A stretch of 61,246 nt of DNA, counting the filler. It is 7 parts of 7 records of this genome, joined end to end, with 100 filler letters (N's around TTAATTAATTAA, not from the genome) between each part and the next. Parts side by side here need not be neighbours in the genome. Positions count along the whole stretch, not along the records: positions 53,924 to 61,246 come from SRR31147125_7130; 6 more parts are not named here. One strand, written 5' to 3'. The position numbers and the translations under genes were made by a program. The notes under the pieces are model-generated. The model did not search any database. It saw nothing but the letters and a program-made list of their open reading frames with translations, and was not told the DNA's origin. Of this stretch, positions 1 to 61,246 are shown piece after piece. Each line of letters starts with the position of its first letter. The stretch's first letter is position 1.

Positions 1-441
1 AAAAAAATGATCTCAATAGATGCATTTTTGAATTCAATGAGGGATTTATTTACTCTACTTTCATCAAGGAAAAAAGAAAAATGGCCTTTTGCTATACACT
101 ACCGTTTCCATCCCTTAACAATGATGAATAAAAGTAACATGAAATGTTATATGGATGTTCTTGCTAATTTGGGAGGAATCAAATTTATTGAAATCTCCAA
201 AGAAACAGCCCTTGAAGATATTCTTTACCATAATGAAGTAACCCTTATTACTGATATTAGTAGCCTTGCTATTTATGCCAATTCATTTAAAAAAAATATT
301 ATTGCTTATAATAAAATTATTGCCTCGTATGATAAAAATTATCTGAAAGAGGTAATCCTCCAACCAAAAATAATGTCCAGATTATTGTTAAAGAATGATA
401 TTTTAACCCATGAAACCCAAAGAGATAATTCTGGGAATTAA
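1..441 (+). CDS. 3' part of a putative GT-B glycosyltransferase / polysaccharide biosynthesis protein (5'-truncated)
   Basis: RFHP and ITDISSLAIYA segments resemble the HP and SS/T motifs of sialyl/CDP-glycerol transferase-like proteins; converges on wzx. Confidence 0.35.
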   Translation, partial: KKMISIDAFLNSMRDLFTLLSSRKKEKWPFAIHYRFHPLTMMNKSNMKCYMDVLANLGGIKFIEISKETALEDILYHNEVTLITDISSLAIYANSFKKNIIAYNKIIASYDKNYLKEVILQPKIMSRLLLKNDILTHETQRDNSGN

Positions 442-1925
442 AACGTTTTGATACTTTTAATGATTTTATTTTTGATGCTAATCAATTGCTCATTAACATC
501 TTCTGAGATTCTTAATATATAAATCATGATTAAATACAACATGCCTATTAATGAGCTTCTTATCAAAATATCAATTAGATAATTTTGAAATTTCGGAATA
601 GCGAAGTTAAGCAAAAATAATGACAAGGATATGCTTAGCACAATTAGGAATTTAGAATCGAAAGGTTGCAGTTTAAATAAACTGTTTGAAGTAAATATAA
701 ATAACGCGTTGTTAATAGTTTTGGCTAACAATGTGGCAAATGCCGCCCCAGCAATACCAAATCTAGGAATAAATAAAAAGTTAGTCACAACGATTAATAT
801 TGCATAAAATACCGTAATATAGGTTCCATATTTGTAATATCGGGAATTTGTAAGGATTAATCGACTTGCCCCGGATAGCATGTCAACAAGAAATGCCAAT
901 CCGATAAATATTATAACTATCCGTCCTTCTTCATATTTATTTGTAAGAATTATAAAAATATTATCGAGATTGATGATAATACCCAAAAACAATATGCATC
1001 CAATTATAAATTGGTTTAATGAGCTTTTGTAAGCAACAATCTTAATTGTTTCAAAGTCGTTGTTTTTCCATGCTTCGGCAATAACAGTAGTTGCAATTTT
1101 AAGGAGCGATCGTGAGGGGATTGCAATTATTGTCCCAAAATAAAAAGCAACAGAATAGATCCCAGTATATGACAATCCTAGATATGCTTCAAGCATTATC
1201 TTATCAATATTTAATGTAAGAATTCCTATTGCACTAGTAGCTATACCGAATAGTGCTACGGATACCATGGTATTCCTTAGCTGTTTGTCCACAAATTGCA
1301 ATTGGGGTTTTAAGATAAACTGCTTATCATAAATTATCATTAATAAAATCAGTAAGCCTGGAATGCAATAAGAAACAGTATAAATTAATACGAAGTGATT
1401 GGTATTCACAATTTCGATTACATAAATAAATACTGCAATTAAAGCACCTATTTTCTGAACCAATTCCCTTAATACAATGCCCCTAACAGCTTTATATGTC
1501 ACTTTATAATAATCATCGAGTGTGTTAAGGGTGAGTGTAAAGAATACTAGTGGGATTAGATAAAGTAGATATTTTAAAAATAAATCGTCGTGATTACGAT
1601 TTTTTAGTAAATAGTATTTTAGGACAAAAATGGCTAATACAGATAGTATAAATCCTATTATAGTTATTGAAACTGCTATAAACATAAAACCGTTATGGTT
1701 GTTCTTTTCGTTTCTAAAATATGCGAAAAGCCTTGAGGTTACAGCGCCAAAACCCAATCCTCCAATTAATCTAATGATTAAAGTATACGCTATTAGTATA
1801 TTTATTAGCCCAACGATTTCTGTATCAATTTTTGGCAGAAGGATGGCGGTATTTATGAATCCTACAATAACAGCAATGTATATAATTACTGTTCCTTTTA
1901 TCGCTTGTTGTTTAATTACTCCCAC
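438..1925 (-). CDS. wzx: Wzx-type polysaccharide flippase (MOP superfamily)
   Basis: About 12-14 hydrophobic segments; IDKIML, GIYSVA, LIPRFGIAGAA motifs; GTG at 1925 (MGVIKQQAIKGT) is the likelier start than 1943. Confidence 0.85.
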   Translation of the reverse strand: MGVIKQQAIKGTVIIYIAVIVGFINTAILLPKIDTEIVGLINILIAYTLIIRLIGGLGFGAVTSRLFAYFRNEKNNHNGFMFIAVSITIIGFILSVLAIFVLKYYLLKNRNHDDLFLKYLLYLIPLVFFTLTLNTLDDYYKVTYKAVRGIVLRELVQKIGALIAVFIYVIEIVNTNHFVLIYTVSYCIPGLLILLMIIYDKQFILKPQLQFVDKQLRNTMVSVALFGIATSAIGILTLNIDKIMLEAYLGLSYTGIYSVAFYFGTIIAIPSRSLLKIATTVIAEAWKNNDFETIKIVAYKSSLNQFIIGCILFLGIIINLDNIFIILTNKYEEGRIVIIFIGLAFLVDMLSGASRLILTNSRYYKYGTYITVFYAILIVVTNFLFIPRFGIAGAAFATLLAKTINNALFIFTSNSLFKLQPFDSKFLIVLSISLSLFLLNFAIPKFQNYLIDILIRSSLIGMLYLIMIYILRISEDVNEQLISIKNKIIKSIKTF

Positions 1926-2072
1926 AGTTATTTCAATATTCATGTATGATAATCCCGAGTTATCGGAATCGGGATCATGAGGGCAACCTAATTTATGGTC
2001 TGCTCCTATTCATCGGGGTTCCCGACATGGTCAATTAAATAAAAGAATTATATATTCGTAAAAAAATGAATC

Positions 2073-3097
2073 TTATTTTTGCAATAGTTGCATACTTAAT
2101 GGTGTCCCCCTTTTTATATTCACCCTGGCCTTTTTCCAAGTACATCTCTATAAAATTTTGGATGCATTCCAAAGCCTGGCCTGATGGACTTTATGTTCTT
2201 ATCGGTTATAGACTCACCAGTTTTTATATTTTCGACCACATACAATGATCTCGAAAATGCTCTGCTTTTCTGCATTTTTGGAGTAAGACTATAATCTACT
2301 TTTCCATTAGCTACTTCAGCCTCCCTAACGGCAATAACCATTTCAGAGAATTCGGTTTCATCAAGTGAGAATGATGCATCTGGCCCTCCTATTTTTTTAT
2401 TTAAAATAAAGTGTTTCTCAATAACTTTAGCTCCCATTGAAACAGCCAAAATGGGTATCGTAATTCCAAGGGAGTGATCGCTTAATCCTACATTTACATT
2501 AAATTTTTTTTCCAAATCATTTATCATAGACAAGTTAGATTCATCAATAGGAGTCGGGTATGCAGAGGTGCATTTTAGAAGAGTGATATCATCGTTACCC
2601 GCATCTCTACATGTTTTAACTGCCAGCTCAATATCTTCGAGGGTTGCTATACCTGTAGATATAATAACTGGTTTGCCTTTTGAAGCGACATATTCAATTA
2701 GTTGGACATCTGTAATCTCGAAAGATGCTATTTTGTAAATAGGATTGTTCAATTCTTCCAAAAAATTTACTGCACTATTATCAAACGGTGTACTGAAACA
2801 AACCAATCCTTCTTCATTGGCAGTTTTATACAGATCTGCATGCCAATCCCAAGGAGTACACGCTTTTTTATACAAATCATATAAATAATAACCATCCCAT
2901 ATGCCTCCTTTTATTTTAAAATCATCCGATTTACAATCAATGGTCATGGTGTCTGCCGTGTATGTTTGAAGTTTAATAGCATCGGCCCCCGCTCTTTTTA
3001 CCGCTTTAATTGTTTCAATAGCGATATCTTTATCGCCATTATGATTTGCAGATAATTCTGCAATTATAAATGTTTTATTGTTTCTGATGTAACTCAT
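2073..3097 (-). CDS. pseI: Pseudaminic acid synthase (apparent frameshift in C-terminal SAF domain)
   Basis: IIAELSANHNG, KLQTYTADTMTI, KIASFE, GLSDH, IEKHF; one extra A at ~2131-2135 restores GKKARVNIKRGTPLS and a stop at 2073. Confidence 0.92.
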
Positions 3098-3102
3098 ATT
3101 GG

Positions 3103-4576
3103 TTATCTTCTCAAAGACTTACTATAAGTGATATATTCATGATCTTTCTTGAAAATTTTAAAACCTAAATTCAAGAATATTTTCATTGAAGCAATATTAT
3201 CTCTTTTTACAATACCTATTATTTTTTTGAGTTCGAGTTCTTTCAAATTCAATAATTCTTGTATAGAGAGTTTTAACATTATAATTCCTAATCCTTTTCC
3301 TCTAAAGTTATTATCAATCGAATAATTAACTGTAACAATACCTTGGTTACAATTGAGCCTTACCTGACCAATAGGTCGATTATCCAGTTCAAAAAGGAAA
3401 AGATACGAATTATTACTTTCCAATTTTTTTATAAACCATTCTTTATGATCTTTAAATGGTATCGGTTTTGAGTTAATTGAGTTTTGTCTTGTGAGTTTTT
3501 CGTTAGCCCATTCGAAGTATAAATTGATGTCTTCCGGCCCGGGCTGTCTGATTAATATTTTTTTCTATCTCCAGTGCTTTGAAAACCTTAATTAATCTCT
3601 CAGGAATTCGAAAATCCATTACATGAGAACTTTTCTTGTTTTCAAGTGAATTTTTAAGAGAATTGATTTCTTTGGCAGTAATTGTTTTTTCTTTTAGATT
3701 TCCAATTATCAACAGGTCGTCATATTTGTTTTTTAGCCTTGAAGACATCAGTTTTTGGTTGTTGGTGTAATATCCAGATATCGCAGGAAGATCCTGTGAC
3801 AATACTTCTAATAAGATAGTACTACAGGGTATCACCGCGAAATCAGCCCTAGAGAATAGGTTGATCAATTGAATTGCATTTACATTCTTATGTATTTCAA
3901 TTTCGTATTCATTTTCAACTTGGCGAATAAGTTTTTTTAATATCGATTCATGCGAATATGCACTGCCTATAACGATTGAAATCCTTTTAATATCAGTATT
4001 TGCAATTAATTCATTTGTTGTTTTATAGGTTAGGTTTTCCGGATCAGCCCCACCATAACACACAATAGCATGAAGTAAGGTTTCAGGATTATTTATGGTA
4101 GTGGTATTAAAAAAAGGTTGGCGTAAAAGTGCATAATCAATACCTAAACACATCCTTGTGAAAGGTTCACAAATTAAATCGTCTGGCAAAATTCCCGGAT
4201 TGTGGTTTATTACAACATCTGCAAAGTAGTGCTTATCTCCTAGATCATCAATACACACAAGAGAGCAGCCTTTCCTTTTAATTTCTTTTTGATATTCTGT
4301 CGTATAAAAATAGTTGTCTAGCACAACAATTTCATCCCCATTTAGTTGGTTCAAAAAAGCATCAAAATGTTTATTGTTTTCTTCTGGTAAAAAACTAATT
4401 GAAGAGCAGATATTATTGATTTCATTTTGAATTGTTTTACTCAAGTATCGTGTTGCAAATGTGCATTCAAAATGATTTTTGAGCATTTCTGCCAAGGCTA
4501 AACATCTCATAATATGGCCAAATCCAATTTCCCTGTTACCATCCGCTCTAAACACTATTTTTGTCAATGTTTTCAA
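3103..4576 (-). CDS. pseG: PseG UDP-sugar hydrolase fused to a PseH-like GNAT N-acetyltransferase (split by frameshift at ~3560)
   Basis: FRADGNREIGFGHIMRCLALA and GGADP motifs; the shifted frame reads DINLYFEWANEKLTRQNS...HKEWF into ORF 3103-3423. Confidence 0.85.
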
Positions 4577-4603
4577 TTCTTATTTATAGTAGATCGATTA
4601 GAA

Positions 4604-5146
4604 CTAATGATTTGGATTTAATATGGCATAGTTAATAATATTAAAATATCTGCCATGTTTATAAAAAGCGTCTATTTGTACTCCTTCTTTTTTCATTTTG
4701 AGTTTTTCACATAGACGGTTCATGCCAATATTGTCTTTAACCGTACCGCAATAAATGCGATGGAATCCTAAATTCTCAAAACCATGATCAATTAAGATTT
4801 CGCCAGCTTCTTTCATATATCCCTTGCCCCAAAATGATTTATCTCCAAGTAAAAATGCAATCTCAGCACTCCGGTTGATCCAATTTATTGCCTGCAAGGA
4901 AATATTTCCGATATGTTGGTTACTTTTTTTCTCAATAACAGCCAAGACAATAAGATCATTGCTGTTTTGTGTATGTTCAAAATAAGCTCTCATCTTGGAT
5001 TGTGTAATTGGGAAATAAGCGTGAGAATTATATTTGCATACATCCGAATCGTTTAACCAGTTTTGATAGGGCCCTTTTAAATCGTCTTCTATTAATGGTC
5101 TTAAGTATAATCGCGGGGTTTCCAAAAAGTGTTTTTTTTGCATCAT
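4604..5146 (-). CDS. RimJ/RimL-type GNAT N-acyltransferase
   Basis: ETPRLYLRPL, HIGNISL, FWGKGY, GFHRIYCG. Confidence 0.85.
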   Translation of the reverse strand: MMQKKHFLETPRLYLRPLIEDDLKGPYQNWLNDSDVCKYNSHAYFPITQSKMRAYFEHTQNSNDLIVLAVIEKKSNQHIGNISLQAINWINRSAEIAFLLGDKSFWGKGYMKEAGEILIDHGFENLGFHRIYCGTVKDNIGMNRLCEKLKMKKEGVQIDAFYKHGRYFNIINYAILNPNH

Positions 5147-6102
5147 AGTATATATAAAAAAAGTTCTTGATAAGATTTTACGATATTGTCATTCTTTAAA
5201 TAACCTTTCAGAGGATCGTTCTTTTCTTTAACTATAAGTCTTATAATTGGCTTTTTCATTATATCAGCTTCTAATAATATATTTGAGAAAAAGCCTATAA
5301 CTCGCTCAGAATAGTAAATTAATGTGTTCAAATCTATATTTTGGGATGTATCATCTAAGAGTATTAGATTTTTGTTAGTTATGTTTAGATTTGAAATTTT
5401 GTCTAAATTCTGATTTGGGTGTAATTTAACAACTATTTTTTTCTCTCTATTATTTTTATGCAGGGCATCGTGCAGCCTTTTCAAGAATTCAATCTCGTTT
5501 ATTCCCCATTTTTCGGGATCTTCTGTATTTGTGATAGGATCAGGGGCAACTAGAGTGTAATTCTCGTCTGGTCTTAAATTTAAGGATTTAAGAACTTCTT
5601 CTTTTTCTATTTTAGGTTTCCATTTTGATAAATAATCATGGTAAGGATTTCCATAAACGACTAGCTTTGACTTAGGAAGGGATTCTTCTTCAGCCAGTTT
5701 TTTTGCCCTTTCGTCAATTACCAATATATAGGTTGGGAGAATAATATTGTTGTTTGTATCTGTAAATCTACTTCGAAAATTTGTCCAGTGATCAATGAAG
5801 GAATAACTCGTGATATTTAGTTTATTCGCAATCTGTATGATTTTTTTTTCAATATCGGAAGTATATGATGTTCCTGTAAAAATAAAATCTGGCTTGTAGT
5901 TTTCAATTGTATACTCAGTTGCTACATTTATCACTTGAACATTTACATTAAAAATACTTGAAAAGGAATAATCCCTGTCAGAAATAATCAGCGTTTTATT
6001 TTTTTTTCTGTATTGAGCAGCTATTGATAGAACTGGTTTAGCCCCACCTGGATCACTAAAGACAAAAAGACCTTTACCCTTAAATGGAATCATTATTATC
6101 AA
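5143..6102 (-). CDS. Putative GT-B fold transferase in the nonulosonate cluster
   Basis: SDPGGA, FIDHWTNF, GNPY, VKLHP, SNILLEA motifs; stop/start overlaps with neighbours. Confidence 0.5.
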   Translation of the reverse strand: MIIMIPFKGKGLFVFSDPGGAKPVLSIAAQYRKKNKTLIISDRDYSFSSIFNVNVQVINVATEYTIENYKPDFIFTGTSYTSDIEKKIIQIANKLNITSYSFIDHWTNFRSRFTDTNNNIILPTYILVIDERAKKLAEEESLPKSKLVVYGNPYHDYLSKWKPKIEKEEVLKSLNLRPDENYTLVAPDPITNTEDPEKWGINEIEFLKRLHDALHKNNREKKIVVKLHPNQNLDKISNLNITNKNLILLDDTSQNIDLNTLIYYSERVIGFFSNILLEADIMKKPIIRLIVKEKNDPLKGYLKNDNIVKSYQELFLYIL

Positions 6103-7340
6103 ATTTGGTAATACTTTGCTACTTTTTGAAAAGCAGCGAATACATCATCCAAATCTTCTTCAGACATTCCGGGACGTATATATTCATGTGTTATTAATTC
6201 TTTGAAGTGCATTTTTTCAGCAATAGGACATAGCCCTTTTTGATAGTCTAGTCCTTTCTCTTTATAAATTGATTGAAAATACAGAGGTTTTACGTAACCT
6301 GAGCCAATTAAAGGAGTGTCTTCCCTAAGCACTGCCGAAGGGATTTCTGCTTTTATTGCCTCTACAAATTTATTTCTATCTACTTTAAAAGCTTCTAAAT
6401 TGAACTTGAGAGCCTGAACATAATATACATGCTTGGCTCCACTATAAATTTTTGGACATGTAATTCCTTCAATTCCACTAAGTTTCTTTTCCAAATAATT
6501 TGCGTTTTCGATTCTTCGTTTAATTAATTGAGGAAGTTTTTTTAACTGTTCTATACCGATAGCAGACTCAATTTCTGTCATTCTATAGTTGAATCCATAT
6601 AAGTCTTTATGTTTACTTTTTTTTGCATCGACAACAGCCTCTGCATGATTACGTATAAGCTGACAGCGTTCTGCAAGTTTCTCATTATTAGTTACTATCA
6701 TTCCGCCTTCTCCGGTATGGATATGTTTGTGATAGTTTAAGCTAAACACACCTATGTCGCCAAAGTTTCCAACATATGTATCATCGATTTTTGCTAAAGG
6801 AGACTGAGCACAATCTTCAATTATTTTTAGGTTATATTTTTTACCTATTGCAACAATTTCTTTCATTTTGCATGGATTGCCAAAAATATGTACCACCAAT
6901 ATGGCCTTTGTTTTGGATGTAATTCTTGACTCGATGCTCTCTGGGGACAGGCCGAAATTATCACTGTCAATATCTGCAAAGACAGGGATAGCCCCATATA
7001 TCATTGGAGCAATAGCCCCTGCTGACATGGTATAAGGAGATACAATAACTTCATCTCCTTGTTGAATACCGCATGCCCCTATTGCTGTATATAATCCTGA
7101 AGTATTGGAATTTACTGATATAGCGTATTTACAATTATATAATTTTTTCCATTCTTGTTCAAATTGATTAACCATTGGTCCACCATAGAAGTCTTTATGC
7201 CATGCACCTAAATATTGTGAAAGATTTCCACTATCTAATACCTTCATTACTGCGGACTTTTCTTCTTCGCCAATTGTATTATATGCTGGAAAAAGTTTGC
7301 TTCTTATGGGTTGTCCACCGTCAATTGCTAAAGTGTTCAT
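6099..7340 (-). CDS. DegT/DnrJ/EryC1/StrS PLP-dependent sugar aminotransferase
   Basis: IIEDCAQS, FSLNYHKHIHTGEGG, GFNYRMTE. Confidence 0.92.
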   Translation of the reverse strand: MNTLAIDGGQPIRSKLFPAYNTIGEEEKSAVMKVLDSGNLSQYLGAWHKDFYGGPMVNQFEQEWKKLYNCKYAISVNSNTSGLYTAIGACGIQQGDEVIVSPYTMSAGAIAPMIYGAIPVFADIDSDNFGLSPESIESRITSKTKAILVVHIFGNPCKMKEIVAIGKKYNLKIIEDCAQSPLAKIDDTYVGNFGDIGVFSLNYHKHIHTGEGGMIVTNNEKLAERCQLIRNHAEAVVDAKKSKHKDLYGFNYRMTEIESAIGIEQLKKLPQLIKRRIENANYLEKKLSGIEGITCPKIYSGAKHVYYVQALKFNLEAFKVDRNKFVEAIKAEIPSAVLREDTPLIGSGYVKPLYFQSIYKEKGLDYQKGLCPIAEKMHFKELITHEYIRPGMSEEDLDDVFAAFQKVAKYYQI

Positions 7341-8254
7341 ATTGATTCAATTATATTGATCATGTAAGCATTTATCCCGATTGCACTTTCAAAGTTATCC
7401 ATATATTGGTTGTCGTTGCACATCTTATAAGCAACATTCATAACAGGTTTCATATAATTTTTTAATACATTGTTGAATTGTAAATACATAGAGCCATTTT
7501 TTAAAATATTGATTTTATTTCCTCCATTTAGTATGCGGAAATATGTGTTAGAAAATAGCAGATCTATTTCAAAAGTTGAATAATTAATGTTTTCATAACC
7601 GCTTACCTGTAATACTGCTTGGTTAAATTTTCCAACAAGAGATAAAGTAGGATCTTTTTCAAAGAAATCGTAAGAATAATGCAAGATTTTTGGATCTTCA
7701 ATATTGATTGATCTATTAAACAGAAATTCTATTGTATCAAAAGCATGGGAACAATTATTTATAAAACCTCGGTTATATCTTATATTGATATAATGTAATA
7801 TTTCGTTTTTTTGGATTTCTGTAAGCATATTTTTTAATTCTCCATAGAGCTTTGAGAATCGACGTATATAATTAACAAGAATAGAGGTGTTAGCTAGATG
7901 ATATTTTTTTTTTAGGGTTTTTAATTCATGGGTACAATAAGTAATAGGTTTTTCGCATATTACTGTGGGAACCTCAGCTTCAAAGCATTGAGATAGAAAT
8001 GAGTAATGGGTTGATGTTGGGGTGCAAATACTTACAATATCATATTGTTTGAGTGAATCGTAGCTTACGGATTTTAGTATTGGCACTTTGTATTTTTGGG
8101 ATATTATTTGCGCTTTATTGATATCAGTATCAAAAACTTCGAATTTAAAGTTTTTATTTGTATGATAAGCTTTTGCATGTGTCAAAATATTATGTGAGTC
8201 AATATCATATAGACCACCTATATTTCCGCATCCTATTATCAAACTCTTGTACAT
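7337..8254 (-). CDS. Gfo/Idh/MocA family oxidoreductase
   Basis: IIGCGNIG Rossmann motif, ICTPTSTH, CEKP, NYIRRF. Confidence 0.85.
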   Translation of the reverse strand: MYKSLIIGCGNIGGLYDIDSHNILTHAKAYHTNKNFKFEVFDTDINKAQIISQKYKVPILKSVSYDSLKQYDIVSICTPTSTHYSFLSQCFEAEVPTVICEKPITYCTHELKTLKKKYHLANTSILVNYIRRFSKLYGELKNMLTEIQKNEILHYINIRYNRGFINNCSHAFDTIEFLFNRSINIEDPKILHYSYDFFEKDPTLSLVGKFNQAVLQVSGYENINYSTFEIDLLFSNTYFRILNGGNKINILKNGSMYLQFNNVLKNYMKPVMNVAYKMCNDNQYMDNFESAIGINAYMINIIESI

Positions 8255-8348
8255 ATAATTTGGTATATATTCAATTTTTCTGTAACATGGTTACTGTAAA
8301 TAATATGATAATGATTTATATATCTAACTATTTTTCTGTTCTTTAGTA

Positions 8349-9032
8349 TCAAATTTTGTTTTGTGAAATTTGATATTTTAGTTCAGCAAGACTCCAATCC
8401 GTTTCATTATCAATATCTTGTACAGATATCTCGCTAACTTCAACAAAGCCTGAATTCTCGGTAAATAATTTTTTCTTTTTAATAAAGATCTGGGAATTAA
8501 ACCAATAAAACTGCCCAACATCGTGGTAACGTGCCTCTAGATCCTGCGAACGACTGTTAAGATGTTCTGGCCATACCATATTAATTTTTTCACCTGATAT
8601 TTTTAAAGATCTCTGGATTGGGTAACTAAACTTTACTACTGGGAATACAGTATCTAATTTGTTTTCAATGAGTTTATTATAGGATTTTTTTAAAATATCT
8701 TTTGTAATAAATGGTGCAGTTGGATATATACAACATATATTATCAAATTTTTGATTGTAATTACCTAGAACCTCTAATATTACATCAGCTGTGGTGGCGT
8801 AATCGCTAGCATTTTTAATACTACGCAAAAAAGGAACTTTTGCACCATATTTTTTAGCTATTGAAGCAATTTCCTCATCTTCTGTAGAAACTATGATCTC
8901 ATTAAATATTCCTGAAGCAATTGCTGTTTCAACTGAATAAGCTATGATAGGTTTGCCAAGGAAATTCCTTATATTTTTTCTTGGTATTCTTTTACTTCCA
9001 CCGCGAGCGGGAATTATTGCTAAATTTTTCAT
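8349..9032 (-). CDS. pseF: Pseudaminic acid cytidylyltransferase
   Basis: AIIPARGGSKRIPRKN, RSQDL, QDIDNETDW; context. Confidence 0.92.
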   Translation of the reverse strand: MKNLAIIPARGGSKRIPRKNIRNFLGKPIIAYSVETAIASGIFNEIIVSTEDEEIASIAKKYGAKVPFLRSIKNASDYATTADVILEVLGNYNQKFDNICCIYPTAPFITKDILKKSYNKLIENKLDTVFPVVKFSYPIQRSLKISGEKINMVWPEHLNSRSQDLEARYHDVGQFYWFNSQIFIKKKKLFTENSGFVEVSEISVQDIDNETDWSLAELKYQISQNKI

Positions 9033-10183
9033 TGATAAAACTCTAAAACTTTTTTAATGACAAATTTTTGTTCATCTTTTGTTAATGTTGGGAAAATAGG
9101 TAAACTGATACATTTTTTGTAATAAGACTCTACTCTTGGGAGATCCCCTTCTTTCCATCCTAATTTTTTATAGTACTGCTGCAAGTGAACAGGTATGTAA
9201 TGGATTTGTGCAAAAATATTTTCTTTGACAAGGGATTTGTGCAATTCATCCCTTTCTTCTGCGAGAATAACATATAAATGAAAAGCGTGAAAAATATTTT
9301 TGTCCCTAAAAGGGATAGTGATATTTTTATTTCCGGCAAAGGCTTTATCGTAAAATGAAGCAATTTCATTTCTTTTTTGTACACCTTCATTTGCCCTTTT
9401 CAACTGACTAATCCCAAGAGCAGCCTGTATATTTGTAAGGCGGTAGTTATAGCCTAATTCTTGCATTTCATAATACCAGATACCGTGATTTTCTGTATGT
9501 TTGTTTTTATCTAATTGAACGCCATGTGTTCTTAAATTGAGTAATCTTTTGTATAGTTTTTCATTATTTGTTGTAACCATCCCACCTTCGCCACAAGCAA
9601 TATGTTTAACAGGGTGAAATGAAAAAATGGAAAAATCAGAAAATTTGCTGTTCCCACAGAATTGTTTTGTTCCATTACTATCTACAAAATAACCACCAGG
9701 TGCATGACAAGCATCTTCGATTATTTTCAATGAGAATTTTTCAGCAACCTTTTTCAACTTCTCCATGTTATGCGGATAACCTGCAAAATCAACAGGAATA
9801 ATACCTTTGTAGGTGTTTTTGGGAGAAGATTGCAGTTTTTTTTCTAAGGCATTTAAGTCAAGTAAGAAGGTTTTTGAATCAATATCGACAAACTCAATTT
9901 CACCACCACAATATCTTATACAATTGGCTGATGCTAGAAAAGTATTTGGCGTTGTTATCCACTTATTTCCAGGTTTTACATCTAAAGCCATTGCTGAGAG
10001 ATGAAGAGCCGCCGTTCCGTTGCTACAGGCAACAGCATAATTTGTGTCAACGTATTTCGCAAATTTTTCTTCGAATTCGGCAATGTTAGGTCCCTGGGTT
10101 AAAAAATCAGACTTTAATACTTCTATTACACTATTAATATCATTATCTGTTATATTTTGCCTTCCATACGGTATTGACTTCAT
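9029..10183 (-). CDS. pseC: UDP-4-amino-4,6-dideoxy-N-acetyl-beta-L-altrosamine transaminase
   Basis: IPYGRQ, LTQGP, FSFHPVKHIACGEGG, LGYNYRL. Confidence 0.93.
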   Translation of the reverse strand: MKSIPYGRQNITDNDINSVIEVLKSDFLTQGPNIAEFEEKFAKYVDTNYAVACSNGTAALHLSAMALDVKPGNKWITTPNTFLASANCIRYCGGEIEFVDIDSKTFLLDLNALEKKLQSSPKNTYKGIIPVDFAGYPHNMEKLKKVAEKFSLKIIEDACHAPGGYFVDSNGTKQFCGNSKFSDFSIFSFHPVKHIACGEGGMVTTNNEKLYKRLLNLRTHGVQLDKNKHTENHGIWYYEMQELGYNYRLTNIQAALGISQLKRANEGVQKRNEIASFYDKAFAGNKNITIPFRDKNIFHAFHLYVILAEERDELHKSLVKENIFAQIHYIPVHLQQYYKKLGWKEGDLPRVESYYKKCISLPIFPTLTKDEQKFVIKKVLEFYQ

Positions 10184-11196
10184 TATTCAAATGGTTTAAA
10201 ATTGCTGTCAACATATTTCACTATTTTTTCTTGTATTGACTCAATAGATTCCCAAATATTGTTGGTTCCGGAGTTATATTTAAATCCTTTTACTACTTCC
10301 TTTGCATTGAAATGGTTTAGGTATTTTTCCTTGTTAGCATCTGTTGACAATATTGCATAATACTCATCAAATTCTATTGTATTATAAGAATCGCTATCTG
10401 TGATCATCTCTTCATGTAATTTTTCCCCCGGACGAATTCCTATATCTATTAATTCTGCATTTGGTGCAATTGCTTTTGCAATAGTTTCAATCTTATATGA
10501 TGGGATCTTTGGGACAAAAATTTCACCACCAAGTGCGTTTTCGATCGCCCACATTACCATTTCAACTCCTTCTTTCAAGGAAATATTAAATCGTGTCATA
10601 TCTTTGTGTGTAATAGGCAGGGCACTCCCCTGTTTGGCTTTATTGATAAAAAAAGGAATAACTGATCCCCTTGAACCCATTACATTCCCATATCTTACAA
10701 TGGAAAATCTTAAATCCCTGCTTCCTTTTATATTATTAGCTGCGGTAAATAATTTATCTGATACTAATTTGGTTGCCCCATATAAATTTATTGGTGCTGC
10801 TGCCTTATCGGTTGAAAGTGCAACAACAATTTTGACATTGGTTGCAAGTGCGGCATCAATAACAGATTGTGCCCCCCCAATATTTGTTTTAATAAATTCT
10901 TCTGGATTATATTCTGCTGCCGGAACTTGTTTTAAAGCAGCAGCATGTATAATAATGTCGATACCTTCACAAGCTTTCTTAAATCTTTCTTTATCTCTTA
11001 CATCACCTATAAAATAACGTAAACCTTTGTGATTATTAGGTGAATACACCTGAGACATTTCAAATTGTTTTAATTCATCTCTTGAATATATAACTAATCG
11101 TTTTATATCTGGATAACGTGTTAAAATTGTTTGAGTAAATTTCTGTCCAAACGAACCTGTGCCACCCGTGATTAAAACTGATTTATTATTTAACAT
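10183..11196 (-). CDS. pseB: UDP-GlcNAc 4,6-dehydratase (inverting)
   Basis: ITGGTGSFG, SRDELKQ, HAAALKQVP, STDKA, YGATK, GIRPGEKLHEEM; ATG at 11196 is the likely start. Confidence 0.95.
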   Translation of the reverse strand: MLNNKSVLITGGTGSFGQKFTQTILTRYPDIKRLVIYSRDELKQFEMSQVYSPNNHKGLRYFIGDVRDKERFKKACEGIDIIIHAAALKQVPAAEYNPEEFIKTNIGGAQSVIDAALATNVKIVVALSTDKAAAPINLYGATKLVSDKLFTAANNIKGSRDLRFSIVRYGNVMGSRGSVIPFFINKAKQGSALPITHKDMTRFNISLKEGVEMVMWAIENALGGEIFVPKIPSYKIETIAKAIAPNAELIDIGIRPGEKLHEEMITDSDSYNTIEFDEYYAILSTDANKEKYLNHFNAKEVVKGFKYNSGTNNIWESIESIQEKIVKYVDSNFKPFE

Positions 11197-11311
11197 ATTA
11201 CAAATTTTTGACAACCTATTCTTTTTATCACTATTATAAATAACTCTTTTTCAAAATAAATTTTCAAATTTAATAAAATAACAAGTGCTAAATAATTTTT
11301 TCATGAGTCTT

Positions 11312-11515
11312 TTAATACCTCTTAATCCACCTATACCTCCTCGCCGGATCTCCCATTTTTATCGAGATCATAATTTCGTGTGAGCCGTAGCTGTGTCTTG
11401 AGCTAATTGCATCAATGCCATATTCGAATGCATATCCAAGGTAGATCTTGCCGGCTTTCATACCTACAAGTGTGGCGATTGATTTGTTGGTTCGAAAGGA
11501 TATTCCGCCCCAAAA
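11312..11515 (-). CDS. C-terminal end of a PorP/SprF family type IX secretion membrane protein (5'-truncated; absent from ORF track)
   Basis: Manual translation FWGGISFRTNKSIATLVGMKAGKIYLGYAFEY...SYGSHEIMISIK...RY* has the GY.Y/F and GSHEI signature. Confidence 0.75.
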   Translation of the reverse strand, partial: FWGGISFRTNKSIATLVGMKAGKIYLGYAFEYGIDAISSRHSYGSHEIMISIKMGDPARRYRWIKRY

Positions 11516-11615
11516 NNNNNNNNNNNNNNNNNNNNNNNNNNNNNNNNNNNNNNNNNNNNTTAATTAATTAANNNNNNNNNNNNNNNNNNNNNNNNNNNNN
11601 NNNNNNNNNNNNNNN
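11516..11615. other. Artificial contig spacer
   Basis: N44 + TTAATTAATTAA (stops in all six frames) + N44. Confidence 0.98.
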
Positions 11616-11711
11616 CCCATCTGGATGTCCACTTTCAAAAGTTTTAACAGAAGTACCCGTACAACTTGTTAGCAAGAATACCCATATCAGAAAAAAACAT
11701 AGTGATTTCAT
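11616..11711 (-). CDS. N-terminus of a putative lipoprotein (3'-truncated)
   Basis: MKSLCFFLIWVFLLTSC, signal plus lipobox, directly after the Cys-rich gene. Confidence 0.55.
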
Positions 11712-11727
11712 CGATCTATCCACCAAA

Positions 11728-12621
11728 TCAGTATTTAGGCACACAATTACCTTTTCCATCACATATCCCCAATCTTTGTTTTCCATTGAGTTCGTAATGA
11801 CATTCCTCACCACCTTCAGGAACAGGTGTCCATTCCGTTCGATTTTTTTCTTGATCGCAATAGAGGCAAGGATTATCAGGGTTCAGATCACGGTTCTCAG
11901 CAACTGAATCTATTTTGCCATCATTATTTGTATCGAAATAGCAACCAGACTCATAGATTTCAGTCGCCACATGTTCACTGTTACAAATGATCTTATAGAA
12001 AGAATCAGATTTCAGCTCATACCCGTCAGGATACCAGAACCCTGTATATTTCTCACAACACTCTCCATCTGCCGGATATTTGCACTGATGTCTGGGATTA
12101 GTACAAGTTTTCAGGTAACACCTACTTAAACTGTCTTGACAATAAGCAACTACTGAAGAATAACCTTTGGGAGGATTACCCCCATCAATTGCTTTGGGAG
12201 CATCCTCAGGAGCACAGAGACCTGATTTCGTCCATGAATAGCAATGTCCCCCTGTAGAAACGATACAAATCTGATTGTATTCACAGGTACCTTGTAAGTT
12301 TTCACACTTGGTAGGGGTTATTACCGGACCTCTCTCACACCATCTAATAACCTCTTCGACATCTTCATCGTCCTCTGTTTGGTCATTTTCTGAAAGATCA
12401 CTATCATATTCCACTAAACTTTCATTTTCAGTCGATTCGGAATCATGGACTTCATTATCTAATTCCTGATCAAAGTCAGATTCACTTTCAAGGGAAAGGT
12501 CTTTTTCGAAATCACCATCCAGATTATATGGGCCGGGTGTTTTTATTGTTGTTTCTCCACAGAAGACCATTAGAAAGGACAAAAACATGGAACAGAGAAT
12601 CATTTTCCTCATAGAAATCAC
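11728..12621 (-). CDS. Secreted/lipid-anchored Cys-rich protein with acidic linker
   Basis: Hydrophobic N-terminus ending VFC; D/E-rich tract; many Cys including NPDNPCLYCD...W...C. Confidence 0.65.
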   Translation of the reverse strand: MISMRKMILCSMFLSFLMVFCGETTIKTPGPYNLDGDFEKDLSLESESDFDQELDNEVHDSESTENESLVEYDSDLSENDQTEDDEDVEEVIRWCERGPVITPTKCENLQGTCEYNQICIVSTGGHCYSWTKSGLCAPEDAPKAIDGGNPPKGYSSVVAYCQDSLSRCYLKTCTNPRHQCKYPADGECCEKYTGFWYPDGYELKSDSFYKIICNSEHVATEIYESGCYFDTNNDGKIDSVAENRDLNPDNPCLYCDQEKNRTEWTPVPEGGEECHYELNGKQRLGICDGKGNCVPKY

Positions 12622-12725
12622 CTGACTTTATCTTCTAATTCCATAAAAAGATACGATAAGTATTCACCTATTATGCTACGATAGGGCTGTGGACTGTCAA
12701 GAAAATTTAGGTAAAAATCCTGTTT

Positions 12726-12941
12726 ATGAAAAAGCAGGATAAAATACGCATAGACTTCGGTCGTAAAGTTAGAAAGCTTCGGGAAGAACAAAAATACTCT
12801 CAGGAGAGCTTCGCCATAGAAGTAGGTATACATCGAACTTATGTCGGAGGAATTGAACGAGGAGAAAGAAACCCAACAATTACAATGATTTACAGGATTG
12901 CTAAAGCTTTGAATGTAGAGGTTTTCGAATTATTCAAATGA
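12726..12941 (+). CDS. XRE/Cro-C1 family HTH regulator
   Basis: SQESFAIEVGIHRTYVGGIERGERNPT. Confidence 0.9.
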   Translation: MKKQDKIRIDFGRKVRKLREEQKYSQESFAIEVGIHRTYVGGIERGERNPTITMIYRIAKALNVEVFELFK

Positions 12942-13035
12942 GAATATTACATTAACATCTCTAACTCTTTTCTATTTTTCATCTTTAATCTAAAAAATGA
13001 AGTCATTATTATTTTGGTCGTTTTACTTTAGTGGT

Positions 13036-13293
13036 AATTAGGGTATGAGTTTTTTAGTTGCACCCCTTGTTTTAAGCCTATGAAATCACTCAACAATTAA
13101 AGATTAAGGGACTAAGGGTATAACTATGCGAAAAGAAACATGTTAAGTATGAAGTGGATTTGATCCAAGTGAAGAACCACGATTATAAGTTTTCAGTGAT
13201 AGTCTCCCCCTAACACTGAAATACTGATAAACACTTGAAATAAAAGGAAAAATTAGGGGGTGCAGTAGAAAATTACTATTGCACCCCCTAATT
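13036..13293. repeat. Repeat/inverted-repeat cluster, putative replication origin
   Basis: 18-bp IR 13251-13268/13276-13293 (1 mismatch); extra TGCACCCC at 13059-13066; 12-bp IR 13191-13221; several TA(A)GGG copies. Confidence 0.5.
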
Positions 13294-13341
13294 CAAAATG
13301 GACGGCCTTACAACTTAAGAAAGAAAAACCATTATATAAAG

Positions 13342-15750
13342 CTATTCATCTGAGAATCGTTTTCTTACTGGCCAGATACCATACCCATTGATTCTTTTAA
13401 CCTTTAGTCCCTCTTTTGTTACCCTTTCTCTAAGCACCTTTAAGAGTTCCTTTTTCTCAGTGAAAGTGATTCCTCCCGATATATTACCAACTTCTTTGGT
13501 AATATCAGATTGCTTAGTTTTTCCATCCGAATCAAATACGTATAAATCATCGAAAGTCGATTCCAGTGGATTTATGGTCTGAAAACCATTATTAGATGCT
13601 TCCAATTTTTTTATCCACTCTATATCTAAATATGTAGGATGGTCATTCTCAAGGAGATTAAAAGCCTGAGCCCATAGCTGCTGAAGATCGATTCCATGAT
13701 CAGGGTTACAACTATTTACTGGAATCGTCCAAAATCTGCGATTCCCAGTAGTATCTACGAGGAATGAAGTAGGATTAACAGAACCACAGAAAATGGTTCG
13801 TCTAGGAAAGTAATCTTCCTTTTTTGCATATGGTGGTCTATAAACATCGATCTTCTCTGTTATGAAACTTTTAAGATGTGAGATATCGGCAGTTTTGAAC
13901 GTAGCGTCTATTTCACCCAATTCAACCAGCCAAAAACTAGTAGCTTTTTTGACCGAATCTTTATTCTTAGGATCTAACAATACACCATCTTTACGCCACT
14001 CCTCTTCAGGACAAAGTGACATTAGCCATCTTGTTTTTCCTGCACTTTGCATCCCTTGCAACACCAAGAGACCTTGTGCTGCAATCCCCTTAGGACTCAC
14101 TGCAGCAGCGGCTCCGGTAACTAGCCAAGTCGTTAGCAGTTTCTGAGCTATTTTTATATCAAAATTAGGTGCTATCTCAAGACTGTCTAATAAGGCATCA
14201 ATTCTATCTATGCCATCCCATTTTTTCGATTTTATCCACTGCTCAACCGGATGGTACTCATGTTCCACTGTATGCAGAGCGATGTTATCATTGACCCACT
14301 TCGTTGTTAGTCCATACTTTCTACAATGTTTACGAATAAGTGCTATAATTGCTTTATCATGGTTCTGTCCTAATTTATGTCCTTCCATTAGGATTTCTTC
14401 TTCGTGTCGCATGAGATTGAACTTTACAGTAATATTATTGTGAGCTAACATAGCTAGAAAATTATCATCATTGTCTTTGATTGGTCTTTCTTTCCCTTCC
14501 TTATCAATGTATGTCTTTTTCCATTTCGGTGATTTAGGTCTTTTTATTTCAGCCTTAATAAATAAAGCAGGATTTTTATAACCCTCAGGAATAACACCTA
14601 TATATCCATTTTGGCTTAGACTCTCATATCCGGATGGGTTTTTATCTAAAGCGCTATCAAATTGTTTATCAGCCTCTTGTTTAGTATATCTTTCCGAATC
14701 TAGAGCAGAAATTCGATGGAATTCTGCTCGTCCTGACTCCTTTAAAGCTGCTGCTAAATTAGTTGCTAACCCCCACCAAAGCGATAGGTTAACTAATTGA
14801 GGTTCGTTATGACACCATTGTATGAATGGTTCTTCAGTCCAACTAAGATTGCTCGAAACTTTTACAGTATTAGAATGTGTTACAGTTTCTGGATTATTTA
14901 TGGCATTGTTATTTTTTTGCACTATCTGTTTACCAATGCCCAAATTCTTTTCTCGTTTCCTATCATTGGACTCTTTCACATGTTGTTCATATTTTACATT
15001 ATCAAAATCTGAGATACTATTTTTCAGCTTATTAAAGTTCTCTTCAGAATTTCCGGTCAAATCTAAAGATATCTTATATGTGCGACCAGTCTTATGAATT
15101 GCACCAGGGGCAACCACATAGCTGCCAGAACTTTTTACATCTATATCTGTTTTCCCCCAATTATGTGATTTCTGTATCTTGTTATTCTCATCAATTGAAT
15201 ATAACCAGTCAACGGCAGAAGAAGGTCCGATGATTTTGTTTCTACTAGTTACCTTAATATTATTTGGAGTCCAGTAATAGTAATGTCTTCCTCCTTGTTT
15301 TCGACCTGTTTCAACCGTAACCTGACATGGATAATTCGTTTCGATCCATTCAAACATATTAGGAGAATCTGCATCTATCACTGTTATGCCACCTCCAGTA
15401 GCATGATATCCTGTCAACAATAACGGAGTAGCATCTGGATACCGATCCATCCATTCTGCCATTATTTCATCTGGAATTCTTTCTTTTTGCCATCCTTTAA
15501 ATTTCATCAAAGGTCTTTTATCTTTGTTTCCTGGAATTACGTTAAAGCCCATGCTGTGCCACAAAGAAGCAACTTCACAGAAAAGTCCCTCTTTATAGGC
15601 TTTGATCCAAATGGGAGTTACCCCATCTTCCTGTTTGACCAAACCTGAATCAAAATTCTCTAAGAAAACTTCAGTATCATCTTGTTGATCCATATTTTTG
15701 TTTGATTCCCAATCGTTTTCATATTTAGTGTTCATAATATTTGAATACAT
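13342..15750 (-). CDS. Prim-Pol + PriCT-like + VirE/VapE helicase replication protein
   Basis: GFNVIPG..KRP, VIDAD, TG..GGRHYYY, DIDVK..GSYVVAPG; Walker A GMQSAGKT, ELGEID, FCGSVN, GNRRFW. Confidence 0.88.
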   Translation of the reverse strand: MYSNIMNTKYENDWESNKNMDQQDDTEVFLENFDSGLVKQEDGVTPIWIKAYKEGLFCEVASLWHSMGFNVIPGNKDKRPLMKFKGWQKERIPDEIMAEWMDRYPDATPLLLTGYHATGGGITVIDADSPNMFEWIETNYPCQVTVETGRKQGGRHYYYWTPNNIKVTSRNKIIGPSSAVDWLYSIDENNKIQKSHNWGKTDIDVKSSGSYVVAPGAIHKTGRTYKISLDLTGNSEENFNKLKNSISDFDNVKYEQHVKESNDRKREKNLGIGKQIVQKNNNAINNPETVTHSNTVKVSSNLSWTEEPFIQWCHNEPQLVNLSLWWGLATNLAAALKESGRAEFHRISALDSERYTKQEADKQFDSALDKNPSGYESLSQNGYIGVIPEGYKNPALFIKAEIKRPKSPKWKKTYIDKEGKERPIKDNDDNFLAMLAHNNITVKFNLMRHEEEILMEGHKLGQNHDKAIIALIRKHCRKYGLTTKWVNDNIALHTVEHEYHPVEQWIKSKKWDGIDRIDALLDSLEIAPNFDIKIAQKLLTTWLVTGAAAAVSPKGIAAQGLLVLQGMQSAGKTRWLMSLCPEEEWRKDGVLLDPKNKDSVKKATSFWLVELGEIDATFKTADISHLKSFITEKIDVYRPPYAKKEDYFPRRTIFCGSVNPTSFLVDTTGNRRFWTIPVNSCNPDHGIDLQQLWAQAFNLLENDHPTYLDIEWIKKLEASNNGFQTINPLESTFDDLYVFDSDGKTKQSDITKEVGNISGGITFTEKKELLKVLRERVTKEGLKVKRINGYGIWPVRKRFSDE

Positions 15751-15777
15751 CTTTTTACCTTTCCAAGTTTATTGATA

Positions 15778-15993
15778 TTATTGATTATCAGTCTTTACAA
15801 CTGAATTGGCTATAAGGTGATTTAATACTTCCTGTAGATCGAATCTGATGGCACCTCCTAATTGGATAGATGGAATTCTTCCTTCCTTAGCCATTCGATA
15901 TACAGTAGCTCTATGTATTCTTAAATACTTTGCTACAGTGGTTGCATTAACTAAAGTGCTTTCTGCTATGTTGTGATTTGAACATTTTGTCAT
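15778..15993 (-). CDS. Excisionase-like HTH DNA-binding protein
   Basis: VAKYLRIHRATVYRMAKEGRIPSIQLGGAIRF; AGGAG RBS. Confidence 0.85.
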   Translation of the reverse strand: MTKCSNHNIAESTLVNATTVAKYLRIHRATVYRMAKEGRIPSIQLGGAIRFDLQEVLNHLIANSVVKTDNQ

Positions 15994-16956
15994 CTTGTTA
16001 CTCCTTTTTTTAATAAATTTAACAAAAGTTACTCCTAATCAACTTCACTACTTTCTAGTACCCGAAAACGAAGATATTCTTCGAGATTTTTGGAATGTTT
16101 TTTTATATGGATCAGTTCTGTAATAATTTTGTGCCTTATTATAGTTTTTTGCTGCACAAAATAAGATCCCTACGGTATTTAAAAGAACAATTACCTAAAT
16201 CGAATGAGCTAGCCTAATATTTGTTAACATATGAAGGTATCAACAAATTAGTTCTAGCTACGACCGACAAAGGCTAATACCCCAAAACGTGGTGAAAAAA
16301 TGAAAAAATCGATTGATCTTGAAAAAAAAAGAAGAAATGGGTAGAATTAACCTAAAACCATATGACCTCCATACGGCAGTAAGTGATTGTAATTACATGG
16401 AAAATCTTAATGAAACCATATAATTACCTTCCAAATTCCTAAAAACATACACAGTACTTGAATATTTTAAAATTTCTGCTGCTGCCAATAAAGTTGGATC
16501 TATTTATGTGTTTGTGGTAGCAGTTGGGTCTTGGTAGTGTACAGCACTATATTGCCAGAGCATCCATGCCAGTTCTAGCAGCTTTCGTAGCCAGCCCATC
16601 CCTTCGTGAGATAATTATCTATACCGACGAAGGAACAATATGATATTGCAGGATCTTATTTATATAAGACCTTATTTGCTATATTTTGATAGCATTTAAA
16701 AACTACCCATAGTTGGCTCATTCCTATCAAATGTCGAGATCCATGAAACTACACCAATAGCTGTATACATATGGAGAGTTAGGCAAGTCCATTCCATATA
16801 GGACAGATAAAGGAAAATACCCGATATAAAATTCAAACACTCATTGATTTTGAGGATTTTATGAGGAATATACTACTGTCAGCACATGACAACTAGAATT
16901 ACTAGGCCCCTCACAGACGCATTATGGCATGAAAGAAATAATATACTGGTGGGTCT

Positions 16957-17144
16957 ATGTATGCCGACTACGAAGCTCATGTGAAATGACGATTGAGGTT
17001 GGATCCTGATCACAACCTTCTTGGATTCTTAAAACAAGATTATGAGCAGATGTCAGATGCTGGCATGTTCGATGATACCACTCCAGCTTCTTCGATGATA
17101 TTATAACTTCAGGAATCCTTCGTAAACGATCACCTGTCAGATAG
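16957..17144 (+). pseudogene. Decayed C-terminal remnant of an AbiEii-type nucleotidyltransferase toxin
   Basis: ADYEAHVK*RLRLDPDHNLLGFLKQDYEQMSDAGMFDDTTP, then FDDII in a shifted frame; internal stop and no N-terminal part. Confidence 0.5.
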
Positions 17145-17234
17145 CTTTACCTGTGTCTAATAACATTTGGTTTCAGACCTCAAATCGGAACCCATTTTTA
17201 GCCCCCATTACAAGGATAAATCCAATGGAAGGGT

Positions 17235-17707
17235 TTAGGACCCCTTGGTTCTTGGCCATTCGCCAGCATCTATGAGTTTGGTTCTCAATGTAGTTTTGGG
17301 GATATTCAAAATCCTTGACATGGATTTTAGTCCATGTCCCTGAGCCATCAAAGCAGTGGCAGCTCGTACATCAAACTCTCTCCGAGGACGACCACAATGT
17401 TTTCCTGGGCCTGAGCTCTCTTAATACCAGCACAGACTCTTTCCTGAATAATACTTCTCTCATATTCACAGAAAGCTCCGATAATGGAAAGCATAAGCCG
17501 CCCAGAGGCTGTTGTCGTATCGATAGCCGAATCTCTTATAGAAACAAAGCCTATGTTGAGATTTGTCAGTTCATCGAGTATCGTGAGCAAGTGTTGCAGG
17601 GACCTTCCAAGTCTATCAAGTTTCCAGACCACTACCAGATCGAATTTACCTAGTCTGGCATCTCCCATCATACGATCGAGTTCAGGCCTCTCAGTCTTGG
17701 AGCCAGA
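17235..17707 (-). CDS. Serine resolvase/invertase with C-terminal HTH (5'-truncated, frameshift at ~17404)
   Basis: VVWKLDRLGRS, IDTTTASGRL, EYERSIIQERV; an extra G restores GKHCGRP and the HTH to a stop at 17235. Confidence 0.9.
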
Positions 17708-17807
17708 NNNNNNNNNNNNNNNNNNNNNNNNNNNNNNNNNNNNNNNNNNNNTTAATTAATTAANNNNNNNNNNNNNNNNNNNNNNNNNNNNNNNNNNNNN
17801 NNNNNNN
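17708..17807. other. Artificial contig spacer
   Basis: N44-TTAATTAATTAA-N44. Confidence 0.98.
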
Positions 17808-17987
17808 AAAAATATTTATAACAGGTTCACAAATTACTAGTTTGCTTACTGAGGAATGGCCATTATTTAAAATAACATAATCCCCAAAAGGAGCATTGTT
17901 AATTTTTTATACAATGGTATGGAAATAGCTTATGGATATGTTTTGCCTTAAATTATAATTAATTTGCATCAAAATGTGTAATTTTAC

Positions 17988-18016
17988 TTGACAAAACATG
18001 ATTAAGTTATTATATT
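17988..18016 (+). promoter_or_regulatory. sigma70-type promoter of the M23 gene
   Basis: TTGACA-17 nt-TATATT. Confidence 0.6.
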
Positions 18017-18127
18017 CCATAGACCTTGAAGATCTACCTCTCAAGAAAACCTTCCAATGATTCAAACTTTGCTAAGCGGCGTGTGGGTGCAGCAACAAAA
18101 TTTTTGTATAATTCAAAGGATATGTAA

Positions 18128-19050
18128 ATGCGAGATAAAAGGATTCAGCTTATCTATTTCTCACTCGCGGGGTCTGAGGTTAAACAGGTAAATCTAGGTT
18201 GGAAAAAATTATAGGTGCAGTCTCCCTTCTTTTTACTGTGCTTCTGGTTCTTGTTTCAATCGTTTTGTCCATTTTCACAGATGTGTTTCATAATTGGCAA
18301 ATCACCAATTTGTCACGGGCGAATTCCCAGCTTGGTGATTATCTGGCCACAATGAACAAAAAGATAGACAATATCGAAAACACCATTTTCTATCTTGAAA
18401 AAAACGATGAAGACTTGAGAATTTTCGTCGATCTACCAAGAATCAATTCTGATGTGCGTAAACTTGGTATTGGTGGCCATGCTGATCAAACATTTGGCCA
18501 GCTAAGCTCTGTTACAGGTGAAGACAAAGATCTGGCGATCAAAACACAAAGAGTGATAGAAAATTTATCCCAGAGAGTCAAATTAGCTCTTGAAAGCCGG
18601 GAAGAAATTGATCAAAAATTTCGCAGTGATCAGTCCAAATTTAAACACACGCCTTCCATTCGTCCTATTCCAAACGCACGGGTTACCAGCTATTTCTCAT
18701 ACCGGAGAGATCCGTTTACAGATAAACCGGTATTTCATGAAGGATGGGATCTATCCGCTCCCAGGGGCACAAACGTGCTGTCCTCAGCTGACGGTAAAGT
18801 CGTTGCGATTCACAACAGATATACGCCTAATAAAGGTTATGGCAAATATATCGAAATTGACCACGGCTATGGCTTGAAAACAAAATATGCTCATCTTGAT
18901 AAAATTCTTGTTAAACCAGGTGAAGTTGTAACCAGATATACTGTAATCGGTAAAGTTGGGGATACGGGTCGTTCTACAGCTCCACATCTGCATTATGAGG
19001 TCATGGAAAATAACAAAAAAATTGACCCAAAAGATTATATTCTGGATTAA
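18128..19050 (+). CDS. M23 family metallopeptidase with TM and coiled coil (frameshift at ~18205)
   Basis: HEGWD, YAHL, STAPHLHYEV; an extra A joins ATG 18128 (MRDKRIQLIYF...GWKK) to the listed ORF. Confidence 0.9.
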
Positions 19051-19074
19051 ATACAATTATTTTAGCTTTTTTCA

Positions 19075-19104
19075 AGCCTGCCAACTTTTAGGCAGGCTTT
19101 TTTT
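19075..19104 (+). terminator. Intrinsic terminator
   Basis: AAGCCTGCC-loop-GGCAGGCTT followed by a T-tract. Confidence 0.85.
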
Positions 19105-19137
19105 ATATATGCTTTTCCCGGAGGATTTCTCACCGCA

Positions 19138-20175
19138 ATGAAAAACAAATTGGTATTAATAACGTTTATTACTGTTTTATGTATCCAATTCAGTTATGCT
19201 GATCCGTCTATCGAAAATATCCAAAAAGGAATTTCCCTCAATATTGAACAACAATACGACCTCGCACTTGAACTTTTTGAGAAGATGAAAACCGACTATC
19301 CTGAACATCCGGCAGGTTCTTTATTCTCAGCCGCCGTCTGGCAATCCCGGATGATGGATTTTGAAACGAATAAATGGGGAAAACTTTTTTATCAGGAAAT
19401 TGATCGATCTATAAAGTTATCAAAAAAACAGATTGCCAGAAATCCACAAAATAGCCATATAAGATTCTTTTATGCCTCAGCTCTTGGTTATAAAAGCTTT
19501 CAAATGGCCCGTGATAAAAAATATATGCCCGCCTTCCAGATTGGCCGTCAATCCATTAAGGAATTAAAAAAAGTTATAGCCACGGATAGCAGTTTTTACG
19601 ACTCGTACCTGGCGATTGGCAGCTATAATTACTGGCGCAGCAATTTAACTAAAAAATTTTCCTGGTTACCCTTTTTCAAGGATCAAAGACAACAAGGAAT
19701 CTTATACCTGCAAAAAGCTGCAAAAATGGGATTATTTTCAAAATGGGCGGCTTTGTCGAATTTGGCGTGGATTAATATTGAAGAAAAAAATTACGATGCG
19801 GCCATAAATCAATCAAACGAAGGATTAAAACAATTTCCCACCAGTCGATTCTTTCTCTGGCCCCTGGCAGAAGCACAATTTAAAAAAGAAGATTATGAGG
19901 ACGCTATAGATACATTTTCGCGCATACTGGATTCCATTCATAATGAGACAGAATATAATAACCGATACAACGAAATTCTTATACATTGGAAATTGGCACA
20001 GTGTCATTATCAGCTAAAAATGATCACTAGCGCAAAACAGGAGTGTCAAAAGGTTATTGCGATCGAACCGCTCAAAGAGGTGGGTGGCCGGGCCAGGGAC
20101 AAAAAGAAGCAGGCAAAAAAATTATTATCAGAAATAAAAGCCAAAGAGGCCCAAACGTTAAATTCTTCTTTATGA
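19138..20175 (+). CDS. Secreted TPR-repeat protein
   Basis: Signal peptide; TPR-like helices (LAEAQFKKEDYEDAIDTF). Confidence 0.7.
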   Translation: MKNKLVLITFITVLCIQFSYADPSIENIQKGISLNIEQQYDLALELFEKMKTDYPEHPAGSLFSAAVWQSRMMDFETNKWGKLFYQEIDRSIKLSKKQIARNPQNSHIRFFYASALGYKSFQMARDKKYMPAFQIGRQSIKELKKVIATDSSFYDSYLAIGSYNYWRSNLTKKFSWLPFFKDQRQQGILYLQKAAKMGLFSKWAALSNLAWINIEEKNYDAAINQSNEGLKQFPTSRFFLWPLAEAQFKKEDYEDAIDTFSRILDSIHNETEYNNRYNEILIHWKLAQCHYQLKMITSAKQECQKVIAIEPLKEVGGRARDKKKQAKKLLSEIKAKEAQTLNSSL

Positions 20176-20949
20176 ATCCCCTAAAATTCCCCCAACTACG
20201 TTTACAAGAGTTTGATGAATGTGTCCATTTGATGCAACCACATTCCCACTCCATATGGCATTATCTTCACCAATAAAATCGGTAATCTGCCCACCTGATT
20301 CTTTGATTATCAAATAACCGGCCGCAACATCCCAGGGTGATAATCCAATTTCCCAAAAGCCTTCGGCGCGGCCGCAAGCGATGTTGCATAAATCAATGGC
20401 AGCCGAACCCATTCGACGAATACCACTCACTTTAGAAAAAAGTTCTTTAAAAGAGTTTAAATACAGATCGATTTTCTCTTTTGCCCGAAAGGGAAATCCT
20501 GTTGACAACAAACTCATAGTCAGGTCAGAAACGTTGGATACTCTGATAGGACAACCATTTAATTGGGCGCCTTTTCCCTTTTCCGCGATAAATAATTCTT
20601 CCCGGCTCGGATCATAGACCACTCCAAGAATAATGTCCCCTTCATATTCCAAAGCAATTGATATGGAAAAAACAGGATAACCATGGATATAATTTGTTGT
20701 GCCATCCAGGGGATCAATGATCCAACGATACCCTCCAACCTCATCTTTGCTGGTTTCTTCCCCAAAAATTTTATGCTCAGGATAGGCTGTTCTTATTATC
20801 TCTACAATTTTTTCTTCTGCTTGTCTATCCACATATGTGACATAATCGAACTTTTTCTTCAAATCAATATGTTCATGTGTTATCTTGCCAAAGTTCTCCT
20901 TCAGAATAAGACCCGCTTCCGTGGCCGCTTTGATGGCTATTTCCTTCAT
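20170..20949 (-). CDS. suhB: Inositol monophosphatase
   Basis: WIIDPLDGTTNY, RRMGSAA, WDVAAG. Confidence 0.93.
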   Translation of the reverse strand: MKEIAIKAATEAGLILKENFGKITHEHIDLKKKFDYVTYVDRQAEEKIVEIIRTAYPEHKIFGEETSKDEVGGYRWIIDPLDGTTNYIHGYPVFSISIALEYEGDIILGVVYDPSREELFIAEKGKGAQLNGCPIRVSNVSDLTMSLLSTGFPFRAKEKIDLYLNSFKELFSKVSGIRRMGSAAIDLCNIACGRAEGFWEIGLSPWDVAAGYLIIKESGGQITDFIGEDNAIWSGNVVASNGHIHQTLVNVVGGILGDS

Positions 20950-20973
20950 AAACGTTTCTCATTTCGTTAGCGT

Positions 20974-23345
20974 TCAGTTTTCTTTTAGCTTTACAATCGT
21001 AACACCCCAATCGCCCTCATTCCAGTTTCCCAACCGCGAACCTTTTACCTGCGGATGGTTTTGAAGAAAAGTTGTTACACTGGATCTAAGTTTACCTGTT
21101 CCTTTACCGTGGATGACTGTTATTTCCCGGAAACCGGCTAATTGAGCTTCATCCATAAAACGATCTACGCGTTCGATGGCTTCTTCTGAATTAAGCCCCC
21201 TTAAATCCACTTCATTCTTGTACACTTCCGGTTGCGATACGTTTACATGCACAATACCGGAATGAGATTTTTTAGGTTTTTTCACCTTTGTTAGTTCCTT
21301 GAGGGGACCTGAACCTTTGCCCCACCTGACTGAAACAACACCCGCCCCTGCTTATCGGGTGTTGAGGCAATATATCCAGAAACATTGTATTTTTCCCACC
21401 TGGCAAAATCACCGTTTTGGAGTTGCACATGCGGGGTTGTTTCCGGTTTTGGCTTTACGTCCGTAATAGTTGATTTCAGCTTTTGAATTTCAGCCCTCTG
21501 AGTCACCAGCTGTTTTTGTGCTTCCTTTATGGCATTTTTATCAGCCTGTTTTTCCTTTATTTCCCGCACAACTTTTTCAATGGTCGCATTAGCCTGTGAC
21601 ACAATCATCTCTGCTTCTTGCAGAGCTTTTCTTTTTAAATGCTTTTCCTCAACCTTGTATTTTTTATTTCGCTCATTATAAAGCCTGGTGAGCCCATTTA
21701 ATTCTGTTTCTTTTACATTCAGGCTGGCATTTAATTTTTTATGTTCCTGGATCTTTTCGTCAAGTTCAAGGATGAGAGTTTCAAGAGTATCTTTTTTTGT
21801 ACCAACGAATTCTTTGGCAGATTCCATTAAAAAAGCAGGCAATCCCATTCGCCGGGCGATTTCAAAAGCGTAACTGGATCCGGGGATACCAACCCGAAGT
21901 CCATAGGTGGGCTCCAACGTTGAAACATCAAATTCCATAGAGGCGTTTTCTACAAACTCGGTCTGAAATGCATACGCCTTTAAACTACTCTGATGCGTGG
22001 TCACCACTGAAAGACACATTATGTTGGTTAAATGCTGCAGTAATGCCATGGCCAGTGCGGATCCTTCCTCCGGATCCGTGCCAGATCCTATCTCGTCGAT
22101 TAAAACCAGACTATTTGCATCCGCGTTGGTGATAATGCCATTAAGACTTTCAAGATGAGAGGAAAAAGTAGAAAGATCGTTCTCTATGGATTGCTGGTCG
22201 CCAATACTGGCAAAGACTTTATGAATGGATCCGATTTTTGAATGAGGCTGCGCTGAAATATGTAATCCACTACGCGCCATAAGTGTTAACAAACCTATGG
22301 TTTTCAAAGCCACTGTTTTGCCACCCGCATTAGGCCCGCTTATAATAAATGTGAAATGCCTGGCACCCATTTCTATATCCAATGGAACAACAGCTTTTTG
22401 CCCCATTCGTAAAAGTAAAAGAGGGTGCCTCCCCTGTGCTATTGAAATATAATTTTGGTCAACTAATTCCGGTTGATATCCCTGTATCGCTTTGGAAAAA
22501 CCTGCTTTTGCGTAAATAAAATCAATTTCAGCAAGAACGTGGATGTTTTCCTCGATATCATTCAGGGATGCTCTGATCTCATCCGTGAGTAGCCTGAGAA
22601 TTCGTTCAATTTCTTTTTTCTCATCGGCCTGGAACTCGCGAATTCGATTGTTTGCTTCCAATACATCCAGGGGCTCAATAAAAACACTGGCACCACTGGC
22701 AGACTGGTCATGAACCAGACCACGAACTTTGCGTTTATACTCTTCTTTAACAACCAGAACAAGACGTCCACCACGCACTGATATGATATTTTCCTGCAGC
22801 ATGCCTTGAGCTCCGAGGCTCTTCAGCATAGCCTCCATCTTTCGTTTTGCCCGCTCCTGAGCATGGTGAATTTGTTGCCTTATTTTTGCCAGGTCAGGAC
22901 TGGCCTTGTCTCTGATTTCAAATGTTTTCGAATCAACGGCACTAAAAATAAGATCTTCTATAGATGGCAGAGGTGACAGACGTTTGGCCACCTTCCAACA
23001 CGCAGGAATTTTTTCCTTTCGAGCACCAAAATATCGTGCCAATTTTCGTACAATAGATAGTGTTTGACCGATAGACGCCAGTTCATCGGCCCTTAGTATA
23101 CTACCAATGGCTCTCGCTTTCCTTAAACCGGGGCGAATATCAATAATTCCATCTATAGGAATCGCCTGGTCATAATCCAATATGTCTCTGAGCTCGGTAA
23201 CCTGAGTCAACGCTTCTTCGAGCTCTTTGTTGTCCTGTAAAAGACCAACTTTCAGGGCGAGTTCTTCGCCTAGATTGGATGAAGCATATCCTGCCAGTTT
23301 TTCACATATACGTGTAAATTCTAATATTTTTAACGCTGATTCCAA
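20974..23345 (-). CDS. mutS2: Endonuclease MutS2 (Smr domain split off by frameshift at ~21304)
   Basis: GPNAGGKT, LSTFSSH, DEIGSGTDP; Smr VDLRG...IHGKGTG; an extra C gives VPLKELTKVKKP. Confidence 0.93.
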
Positions 23346-23437
23346 TTTAATATTACCACATTATTTATTCAAAAATAGTACTTTTTTCAGTAGGATACTC
23401 TCTGATACAGTCATCTCTGATGTTCGCTATTGGCGTG

Positions 23438-24018
23438 TTATTTAGCACGTTCTGTTATTTCTTGTTTAATCTGTTTTGAATTATTCTTGTCTTTTTCCAA
23501 TCGATGAAGCACGGAATTTAACCCATTCTCAGCCTGAGGAAAAAGTAAAAAAACCTTTTCAACGACCACCACAGTGACTTTCCTAACATGATCAAACAAT
23601 ATGGATGAATCTTGTATTTTTTGAATCTTGCTACCCATAGGAAACACGGTTAAAGTCAAAGTTAAAACACCGAGAATGAAAAAACCCTGGATAAATCCAA
23701 GAAAAGCACCTACCAGTACATTTATCTTAGTAATTGTATCTTCATCAAACATTTTTTGAAAAACGTTGATCAAAATCTCAATGCAAACACGTGTAAATAT
23801 CGCAATAAAAGCAAAGGTGATAATTTGTGCAAATGAGAGAGAAAACCTGGGATATTTTACAAATAGTTTCGCGCCGGCCATATCATAAAATTTAATAGCG
23901 ACCAACAATGAGAGCAACAAACCGGTAAAGCCACGCAACTCTGTTATAAAACCTCTTTTACCCCCAAATACACGAATAACAAAATACTTGTAATGAAAAA
24001 TATATCAACCAGATTCAT
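23438..24018 (-). CDS. cvpA: CvpA family membrane protein (frameshift at ~23963)
   Basis: MNLVDIFF...G.KRGFITEL after a one-base repair; GAFLGFIQG; upstream of mutS2. Confidence 0.75.
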
Positions 24019-24056
24019 ATTGATCTTCCAGGACTGAATAAAATCACGTATAAATG

Positions 24057-24102
24057 AAAAAAGTGAATAAAGTTCGCGAAAATACCTACTTTATCCACTT
24101 TT
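24057..24102 (-). terminator. Intrinsic terminator after rpsU-yqeY
   Basis: AAAAGTG(A/G)ATAAAGT inverted repeat with a T-run. Confidence 0.55.
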
Positions 24103-24135
24103 CAATTATTTACGATATAATAAAAAATTCGTTTT

Positions 24136-24579
24136 TTAGCTGAGTTTTTTTCTCACGAGTTCATTTATCTGTTTGCCATCGGCGCGACCTTTAGCCTTTG
24201 CCATAATCACCGGCATGACCTTTCCTAAATCACTGATTGTTTGTGCGCCTACTTGCTCTATTGCTTCATCAACCATTTTTTCAACTTCTGCGATAGAAAG
24301 TTGTTCTGGTAAATATGCTTGTATAACTACAAGCTCACCTTTCTCCTTCTCTACCAAATCATCGCGTCCGGCATCTGTATAAGCTTGAATTGATTCTTTG
24401 CGTCGTTTTGCAGCATGAGTGATGACGGCAATCTCTTCGTCTTTTGTAAGCTCAGCTTGCTTGTTGATAGCAGCGTCCTTGATCTGTCCCCGCAAGAGAC
24501 GAATTGTCGAAAGACGCATTTTTTCGCCAGATTTCATGGCGGATTTCATATCGTTAGTTAATTGCTCTAATAGGCTCAT
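24136..24579 (-). CDS. yqeY: GatB/YqeY domain protein
   Basis: DMKSAMKS, KRRKESI, YLPEQLS, KGRADGK; follows rpsU. Confidence 0.9.
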   Translation of the reverse strand: MSLLEQLTNDMKSAMKSGEKMRLSTIRLLRGQIKDAAINKQAELTKDEEIAVITHAAKRRKESIQAYTDAGRDDLVEKEKGELVVIQAYLPEQLSIAEVEKMVDEAIEQVGAQTISDLGKVMPVIMAKAKGRADGKQINELVRKKLS

Positions 24580-24621
24580 AATATTCACCAAATGCTAGTC
24601 AAAATATCAAATTATAATTAA

Positions 24622-24818
24622 TTATCTATTTTTCATCATTTGGATCTTGCGCGCTTTTCGCCTGGCAGCTGCTATCTTTCTTTTTTTCTTTCGCTGGGCT
24701 TTTCATATTGTTGGTGCTTTTTAATATCAGACATGATGCCCGCTTTTTCACACGATTTTGTAAAGCGTTTTAAAGCCCTTTCGAAATTCTCGCCTTCGCG
24801 GATTCGAATTCCCGGCAT
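24622..24818 (-). CDS. rpsU: 30S ribosomal protein S21 (absent from ORF track; one A missing at ~24684)
   Basis: MPGIRIREGENFERALKRFTKSCEKAGIMSDIKKHQQYEKPSE(RKKRKIAAARRK...); AAGGAGG RBS. Confidence 0.93.
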
Positions 24819-25038
24819 TAAGAATCAACCCTCCTTTCTTTCTCGTATTTTGCAGTATACATAATATATAATATAACTAAACAGTTTATTTAAAGCAACA
24901 TTATTTTTGGAATAAAATGCCCAATCATTTAACCTTTATCAAAAAACGATAAAATCGTCAATTTTCCACATCATTTTTTCTACGGACACTTTCACGCACT
25001 GACATAAAAATATGTGCAGGATTTACAGTCCGTTATTT

Positions 25039-25379
25039 TCAGCCCGGAGGCCATCCCATCCATCTCCCCCCGAGTAAATGCAAATGAATATGAAAAACAG
25101 TTTGCCCACCGTCGTTATTGCAGTTCAGTACAAGACGGTACCCACTTTCTCCAATTCCCAACTCTTTTGCCAGTTTTCTGGCTGTTATTACCATATGAGA
25201 TATTACGGGTGAATCCTCTTCTGATAAATCATTAATCGTACTAATATGCTTCCTGGGAATGACCAGGATATGCACAGGAGCCTGGGGATTAATATCCCGA
25301 AAGGCAACGACCACATCATCCTCAAATACAATTTTTGCGGGATTTTTTTCTCAGCAATATCACAAAACAAACACGCCAT
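25039..25379 (-). CDS. hinT: Histidine triad nucleotide-binding protein (frameshift at ~25340)
   Basis: MACLFCDI start; DINPQAPVHILVIP; HIHLH; GWPPG end. Confidence 0.92.
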
Positions 25380-25417
25380 ACCAGCTCCTCATTTCTCTAA
25401 ACAGGATTATCACTATT

Positions 25418-26149
25418 TTATTCAAGTTCTCCAGCAGCGGATAGTATCTTGATGGCTCCAACAAGGCCAGCTGTTTCACTTCGCAATCGCCTTTTTCCGA
25501 GACTTATCGGTTCCACATGACGCGAAAGCGCGTATTGTACTTCATTTTCAGTAAAGCCACCTTCAGGACCAACAAAAAGGACAATACAGTCTCTATTTTT
25601 TTCAACATTTAAAAGGTCTTTTTTGTATCCGACAGAATCATCCGCATGGGCTATATATTCGGTAGAATCAGCGTAAAAATCCACGGCATCATTAAATTTC
25701 ATTGGCGACAAAATGGCCGGGCAGCGACATCGCCCGGATTGTTTCATAGCAGCAATCGCCTTTTGTTGCCATCGTGTTGACCGGTTTGATGGATCAGGCA
25801 TAGACCTCTCTGTAAGAATCGGCAAGAAAGCGGATATGCCAATTTCCGTTCCTTTTTCCACAACAATATCAAAACGGGACCCCTTCGGTACAGCCTGAGC
25901 CAGGGTCAAATGAACTGAAGGTTCACACATATTCTGGTCTTTTTGCTGAATTTCAGCATCCAGGTGTTTTTTTTCTATTCTTTTAATTTTACCAGTGTAT
26001 CTATTACCCACCCCATCAACAGCCACAATCTTGTCGCCGACTCGTTTTCGCATGACTTTAATAATATGGGTAAAATCTCCTCCTTCAAGAGAAAAAGAGG
26101 CTTGGGTCACATTTCGAGGTTCTACATAATATTGTTCAATATGGCTCAT
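25418..26149 (-). CDS. rsmE: 16S rRNA m3U1498 methyltransferase
   Basis: EKGTEIG, KQSGR, VGPEGGF, LGKRRLRSETA. Confidence 0.93.
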   Translation of the reverse strand: MSHIEQYYVEPRNVTQASFSLEGGDFTHIIKVMRKRVGDKIVAVDGVGNRYTGKIKRIEKKHLDAEIQQKDQNMCEPSVHLTLAQAVPKGSRFDIVVEKGTEIGISAFLPILTERSMPDPSNRSTRWQQKAIAAMKQSGRCRCPAILSPMKFNDAVDFYADSTEYIAHADDSVGYKKDLLNVEKNRDCIVLFVGPEGGFTENEVQYALSRHVEPISLGKRRLRSETAGLVGAIKILSAAGELE

Positions 26150-26151
26150 CT

Positions 26152-27471
26152 TTAAAACCAAACTTGTGTATCTACAATAAATTGTGGATCGCCATTTGTA
26201 TCCCAGGAATACTCGACTCTTAACAGATCCACATATGGAACATGAAGATGTAATCCAAAGCCAAATCCGGATAGAAAATCATCCTGGGTCAAATATCGGC
26301 CTTGATCCCAGACAACACCAGTATCGTAAAAGAGTCCTCCACTTATGCCAAAAGGTAAATTATGTCCATAGCTGCCAAAGGCAAAATCCATTTCCCCCAT
26401 ATCATAATGACGCACTTTAATAATTGGAAAACGAAGTTCGATGTTGCCCATAAATCGGTTAAGCCCCTCCCTAACTGAATCAAAATGACCGCGTATACGG
26501 TGTAGATAACCTATATATTTGTGTTCATAAACAGGCATAAAGCCATAGCTCATATCCACCGCTAAACGTGTCGCCACAGATATCCCACAAAAAAGCGGTT
26601 TATACTGCCGAATATCCGCCCCATACGTAAAATAATCGATTCGTCCAAAATCAAAAGACCTTGTTCCATAAAGCTTGACGAACCATCCATTCATCGCATA
26701 CTGCATCAGGTCCCTGTTATCATATCGAAAAGATAATCCCATAAAAGGATGATTATCATTTGTTGTTTGTGATGCTGTCGTCCTCTCAAATCCATCGGGA
26801 ACATGGACTCTTTTATACCCAAGATGCGATGTCAGATAGGTATGATAGCCAAATCGTTTGCCGAGCGAACAGGAAATACCAAGATAATTTTCATCAAACT
26901 CGTCATAACGCGGACTTTTATTCCTGATTTTATCTAAAGAAAAACTTAATTTTAAAAAGAGTTGTTTGCTTTTCCATATCCAGGGATTCATATAATAAAA
27001 ATTCATTCCAGGATTATAACCAAGCCAGAAGGATCCGGCAACAGTTGTATTTAAACCTCGAAAATTCTGATAAACAAGCCCTGCACCATAAGATAGCTTG
27101 CCCCAATCCCGCTCGTTGTTATAAAAAATAGGATATGGAAATATATACCACCGTTCCGCTACAAGAAATAATAGCGCAATTCCTCCGTCAGCATATAACG
27201 GTTGAACTTCGACTCGTGAGAACAATCGAAGGTTTAATAATCGATTCTTATCCTCTTCCAACAACGTCAGATCCAGTGGTTCACCAATTTTAGATTTAAT
27301 TTCTCTTCTGAGGATAATTTCTTTTGTCTTGTTATTGCCAACAAACATTATCTGCTTAATAATCAAAGAATCCAAAGGAATGCTTTTTGTCTCATCTTGA
27401 GCATGCCCGTTATGTATATAGTATAACTGGAAAAAACAGATAATAAACAGGCACAACAAATTTTGTTTCAT
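26152..27471 (-). CDS. Omp85/BamA-TamA family outer-membrane protein with one POTRA
   Basis: Signal peptide; GNNKTKEIILRRE POTRA; IRGH; ELRFP; terminal Phe. Confidence 0.8.
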   Translation of the reverse strand: MKQNLLCLFIICFFQLYYIHNGHAQDETKSIPLDSLIIKQIMFVGNNKTKEIILRREIKSKIGEPLDLTLLEEDKNRLLNLRLFSRVEVQPLYADGGIALLFLVAERWYIFPYPIFYNNERDWGKLSYGAGLVYQNFRGLNTTVAGSFWLGYNPGMNFYYMNPWIWKSKQLFLKLSFSLDKIRNKSPRYDEFDENYLGISCSLGKRFGYHTYLTSHLGYKRVHVPDGFERTTASQTTNDNHPFMGLSFRYDNRDLMQYAMNGWFVKLYGTRSFDFGRIDYFTYGADIRQYKPLFCGISVATRLAVDMSYGFMPVYEHKYIGYLHRIRGHFDSVREGLNRFMGNIELRFPIIKVRHYDMGEMDFAFGSYGHNLPFGISGGLFYDTGVVWDQGRYLTQDDFLSGFGFGLHLHVPYVDLLRVEYSWDTNGDPQFIVDTQVWF

Positions 27472-27483
27472 AGATCAGCTCAA

Positions 27484-28680
27484 TTAATACTTGTTAAATA
27501 ACCTCAGGGAAATACGCCACTCTTTATCGTTGCCACTAAATTGACGAGCGAAATCGATTCTAAAAAATCCATCAAGTAGCAAAAAAGAAAAACCTCCGTC
27601 TACCAAAAAATCGGCATCAGATAAACCATCAAACAGGTTATCTTTTACTTCTGTATTAGCCCACGCATCCCCGGCATCGATAAAGAGGGATAAAGAGGCC
27701 GCATCCATCATAGGTAATTGTTGTATCGGTAATTTTTGTAGAATATCACCAGCAAAAGCATAGTCAACGCTAAACAATATCTGGTTCTGACCGCTTTTTA
27801 TAAAATCCCGATATCCCCGCAAACTGCCAGGTCCACCGATATTCATCAAATATTGTGGGGCCAAACTCCCTTCTCTGAAACCCAGCAGCGATTTAAATAT
27901 GATTCGCTGGTTACCAACTGTGGGTTGATAATATCTGGTATCAAGAAAAAAACCATTGGTATTAAAATCACCGCTGGTATTTTCATAAATACCTTCAAAA
28001 CAGACTCCACTTAACGGAAAGAAAGGATTATCCCTCCAGTCCAACATAAAGGATAGTTTAAGACTGTTTTCCCGTCCCTCTACAATCCCTGGATTGGCCC
28101 GATATTTTTTCCGAGTGCCAAAAAAACTGCCGGCAAAATTGGAATTTGTTTCCATATTCGTATAATCATTTTGAGCGTATTCAATCCGAAACAAGTGCTG
28201 CTGCCACATACGTTTATCAGCCAACACTTTCCAACCTTCCCTGCCAAAATAGTTTCGAAAATCTTCCCGCAAAAAAAGTCCGGCCAGCGAGTTTTCCAAT
28301 TCACCAACCTTCCAGCCATCGTTGGTAAATGTCTTGTCAAAGACAAGAGCACGCATAATTAATCGATCCTGATCACCAAAACGTTTTTCAAGACCTACCT
28401 CGTAACGCTCCTGTTCATTTTTAAGCCCATATCCGGCTTGTAAAATGGCAGCGGCGTTCCACGTTTCTGGCAGATTATAAATCAGACCACCATGTAAAAA
28501 TAGTCCTTCCACACGATTATAATAAGGCCGGGTCCAGAATTCAAACGTTTTGTATTCTGAAAAAGGATCATCGTCTATTTTTTTATATCCAAATTGTGGG
28601 AAAGCACTTTCCCAACAACCGATTACTAATACGAAACTAACAACAAACTGCACTATCCGTCCAGTGCGTTTTAAAAACAT
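27484..28680 (-). CDS. Omp85-like outer-membrane beta-barrel
   Basis: YNRVEG, DWRDNPFFP, GGPGSLRGY, FIDAG, RIDFA. Confidence 0.7.
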   Translation of the reverse strand: MFLKRTGRIVQFVVSFVLVIGCWESAFPQFGYKKIDDDPFSEYKTFEFWTRPYYNRVEGLFLHGGLIYNLPETWNAAAILQAGYGLKNEQERYEVGLEKRFGDQDRLIMRALVFDKTFTNDGWKVGELENSLAGLFLREDFRNYFGREGWKVLADKRMWQQHLFRIEYAQNDYTNMETNSNFAGSFFGTRKKYRANPGIVEGRENSLKLSFMLDWRDNPFFPLSGVCFEGIYENTSGDFNTNGFFLDTRYYQPTVGNQRIIFKSLLGFREGSLAPQYLMNIGGPGSLRGYRDFIKSGQNQILFSVDYAFAGDILQKLPIQQLPMMDAASLSLFIDAGDAWANTEVKDNLFDGLSDADFLVDGGFSFLLLDGFFRIDFARQFSGNDKEWRISLRLFNKY

Positions 28681-28802
28681 TTAATCCTCCATACTTTTTA
28701 GTTTCTGGAAATCATCAGCCACAGGACAAAGAGAATCTCTCTTTCAAATTTAACGCTGACTGAATGATATGCCCTATCAACAAAAACAAAACATCAGCAT
28801 TA

Positions 28803-29236
28803 TCAGGATTTTTTATGCCTTTTTTTTACAAGGATCACTTCAGTCCCTGTCGATGTAAAATTAAAAAAACCTGGTCCATCAGGGCCTTGATAATAAAAAC
28901 ACCTCGCCCGCTTTCCTTTAATAAATTTTCAGGTTTGAGTGGATTATCAACTTTATCCGGAACAAAACCTGCTCCTTCATCACGAACTTTAATTTTAAAA
29001 TTTTCAGGGGAAATCACAAATTCAATGTGTACTTTTTTTGACAGGTTGCTATTATTACCATGATATATGGCATTAGCAACAACTTCTGTTAATGCTATGG
29101 AAATATTTTCCCGTTCATCCTCATTAAAGCCAGCCTTTTTAAACAATTTATCTGCTTTGGCCTCAACATTTTGAATTTCTTCTGGATTGCTGAAGATTTC
29201 CATCACATGTATGCTTGTTTTCTGCTTATTTTTCAA
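28803..29236 (-). CDS. RsbW-like anti-sigma factor / HATPase (frameshift near C-terminus)
   Basis: EVVANAIYHGN, VRDEGAGF, GRGVFIIKALMD; repair gives GTEVILVK. Confidence 0.85.
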
Positions 29237-29246
29237 AGATTTTCCT

Positions 29247-31136
29247 TTAAAAATACCAATTTAGCCGAATATCAATATTGTTTAAATAATACTTTTGTTG
29301 GCCTGGTGCATGAACAGCCTGCCTGTTAGCGTTTATAGCCAATTGTAATTTCTGAGACGGCAAATAATAAAGACGAAATATCGGACCATAACTTGAATAG
29401 GTATCTGCTTTTTCTATTACTTCAACTCCAAATTGATCGTTATTATGCCGCCACTCATTACGGGAATAAACAGAAAAACCTGGAGCAAGTGTAAATTTCT
29501 TTAATATGGAATAATTCCATAATATGCGAAACCACTGGCTGCGTCTGGTAATCAACACTCTTTCGGTCCAATCATCCCATGACAACTGTCCGTTTTCTTC
29601 AAGTTCTAATCGATATCCAACAGATAACATGGATTTTTGAGAAACGTGCCATGTTATTGAATCCTCAACCGCAAATTTACGAAAAACAAAACTTTTGGTC
29701 AAAACACTCTGATCTTCAAAATCGTAATCAACATAATTCGCCAGAACTTCAAAGGACTGCTTTAGCCGAAAATTTTTATTCGGAGTGAATTCCAGCCTGG
29801 GATTCAGTGAAAATATTCTGTTCCAGTTATTATCTGCGCTTCTTTCTCCAAAAATGTAAACCAGATGATATAAATTTACGCTCGCATTTAACTCAAGTTT
29901 CAGAAATGGACTAAATCGATGAATTTCAACAAATTTTGAATTTAGTCGCAATTCATCTCTGTCATCAAAATTATTCGTATCAGGGGTGTCATACTGAAAA
30001 CGGCTTACTGAAAAAAAAGTGTAAACGGAATCAGCTCGCCCCAGGTTTAATCCAAAATCGGTTGACAATAATAATCTGTTACTCTCATTATCCGGTGTAA
30101 CAAAGGCTGTTCGTTGAGAGAAAGGGGTATTACTCTTATCCGTCTCAATGTCATAGCTCTGTATCTGACTCCAATAGGTCAAATGAAGTCCACCCGTCAA
30201 TTTCTTTTTCTCTAACTGCATAGAGAGACTGTTACTAATGAACTGGTCATTTCGTTTGCGTAACCGTTCTTCACTGGCTGAAACAGATTGGAGCTCTACA
30301 TTCTTAAATTGAAAAGTACTCCTGGCTCGTAAGCGAAAAACATCACTGACTTTGTATGATAATAAGTTATTTAATCCTCTTACACTTTCCCGTAAACTTT
30401 CGATATCTCCCGTTTGAGATGTATAATTATCTCTGCGTTGATACGTGTCAAAAATCCTGATTGAATCGGACGTGCCTGGAACAAATTCTTTATAAATTAA
30501 ATGTTGAAAATTGAAATCCCGATTCTGGCGCTCTGAAAAACGATCCTGGTCAAGATTGACATAAAGATTGTTATTATATCCGCCTAAATCAACATCATTT
30601 GCAGAGACATTCGCATCAACAGTTGTTCCGACATCCTTTTGTTCCAGTCGATAATCCCATTTTGGACCCACATTTGCTGAAACAGACACATTGGATAAAG
30701 GAAACATCTTTATGCCAACCTGACCCACATGGGTTTGAATGTCATTATTAAATCCAGATTGTTTGTCTATAAAAGATATAGACCCTAAACGGGATTCAAT
30801 TATAAATGTAGGCAAAAGTTGATAGTTAAAAAAAACGTTTAAATTCTGATCATCTTTCCATCTATCTTCATTATTTGACAGTCGTAACATGGAAGAACGG
30901 AAATTTTCCTGTAATGAAAATTGTGCCTTTTTGCCAATGTTTTTGGCCGTGTTTAACTGGTAGTTCCAGATATAGGTGTTAAATTCCTGATGAAAACCGG
31001 CTACACTCAAGTTCGGTATTACAGTTTTACCTGAAGGTGCATTCTGTAATTGCCCATGAGCCATTCTCCCAAAACACAAGAATATAACGAAAAGGGTTCC
31101 TCGTATCAAAACACTGTGAGTATTTATCCTTCGCAA
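29247..31136 (-). CDS. Hypothetical outer-membrane beta-barrel protein
   Basis: Signal peptide; alternating beta-strand patterns; ends LNWYF. Confidence 0.6.
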   Translation of the reverse strand: MRRINTHSVLIRGTLFVIFLCFGRMAHGQLQNAPSGKTVIPNLSVAGFHQEFNTYIWNYQLNTAKNIGKKAQFSLQENFRSSMLRLSNNEDRWKDDQNLNVFFNYQLLPTFIIESRLGSISFIDKQSGFNNDIQTHVGQVGIKMFPLSNVSVSANVGPKWDYRLEQKDVGTTVDANVSANDVDLGGYNNNLYVNLDQDRFSERQNRDFNFQHLIYKEFVPGTSDSIRIFDTYQRRDNYTSQTGDIESLRESVRGLNNLLSYKVSDVFRLRARSTFQFKNVELQSVSASEERLRKRNDQFISNSLSMQLEKKKLTGGLHLTYWSQIQSYDIETDKSNTPFSQRTAFVTPDNESNRLLLSTDFGLNLGRADSVYTFFSVSRFQYDTPDTNNFDDRDELRLNSKFVEIHRFSPFLKLELNASVNLYHLVYIFGERSADNNWNRIFSLNPRLEFTPNKNFRLKQSFEVLANYVDYDFEDQSVLTKSFVFRKFAVEDSITWHVSQKSMLSVGYRLELEENGQLSWDDWTERVLITRRSQWFRILWNYSILKKFTLAPGFSVYSRNEWRHNNDQFGVEVIEKADTYSSYGPIFRLYYLPSQKLQLAINANRQAVHAPGQQKYYLNNIDIRLNWYF

Positions 31137-31156
31137 ACTCTATATACTCTTTTTTT

Positions 31157-31256
31157 NNNNNNNNNNNNNNNNNNNNNNNNNNNNNNNNNNNNNNNNNNNN
31201 TTAATTAATTAANNNNNNNNNNNNNNNNNNNNNNNNNNNNNNNNNNNNNNNNNNNN
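31157..31256. other. Artificial contig spacer
   Basis: N44-TTAATTAATTAA-N44. Confidence 0.98.
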
Positions 31257-31316
31257 GCTTGTTGAATAATATTATTACTCAACAAGATCAATAAATAACT
31301 TTTAGTAAAGCCATAT

Positions 31317-31802
31317 TTAAAGACAAGTATCGAACTGCCTTTTTATATGGTTTTTTTCTGCTTTTTTTGTAAGCGATGATCCACTTAATCCAATACATTT
31401 TAAGACAGTTGCGCCTTTTTCCTTTGCCAAGTTAGACAAATATTCATGAGCCTTTTCAACTCCGTTTAATTTTTCATCTGCCATTACAGTTGCAATTATA
31501 ACTTCCTTGTTTGTAAGGTCAGCATTTGCCATGAATGTATTCATTGCAGGTACAGGATTGCCAACCCAGATAGGAGTGCACAAATATAGCTTATCATATT
31601 CGCTTATTTCGTCCCAAGGAGTGTTTATAAGCTTTGACTGCTTCCTTCTGGTAGCTTGATATCCACTTTTTATAAACCCAAAAACGCCCTTTCTTTTTCC
31701 CTTTTCTATAAGCTTTATAATTTTGCCGTCGTATTTTTCCTTAAGCAGCTTTGCTAGTATTTCTGTACTACCGTCTTTTGAATAATAAACTATTCCTATC
31801 AT
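31317..31802 (-). CDS. Flavodoxin-like protein
   Basis: VYYSKDGST, LCTPIWVG; AAGGAG RBS before ATG 31802. Confidence 0.8.
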   Translation of the reverse strand: MIGIVYYSKDGSTEILAKLLKEKYDGKIIKLIEKGKRKGVFGFIKSGYQATRRKQSKLINTPWDEISEYDKLYLCTPIWVGNPVPAMNTFMANADLTNKEVIIATVMADEKLNGVEKAHEYLSNLAKEKGATVLKCIGLSGSSLTKKAEKNHIKRQFDTCL

Positions 31803-31824
31803 AATGCTATCTCCTTTTCTGCTA

Positions 31825-32945
31825 CTATTTATTCTGTGCAATTGCACATTTTTTAAATGCATCAATATAGCTTTTTACTCTGCTTTCTATGGTGAAAGAC
31901 CTCATTGAATTATAAGCTTCATTTTTCATTTTCTTCCAAAGGATATCCCTGATTAAAATATCTCTCATGCTTTCGCCCCAGCTAATGGGTTCGTTGATGC
32001 TTCGTACGTATCCAGTTTTGTTTTCTATAACCAAATCATGTACTGAGCCTGTGCTGTATGAAGAAATAACTGGCACTCCGCAGCTTAGTGCTTCAACAAC
32101 AGGTAATCCCCACACATCGTACCTTGCAGGATATATAAAAGCTTTTGAGATTCTTATTAGCTCCCTTGTCAATTCAACAGGCTGGTAATCCAGCATAACT
32201 ACATTGTTTAATGCCAAGTTTCTGACCATTTTGTAAAGTTTCTTTTTTGCATTTGCATCACTTATTATCAATAAATCAGCATTGTTAATGCCTGCAAATT
32301 TCCAGATATCCAACAAAAGATCAATTCCCTGCTCTTTATTAAAGTGAATATTAGATATAAATATATTGTCCTTTAATCTATATCTTTTTTTAGCCCCTTT
32401 GCTCTTGCCTCTGTCATAGGGGTGGCTTGAATAAAATCCTTTTCACTAAAAGCGGCATAATTGTATCTGATTACTTTACTCATATCTACGCCATAAGATG
32501 CAAAATATGCATCACATACACTTCCACTTGAGAGATATACTGAAGCGCTTTTTAAATATCCTGCTTTTTTTCTGTTTGCAGCATAACTCTCATTTGGGTT
32601 TGGAAACTCCCCTTCGCTTGCTATTACAAACTTCTTGCCATTAAAGATTAGTTGTTTAATACTTGTTTTTTGCGCATTGGTCTTGCAGCCGCCTATAGCA
32701 AAAACATCATAGAGGTTTTCTTCAAGTATTCTTTTTATACCAAAAGCGATATTTAGATTCTTACCATAGCTTATCCCTTGCAGAAATATACTTTTAAAAC
32801 TATTACCTAAGGTTTTGAATTCCCATACATTGCTCTCTTGCGGGTATTGTTCAAAGGCAACAGTTAAATCACACTGTTTGCCTAATAAATTCCAAAACTC
32901 TTCTCCATTGCTTGTTGGCCTATCTGCAAGTAAAAATACCTTCAA
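31825..32945 (-). CDS. Glycosyltransferase family 4 (frameshift at ~32385)
   Basis: DVWGLPVVEALSCGVPVI; the two ORFs are the N- and C-halves of a GT-B fold. Confidence 0.8.
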
Positions 32946-33002
32946 GTTATAATTTTTCCTTCCTTTAAAATTTAAGTAGGTTATTAAATAATTTAATTCG
33001 TT

Positions 33003-33500
33003 TTACAGCATTCTCTCCATTACTGGAAATCTATATTGAGGCTTCCTTTTAAAGCGTACATATCCTCTGATGATATATCCCAATTTATCATAAAGCTTTA
33101 ATGCTGCTGTGTTTGCTTCGCATGTGTCTAAACAAATAGAAGTATACTCCCTCTCTTTAAAATGTTTATGAATATACTCCATCATCTTTGTGCCTATACC
33201 TTGCTTTGCAAATCCAGGATTTACACTTAATCTGTGCACGCATAATTTTGGAGCAAATTCAAAATCAATATCCTTATATTCATCTGATAAATCTTCATTT
33301 ACCGTAACATATGCTGCAATTTCATTATTAATAATACCAACTAGCATCTCGCCCCTTTTTATATCATCTAGTAATATTTCATCAGTCGGATAGTCATTAT
33401 CCCACTGATTTAATCCTGATTCAATCATTTTCTTATACACATTAGGTCTTATTTTGGATATCTTATACATATCTTCATTTTCTGCTTTTCTAATTTCCAT
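33003..33500 (-). CDS. GNAT acetyltransferase
   Basis: QWDNDYP, VHRLSV..FAKQGIG, LDT..N..A..LY..LGY. Confidence 0.85.
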   Translation of the reverse strand: MEIRKAENEDMYKISKIRPNVYKKMIESGLNQWDNDYPTDEILLDDIKRGEMLVGIINNEIAAYVTVNEDLSDEYKDIDFEFAPKLCVHRLSVNPGFAKQGIGTKMMEYIHKHFKEREYTSICLDTCEANTAALKLYDKLGYIIRGYVRFKRKPQYRFPVMERML

Positions 33501-33534
33501 TACATTATCTTCTCTGTCTTTCCCTTATATAAAT

Positions 33535-34954
33535 TTATTCTACCAAATATCCTATATGTAAGCAATCTCTATTATAAAGTTCCGCAGTTACATCGTCTGG
33601 TTGTCCGCCTCCGACATACAACGAAAATCTACCTGGTTCAATAATCATTTTGCCATCGCTGCCTATCAAAGCCATATCCTTAGCCTTAATAGTTATAGAT
33701 ACTTTTATTTCCTTTTCAACAGAAAGTAAAACTTTTCTAAAGGATACTAACTTGTATTCAGGAACTTTAACGCTGGCTTCTTCATCCCTTAGGTATGCCT
33801 GCACTACATCTTTTGTTTCACTCTTGCCTTTGTTTTTTAAAAATATTGTTACTGTAATATCTTGCCCTGCTTTTATTCTGGCACTGGATAAATACACTCT
33901 GTAATATTCTATAAATGAATAACTAAGCCCATATCCAAAAGGGTATACTACAGTTTCTGAAACACTAGAATTTTGACTAGTATTTTTATAAAATGTTAAT
34001 GGAAGTTTACCAGATGGCTGATAATCATTGAATATCATTCCTGCTGTTACGTCTAAACTAAGCTCGCTAGTATACCAGCATTGAAATACTGCATCACACA
34101 GCTCATCTGCTTTTGTTAAATATAAACTTAATTCAGTAAGGTTTAAAAATATAGTAGGCTTATCTTTGGCACAAATTTTCTCTATAAGCTCCGTTTGCAC
34201 TTTTGGCAATGCTTCACCTTTGTTGAATTTTAATTCTTGATTTAAACTGAAAGCCAATACTGCAATGTCAGCTTCCTCTGCTATTGATAGAACTTTTTGT
34301 AATTTATCTTCTGATAACTTCCCTTTAAAATCACAATCTTCTGGATACATTATCTGTGCTTTTGGATGTGCCCTTTTAAAACCGTTTACAACCGTTGAAT
34401 ACATAGAAGGAATTTGGCTATAGTTACCAGTCAAGCTATCTTCATTATTTCCCATAAAACAGATAACAGCAATTTTATTAATTTTTTTCTCTTGATAATG
34501 GAAGTAATCTATTGTTTTTTAAAAGCACTATGCTTTCCGCTGTAATCTGCTTATCTATCTCTTCATACTCTGTACTAACATTATTATCATCTGATATACT
34601 TGAACAATAAACAAGCTCATCTTTATTAAATATTCCCTGTTCCATTTTAGCAATAGCCAACTTGTATATTAAACTATCTATATTTTCTTCAGAAATTAAT
34701 CCCTGTTCCAGAGCTTTAATAAAGTATTTTTTATTTACTTCTATGTTAAAAGTTGATGCCATTTTAATTAATTGCGGATAAAATTGCGATAATCCATCTT
34801 TGCAGGCATCATAAAAATATTTATCTATATTAAAATCTGGCGCAGCAGAAAGCAGATAAACCAATTGGTTTATCCTTTCATCAATTGTCATATCCTTAAC
34901 AAAATATTTTGCTCTTTCTTCAAAGGACAAAGTAGTGCTTTCCCTTTTTTCCAT
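33535..34954 (-). CDS. Internally truncated GH3-like protein with C-terminal and Fn3-like domains (frameshift at ~34483)
   Basis: MTIDERI, ESIVLLKN..LLPL, PSGKLPLTFY, YPFGYGLSY, VVQAY; most of the catalytic barrel is missing. Confidence 0.75.
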
Positions 34955-34983
34955 AACAATTCCTTCCTATTGTACAAAACAGC

Positions 34984-35022
34984 AAAAAAGGATACTCTAA
35001 AACTTCAAGCTCTAAAATACCC
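34984..35022 (-). terminator. Intrinsic terminator after pilT
   Basis: GGGTATTTTAGAGC-TTGAA-GTTTTAGAGTATCC (G-U-rich stem) + T6. Confidence 0.6.
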
Positions 35023-35065
35023 TCTAACTTTTCTTGAAAAACTCCCAGACGGCAACAAATTAATT

Positions 35066-36115
35066 TTACATTAATCTGTTCAAATAATCTACATCTTGGC
35101 AATATTTAACTGCATTCTCTCTGGATAATTTCCCTTGCTTAAACAATCCTGCAATAGAATAGTCCATTAAGCACATGCCCTGTTGTCCTGAGGTCATTAT
35201 AATATTATTAACCTGTGCAGTTTTTCCCTCACGAATCATATTACTTACAGCAGGCGATCTTTTCATAATCTCAATAGCACAGCATCTGCCCTCTTTATCA
35301 CTCCTTGGGATAAGCTGCTGTGATACAACCCCTACTAATGCTGTTGACAACTGCATACGCACCTGAGTCTGTTGATGAGGCGGGAATACGTCAATTATAC
35401 GGTCAATGGTTTTTGCAGCGCCTGTAGTATGTAAAGTTGAAAAAACTAAGTGTCCTGTTTCTGCAGCCCGCAGGGCAATTTCAATGGTTTCAAGATCCCG
35501 CATTTCACCGATTAGGATAATATCAGGGTCTTGACGCAATGCGGCACGCAATGCATTTGCATATGAATTTGTATCTCTTCCTACTTCTCTTTGGTTTATT
35601 AAACTTTTTTTATGAGAATGTAAAAATTCTATCGGATCTTCTATTGTTATTATATGATCTCCTCTTGTGCTGTTGATTAAGTTAATCATAGCAGCAAGAG
35701 TTGTAGATTTACCAGAACCTGTTGGACCTGTAACCAACACCAACCCTCTGGTATTATTGGTCAGATCCATTACTGACTGGGCTAAACCTAATTCTTTGGC
35801 ATCGGGAATATCGCTTTTGACCAATCTTAATGCTACTGCATAACAATCCCTTTGCTTATATACATTGACACGATATCTGAATCTTCCAGCAGCAGAAATA
35901 GATAAATCAAGCTCTCCTGTTCTATTCATTTCATCCCATTGTTCTCTGTCTAAGATATCTGTTACAAATTTTCTTGTATCAACAGGCATCATAATTTGAT
36001 CAGTTAATGGGTGCAATTTACCGTTTAGTCTGCATATAGGCGGAGAACCTACTGTAATGTGCAAGTCAGATGCACCAATTTGAGCTGTATGAACAAGTAA
36101 TTCTTGTGTATCCAT
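35066..36115 (-). CDS. pilT: Type IV pilus retraction ATPase
   Basis: ASDLH, GPTGSGKSTT, TIEDPIE, ALRQDPD, AETGHLV. Confidence 0.93.
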   Translation of the reverse strand: MDTQELLVHTAQIGASDLHITVGSPPICRLNGKLHPLTDQIMMPVDTRKFVTDILDREQWDEMNRTGELDLSISAAGRFRYRVNVYKQRDCYAVALRLVKSDIPDAKELGLAQSVMDLTNNTRGLVLVTGPTGSGKSTTLAAMINLINSTRGDHIITIEDPIEFLHSHKKSLINQREVGRDTNSYANALRAALRQDPDIILIGEMRDLETIEIALRAAETGHLVFSTLHTTGAAKTIDRIIDVFPPHQQTQVRMQLSTALVGVVSQQLIPRSDKEGRCCAIEIMKRSPAVSNMIREGKTAQVNNIIMTSGQQGMCLMDYSIAGLFKQGKLSRENAVKYCQDVDYLNRLM

Positions 36116-36132
36116 AATATTTTATTACCCCT

Positions 36133-37827
36133 TTATTCCCCTGAATAGGCAACATTGTATACTTCTTCTATTGTTATTCTGCCCTCTTTTAAAAGTCTAA
36201 CACATTCATCCTTTAATGTGCTAAGTCTGCCGCTTGAAATTGCGTAGTCACGCATCTCATCAACCGAGCACTTACTAGAAATCATATCACGCAATTTTCT
36301 ATCCAAAACTAAAACTTCATGTACAGCAGTACGCCCCTTTAATCCCGTACCGTTACAGTTAGGACATCCCACTCCCTTTGTAAATGTATATTTGTGAGGA
36401 TCTTTAATATCACAATAGTCCAACTCTTTTTGAGATAGTTTAACAGGCTGTCTGCAGAATTTGCAATTTAGCTTAACAAGTCTTTGAGCGATAATACCTA
36501 CTAAAGATGCAGCTAACATAAACTCTTCAACCCCCATGTCAATCAAACGGGAGATAGTTGAAACAGAGTCGTTGGTATGGATAGTAGACAAAACCAAGTG
36601 ACCTGTAATAGCAGCCCTTGTAGCAATTTCAACAGTTTCACTGTCACGAATCTCACCAATCATTATAATATCAGGGTCTTGACGCAAAATCGATTTAAGT
36701 GCTGTTGGGAAGTCAAGCCCAGCTTTCATATTAACATGTACTTGGTTTAACCCACCGATTTGATATTCGACTGGGTCTTCAACTGTGATAATATTATCAC
36801 ATTCCTTGTTTAATTCGCTAAGCATAGTATACAAGGTAGTTGATTTACCAGAACCTGTAGGGCCTGTTACCAGGATGATACCATGCGGGTTTTGAAGCAA
36901 TTCTTCAAACAATGCATCGTTCCTAGGTGTAAAGCCTAATTCGGTTTTTGGTCTTAAGAATGATGATCTGTCAAGCAAACGCATAACTGCCTTTTCACCG
37001 TGTATGGTAGGCAATGTTGATATACGGATATCTATTTCTTTGCCTGATAAATGAACCTGCGTACGTCCATCCTGCGGTACTCTTTTTTCTGCTATATTCA
37101 TAGCACCCATAATTTTTATTCTAGCAATTATTGATGGAAGCAAATATTTTGGCGTATCCAATACCTTGCGCAAAGTTCCGTCAGTTCTGTTTCTGACTCT
37201 GACGATATCTTCCATAGGTTCAATATGAATATCACTGGTGCCTGTGTTTATAGCTTCTTCTATAATAGAATTAACCAGCCTAACAACAGGAGCATTACCA
37301 ACAACGTCATTTTCTGATACGCTGACATCATCAACTATATCTTCCTGCTCTGTACTAATTGAAAGATCTTTTAATGCTTTTTCCGTGTGCTCTCTGCTAT
37401 ATAATTTCTCTATAGCAACCATTATCTGTTCTGCTTTTGCAAGGAAGGTTTTAACTTCCATTCTAGCAACACGGCGAACATCCTCTATTGCCAGGAATGA
37501 GAATGGATCTTCCATAGCAACATACAGTAAATCATTTTCAACTTTTAATGGAATTAATTTATGTTTTTTCGCAATATTAACAGGAACTAATTTTACCATT
37601 TCCTGCGTAATAGAAACACTGGTTAAATCAACAAAAGGCACTCCCAGCTGAGCTTCCAAAACGCTCATAATTATCTGGTCATCTGCATAGCCTAATTCCC
37701 TGAGAATTGTTCCAAGCCGTTTGCCTTGAGTTTTCCTCTGAATATCCAACGCCTCTTCCAGCTGCATGTTAGTGATAATTCCTGCTTCTACAAGCATTTC
37801 ACCCAAATACTTCTTATGTCTCGCCAT
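36133..37827 (-). CDS. pilB: Type IV pilus assembly ATPase with N-terminal MshEN-like domain
   Basis: YLGEMLVEAGII and RLGTILRELG repeats; SDIHIEP; GPTGSGKS; two CxxC. Confidence 0.9.
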   Translation of the reverse strand: MARHKKYLGEMLVEAGIITNMQLEEALDIQRKTQGKRLGTILRELGYADDQIIMSVLEAQLGVPFVDLTSVSITQEMVKLVPVNIAKKHKLIPLKVENDLLYVAMEDPFSFLAIEDVRRVARMEVKTFLAKAEQIMVAIEKLYSREHTEKALKDLSISTEQEDIVDDVSVSENDVVGNAPVVRLVNSIIEEAINTGTSDIHIEPMEDIVRVRNRTDGTLRKVLDTPKYLLPSIIARIKIMGAMNIAEKRVPQDGRTQVHLSGKEIDIRISTLPTIHGEKAVMRLLDRSSFLRPKTELGFTPRNDALFEELLQNPHGIILVTGPTGSGKSTTLYTMLSELNKECDNIITVEDPVEYQIGGLNQVHVNMKAGLDFPTALKSILRQDPDIIMIGEIRDSETVEIATRAAITGHLVLSTIHTNDSVSTISRLIDMGVEEFMLAASLVGIIAQRLVKLNCKFCRQPVKLSQKELDYCDIKDPHKYTFTKGVGCPNCNGTGLKGRTAVHEVLVLDRKLRDMISSKCSVDEMRDYAISSGRLSTLKDECVRLLKEGRITIEEVYNVAYSGE

Positions 37828-38143
37828 AATACCACCTTCTTTGCTCAATGAAATCTATTCTTTCATTGCCCTCAACTATTACAATAATATATCAGAATAA
37901 CATGTTTTTCAAATATAATTTACTTTTAAACTAGAAATTTGTAGGTATTTACCTATTTTTTCACTTTTGTTCACCATTTTTTTGCATTTTTATATGTTTC
38001 TTATTATGCATCCCCCTCTATAAGATGCAAAATAATTGAATTATACAGCTTGTATAATATTTATAGACATTACTTTCGCTACTTGTTATCCTTTGAAATG
38101 ATATTTGGCTTTATCTTTATTGTGTTAAACTGAAATCTTAGAT

Positions 38144-39664
38144 TTATCTGCCGGGCTGACGAAAACCTTCTTTGTCCATAAGGTTTATCCATTGATTTAA
38201 TTTGACAACAAATTCTTCGTTAGATGCTGTTTTAGTCATCATATCTACAAGCTGCTCTGTTGCAGTTTCTTGGTTGCCCGCAAGCAGCTTTCTGACTTTC
38301 CATATGGTTTCAACTTCTTCTTTTGTCATTAATACTTCTTCTCTGCGAGTACCGCTCCTGTATAAATCTATAGCAGGGAATATTCTTCTTTCCTGAAGTT
38401 TTCTATCAAGGTGAAGTTCCATATTGCCTGTTCCTTTAAATTCTTCATAAACTATATCATCCATACGTGAACCAGTATCTACTAATGCTGTTGCTAAAAT
38501 AGTTAATGACCCGCCGTTTTCTAGGTTTCTTGCCGCACCAAAAAATCTTTTTGGCTTAAACAGAGCATTTGGATCAAGTCCGCCGGATAGTGTTCTTCCT
38601 GAAGGAGGAACAGTTAAGTTGTATGCTCTTGCTAATCTTGTGATAGAATCTAATAATATTACAACGTCTCTGTCCTGCTCAACTAGCCTTTTTGCTCTTT
38701 CTAACACCATTTCTGCAATTCTGCAGTGGTTTTCGGGGCGTTCATCAAAAGTTGATGATACTACTTCGCCTTTTGTAGAGCGCTGCATATCAGTAACTTC
38801 CTCTGGACGTTCATCTATTAATAGGATGATTAGATGTGCATCAGGATAATTAGATGAAATTGCATTTGCGATATTTTTGAGCAATGTTGTTTTACCTGCT
38901 TTTGGCGGAGATACTATCATGCCACGCTGACCTTTACCAACTGGTGCTACTAAATCAACAAGCCTTAATGCTATTTGATTAGGGTACTCGATACGCTCAA
39001 GCACTAGCTTTTTATCTGGGAAAACAGGAACCAGGTCTTCAAAATGTTTGCGTTTTTGCAGCTCTCCTGGGGATTTTCCATTAATATCTGTTATATAAAG
39101 CATCGCTAAGTAGCGTTCGTTTTCCTTCTCAGGTCTTGTTAAACCTTTTACTAAATCTCCTTGACGAAGCTTAAATTTTCTTATTTGATTTATAGACACA
39201 TAAACATCTTTTTCGCCCTTTTCTAGTGAACGTAAAAATCCATAACCATCCTGCTGAATATCTAAAATACCATATGCTTCCCCGCAGTCTTCATTTTTAA
39301 TCATATCATTTACCGCATTAGCATTGTCTTTGTTTTTCTTTCCTTTGTTTTTTCTGTTTTGGTTATATTGCTTTTCTTGTGTTTGTTTGCCCTTTGGTCT
39401 TGAAGCCTTCGCAACCTGATCTTTGTCTTCACTTTGCTCAGTTTCTTTATTTTCTTCTTGGCTGGGCTGTTGTTTTTCAGCAGCATCACTGCTGTTGAGG
39501 ATAATTCCGCCATTTTCTATTTGCTTGTTAAGCTCATCGATTTTCTTTTCAATTATCTCGATTATCTCTTTTTTCTTAGCCTTCAGCGGCAACTCTAAAT
39601 TAGAATCTTCAGCAAGCTTCTTTAATTCTGTAACCTTCATTTTTTCTAGGTTAATTTCGTTCAT
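38144..39664 (-). CDS. rho: Transcription termination factor Rho
   Basis: DGYGFLR, PPKAGKT, LIDERPEEVTD, LDSITRLARAYN, EEFKGTGNME. Confidence 0.97.
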   Translation of the reverse strand: MNEINLEKMKVTELKKLAEDSNLELPLKAKKKEIIEIIEKKIDELNKQIENGGIILNSSDAAEKQQPSQEENKETEQSEDKDQVAKASRPKGKQTQEKQYNQNRKNKGKKNKDNANAVNDMIKNEDCGEAYGILDIQQDGYGFLRSLEKGEKDVYVSINQIRKFKLRQGDLVKGLTRPEKENERYLAMLYITDINGKSPGELQKRKHFEDLVPVFPDKKLVLERIEYPNQIALRLVDLVAPVGKGQRGMIVSPPKAGKTTLLKNIANAISSNYPDAHLIILLIDERPEEVTDMQRSTKGEVVSSTFDERPENHCRIAEMVLERAKRLVEQDRDVVILLDSITRLARAYNLTVPPSGRTLSGGLDPNALFKPKRFFGAARNLENGGSLTILATALVDTGSRMDDIVYEEFKGTGNMELHLDRKLQERRIFPAIDLYRSGTRREEVLMTKEEVETIWKVRKLLAGNQETATEQLVDMMTKTASNEEFVVKLNQWINLMDKEGFRQPGR

Positions 39665-40077
39665 TTTATTCTCCTATTCAAATAGTTGGGATATATTATA
39701 TTAATATTGAAAATCTAAAAAATGATTTCTTTAAGCAATAAATAACCACGCATGATAATATACAAATCGTAATGATATTATCTGCTTAAGTCATGTAATG
39801 TAATATTATATTGTATCTTTTGTATTTTGAAATTATTTTCTTATTTGTCCTATCGGTAATAAAAATGCTTTTATCACTATCTGTACTAAACTGTATCTTT
39901 ATCCACACTATTAATACAACTTAGCTCAATTCTACACATAAAGATTAGTTTTGTCAAATAAGAAAATAGATGTATTTTAGCATTTTTATGAGTATTTTGA
40001 TCAAAAATAAATAAATAACCAAATATTGGACACAAATATATCTAAACATTTAAAACCATTACAATAGAATATAATTA

Positions 40078-40105
40078 TTGACTAAAACATAGCCTTTGCT
40101 ATAAT
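40078..40105 (+). promoter_or_regulatory. sigmaA promoter of the GNAT gene
   Basis: TTGACT-16 nt-TATAAT with TGn extension. Confidence 0.6.
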
Positions 40106-40144
40106 AAGATAAGTTATACGTGTGAATTTAAAGAGGATAATACT

Positions 40145-40642
40145 ATGATACAGAGCAAATGGCTATTTGGAAAAGAAAATTTTGATAATGTTTATAAAAT
40201 TAGAAAGCAAGTATTTGTTGATGATTTGGGTCTAAGCGAAGAAGCTCATTTTGATGACTACGATAGAAGATCACTGCATGTGCTGCTATATGAAGATGAT
40301 TTATTTATTGCTACAGGCAGATTATATGAAGATGCAGGAAACTTCTATATAGGAGGAATTGCAGTACTTCCTAAAGCCAGAGGAAAAGGAATCGGAGATT
40401 TACTTGTTCGTGTGCTTTTGAACAAAGCTTTTGAATTGTTAGCTACTGAAGTCTATGTTTATGCCAGAAAAGAAAGTGTGGACTTTTATAAAACTTTAAA
40501 TTTTATAGATTGTGATGAAACATACGAAATGGAACCAAATGACATTAGAATTGTGATGAAAGTAACTGAGGAAATGTCTCCTCTGCGTCATGCTTGCGGA
40601 GACTGCGGCGGGTGCAGCGGATGCAGTGAAAGCAGTCATTAA
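40145..40642 (+). CDS. ElaA/YjcF-like GNAT with Cys-rich tail
   Basis: IRKQVFV, ATGRL, ARGKGIG, FYKTLNF; tail CGDCGGCSGC. Confidence 0.85.
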   Translation: MIQSKWLFGKENFDNVYKIRKQVFVDDLGLSEEAHFDDYDRRSLHVLLYEDDLFIATGRLYEDAGNFYIGGIAVLPKARGKGIGDLLVRVLLNKAFELLATEVYVYARKESVDFYKTLNFIDCDETYEMEPNDIRIVMKVTEEMSPLRHACGDCGGCSGCSESSH

Positions 40643-40683
40643 TAACTGTAATAAAAAAATATTTTAATATATTCTATATTTGA

Positions 40684-40712
40684 TTGACTTTCTCTGCAAT
40701 TAGATGTATAAT
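40684..40712 (+). promoter_or_regulatory. sigmaA promoter upstream of the PyrR leader
   Basis: TTGACT-17 nt-TATAAT. Confidence 0.75.
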
Positions 40713-40723
40713 ACGCAAGAAAT

Positions 40724-40760
40724 TTACCTTTAATTCAGTTCCGTGAAACTGGCAAGGTGA
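40724..40760 (+). promoter_or_regulatory. PyrR-binding RNA stem-loop (attenuator 5' part, cut by contig end)
   Basis: ACCTTTAA-TTCAGTTCCGTGAAACTGGC-AAGGT resembles the CUUUAA...AGUCCNGUGAGGCU...AAGG pattern, with variants. Confidence 0.7.
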
Positions 40761-40764
40761 TGAT

Positions 40765-40864
40765 NNNNNNNNNNNNNNNNNNNNNNNNNNNNNNNNNNNN
40801 NNNNNNNNTTAATTAATTAANNNNNNNNNNNNNNNNNNNNNNNNNNNNNNNNNNNNNNNNNNNN
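40765..40864. other. Artificial contig spacer
   Basis: N44-TTAATTAATTAA-N44. Confidence 0.98.
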
Positions 40865-40926
40865 GCGTTTGTGCCCTTTATCGACGGTCTGAACTGGCTT
40901 TACAGCCACTTTTTAACTATATACTT

Positions 40927-41622
40927 CTATTCTTCGTGATGTTCCTTATGTAGTCTTGTCGCTTGACCAATCCAATCATCACGTTCCATACGACCTGGGA
41001 ATGATTTTATTTTTTCATTCAAGGCTCTTATACCTTCTGTATTTAATTTAGAAAGCTGATAGAATGTTGTAATATCAAAATCATGTAATAACTTTTCCAG
41101 TTTTGGACCAACACCACTGATTATTTTTAAATCGTCTTTATAATCAAGCTTAACGCCTTTCATCGATTCTGCCAATTGTTCTTCAAAGGCATCTTCGTAT
41201 ACTGCTTCAACCTTTACTTTGTCATAAATTTCTTCATCGTATGTTTCAAAGTGCTTTTGAGCCGCTTTATGAGTCCAGTTTCCTTTTCTAATCTTTCCGC
41301 TTTCAAGGTCTAGCTCTTTTTCTAATGCATCCACATCTTTATCTTCTAGCTGTGCAAGATTATAATATGATTTTATCCCCTTATCTTTAAGCTTTAATTC
41401 TGCATCATCATCAATACCATCAATCGCAGATAAATCATCTTCAACATCTTTGCGAGAATCTTTTTCTTCTTTGTTTGCTTTTGCTATTCCTTTATCTTTT
41501 TTATCATCTTTATCTCTTTTGTGCCATATTACCCAGCCAATAAAAACACCAATTAGCAACGGTATAATCATTAACAGTGCCCATTCCAAAAAAAGCTTTA
41601 ACATATCCATAAACCAGTTCAT
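40927..41622 (-). CDS. Membrane-anchored protein with two HhH-like (DUF4332-type) repeats
   Basis: One TM; DDLSAIDGI...W and DDLKIISGVGPKLE...DDWIGQA. Confidence 0.7.
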   Translation of the reverse strand: MNWFMDMLKLFLEWALLMIIPLLIGVFIGWVIWHKRDKDDKKDKGIAKANKEEKDSRKDVEDDLSAIDGIDDDAELKLKDKGIKSYYNLAQLEDKDVDALEKELDLESGKIRKGNWTHKAAQKHFETYDEEIYDKVKVEAVYEDAFEEQLAESMKGVKLDYKDDLKIISGVGPKLEKLLHDFDITTFYQLSKLNTEGIRALNEKIKSFPGRMERDDWIGQATRLHKEHHEE

Positions 41623-42662
41623 TAGCTATTCTCCTTTACAAGTATTTCAACTCTTCTGTTCTTTTCGCGCCCCAAAGCCGTAGCATTATTACCAATAGGC
41701 TGCTTTTCTCCCATGCCATAAGCATTAATACGAGATTTATCAACACCTTTATCCACTAAAATATTCATAACAGCTTGGGATCTTTCTTCACTCAAGTCCA
41801 TATTAGATGAATTATTCCCCCAATTATCCGTATGCCCAACAATATCAACCTGCACATCTTTATACTTGTTAAGCACATTCGCAATTTCATCAATATCTTT
41901 AACAGATTCTACTACTAAAACGCTTGAACCTGTTTCAAAGTAAAGATTTATAAATTCATAATCCGGATCCAGTTTTTCCTGTTTTTCTTCCTCTTTTTGT
42001 TCTGCTTGTTCTTTCTTTTCAGGTTCTTTGATATCCAAGTCCACATTGCCCAAGCTATTCCATTTAGATTTTATCGCCTCAATATCGGCAGTCTTAGATG
42101 CAACTCCAGAAACCTTGATTTTTTCTCCATCAACTTCTAACATTCCTTGATCAATACAATCAAATAAATCTGGCTTCATTTTCTCTAATTTTTTTATTGT
42201 TTCATCTTTAATAACCGCATCAGAGTCTGTCTCTAGACCTTTTCCTCCAAACATATTTTGTATCTTATCAGCATCATTTTTGCACAATTTGCCCGAAAAT
42301 TCTCTTTTATCAGCTGTCCAGTCTAGTCTGAACTTTCCGCTTTTTTCTTTTAATGTTTCTTTCTTGTCAGACATAACTCTTTTTTCGTCATAAATGATTT
42401 TAACGTCTCTCACGCCCTGAATTTGTTCAATTTCACTTTCAACAAGCTCAGCATCACTTTTATCGATATCCGCAGGGACTATTAAATATCCATTTCGCCC
42501 ATTCCATTCTAAATCAGAATTATCTAAAGACTTAAGGCTTCCAACATCAGCTGTCGCTTTATCCAATTTTCTTTCAAGCTTTGGAAACGTATAAAGTGTC
42601 ATAAGTCCTAAAAAAGCAACAAATAAAGCTATAGCTAACCACAGCATACTTTTTCTCTTCAT
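41622..42662 (-). CDS. OmpA-C domain protein with N-terminal anchor and BON-like regions
   Basis: FETGSS, IVGHTDNWG, NMDLSEERSQAV, GMGEKQP, NRRVEI. Confidence 0.88.
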   Translation of the reverse strand: MKRKSMLWLAIALFVAFLGLMTLYTFPKLERKLDKATADVGSLKSLDNSDLEWNGRNGYLIVPADIDKSDAELVESEIEQIQGVRDVKIIYDEKRVMSDKKETLKEKSGKFRLDWTADKREFSGKLCKNDADKIQNMFGGKGLETDSDAVIKDETIKKLEKMKPDLFDCIDQGMLEVDGEKIKVSGVASKTADIEAIKSKWNSLGNVDLDIKEPEKKEQAEQKEEEKQEKLDPDYEFINLYFETGSSVLVVESVKDIDEIANVLNKYKDVQVDIVGHTDNWGNNSSNMDLSEERSQAVMNILVDKGVDKSRINAYGMGEKQPIGNNATALGREKNRRVEILVKENS

Positions 42663-42883
42663 CAATTTACCTCCTTTAATGTTTTTTAAATTTATATAGT
42701 AATCATTATATCAAAATTTTAAAAGGAATACCAAACAAGTTAGCAATTTTGTTGATTTTGAATAATTTTTTGTTAAGAAGCAAGATATTCTAGTTATTTG
42801 CATATTTCTACATTGTTTATTTTATTTACGAGTGCTAAACTGCATTTGATATTTAATAAAACAAAGAAAAGAAAGAGCTATTT

Positions 42884-43234
42884 ATGGAAAAATCATTAGA
42901 AAGCAAAAGAAGAACTATCGTAAAATCACTTTTATGGCGAGTGATTGGCATTGTATGGACATGGGTTGGCGCGTATTTTATTTTAATTTTTATTCCAGAA
43001 GAATATAAAACAGCAGCCATCATTGCAACGCTTATCGTTGTATATCATCATTCTAGCAGATTGATTATGTATTATTTTTACGAACGTATATGGTCAAAAG
43101 TTGAATGGGGCAGAGAGGGTACTGTTGAGCTTTTAGATGCAAAAAAGAAGGCGATTTGGGCCATTGCTGTTATTCTTGTTATTATAATTATTTTTTATTT
43201 ACTGCTTGTAGTTACACCTTTGATAAAATCATAA
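42884..43234 (+). CDS. DUF2061-like small membrane protein
   Basis: ESKRRTIVKSLLWR...YYFYERIWSKVEWG. Confidence 0.75.
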   Translation: MEKSLESKRRTIVKSLLWRVIGIVWTWVGAYFILIFIPEEYKTAAIIATLIVVYHHSSRLIMYYFYERIWSKVEWGREGTVELLDAKKKAIWAIAVILVIIIIFYLLLVVTPLIKS

Positions 43235-43371
43235 GTATCATTACATATTTAATTATATGCTTTATTCTTTTGTATTTTTAATACATACAAAAAATTAAAG
43301 GATCAACCAATATGCAAAGATATATTTACTTTTAAAAATTTAGTTATACTATATGTAGCTTTTCTATTGTA

Positions 43372-43680
43372 TTATCTTGAAAATGCCTGTTTATAGTCTA
43401 GCAAACCTTTATCATATGCTTCTCTTAAAAGCAAATACTCTCCTAGCCTTCCAAAATAAAGGGCACAATAATTTCTTTGTATTTTTGTACCATTAAAAAG
43501 GTAATGAGTCATAACGGATACACCCTCTTCACTTTCAACATGCCCTAAAGCAAAGTCGATAAACTTAGATTGAGCAAGAGTCATCTTTCTATTTAAATCT
43601 TTCATGATTTGGTCTATTGATGATTTTGTTCCCACCTTAGCCAATTGTACATAATATTCTATATTTTTAATATGAATCAC
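43372..43680 (-). CDS. Hypothetical protein (possible third gene of the tsf-tetR unit)
   Basis: 102-aa ORF, co-oriented, about 75 nt after tetR. Confidence 0.6.
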   Translation of the reverse strand: MIHIKNIEYYVQLAKVGTKSSIDQIMKDLNRKMTLAQSKFIDFALGHVESEEGVSVMTHYLFNGTKIQRNYCALYFGRLGEYLLLREAYDKGLLDYKQAFSR

Positions 43681-43753
43681 CTACTTTACGCAACTATTTT
43701 ATAGAATAATTTTTTTCTCTTAATTTGTTATTATCAAATAAATATTTTATACC

Positions 43754-44326
43754 TTATATACCCTTTACAAAAATATTTGACAATATAAAATCCATAAACT
43801 CTTTTTTAAAATTATCATCGCTCACTATTTTTTCTCTATAAATCGTATTATTTTCAAAATATGAGAGTCCCATATCGATATAGTAAAAGATATACTCGTC
43901 ACTAATGTCCTTTTTTATGATATTATTTGCCTTGCCATCCGATATAAGTTTTAAAATCACATCTTTATACTTATTGTTAAACGCATCATAGTCGTTTTGC
44001 AAATCATTATTCAGCCTAATCAATTCCTTGCAAAGTGTGAATTTATTTGTGATAATTAAATCTGTTAAGATATCCATTATATAAGAAAGCTTAATATCGA
44101 TGTCTTCATCTTTATCTATCTGTAATAAAATTTTATCCAAGTAACTATTTAGTATGGATTTCCCTACAATATGATATAAAGAATCTTTATCCCCAAAATA
44201 TTTATATATTGTAACTTTTGATACATTTGCAAATTCAGCCAACTCATCCATGGTCGTTTTTTTTATACCATTCTTTATAAATAAATCAATAGTCGTATTT
44301 AGTATTTTGTTATATTTAGAATTCAT
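43754..44326 (-). CDS. TetR/AcrR family regulator
   Basis: LFIKNGIKKTTMDELAEFANVSKVTIYKYFGDK; TGATG overlap with tsf. Confidence 0.92.
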   Translation of the reverse strand: MNSKYNKILNTTIDLFIKNGIKKTTMDELAEFANVSKVTIYKYFGDKDSLYHIVGKSILNSYLDKILLQIDKDEDIDIKLSYIMDILTDLIITNKFTLCKELIRLNNDLQNDYDAFNNKYKDVILKLISDGKANNIIKKDISDEYIFYYIDMGLSYFENNTIYREKIVSDDNFKKEFMDFILSNIFVKGI

Positions 44327-44913
44327 CAACTAGCCTCATATCTTATAAAACGCTTTATTTCAATATTCTCACCGATTCTTGCAATGGTTTGGTTTAATAT
44401 ATCCAGTACTTTATATTGACTATCTTTAAAATATATCTGCTCTAAAAGGCATATATTGCTATAATACTTTTTCACTTTACCTACCAATATCTTATCAATA
44501 ACGTTAGATGGTTTATTCTCGTTTTCTAACTGTTTTTTATAAATATTTTTTTCTTCATTTATAATACTTTCAGGAACTTCATCAGTTTTTATATATGTTG
44601 GAGACATTGCCGCAATATGCATAGCCATATCTTTTACAAAGTTTTTAAACACTTCGGTGTTAGCAGCAAAATCAGTTTCACAGCAAATTTCTACTAATAC
44701 GCCAATTTTCCCATCTGAGTGAATATAAGAGCCTATTAGGCTTTCATCTGCATTACGCGCAGATTTTTTCTTTGCAATTTTCACACCATTCTCTCTAAGT
44801 CCAATAATTGCCTTTTCTATATTTCCATCAGATTCAAGCAATGCCTTTTTGCACGCCATATATCCTGCTCCTGTTTGTTCTCTAAGTTCCTTTACTACAT
44901 TTGGTTTAATCAT
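44326..44913 (-). CDS. tsf: Elongation factor Ts, short form, outside the rpsB-tsf-pyrH context
   Basis: VKELREQTGAGYMACKKAL, SYIH, CETDFAA, MHIAA, LLEQ, GENIEIKRF. Confidence 0.92.
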   Translation of the reverse strand: MIKPNVVKELREQTGAGYMACKKALLESDGNIEKAIIGLRENGVKIAKKKSARNADESLIGSYIHSDGKIGVLVEICCETDFAANTEVFKNFVKDMAMHIAAMSPTYIKTDEVPESIINEEKNIYKKQLENENKPSNVIDKILVGKVKKYYSNICLLEQIYFKDSQYKVLDILNQTIARIGENIEIKRFIRYEAS

Positions 44914-44926
44914 ATCCACCTCTATA

Positions 44927-44983
44927 ATGTACTATTTTAATTAATCTAGTACATACTTTAACTTATGTTTATATCCATGTCAA
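44927..44983 (-). promoter_or_regulatory. tsf-tetR promoter with palindromic operator
   Basis: TTGACA(44983-44978)-17 nt-TAAAGT, immediately followed by a 28-bp palindrome at 44927-44954 (12/14 arm match). Confidence 0.7.
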
Positions 44984-45178
44984 GGGTTTATTTGTTTTTT
45001 TATAGAGTAGATATGTAAAAAATATACTTTATAAAAATCACCATCTTTATTTGACTATCTACAAAGTATATGTAAAAATAAACATAAATAATATTTTTTA
45101 GGATTTCAATGTGCAAAATTGAATTTTTATGACTGTTTATATCTTTAATGTTACGAATGGTTACAACGAAAGGAATGA

Positions 45179-45959
45179 ATGTTTATTATGAAAAGAAAAA
45201 TACAGATAATTATTATTGTAGCTGTTTTATTTTTAGCTTTTACAGGATGCAGTTCAAATCAAGAGGAAGATTCTCTATATCAAGTTTCAACGCTTCAAGC
45301 TTTAATTGTTGGGGAATATGATGGGTCAGTTAGTGCTGATACTTTAGTAAAGTATGGTGATATTGGGCTTGGAACTTTTGATGGGCTTGATGGTGAGATG
45401 ATTGTTATTGATGGAAAAGTTTATAAGGCTAGAGTTGACGGAACAGTTACTAAGGTAAAAGGCAAGGAAACAATACCTTTTGCTAATGTTGCCAGTATAG
45501 AAAACAAAGAAAAACACTCATTTATGTTTGATGGTGGATATGACGGTTTAAAAACTGTACTTGATGATTTATATGAAGAACAAAATATGCCTGTGGCTTT
45601 TGTGATAACTGGTAATTTTAAAAACATTGAGTTTCGCTCTGTACCAGAACAGAAAAAACCTTATCCTGAGCTAACACAAGTAGTAAAACAACAGACTGTT
45701 TTTTTTGAAGAAGAGATAAGCGGATCTATTGTTGGTTTTAGATTTCCTGAATTTATGGACGATATGAATGCTGTTGGTTATCATCTGCATTTTATTTCTC
45801 GCAATAGAAAAAGGCGGACATCTGTTGGATGTTGAAAGCGGCGATGTAAAAGTGATGGGGGAAGACCTAGAATCATTTTACGTTGTTTTTCCTGATAATA
45901 TAAGAGATGCTGACCTTAATGTTGATGAATCGAATGTTGAGGCTGTTGAGAAAAAGTAA
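45179..45959 (+). CDS. budA: Alpha-acetolactate decarboxylase with lipoprotein signal (frameshift at ~45810)
   Basis: YQVSTLQAL..GEYDG, GDIGLGTFDGLDGEM, GYHLHF, GGHLLD; lipobox FTGC. Confidence 0.88.
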
Positions 45960-46138
45960 ATAAAGATTATAGTATTACCGTGATACAATAATTTGTAACC
46001 ATAATGGTCGACATAAAAATTTAGTAGGTAGATGACTTTTAGTATACGTGTTGAATGATAGGATATGCGATAATAAAAAAATGCCAATGCTAATGCATCT
46101 ACTTATTATTCTTATTAAAAACATATATCATACTTTTT

Positions 46139-46732
46139 CTACTCGGCGAATTCATCTTTAGCCCAGTGTGCTAGCTTCATATATGAATGATAATCATTGA
46201 TCATGTATAGTTTACCGCCAGCGTTGATTTTATCTATTGTAAAGACAACATCCACTATTAAAAGTTTTTGATCACTTAAAGAATTAATTGTAGACATACC
46301 AGTAACATAAGGTACATTTATATTAACACTGATTCCAAAAAAATCTGCCATACTTGATATTATATTTCCTAATATTATATTCCCAATCTCTTGGTAAGTA
46401 TCGGTTATTAAGTCTAGAGTATCTTCATCGTCCAAATCAATATCGTCTAATCCTTCAAGGTGTTTAATAAGCTTAATCAATTGATCATCACTCATAGAAA
46501 AAACCGTTTCACCCTGCAAAACATCACCTTCAAGTTCCATGATTATAACCTGTTCCGAAAACATAGGCAAATCACTTACTCTATCTTTGGTATATACTTT
46601 AGTTGTACTTAAATCAACATGCGAATCTGTAAGCTGACCAATAACATTAGCAGCCTTACCTAAGCCAATCCCTATACTCTCCTGTAAAATATCATACAGC
46701 TCCGCCTTCATATTGTTGTCAAACTCTATCAT
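46139..46732 (-). CDS. CheC-like phosphatase
   Basis: DILQESIGIG and QEIGNII (E-x2-N intact only in the second repeat). Confidence 0.75.
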   Translation of the reverse strand: MIEFDNNMKAELYDILQESIGIGLGKAANVIGQLTDSHVDLSTTKVYTKDRVSDLPMFSEQVIIMELEGDVLQGETVFSMSDDQLIKLIKHLEGLDDIDLDDEDTLDLITDTYQEIGNIILGNIISSMADFFGISVNINVPYVTGMSTINSLSDQKLLIVDVVFTIDKINAGGKLYMINDYHSYMKLAHWAKDEFAE

Positions 46733-47096
46733 TATATAACTCCCTAAATTCTATCATTCTTTCTTGAGTCAGTGGTTTTTCTATAAAAAAATCAGCGCCT
46801 TCACTAAAGCATAATTTTTTTTCGCTAGCTTGAATATTAGAGCTAAGCACAGAAATACAACAATCTGCATTCGTCTTTTTAAAATATTTAATAACATCAT
46901 GACCTGATATTTTATCCATCAATAAATCAACAATTAAAATATCATACATCGATAAGTCTTCTTTATTACTTATCTTTTCAAAAGCCTCAGCATCCGACAT
47001 CGAAGTTACGTTATGCTCAGGGAAAATTTCTGAAATTATTTTTTTCGCTATACGTCTTTGAAAATTAGAATCATCCACATGTAGTATTTCGCTCAC
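46719..47096 (-). CDS. Single-domain response regulator
   Basis: VDDS, VDLLM, SS, GADFFIEKP. Confidence 0.85.
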   Translation of the reverse strand: MSEILHVDDSNFQRRIAKKIISEIFPEHNVTSMSDAEAFEKISNKEDLSMYDILIVDLLMDKISGHDVIKYFKKTNADCCISVLSSNIQASEKKLCFSEGADFFIEKPLTQERMIEFRELYNDRV

Positions 47097-47907
47097 TTAT
47101 TGCCCCTCCTTCTTATTTTCAAACATTAGTTCATCTGCAATTCTTATCAAATCCTTTGGCGCATACCCCGTTTCAGGAGAATACTCCACAAAACCATGGC
47201 TTACACCTAACAAAGGTCTGCCATCTGCTTTTTCGTTAAATCTATCAATTGCATTTTGTATTCTTTTTATCATTTTTTTTGTCACTTCTATTCTGCAATC
47301 TGGTAAAACCAGAATAAATTCGTCGCCGCCGTATCTCGAAAAACATCACTGCGTCTAATAACGCCCAAAACAATATCTGCAAACGATTTAATAAGTTCAT
47401 CACCATAGATATGTCCATAGTTATCATTTGTAAATTTCAAATTATTAATATCAAAAAAGACTAATGAAAATGGTTTTTCGGTAGTATTAGATTCGAAATA
47501 AATACTATCTAAGTATGAAAGTCCTGCTCTTCTATTGTAACATCCAGTTAGTATATCGCTATTTGCTTGCTGTTGTAGATGTTTTAAAAATCTAGAACGC
47601 TGAAAAGCTAGCGCAAAAAGCTGCCCTAAACGTTTTGATATATTAAAGTGCATCTCAGTAAAGGTATTATTTGTATGTGCTAAAAATATAAATCCTAAAT
47701 TTAATCTATCAATAATTAAAGGAAGCACCATAATAGCATTAAATTCATTTTGATTTGCATATTTGATATCAAATTCAAAATTTGACATGCAGTTATAGTA
47801 GTAAGGTCTGTTAGACTCAAAAAGTGCTCATACAATTCTTCAGTATTGTCGATCTTTATTTCAAGTTCTTTGCTGTCAAATCCATCTATCGTAGAAAATT
47901 CGTTTTC
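47097..47907 (-). CDS. GAF-GGDEF diguanylate cyclase (5'-truncated, frameshifted)
   Basis: DILTGCYNRR, DINNLKFTNDNYGH..GD; an extra T restores RRSDVFSRYGGDEF (I-site + active site); ADELMFENK. Confidence 0.85.
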
Positions 47908-48007
47908 NNNNNNNNNNNNNNNNNNNNNNNNNNNNNNNNNNNNNNNNNNNNTTAATTAATTAANNNNNNNNNNNNNNNNNNNNNNNNNNNNNNNNNNNNN
48001 NNNNNNN
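47908..48007. other. Artificial contig spacer
   Basis: N44-TTAATTAATTAA-N44. Confidence 0.98.
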
Positions 48008-50148
48008 TTTTGAGTAAACCAACATCTCGTTAATTACACCGGGGAAACAGCAAATTCCATCGCAGTTATAAATTCTGCCATCGGGGTAATGATTGGTAAC
48101 CAAACTCCTGTTCATAAAGCGTCCACTTAAAAACTGGCACATCTTCTTCTCAAGATATTCATCCATTTTTAACCGGGTGGCAGCGAGTGATTTCATTACA
48201 ATTCCATGCGTTGAAACATCTCCATCGCCTCGTTTTTCAAGGGCAACTTTTGCGGCATTTGCCAATTTTGGAGTAACATCAGGAGTGATTTCATGAGCCG
48301 GCCAAACCGGGTACATGTGCGAAGCATGACGATGATTATAGTTCTCTGAAAAATCGGGATGTGCCCATTCTTTCAAAGCGCCGTCATCATTTACAAGATA
48401 TGGTGGAAGTTTTTCAAGCAAAGCATTCCACTTTTTCACTTTCGGGCTGTTTTCTATTCCCAGCTCATTGTATGCGTATATAATATTTTTTAAAGCCTGA
48501 CGTGCAACTGCAATATCCATTGTTGAGTTTATCACAGCTCCTGTTGCTTGATTTGATGGTGTATTTTCAGGTGAATAAGAAGGAACAAATACAAGTTTTC
48601 CCTGAGCGTCAGTTACAGTTAAAAAATCTTCGTAAAACAAAACCACTTTTTCCATTAAAGGCAGTGCCCTGTTTTTCAAAAATTCTTTATCGCCAGTGCA
48701 GAGGTAATACTCAAAAGCCGGATAAATCAACCATTGCGCTCCGGCAGTCCATGATTGCCCGGGAAAACCAACATTAAAATGAGTATGCAAATTTCGTCTT
48801 CCCGATGTTCTGAACCCGGAAAGAAATCCACGGCAACCGTATAAGTTTTTAGCATTTGTTTCCCAATCGGGCGAAATGCGTTCAATCATTTTTAAATAGC
48901 TGTCAAGACACTCTTCCAACCTTAAAGTGTTTACACCTGCTATCTGTAGATTAACATTGGCATCGAGAGTAAAATCGCCGCACCAAATTGGGCGCCAGTC
49001 GCCGGTCCAGTTCCCCACAAGGTTTGGAGGATTATTACCGCTGGAACAGATTAAAGTGTACTTGCCCATTTGATACACTTTATTCAACAATTCAGGAAGG
49101 ATTATTCCCGGTGTTGCCTCTTGTTTCACGAAAAGTTCTTCAATTGAATTATCGTCGCTGCTCCCGGTCTTAAAAGCAACATTCGAACGCAAAAACATTT
49201 CGCGATGAATTGCAGCATGTGCATTTTTCAAGGTATCATAATCATTGGAAAAATTATCTATACCTTGCTTTGTATCAATAGCCTGAGATTTCTCGAATTC
49301 TTCCAGATAATTTATGCGTGTAAAAAGTAAAATTTCATTGGCATTTGTTATCTGAATTGTGTTATCGCTTATTTCTTTTTTACCTTCTTTGGCAATAACC
49401 TTAACAAAACCTTCGTAACCCCGTTTTGCTTTTAGATACTTAAGACGGAATGACATCCAACCTTCATCAATTTTTATTTCAGGTTGTTTTATCAGCAACT
49501 CTTTACTACCGGTTATATTTGTTGTACGTCCTTCTACATCCCCTTCCTGATGCTCAATTCCAATGGTACAGTTTATTTTGTTTCCCGACAAATTTTTAAT
49601 TTGCTGCACAATCACATTATCGACGCGCGACACAAATATCTTTCGTTGCCAGTCGCCATTATTATCTGTCCAGCTAACGGTTATTTCTCCTGTTTCGAAA
49701 TTAAGCTGCCGTCTATAATTTTTAACGCTTCCCCTTCATCCTGCATAATGGTAATTGCAAAAGCCGGATGGTACGGATCTGTCCACAACAATCCCGGGAA
49801 TCCTTCTTTTATTGCACTGTTGTATGAATATTCAACGGCATCTTTGTAGTTTCCCGATAATATAAGTTTGCGTGTAAAATTTAAATATTTTCCAATCTGA
49901 GGAGGAGCCACAGCTTCACCACCAACAGGTTCATACAAAAACTCATGATTACAAATAACTCGTTCGTTATACGGTTCTCCGTGTACCAACACTCCCATTT
50001 CACCATTTCCAGAAATCAACGCATCGTACCAATGGCTGGCCGGAGCATTACTCCAGAAACCGTAGGTATAATTTGATTTGGGCTGTGCGAAACAGTTAAT
50101 CCAAAGCAATAGGGAAATAAGAATAGTATATACCGTTTTTAATTTCAT
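48008..50148 (-). CDS. GH95 alpha-L-fucosidase-like (3'-truncated, frameshift at ~49700)
   Basis: Signal peptide; PASHWYDAL.SGNG, PNLVGNW, PSYSPEN, EW, HRHASH. Confidence 0.85.
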
Positions 50149-50384
50149 CAGGATTTTGATTTTGGTTAGTATCTAAGGTTTTGGCAATCTGTACAATTCG
50201 CTTACTTATGAACTTTAAAATTAAAACAAATCGCCTGCTCGAACGGAGCTTTGTCAGGCAATTGAATAGTTAAACAGTTGTTATTTTTTTCCATTTAATT
50301 ACATCGTCAGAACCAAGCAATTCCAAACTATTAATCATTAATTCTTTTTAACCAAGCGATGACATTTTACCTCTTTCTCATATT

Positions 50385-53300
50385 TTACCATTTACACACC
50401 ACCTTTAACAGATCGCTTCCATTAATTTTTAATTCCTTCTCTAAGTTCAGTTTTAGAGACTTACCATTTTGGACAAAGTTAGTTGTAATCTTTTTATCGT
50501 TTATGGTTATAAATACTTCCTCGGCATTAACATCAGCAGGTAATTCCAAAGTAATTTTATTCAAGTTCAATGTCCCCCATTTTAACTCGATTGAACTTTT
50601 TTGTTGATTACCGGTACGTTCCTGCAAATAACTCCCCCATCCTTCGGCACCACTGAAAAAGCATTTAAAATGTTCTGGAGTGATTCGGGGAGAAAAACCA
50701 ATTTTGCCGGCAGGACCATCATAAATATATCCGCTTATGTTTAGAAGCATTCCCCACGCTGCCATCGAACGGGTGTAATGGTCTCCCCCTTCAATTTCAT
50801 TCCACGGATTATGACGCGTTCCATCATAGCGGCCATGTATTCCATAGGCAATGGATAAAGCTTTATCGAGCAATCCCTCATACATCATATGCGAGGCTAC
50901 CTGGTATTCATATCCAGTCCACGGATCGTCATTCTGACTTAAACGTTTCTTGGGAATGCCATGAGGGTAGGTTAACCCCACCATTCCAGCTTCTTCCTTT
51001 TCTGCCAGAAAAATAAAGCGGCGTTTCATCACCTCGTATATTGTTTCCATACGTGGTGTCCAGTTGTATTTATAAACACTGGTGAGTGCTGTATCTACCA
51101 CTTCTTTTGGTAAAATATAACCTAATCCCAATTGGTGTGCCCAGTTCTGCCCAAATACCTGATCGGCCAAACAACCATCTTCCATCGAAACAGGTAAATA
51201 TCGTTTACCTGTTTCTTTTTCCATTACATCTTCGCCAGGATTGGTATAGGCATGAGTGAAATACTCACCGTTCCAAATATTATTGAGCATCCATTTTTGA
51301 CCAGAGAAGTATAGCTTATGACATTCTTCAGCAAAGGCTTCATCTCCTTGAATTATGGCCATCTTTTCTCCTGCTCTAAGAGCTGCACAGTAGAGAGTTC
51401 CGGTATAGGAGTTCGCACCAAAAGTAATATTATCAGTCAAGTGCTGAATGCCTTCAAGTACACCATTCAACTCTCCATATCTCTCATCTCGTACCATTAA
51501 ATATTGTAAGGCTAATTTCACCTTCGGATAAATGGTGTTTAAATAATCATAATTGGTAGCCATTAAGTGCTCCCGATACGCTTTCAGGACATAACCAGAC
51601 TGCGCATCAGGGATATACCCCCAAACCTCGAAAGACTCATTCCCTCCATCTTTAAAACCTCTGAAATTAATACGACCATCTTCATTTAATGAAACATCTT
51701 CATTAAAATCTTGCATTAATCGCACCGAGCGTTCCAATTCAGGAAATAAGTGAGAAGGTGTTTGCGTATAATTCCACACATGACCACATGTACCGTGACA
51801 AAAACCCACTCCTTCCCAGGAGTACATTCGTCCGTTACGCCACCATTCCACAGCGGCCGATGCCATATTCGCTGAAGAAGATGCAATACGTTGTGTAAGC
51901 CAGTAAGGCAAACTAGTTTTGAGTACATTGCGTCTCGATAAGTGTGCGTTTTTTCAGATAAATAGGTAAAGTTCTCCGACACATAATCAACTACATCAGT
52001 AGACGAATCAAACCAATTATCGTACATCCGCCCAACATCTCCGGGGCATCCGGGTGCATTATTTTGCAAATTAGGAAAATACCATGTAATTAAGAAATTT
52101 ACCTTTCGGCTTTCGTTAGCTTTTAAGGTAAATGAGCTGCCTGCCGCCCCACAAATACTATCTGTAATAAAAGCCGTTTCGGAGGCGACGGCCTTTTGTT
52201 TCCCATGCAACAATTTTATCAATTCGGCTCTATTACCATAATTTGCCGTTGCTGTTCCATCACCATCCAAAACTGCAATGGTCATATCGCCAAAACTCTT
52301 GTGGTTACTTGGAAACATTTTTCCTTGCTCCATTGTAAAGTTTGAAAAGCGAAAATAATCCACAGCAATACCTGCTGAAGCACTTTCGTCAACCACTTCA
52401 ATAGTAGCCTCCTTACCCATGTAATCAGACACATCCCACGATACCAAACGCATTTGCCAATTGTTGCTTCCGGTTGCGGAAAAAATTACCTTTCCATCAA
52501 TAACTAAACGAACGCCAAGTTCTCCATCATTATTCCCAGCGGGACGATTAACTCCAGCAATTAAGAATGACAAATATTTATCTTTAATGCTAATTTCTCG
52601 AGAAACCTTGCCCACTTTATCCCGACCATTAAGTAGTGAAAAAAGCACATGTTGGCCTTGATTTCCTTTAAAATTGTACATAAAATCACGACTTCCCAAA
52701 CTTCCAATATCGGATAAAGAAGCCGCTTTTTGACCAAAGGCCTTTCCTTCAATACGCCAGACCGAAAGGTCGCCTTGCTCCACCGATGTGCCGTCTGCTC
52801 TGGCGATTATACTTTCAAAATCATCAATTATCTCGTAATGATTATTTTCGGAAGCCATTCCATCCTTACTTTCCAGTTTCAATTGAGTAGCTACCCAATT
52901 TTTTGACTTTACTACTTCGTTTTTCCTTAGTGCGTAAACCGAACTATCGGCTTTAGGTATTGCCGCATTTTGCAACCAGCCACCAAGCGAAACTTCCACC
53001 TTTTTGTCTGAAACATTTTTTACTTCAAAACTCATTATGGTGGCAGGCAAGGCAGAATTTTTGGTATCTAAAGGAATAAACGGCGAATAAACTTCGGTGC
53101 TTACTTTCAAGGGGAAAGTTTCTTTGGCTCCTTCATAGTTAATGGTGGCAATCGGATATTCCCCAATAAACGCAATGTCATTAAACCCATCCTGACTAAG
53201 CGGAAGTGTTACTGCTTCTTTTCCTTTTACTTTTGCCGAAATGACAAACCCTTGATCTATTTCTGAAGCAGGACGATAAGTTAAATAGTTGGTAAACGGT

Positions 53301-53608
53301 ATTTTTTTATAGAAAGTAGTTTCATACCAATCACTAAAAATCCACCAGCGCGCTAAGGTTCCATCGCCTCTAACATACAACTGACCTGCTCCAACTCCTC
53401 CACATGGCATTCCGATTGTATAAAGTTCATCTCCACGATAAACCTTTCTTTCTCCTCTGGCATATAATCTTTCTTTCCATTCTTCAGAAAGATTTTTAAG
53501 AGCAGGAACATAGTGTTCATTTCTATCCACATTGGCTTCCTGTGCTGTAACATTCAAAAAGAAAATTACAGTACAAAGACTAAGCAAAAGTTTTCTTACC
53601 ATATCCAT
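50385..53608 (-). CDS. GH116 (GBA2-like) glycosidase with inserted beta-sandwich (frameshift at ~51918)
   Basis: IGMPCGGVGAG, SPFIP...ALP, WEG...C.GTCGHVWNY, CLADQVFGQ, NPWNEIE.GDHY.R. Confidence 0.85.
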
Positions 53609-53611
53609 TAT

Positions 53612-53821
53612 TTATTTTAAACCCGAAAGTTTAAAAGTCCATGCAAACGAACAAGGAGATTCAGATGGAGTAATTGTAGGAACGTCAATCACAACATCAT
53701 TACCTTGTTTTTTCCATTTTAAAGGTTGTTTGCAACCAAGCATTTCAACTTTGGCGTTTGCTTTTAATTCAACATCTTTTACAAGCAATTTTTCTTTTGG
53801 GTAAACCGGGCAAATACAATA
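53612..53821 (-). CDS. C-terminal domain of a GH29 alpha-L-fucosidase (5'-truncated; absent from ORF track)
   Basis: YCICPVYP...VEMLGCKQPLKW...IDVP...PCSFAWTFKL. Confidence 0.7.
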   Translation of the reverse strand, partial: YCICPVYPKEKLLVKDVELKANAKVEMLGCKQPLKWKKQGNDVVIDVPTITPSESPCSFAWTFKLSGLK

Positions 53822-53823
53822 TA

Positions 53824-53923
53824 NNNNNNNNNNNNNNNNNNNNNNNNNNNNNNNNNNNNNNNNNNNNTTAATTAATTAANNNNNNNNNNNNNNNNNNNNN
53901 NNNNNNNNNNNNNNNNNNNNNNN
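53824..53923. other. Artificial contig spacer
   Basis: N44-TTAATTAATTAA-N44. Confidence 0.98.
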
Positions 53924-53965
53924 ATCACCGTTTTCCAAAATTAGCTTGGCTTTTACTGATTTCAT
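53924..53965 (-). CDS. carA: First 14 codons of a probable carbamoyl-phosphate synthase small subunit
   Basis: AGGAGG RBS then MKSVKAKLILENGD, typical of the CarA N-terminus; only 14 residues visible. Confidence 0.6.
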
Positions 53966-54183
53966 TCCAATCCTCCTGAATTCTTTTCAGTTTCAATTGT
54001 GCTTTAAAATTGAAACGTTTTGAAAATAATTGTTATATATTTAAACTTTTTTATTGATTAAAGTTTATTAGTTTGCTTGAAAAAATTAACTAATAAATCT
54101 AAATCCCCTCTTCATTAAATAATCAAAGAAGTGCTGATGATTTAATTCGAGCTGATAAGATTTATGGGATTAATTTTTTCAAT

Positions 54184-54229
54184 AAAAAAGGAATAACAAA
54201 CTACCCTAACAAAGGTAGCTTATTATTCC
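54184..54229 (-). terminator. Intrinsic terminator/attenuator overlapping the leader ORF stop
   Basis: GGAATAATAAGCTACC...GGTAGTTTGTTATTCC + T6. Confidence 0.8.
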
Positions 54230-54437
54230 ATATATTATTAATCTTAAAATTGTTAATTACAAAAATACAAAATACAAAAATCAAAAATGCAATGTTAAAA
54301 GTAAAGGCGGCCGGCAGGTTAACAATGTAGGCCGGTAGAAAAAAGATTAAATGTATTGAAAATAAAAAGGTGAAGTTTAAAAAGATATCTGTTTCGAAAT
54401 TTAAGTTTTCCTTGATTTTAGTTAAGTTTAACAGCAT
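54201..54437 (-). CDS. U-rich putative leader peptide (or small membrane protein)
   Basis: AAGGAGGT RBS; 78 aa with 14 Phe and no Arg; between a consensus promoter and the terminator. Confidence 0.6.
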   Translation of the reverse strand: MLLNLTKIKENLNFETDIFLNFTFLFSIHLIFFLPAYIVNLPAAFTFNIAFLIFVFCIFVINNFKINNIWNNKLPLLG

Positions 54438-54478
54438 CTTTACCTCCTTTTTAAATAAATTTTGCCTAAACTTTTAGT

Positions 54479-54507
54479 ATTATACCCTAAAACGACGTGC
54501 TTGTCAA
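54479..54507 (-). promoter_or_regulatory. Consensus sigma70 promoter
   Basis: TTGACA-17 nt-TATAAT. Confidence 0.85.
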
Positions 54508-54572
54508 ATAGATTTTTAAATAGTTTATATATTGAAATTAATCTTAGAAAATCCTTTCATACTGTAATAATG

Positions 54573-54656
54573 AATCGTTATTTTTATTTATGCGGAAAGA
54601 TGTTTATTCGGTTATTTATACTGAAAAACATTTGTTCGGTTATTTATACGGAAAAT
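54573..54656. repeat. Three 28-bp-period direct repeats upstream of the SatD gene
   Basis: TTCGGTTATTTATAC(T/G)GAAAA at 54607 and 54635; degenerate TATTTATGCGGAAAG at 54585. Confidence 0.75.
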
Positions 54657-54707
54657 TGATGTTTTAAGTGAATTGTGGTATGCTTGTATTAATGAGAGGA
54701 GGTAGAA

Positions 54708-55565
54708 ATGGGCAGCGATAAATTATATATAAAAGAATTGAAAAGAAAATTTGTAAAAAAAACATCACTAACAATAGATGATTTTTATCAATTTTACAAA
54801 GAAATTAATAAAGAGATTAAATTAAATACGGTTCGTTGGTACGTTTATAAGCTAAAAGACCAAAAGATTATAAAAAATATATCTAGAGGTATTTATGTAT
54901 TTGAAAATTCAATAGGAACTGAGGAACTTGAGTATGCTGTAATAACAATAGATATAATAGATTCTTCAAAGCAAGTGAATAAAGAATTTAACAAAATATT
55001 ACTAGAAAAAATTGAAAGATTAAACAAAGAGATAAAAGAAAAGCTAAATTATAAAAGAAAATATTTCATATCACAGGGAGATGAAATACAGATTTTTTGT
55101 TTATATGATGATAGATTAATACGTTTATTATTACTTACTTTAAGTTGTTTAAGTCCTTATAAATGCAGATTTGCGATTAGTATTGGTAATTTCCTTCAAA
55201 ATAGTTTAGCTGAAAACTCCTGGGAAATGAACGGACCTATTTTCTGGAATGGTAGAGATAAATTAAATAATATGAAAAAAAATAAGAAATATAGTGGTGC
55301 AATAGTCTCTGAATATAGTTCGATAGATAATATTTGTAATAAGATGTTAAAAGTTATTCTTAAACTAGTGAATAAAATTTCTCAAAAACAATGGGATGCA
55401 ATTTTTTATCAAATGATAGAAAATGATGTAAATAAGATTATTAAAGAATTAGGAATAAGTCAGACAAGTTATTACGATAGAATAAATAATTCAAATTTGA
55501 GTGAAATAATAGAGGGGCTGGAAGCGATAATTTTGATAATTGATAAAAGGAGGTTACTTGCATAG
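54708..55565 (+). CDS. SatD family protein with extra N-terminal winged-HTH
   Basis: NTVRWYVYKL...ISRGIY wHTH; ITIDIIDSS, QGDEIQ, NGPIFWNGR; C-terminal ELGISQ HTH. Confidence 0.8.
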   Translation: MGSDKLYIKELKRKFVKKTSLTIDDFYQFYKEINKEIKLNTVRWYVYKLKDQKIIKNISRGIYVFENSIGTEELEYAVITIDIIDSSKQVNKEFNKILLEKIERLNKEIKEKLNYKRKYFISQGDEIQIFCLYDDRLIRLLLLTLSCLSPYKCRFAISIGNFLQNSLAENSWEMNGPIFWNGRDKLNNMKKNKKYSGAIVSEYSSIDNICNKMLKVILKLVNKISQKQWDAIFYQMIENDVNKIIKELGISQTSYYDRINNSNLSEIIEGLEAIILIIDKRRLLA

Positions 55566-56383
55566 TGTTTACAATATTGATGCTTATTGCACATACATTT
55601 TCTGATTTCATTTTTCAATCGGAAAATATTGTTAAGGAAAAGGAAAATTTAAAGTTAAAAGGATTCTTTAAACATGGGTTTATTGTTTTCTTCACATCTT
55701 TAATTTTTATAAGCTATACAAATTTTAAAACTATAAAAATAATAATGGTAATATCTTTAATTCATATTGTTATAGATTTTTTTAAAATATTTTCACTTAA
55801 AAAACTTGAGAGCTACGTTGAAGATTCAGTATATAATCTCTGGAAGCTTATATTTTTTATAGTAGATCAAGTTTTGCACATTGGAACAATCCTTTTTATT
55901 GCAAGTGGTGTATCATTAACTAAAAACATCGTTATGGCAGATATTGAAATAATATTAGGAGTGAATAATGTATCAGTTCTTTCAGAGTTAAAGTCATTAT
56001 TTATAATATTGTATGTGACATTTTCAGGAGCATATTTGATCCCATTATTTTTTAATATAATTTATTCCAATATACCAGACTATAATAATAAATTAAATGA
56101 AATACTTAAAAAGGAGATAGAGAATGATAATCACAGCTTTATAAATGAAGTTAAAACAGGTAAATGGATTGGTATATTAGAAAGAATGTTAATGCTAATA
56201 TTTATATTACTTAATCAACTACCTGCATTAGGTGTAATAATTTCAGTTAAATCTCTAGCTAGATTTAAAATGATGGATAGTAAGATTTTTTCAGAATACT
56301 ATTTACTTGGAACTTTGTTAAGTGTGGTTCATACAATTGCAGGGTACTACTTTTTTGCAAAGCTTCTAACTTTAATCAATTAA
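55565..56383 (+). CDS. DUF3307 family multi-pass membrane protein
   Basis: AHTFSDFIFQ, KHG, HIVID, DQVLH, GKWIGILER, KSLARF, EYYLLGTL. Confidence 0.85.
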   Translation: MFTILMLIAHTFSDFIFQSENIVKEKENLKLKGFFKHGFIVFFTSLIFISYTNFKTIKIIMVISLIHIVIDFFKIFSLKKLESYVEDSVYNLWKLIFFIVDQVLHIGTILFIASGVSLTKNIVMADIEIILGVNNVSVLSELKSLFIILYVTFSGAYLIPLFFNIIYSNIPDYNNKLNEILKKEIENDNHSFINEVKTGKWIGILERMLMLIFILLNQLPALGVIISVKSLARFKMMDSKIFSEYYLLGTLLSVVHTIAGYYFFAKLLTLIN

Positions 56384-56409
56384 TAATAATTTATCACAAG
56401 GAGAGTCCT

Positions 56410-56769
56410 ATGATAAGCTGCTATATCAAATATAAACTTAACATGCAACAACTGGATGCTTTTAGGGAATACGCTAAAATCTGGATAAAAATTATAAATG
56501 AACTAGGTGGAACACATCATGGTTATTTTCTGCCAAGTGATGACCCACAAGTAAATGAATATAATAAATTCAGTTTTGGTATGGGTTCAGAAGGAGCCAA
56601 AGACATAGGAGTCGCCGTATTCAGTTTTCCTAGCTGGGAAGTATATGAACAGTATAGACAGGGGGCTAAAAAACACCTTGATTGCGAGAGGTCGAATAAA
56701 CTGGTTGAGGAAACAAAATGTTTCTATTGTTACGAGCGGAACTTTATGAAAGCTATACTATCTGATTAA
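56410..56769 (+). CDS. NIPSNAP family protein
   Basis: FREYAKIW, GGTHHGYFLP, FSFPS..YEQYR, YERNF. Confidence 0.8.
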   Translation: MISCYIKYKLNMQQLDAFREYAKIWIKIINELGGTHHGYFLPSDDPQVNEYNKFSFGMGSEGAKDIGVAVFSFPSWEVYEQYRQGAKKHLDCERSNKLVEETKCFYCYERNFMKAILSD

Positions 56770-56860
56770 TTTACACAAATTACACAAAAAATCAGTTGTA
56801 ATTAAAATAAAACTGATTTTGATTAAACTGTTTTGCAAAAGAGAATTTCTATAAGATATT

Positions 56861-56892
56861 AATGCTCCCGACATGTTTGTTGGGAGCATTTT
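56861..56892 (+). terminator. Probable intrinsic terminator
   Basis: AATGCTCCCGAC...GTTGGGAGCATT + TT. Confidence 0.65.
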
Positions 56893-56898
56893 AGTTTA

Positions 56899-56960
56899 AA
56901 GTGAATATTTGTAAAAATAGAAAGGAATTATAGTTTTATAGTAATTTAACTTTATTTTTT
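56899..56960 (+). repeat. 62-bp direct repeat, copy 1
   Basis: 58/62 identical to 59328-59389. Confidence 0.85.
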
Positions 56961-57242
56961 AAATTTTTCATTAAAAATGACACCTTATGCAAAGGATTAT
57001 ACTTGTATATATATAATATATTGAAAATAAAGAAATTTAAGATTATAATATAAAAGGAGAAGTATGTAGAAAAAGGTGAATAGTTCAATATAAGGGTTAG
57101 TTTGTAAATAGTGTCACATTTATTACTGATTTAATAAACAAAACAGTGAATAAAAAGTGCTCGGAGAGAGGAAAGGGTAGTTGGGAAGAGTGCAAGAATT
57201 TAAACATTGAAGTGATGATAAAGTTGATGGAGGGAGGAAAAG

Positions 57243-59329
57243 ATGAAGATTGGGAAACAGATAGGTTTAGGCTTCTCTGTAACAGTAATCTTATTAGTAA
57301 TTGTTTCGTTATGGGGGATTATAGGTGTCGGAAATATCATTAAAGAATCCAAAAATGTCAACAATGGGAATGAAATCAAAGGAGTAATGCTTCAAAAAGA
57401 GATTGATCATTTGAAGTGGGTCTCAAATGTAAACGCATTATTGACTGATGAGAAAATAACGGAGTTAGATGTTGAAACGAACTATAAAGAGTGTGGGTTG
57501 GGAAAATGGTACTATGGTGAAGGAAGACCGGAAGCAGAAAAATTAATCCCAGCTTTGAAGCCAATTTTTGCGGATATGAAAGAACCACATGAAAAACTTC
57601 ATGAAACAGCAATTAGAATTAATGATGTTTATGAACCAGTTGATTTAACCTTAGCAGAGTTTTTAGCAGAAAAGGAAGTTGATCATTTAAAATGGGCTAA
57701 CACCATATTAACTTTTTTGGTTGAAAAAAAGAAAAACTAGAAATCGAAATGGATGATCATGAGTGCGATTTTGGACAATTTATTTTTGGAGATGCGGGGA
57801 AAAAAATGGCGGAGTCAGACTCTGTTTTAGCTCAACTACTAGAGGAAATAAAGGAGCCACATAAACGACTTCACGATTCAGCAAAAAAAATCCAAACTGT
57901 TTGGAATATTAAAGATCCACAAGCAATGGATGAAGCATATCAAATTTATAAAACTGAGACAAAGCCTACTTTGGAGGAAGTTCGAGACTATATACACAAG
58001 ATGGAAGAAAGGGTAGACAGGAAAATAGAAGGATTAACAAAAGCAAATGAGATATATTCCCATGAAACTTTACCGTATCTTCGTGAAATGGAACATCTGT
58101 TTGAACAAGCTGTAATAACAACAAGTGAAAATATAACAACAGATGAAGAGATGTTAAAGATTGCATCTTCATTAAGAGTTATGATATTAACTTTATCAGT
58201 AATAGCGGTAGTTTTAGCTGTTCTTTTTGCCATAATAATAACAAAAGGAATAACTAAACCAATATTATATTTGGTAAAACATATAGCTAAGATAGGAGAG
58301 TATGATATTTCAGAAGATATCCCAGATATCTACGTCAATAGAAAAGATGAAGTGGGAGTCATGAGTCAGTCACTACAGAATCTTCAAACTAGTTTGAGGA
58401 ACTTAATTGATAAAGTAAAAGATAATTCTAATACTGTAGCGTCATTTTCGGAGGAATTAACCGCTATGTCCGAACAATCTTCATCGGTTTTTCAAGAGAT
58501 GGCAAATAATATTAATGAAATTGCAAAAGGAGCATCAGCTCAAGCTGAAAATGCAAGTGAAGGTGCAGATAATTTAATGAATTTAGGTCAAATTATTGAT
58601 GAAAGTAAAGAAAATATAGCTTCGCTTAATAACAGGTCGATTGAGGTAAATAACTTGGTAAATGAAGGGATAAGAATTGTAAATGAACTAACGGAACATA
58701 CAAAATTGAATAATGCAGTGGCGGAAGAAGCTTCGATGAGCATACAAAAAGCTAATAGAAGTTCAGAGAATATTGAAGAAGCAAGTGCGTTTATAGCCTC
58801 TATATCAGAACAGACGAATTTATTAGCTCTCAATGCCGCAATTGAAGCAGCAAGAGCAGGAGAAGCAGGGAAAGGTTTTGCGGTGGTAGCAGATGAAATA
58901 AGAAAACTAGCTGAACAAACAAGAAAAGCAACTGATGAAATCAATGAACTTATCGATAGTTTAAGAACGGATGTTTCTTTAGTTGTAAATAACATGGAGG
59001 AGTCTCAACAGGTATCGTCTGAGCAATCTAATAAAGTAGTGGAAACAGAAAAAACATTTGGTATCATAACAGAGTCTATAAATCATGTGCAGAACATGAC
59101 AAAGACTCTATCAGATGGCAGTAATAAAATGAATGAGTCAAAAAACTATGTTTCTGGAAAAATAGAATCATTGGCAGCTGTATCTCAGGAGAACGCAGCC
59201 TCTACTCAAGAGGCCTCTGCTGCAATACAACAACAGGCTACTTCTACACAAGAAATTGCATCTGCAAGTACTAAATTATCTAGCTTAGCAGTAGATTTAC
59301 AAAATACTATTGCAATTTTTAAAATTTAA
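57243..59329 (+). CDS. Methyl-accepting chemotaxis protein with two CZB-like sensor domains (frameshift at ~57730)
   Basis: DHLKW...CGLGKW...HEKLH and DHLKW...CDFGQF...[29 protein letters not shown]. Confidence 0.9.
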
Positions 59330-59389
59330 GTGAATATGTGTAAAAATAAAAAAGAATTATAGTTTTATAGCAATTTAACTTTATTTTTT
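59328..59389 (+). repeat. 62-bp direct repeat, copy 2
   Basis: 58/62 identical to 56899-56960. Confidence 0.85.
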
Positions 59390-59527
59390 CAAAATTTTAT
59401 TGTTATGTAAAGCTCTTTCTTTAGTAAAAAATAAACTTTACAAGCAGTCGAAGTATATATTAAATGTTTAGCTTGTATTATTTCTATTAATGTGGTATAT
59501 TGAGTTAAATAATAATAAAATAATATT

Positions 59528-59596
59528 TTACTTGTATAATTCCGAAATACGGTCGGAAGTTTCTACAGCTAACCCTAAATTAGCTACTATGAGTGA
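59528..59596 (+). ncRNA. Purine riboswitch, guanine/hypoxanthine type
   Basis: TATAAT-P2-GTTTCTAC-P3(CCTAAA loop)-ACTATGAG; C at the specificity position. Confidence 0.93.
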
Positions 59597-59629
59597 TTCG
59601 AGATAAAATAAGTGTATTTGGCTATACTT

Positions 59630-59670
59630 AGGTTATCTTCTTTCACTTACGGAAGAAGATAACCTTTTTT
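59630..59670 (+). terminator. Riboswitch expression-platform terminator
   Basis: AGGTTATCTTCTT...AAGAAGATAACCT + T-tract. Confidence 0.85.
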
Positions 59671-59721
59671 CGTTTTTCATTTGTTTAATAAAAAAATTAT
59701 ATAGCAGGAGGAGTTTTATCA

Positions 59722-61041
59722 ATGAAAAATGTATCGCCATATCACTTGAACGGAGTACCACCGCTAAAAGTTGCTTTCCCTTTAGGACTTCAGCATATTT
59801 TAGCGATGTTTGTAAGTAACTTAACACCAATCATAATTGTAGCCGGAGTTTTAGGTCTTCCGCAAGATGAAAAGACATTTTTAATTCAATGTACTATGTT
59901 AGTTGCCGGACTTAATACTATTATTCAATCTCAAACTTTAGGACCTATCGGAGCTAGATTACCGGTTGTAGTTGGAACTAGTTTTGCATTCGTACCTGTA
60001 GCAATCTCTATTGGTAAAAAATATGGTTTCGAAGGAGTTTTAGGAGCTGCACTTGTAGGTGGATTATTTGAAGCGATGCTTGGAACATGTATTGGTAGAA
60101 TTAGAAAGTTCTTCCCACCTATCGTTACTGGAGTAGTTGTACTATCTATTGGTTTATCACTTTTACCAGTTGGAGTAAAATATTTCGCTGGGGGAGTTGG
60201 AGCTGCAGATTTTGGATCACCAGCTAATATGACAATAGGAGTAATTGTTCTTTTAACAGTTATATTCTTTAAACAATTTACAAAAGGAATTACTAGTACT
60301 GCATCAGTAGTAATCGGAACGATTGTAGGATTTATAGTAGCAGCAATGCTTGGAAAGGTTAATTTCACAGCAGTAGCTCAAGCAAATTACTTTGTAGTAC
60401 CAAGACCTTTTACATATGGATTTTCATTTCATTTAGATGCAATCTTAGCTATGGTATTAATGTTCGTAGTATCAGCAGTAGAAACTGTTGGAGATATGTC
60501 AGGTGTTACAATGGGTGGAGCAGGAAGAGAAACTACAGATAAAGAGTTATCTGGTGGAATCATGGCTGATGGTTTCGGAAGTGCACTTGCAGCTTCATTT
60601 AGTATTCTTCCAACTACATCATTCAGTCAAAATACAGGACTTGTAGCTATGACTGGAATTATGAGTAGATATGTTGTAACTGTTGGAGCATCACTTTTAG
60701 TAATCGGTGCATTTATTCCAAAAATAGGAGCCTTATTCACTATCATTCCTCCAAGTGTAATCGGTGGAAGTTTAGTGATGATCTTCGCTATGATATCTAT
60801 TAGTGGAATTAACTTAATTACAAAAGAAAAACTTCAAGGTAGAAACAGCGTAATTATCGCAGTTTCATTAGGACTTGGATATGGTCTTGGAAGTGTTCCT
60901 GAAGCATTAGCACATTTTCCTGAAACAGTTAAACTTATTTTCGGAGGATCAGGAATTGTTGTATCTGGAGCAATAGCCCTTTTGTTAAATATAATTTTAC
61001 CTCAAGATAAAGTTGAAGAAGCAGAATTAAAAAGAGCATAA
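59722..61041 (+). CDS. NCS2 family purine (xanthine-type) permease
   Basis: GLQHILAMF, ETVGD, FSQNTGLV..TG signature; under a purine riboswitch. Confidence 0.93.
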   Translation: MKNVSPYHLNGVPPLKVAFPLGLQHILAMFVSNLTPIIIVAGVLGLPQDEKTFLIQCTMLVAGLNTIIQSQTLGPIGARLPVVVGTSFAFVPVAISIGKKYGFEGVLGAALVGGLFEAMLGTCIGRIRKFFPPIVTGVVVLSIGLSLLPVGVKYFAGGVGAADFGSPANMTIGVIVLLTVIFFKQFTKGITSTASVVIGTIVGFIVAAMLGKVNFTAVAQANYFVVPRPFTYGFSFHLDAILAMVLMFVVSAVETVGDMSGVTMGGAGRETTDKELSGGIMADGFGSALAASFSILPTTSFSQNTGLVAMTGIMSRYVVTVGASLLVIGAFIPKIGALFTIIPPSVIGGSLVMIFAMISISGINLITKEKLQGRNSVIIAVSLGLGYGLGSVPEALAHFPETVKLIFGGSGIVVSGAIALLLNIILPQDKVEEAELKRA

Positions 61042-61060
61042 TTTTAACAAAATATAAAAT

Positions 61061-61098
61061 AGGCTGTTGAAAAGGATAAAACCTTTTCAGCAGCCTTT
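61061..61098 (+). terminator. Intrinsic terminator
   Basis: AGGCTGTTGAAAAGG...CCTTTTCAGCAGCCT + TT. Confidence 0.8.
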
Positions 61099-61216
61099 AT
61101 GCATGTTTGGAGTTTTAAATAGATTTTAAGAAAAATAAAAAAGTGATATAATGATAATTATAGATAATAATTTTGTAATATTTAACAAAATATTAATATT
61201 GTAGAGAAAATTTTTA

Positions 61217-61246
61217 TGTAGGGGCAATTCATGAATTGCTCCTACA
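61217..61246. repeat. GTAG-type REP palindrome
   Basis: TGTAGGGGCAATTCATGAATTGCTCCTACA, near-perfect palindrome. Confidence 0.75.

Follow-up and report, generated by a model that had tools for sequence, protein, structure and literature searches.

What does a translatable, U-rich leader do in front of a carA-like gene when its stop codon falls inside an intrinsic terminator? The locus that raises this question lies on the minus strand at the left end of a contig (positions 53924-61246; 7,323 nt, GC 0.30) of the window, by which we mean the whole 61,246-nt stretch of DNA analyzed here. The window joins seven contigs by N44-12-N44 linkers and, because it chains separate contigs, genes below 53924 are not neighbours of the leader locus. 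Judging from sequence comparison, the leader is likely a pyrL-like, UTP-sensing, ribosome-gated attenuator of a pyrimidine-specific carAB operon (probably carA-carB-pyrB-pyrI).

Leader and carA start in the window

A sequence-only reading of this DNA had described a perfect promoter, a ribosome binding site and a U-rich 78-codon ORF, all of which were recovered (Table 1). The promoter is the only one of 19 promoter-like sites scored in 52500-56500 to exceed 9/12, and its −35, −10 and first transcribed bases can be aligned with those of the carA leaders of three relatives (L088, L090 and L091). The Shine-Dalgarno (SD) sequences of relatives' leaders form anti-SD duplexes with a median of −11.4 kcal/mol. 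The ORF comprises 42.6% U, 14 Phe codons, no Arg codon and ten U4-U6 runs, with a U fraction of 0.32 in its first third and 0.50 in the distal two thirds. By itself, 43% U is unremarkable because U makes up 37.8% of the contig's minus strand on average, with a 90th percentile of 43.9% for 237-nt segments. Of 20,000 shuffles, 1.2% keep the leader frame open as far as the terminator, and each of the two alternative frames holds 7 stops. Searches with the peptide matched neither a Pfam family nor a homologous protein, nor any genome locus.

Table 1. Features of the carA leader locus, in window coordinates.
Feature	Position	Strand	Remark
Sigma70-type promoter, TTGACA-17-TATAAT	54479..54507	-	12/12 match
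Predicted start region, T3 run (A/G-TTT)	54466..54473	-	common to L088/L090/L091
Leader Shine-Dalgarno, AAGGAGGT	54442..54449	-	anti-SD duplex −13.2 kcal/mol
Leader ORF, 78 codons (ATG 54437, TAG 54203-54201)	54201..54437	-	
Intrinsic terminator (attenuator), 18-pair stem + U6	54184..54229	-	leader stop inside 3' arm
Long imperfect hairpin in 224-nt spacer	54077..54182	-	spacer fold z −3.8
SD AGGAGG of carA-like gene	53972..53977	-	
Probable carA (carbamoyl-phosphate synthase small chain), first 14 codons	53924..53965	-	contig end cuts gene

The terminator (hairpin at 54229-54190, −24.4 kcal/mol) has the U6 tail and the TAG within its 3' arm that had been noted before, but the stem, earlier given as 16 bp, holds 18 pairs when G-U is counted. 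The leader stop begins 26 nt past the start of the 5' arm and 14 nt ahead of the U tract. This terminator is alignable with those of the same three carA leaders, and among seven related terminators compensatory changes occur at 4 of 15 consensus pairs. Directly after it comes a spacer hairpin of ~105 nt with outer arms of 14 bp, which found no meaningful match in the relatives' loci compared and could be an inserted repeat or a processing site.

The distance of about 220 nt to the next gene was accurate, as the ATG at 53965 lies 224 nt past the U tract. The CarA-like start that the sequence-only reading had recognized also held, within the 14 codons available: its final 10 residues are identical to residues 2-11 of the L088 CarA, which is PF00988-positive. 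The region upstream can be aligned with the leaders of carA-carB-pyrB-pyrI operons, which is the gene order in L090 and L091, and a search for the exact carA-start pattern matched 0 metagenome contigs. Among sequencing runs, one of DNA contains the stretch and may be its source, and no RNA run was among those listed. Going by these relatives, the window gene, known from 14 codons only, is probably a pyrimidine-type carA.

Leaders at carA across Fusobacteriota

PF00988 was found in 152 of 190 Fusobacteriota genomes, and we examined 100 hand-picked regions from these carA-positive genomes, with 103 carA copies. A leader was called where a hairpin of −7 kcal/mol or better with a U6 tract lay within 260 nt of the start codon and an SD-led ORF reached within 15 nt of that hairpin. 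This layout precedes 76 of the 103 copies, namely 17/17 in carAB-pyrB operons and 59/70 of the stand-alone ones, with 0/8 in argC-argJ-carAB-argB-argD clusters and 0/8 internal to pyr operons. The arginine-cluster and pyr-internal copies leave no room for a leader, and therefore indicate no more than that control of the arginine copies lies elsewhere.

When the reach requirement was dropped and the strongest-SD start alone was taken per locus, the frame still came to within 15 nt of the hairpin, or went past that point, in every one of the 76 carA cases. The leader stop falls −7 to +56 nt relative to the terminator in all 76 (window, +26 nt) and 13 leader ORFs run through the entire terminator, which in relatives mostly lies 18-62 nt from the carA start codon. 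The median shuffle chance of such an open frame is 0.016 for carA leaders and 0.036 for pyrB leaders, and 4 of 152 alternative frames of carA leaders are free of stops. Lengths range from 31 to 71 codons for carA leaders, and from 25 to 87 codons over all leaders. The median U fraction of carA leaders is 0.46 (first third 0.30, rest 0.56), against 0.28 for carA genes.

On a quick CarA tree (from which the partial L067 was left out), the leaders sit in one clade, where they account for 76 of 79 rows. Because one clade holds them, the carA leaders trace to one inherited event, and those at pyrB to at most a second; the counts at carA would thus reflect a single inherited element that persisted as its sequence changed. 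The leader of the L145 carAB-pyrB operon keeps SD, ORF and terminator at a U fraction of 0.21, and is possibly a decayed or differently tuned member. Seven loci (L070-L074, L085 and L086) come from genomes with two carAB copies, with leaders on both, one copy being divergent to genes for an amidohydrolase and a YfcC-like antiporter.

In L087, L088, L090, L091, L058, L061, L062, L145 and the window, the predicted transcript start carries a T3-T4 run. Start-run leaders belong to the carAB-pyrB subclade, and L087 has AATTTG as in E. coli pyrBI. The run resembles the reiterative control of pyrBI (PMC6524683) and may be a second, reiterative-transcription layer, in which case the T3 run of the window could be a UTP-dependent site of this kind. 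A T3 run at the start is present in just 6 of 65 leaders having a good promoter, and is thus not general.

Leaders at pyrB and pyrK, and control genes

pyrB was found in 163 of the 190 genomes, and 70 hand-picked loci of these 163 matches were examined. The leader layout was called at 51, a further five have a terminator with the leader stop 16 nt short, and 14 were uncalled; two of these lie within carAB-pyrB and one adjoins a contig end. The strongest-SD start reaches the hairpin (within 15 nt or beyond) in 48 of 56 pyrB cases, and the distal two thirds of pyrB leaders have a median U fraction of 0.51. Leaders thus occur at two separate pyrimidine operons of the same genomes, for example in Cetobacterium sp. 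SF1 (L094 and L204), and L080 provides a third context, before pyrK. Being found at carA, pyrB and pyrK, the leader therefore tracks pyrimidine operons, not carA as such. The pyrK-like gene of L080 follows carAB and has its own U-rich leader, which has the stretch DVPY..GA.. in common with its group's carA leader and suggests leader duplication.

Applied to 194 other operon-first genes (71 clusters) of the same loci, the same rule returned 12 calls: one at pyrK, seven that are themselves an ordinary upstream gene of 127 aa, and four before fhs (U fraction 0.37; in L051 this site has a purine riboswitch). Operon-first pyrF-like genes gave 0/8 calls and pyrK-like genes 1/12. None of 30 clostridial pyrB loci was called, with terminators at 24 and PyrR-type loops in most. 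Leader U-richness overlaps that of ordinary upstream DNA, since the leader median of 0.46 compares with 0.38 upstream of other genes, where the 90th percentile is 0.47.

What selection keeps

Across 22 close pairs, substitution rates at codon positions 1/2/3 are 0.13/0.10/0.16 in leaders vs. 0.05/0.02/0.26 in carA, and across 15 pyrB pairs 0.16/0.13/0.19 in leaders vs. 0.07/0.03/0.28 in pyrB. In most pairs indels are either absent or add up to a multiple of three, two pyrB pairs being exceptions, and the reading frame of the leader switches among close relatives. U is raised at all three codon positions, and U/(U+A) at 4-fold sites is 0.52 and 0.59 in leaders vs. 0.42 and 0.45. Because the peptide is near-flat in its substitutions and terminator pairs compensate, what selection appears to maintain is a strong SD, a frame open as far as the terminator, U content and the terminator itself rather than the peptide. 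The comparison of relatives that had been proposed thus came out as foreseen, with U-richness and the stop/terminator overlap kept and the peptide sequence barely constrained.

No conserved pause hairpin was found among the leaders (local fold z < −2 in 4/124, median +0.70, window +0.8), nor any excess of antiterminator pairing over shuffles (z < −2 in 7/124). Motifs of the form TTNTTT, a NusG-type pause motif (PMC9226507), number 2 in the window vs. 3.2 expected, and exceed expectation in 76 of 124 relatives' leaders (median 3 vs. 2.4), which is unpersuasive.

PyrR and the sister leaders of Clostridia

PyrR scored above the cut-off in 22 of the 190 Fusobacteriota genomes and in 0 of the 71 carA-leader genomes. 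In the four PyrR-positive genomes whose carA was examined, the gene lies inside a pyrB-pyrC-carAB operon. The main text of the F. nucleatum transcript map mentions neither attenuation nor a leader, and its supplement has carA and pyrB only in an expression table, with pyrB as FN0419, carA as FN0421 and carB as FN0422 (PMC11005410), a numbering that we infer to fit the layout of the PyrR-positive group.

The CarA of Haloimpatiens sp. FM7330 (L016) branches beside the leader clade, and we therefore compared the 20 best-matching clostridial carA loci (L254-L273, with Haloimpatiens sp. FM7330 as L016/L254). In 20/20 of them a PyrR-type loop, matched by a pattern that we take to represent such loops, is joined directly to the SD of an 18-49-codon ORF reaching a terminator. 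The median U fraction of these leaders is 0.39, and the per-locus chance is 0.02-0.34. pyrR was present in all five such genomes tested (ten and seven genomes were left unscored in the clostridial genome searches). The simplest reading is that PyrR would block leader translation and thereby permit termination, so that the clostridial carA leaders are possibly PyrR-gated leader-translation attenuators. Together, loop and leader ORF lend support to gating by ribosomes in this lineage of CarA, and they keep a protein sensor in play. By eye, several clostridial loci also have a downstream segment whose bases complement the 5' end of the loop stem.

Proposed mechanism and rival explanations

Fusobacteria are listed among bacteria with runaway transcription (PMC7858274), that is, transcription uncoupled from translation (PMC13323073, citing Johnson 2020). 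Called terminators at 62 of 535 ordinary gene ends lie at a median of 13.5 nt past the stop, 44% of them within 12 nt. Such frequent proximity to stops suggests that ribosomes normally fail to block terminators here, which is in line with the runaway class and cuts both ways for the leader model. Termination would be the default, and read-through would need a slowed polymerase, which the U-rich leader would supply at low UTP. In the mechanism that we propose, a ribosome would load on the leader once its SD emerges. With ample UTP, RNA polymerase would cross ~210 nt before the ribosome arrives, the hairpin would fold and transcription would end; with low UTP, the ~90 U additions and frequent U runs would slow the polymerase, the lagging ribosome would draw level and cover the 5' arm, and the operon would be read through. 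Without a pause hairpin, and in a phylum predicted to have runaway transcription, the matching of speeds would fall to the long, diffuse U tract itself, and the peptide would be a by-product whose Phe/Ile/Leu/Asn content follows from U-richness. The pyrL-type attenuator that the sequence-only reading had placed before the carA-like gene is thus supported by layout and by pyrimidine context in relatives, but its "ribosome-coupled" is better worded as a ribosome that must catch up.

The ribosome might gate a pyrimidine-responsive terminator while the sensor is an RNA-binding protein, or Rho acting on the pyrimidine-rich leader, and not polymerase speed. The fusion of PyrR-type loop and leader SD in all 20 sister-clade clostridial loci speaks for a protein, and the Rho variant draws on the presence of Rho in 4/4 Fusobacteriota genomes tested and on purine-poor leaders (0.46; window 0.40; carA 0.60), pyrimidine-rich RNA being a Rho target in B. 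subtilis (PMC13323073); by analogy, Rho could add to termination here. Against this stand the absence of PyrR from the 71 carA-leader genomes and of conserved structure for a protein to bind, and the finding of a one-mismatch loop-like match in 8 of 127 leaders, none of those checked being placed as in Clostridia. Rfam gave no riboswitch, T-box or RF00515 at the leaders of 20 loci or at the window leader, although it is insensitive to PyrR loops, having matched just 2 of 20 loci scanned, 19 of them clostridial (both matches at pyrB). For Rho, the intrinsic terminator would be superfluous, and on balance we hold either sensor to be unlikely. It is rather improbable, too, that the element reports translation capacity (Phe/Ile/Leu supply, starvation or a nascent peptide) or sets a fixed read-through fraction instead of reading UTP. 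Phe makes up 17.7% of leader codons vs. 4.1% in carA, codon position 2 is a little less variable than the other two, and a Phe-run uORF attenuator has been proposed before Acholeplasma aroF (PMC8632094); but the leaders have no control-codon cluster at a fixed place and no antiterminator, and the genes downstream, at two or three loci, are pyrimidine and not amino-acid genes.

A separate gene for a small membrane protein, ending in a terminator of its own and followed by a carA promoter inside the 224-nt spacer, would suit the length and structure of that spacer and a 19-residue stretch of the window peptide with a mean hydropathy of 2.67. Such a gene is very improbable given that a stretch above 1.8 occurs in only 32 of 124 distinct relative peptides, that neither sequence nor length (25-87 codons) is conserved and no homologue was found, that in relatives the short distance from terminator to start leaves little room for a promoter, and that no minus-strand promoter scoring 9/12 or better was found in the spacer; the peptide as a conserved membrane protein, which the sequence-only reading had named as evidence against its own proposal, therefore did not materialize. 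Arginine-responsive control of carAB could be argued from genomes with a single carAB, whose enzyme would serve both pathways, and from the fungal CPA1 leader, where arginine sensing by a nascent peptide needs no Arg codons. That reading had set arginine aside for want of Arg codons, a reason of little weight given that Arg occurs in 96 of 124 distinct relative peptides, but its conclusion is borne out by context: leaders stand at pyrimidine operons, including the same leader before pyrB, and at 0/8 arginine-cluster carAB copies, and with a leader peptide that is not conserved as well, we regard this explanation as hardly credible.

Relation to known attenuators

The pyrL/pyrBI attenuator of E. 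coli has a discrete pause site with a hairpin, and a UTP-dependent slowing step in pyrBI was reportedly set out by Turnbough and Switzer in 2008. As in pyrBI, a leader frame, here predicted to be translated, covers an intrinsic terminator and would control pyrimidine synthesis without an antiterminator. In E. coli, tight coupling across pyrL stops the terminator from forming (PMC5021804), and the pyrBI terminator lies inside a 135-bp leader gene; stop codons a few nt from a terminator suppress it (PMC4824070, which also cites pausing). Unlike in pyrBI, the leaders described here span 25-87 codons (78 in the window), show diffuse U-richness with no conserved pause hairpin, and are present at carAB as well as pyrB, in a phylum assigned to the runaway and not the coupled class. 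Because the pause-hairpin feature is absent, they are not strict members of the pyrL/pyrBI class, and we would not expect them to be homologous to pyrL.

The Pseudomonas carA leader also holds a terminator, with P32 in P. syringae and a leader peptide in P. aeruginosa, and pyrimidine control there is "possibly through an attenuation mechanism" (PMC4997734), but it is shorter, belongs to Gammaproteobacteria and adds ArgR control. The PyrR attenuators of B. subtilis, Clostridia and PyrR-positive Fusobacteriota serve the same regulon through premature intrinsic termination, but need PyrR and a binding loop with alternative hairpins, both absent here. Leaders such as trpL, pheL, hisL and the Acholeplasma aroF uORF likewise place a translated frame before a terminator, but in amino-acid attenuators a stalled ribosome favours an antiterminator, the opposite logic, and codons match the pathway, neither of which applies here. 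The structured carA motif of Polynucleobacter (PMC8632094) is different in kind. The main text of PMC2965389 does not mention Fusobacteria, and a search of the open-access literature turned up no description of the element in Fusobacteriota.

It is tempting to speculate further, as something possible rather than probable, that, where polymerase normally outruns the ribosome, a long unstructured U-rich leader serves as a kinetic race track that reads UTP with neither pause hairpin nor protein, across the whole pyrimidine regulon of PyrR-less Fusobacteriota, and shares its origin with a clostridial carA leader in which PyrR gates leader translation, a so far undescribed cross between the two textbook systems. 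If true, the way in which much of the phylum controls pyrimidine synthesis without PyrR would be identified, and many unannotated "hypothetical" ORFs of 25-87 codons would be explained as leaders. The leader would also be a natural, mutable test of whether a ribosome can catch a runaway polymerase to control termination, and the clostridial combination of PyrR loop and leader ORF would mark a route between two known strategies.

Host and rest of the contig

The contig also encodes a permease, for which identity is 88% to that of an uncultured Ilyobacter MAG and 68-78% to those of Cetobacterium and Fusobacterium, with 12 of 15 loci from Fusobacteriota; the genome with the closest permease (G001) gave no carA or pyrB match. 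Together with the leader alignments, these matches point away from the low-GC Gram-positive host that the sequence-only reading had assumed, and the host is probably a member of the Fusobacteriota. Rfam found a single element in the window, a purine riboswitch away from the leader, and no RF00515; with a terminator, this riboswitch precedes a xanthine/uracil permease gene (59512-59609, plus strand). SatD-family and DUF3307 genes (54708-56383, plus strand) are divergent from the leader promoter. A chemoreceptor gene (57243-59329, plus strand) is split within its CZB domain, beside A runs, into ORFs of 165 and 526 aa, by frameshift, slippage or assembly error. Near-identical stretches of ~75 nt (~56895-56975 and 59325-59402, plus strand, by eye) flank this gene and suggest an insertion or duplication.
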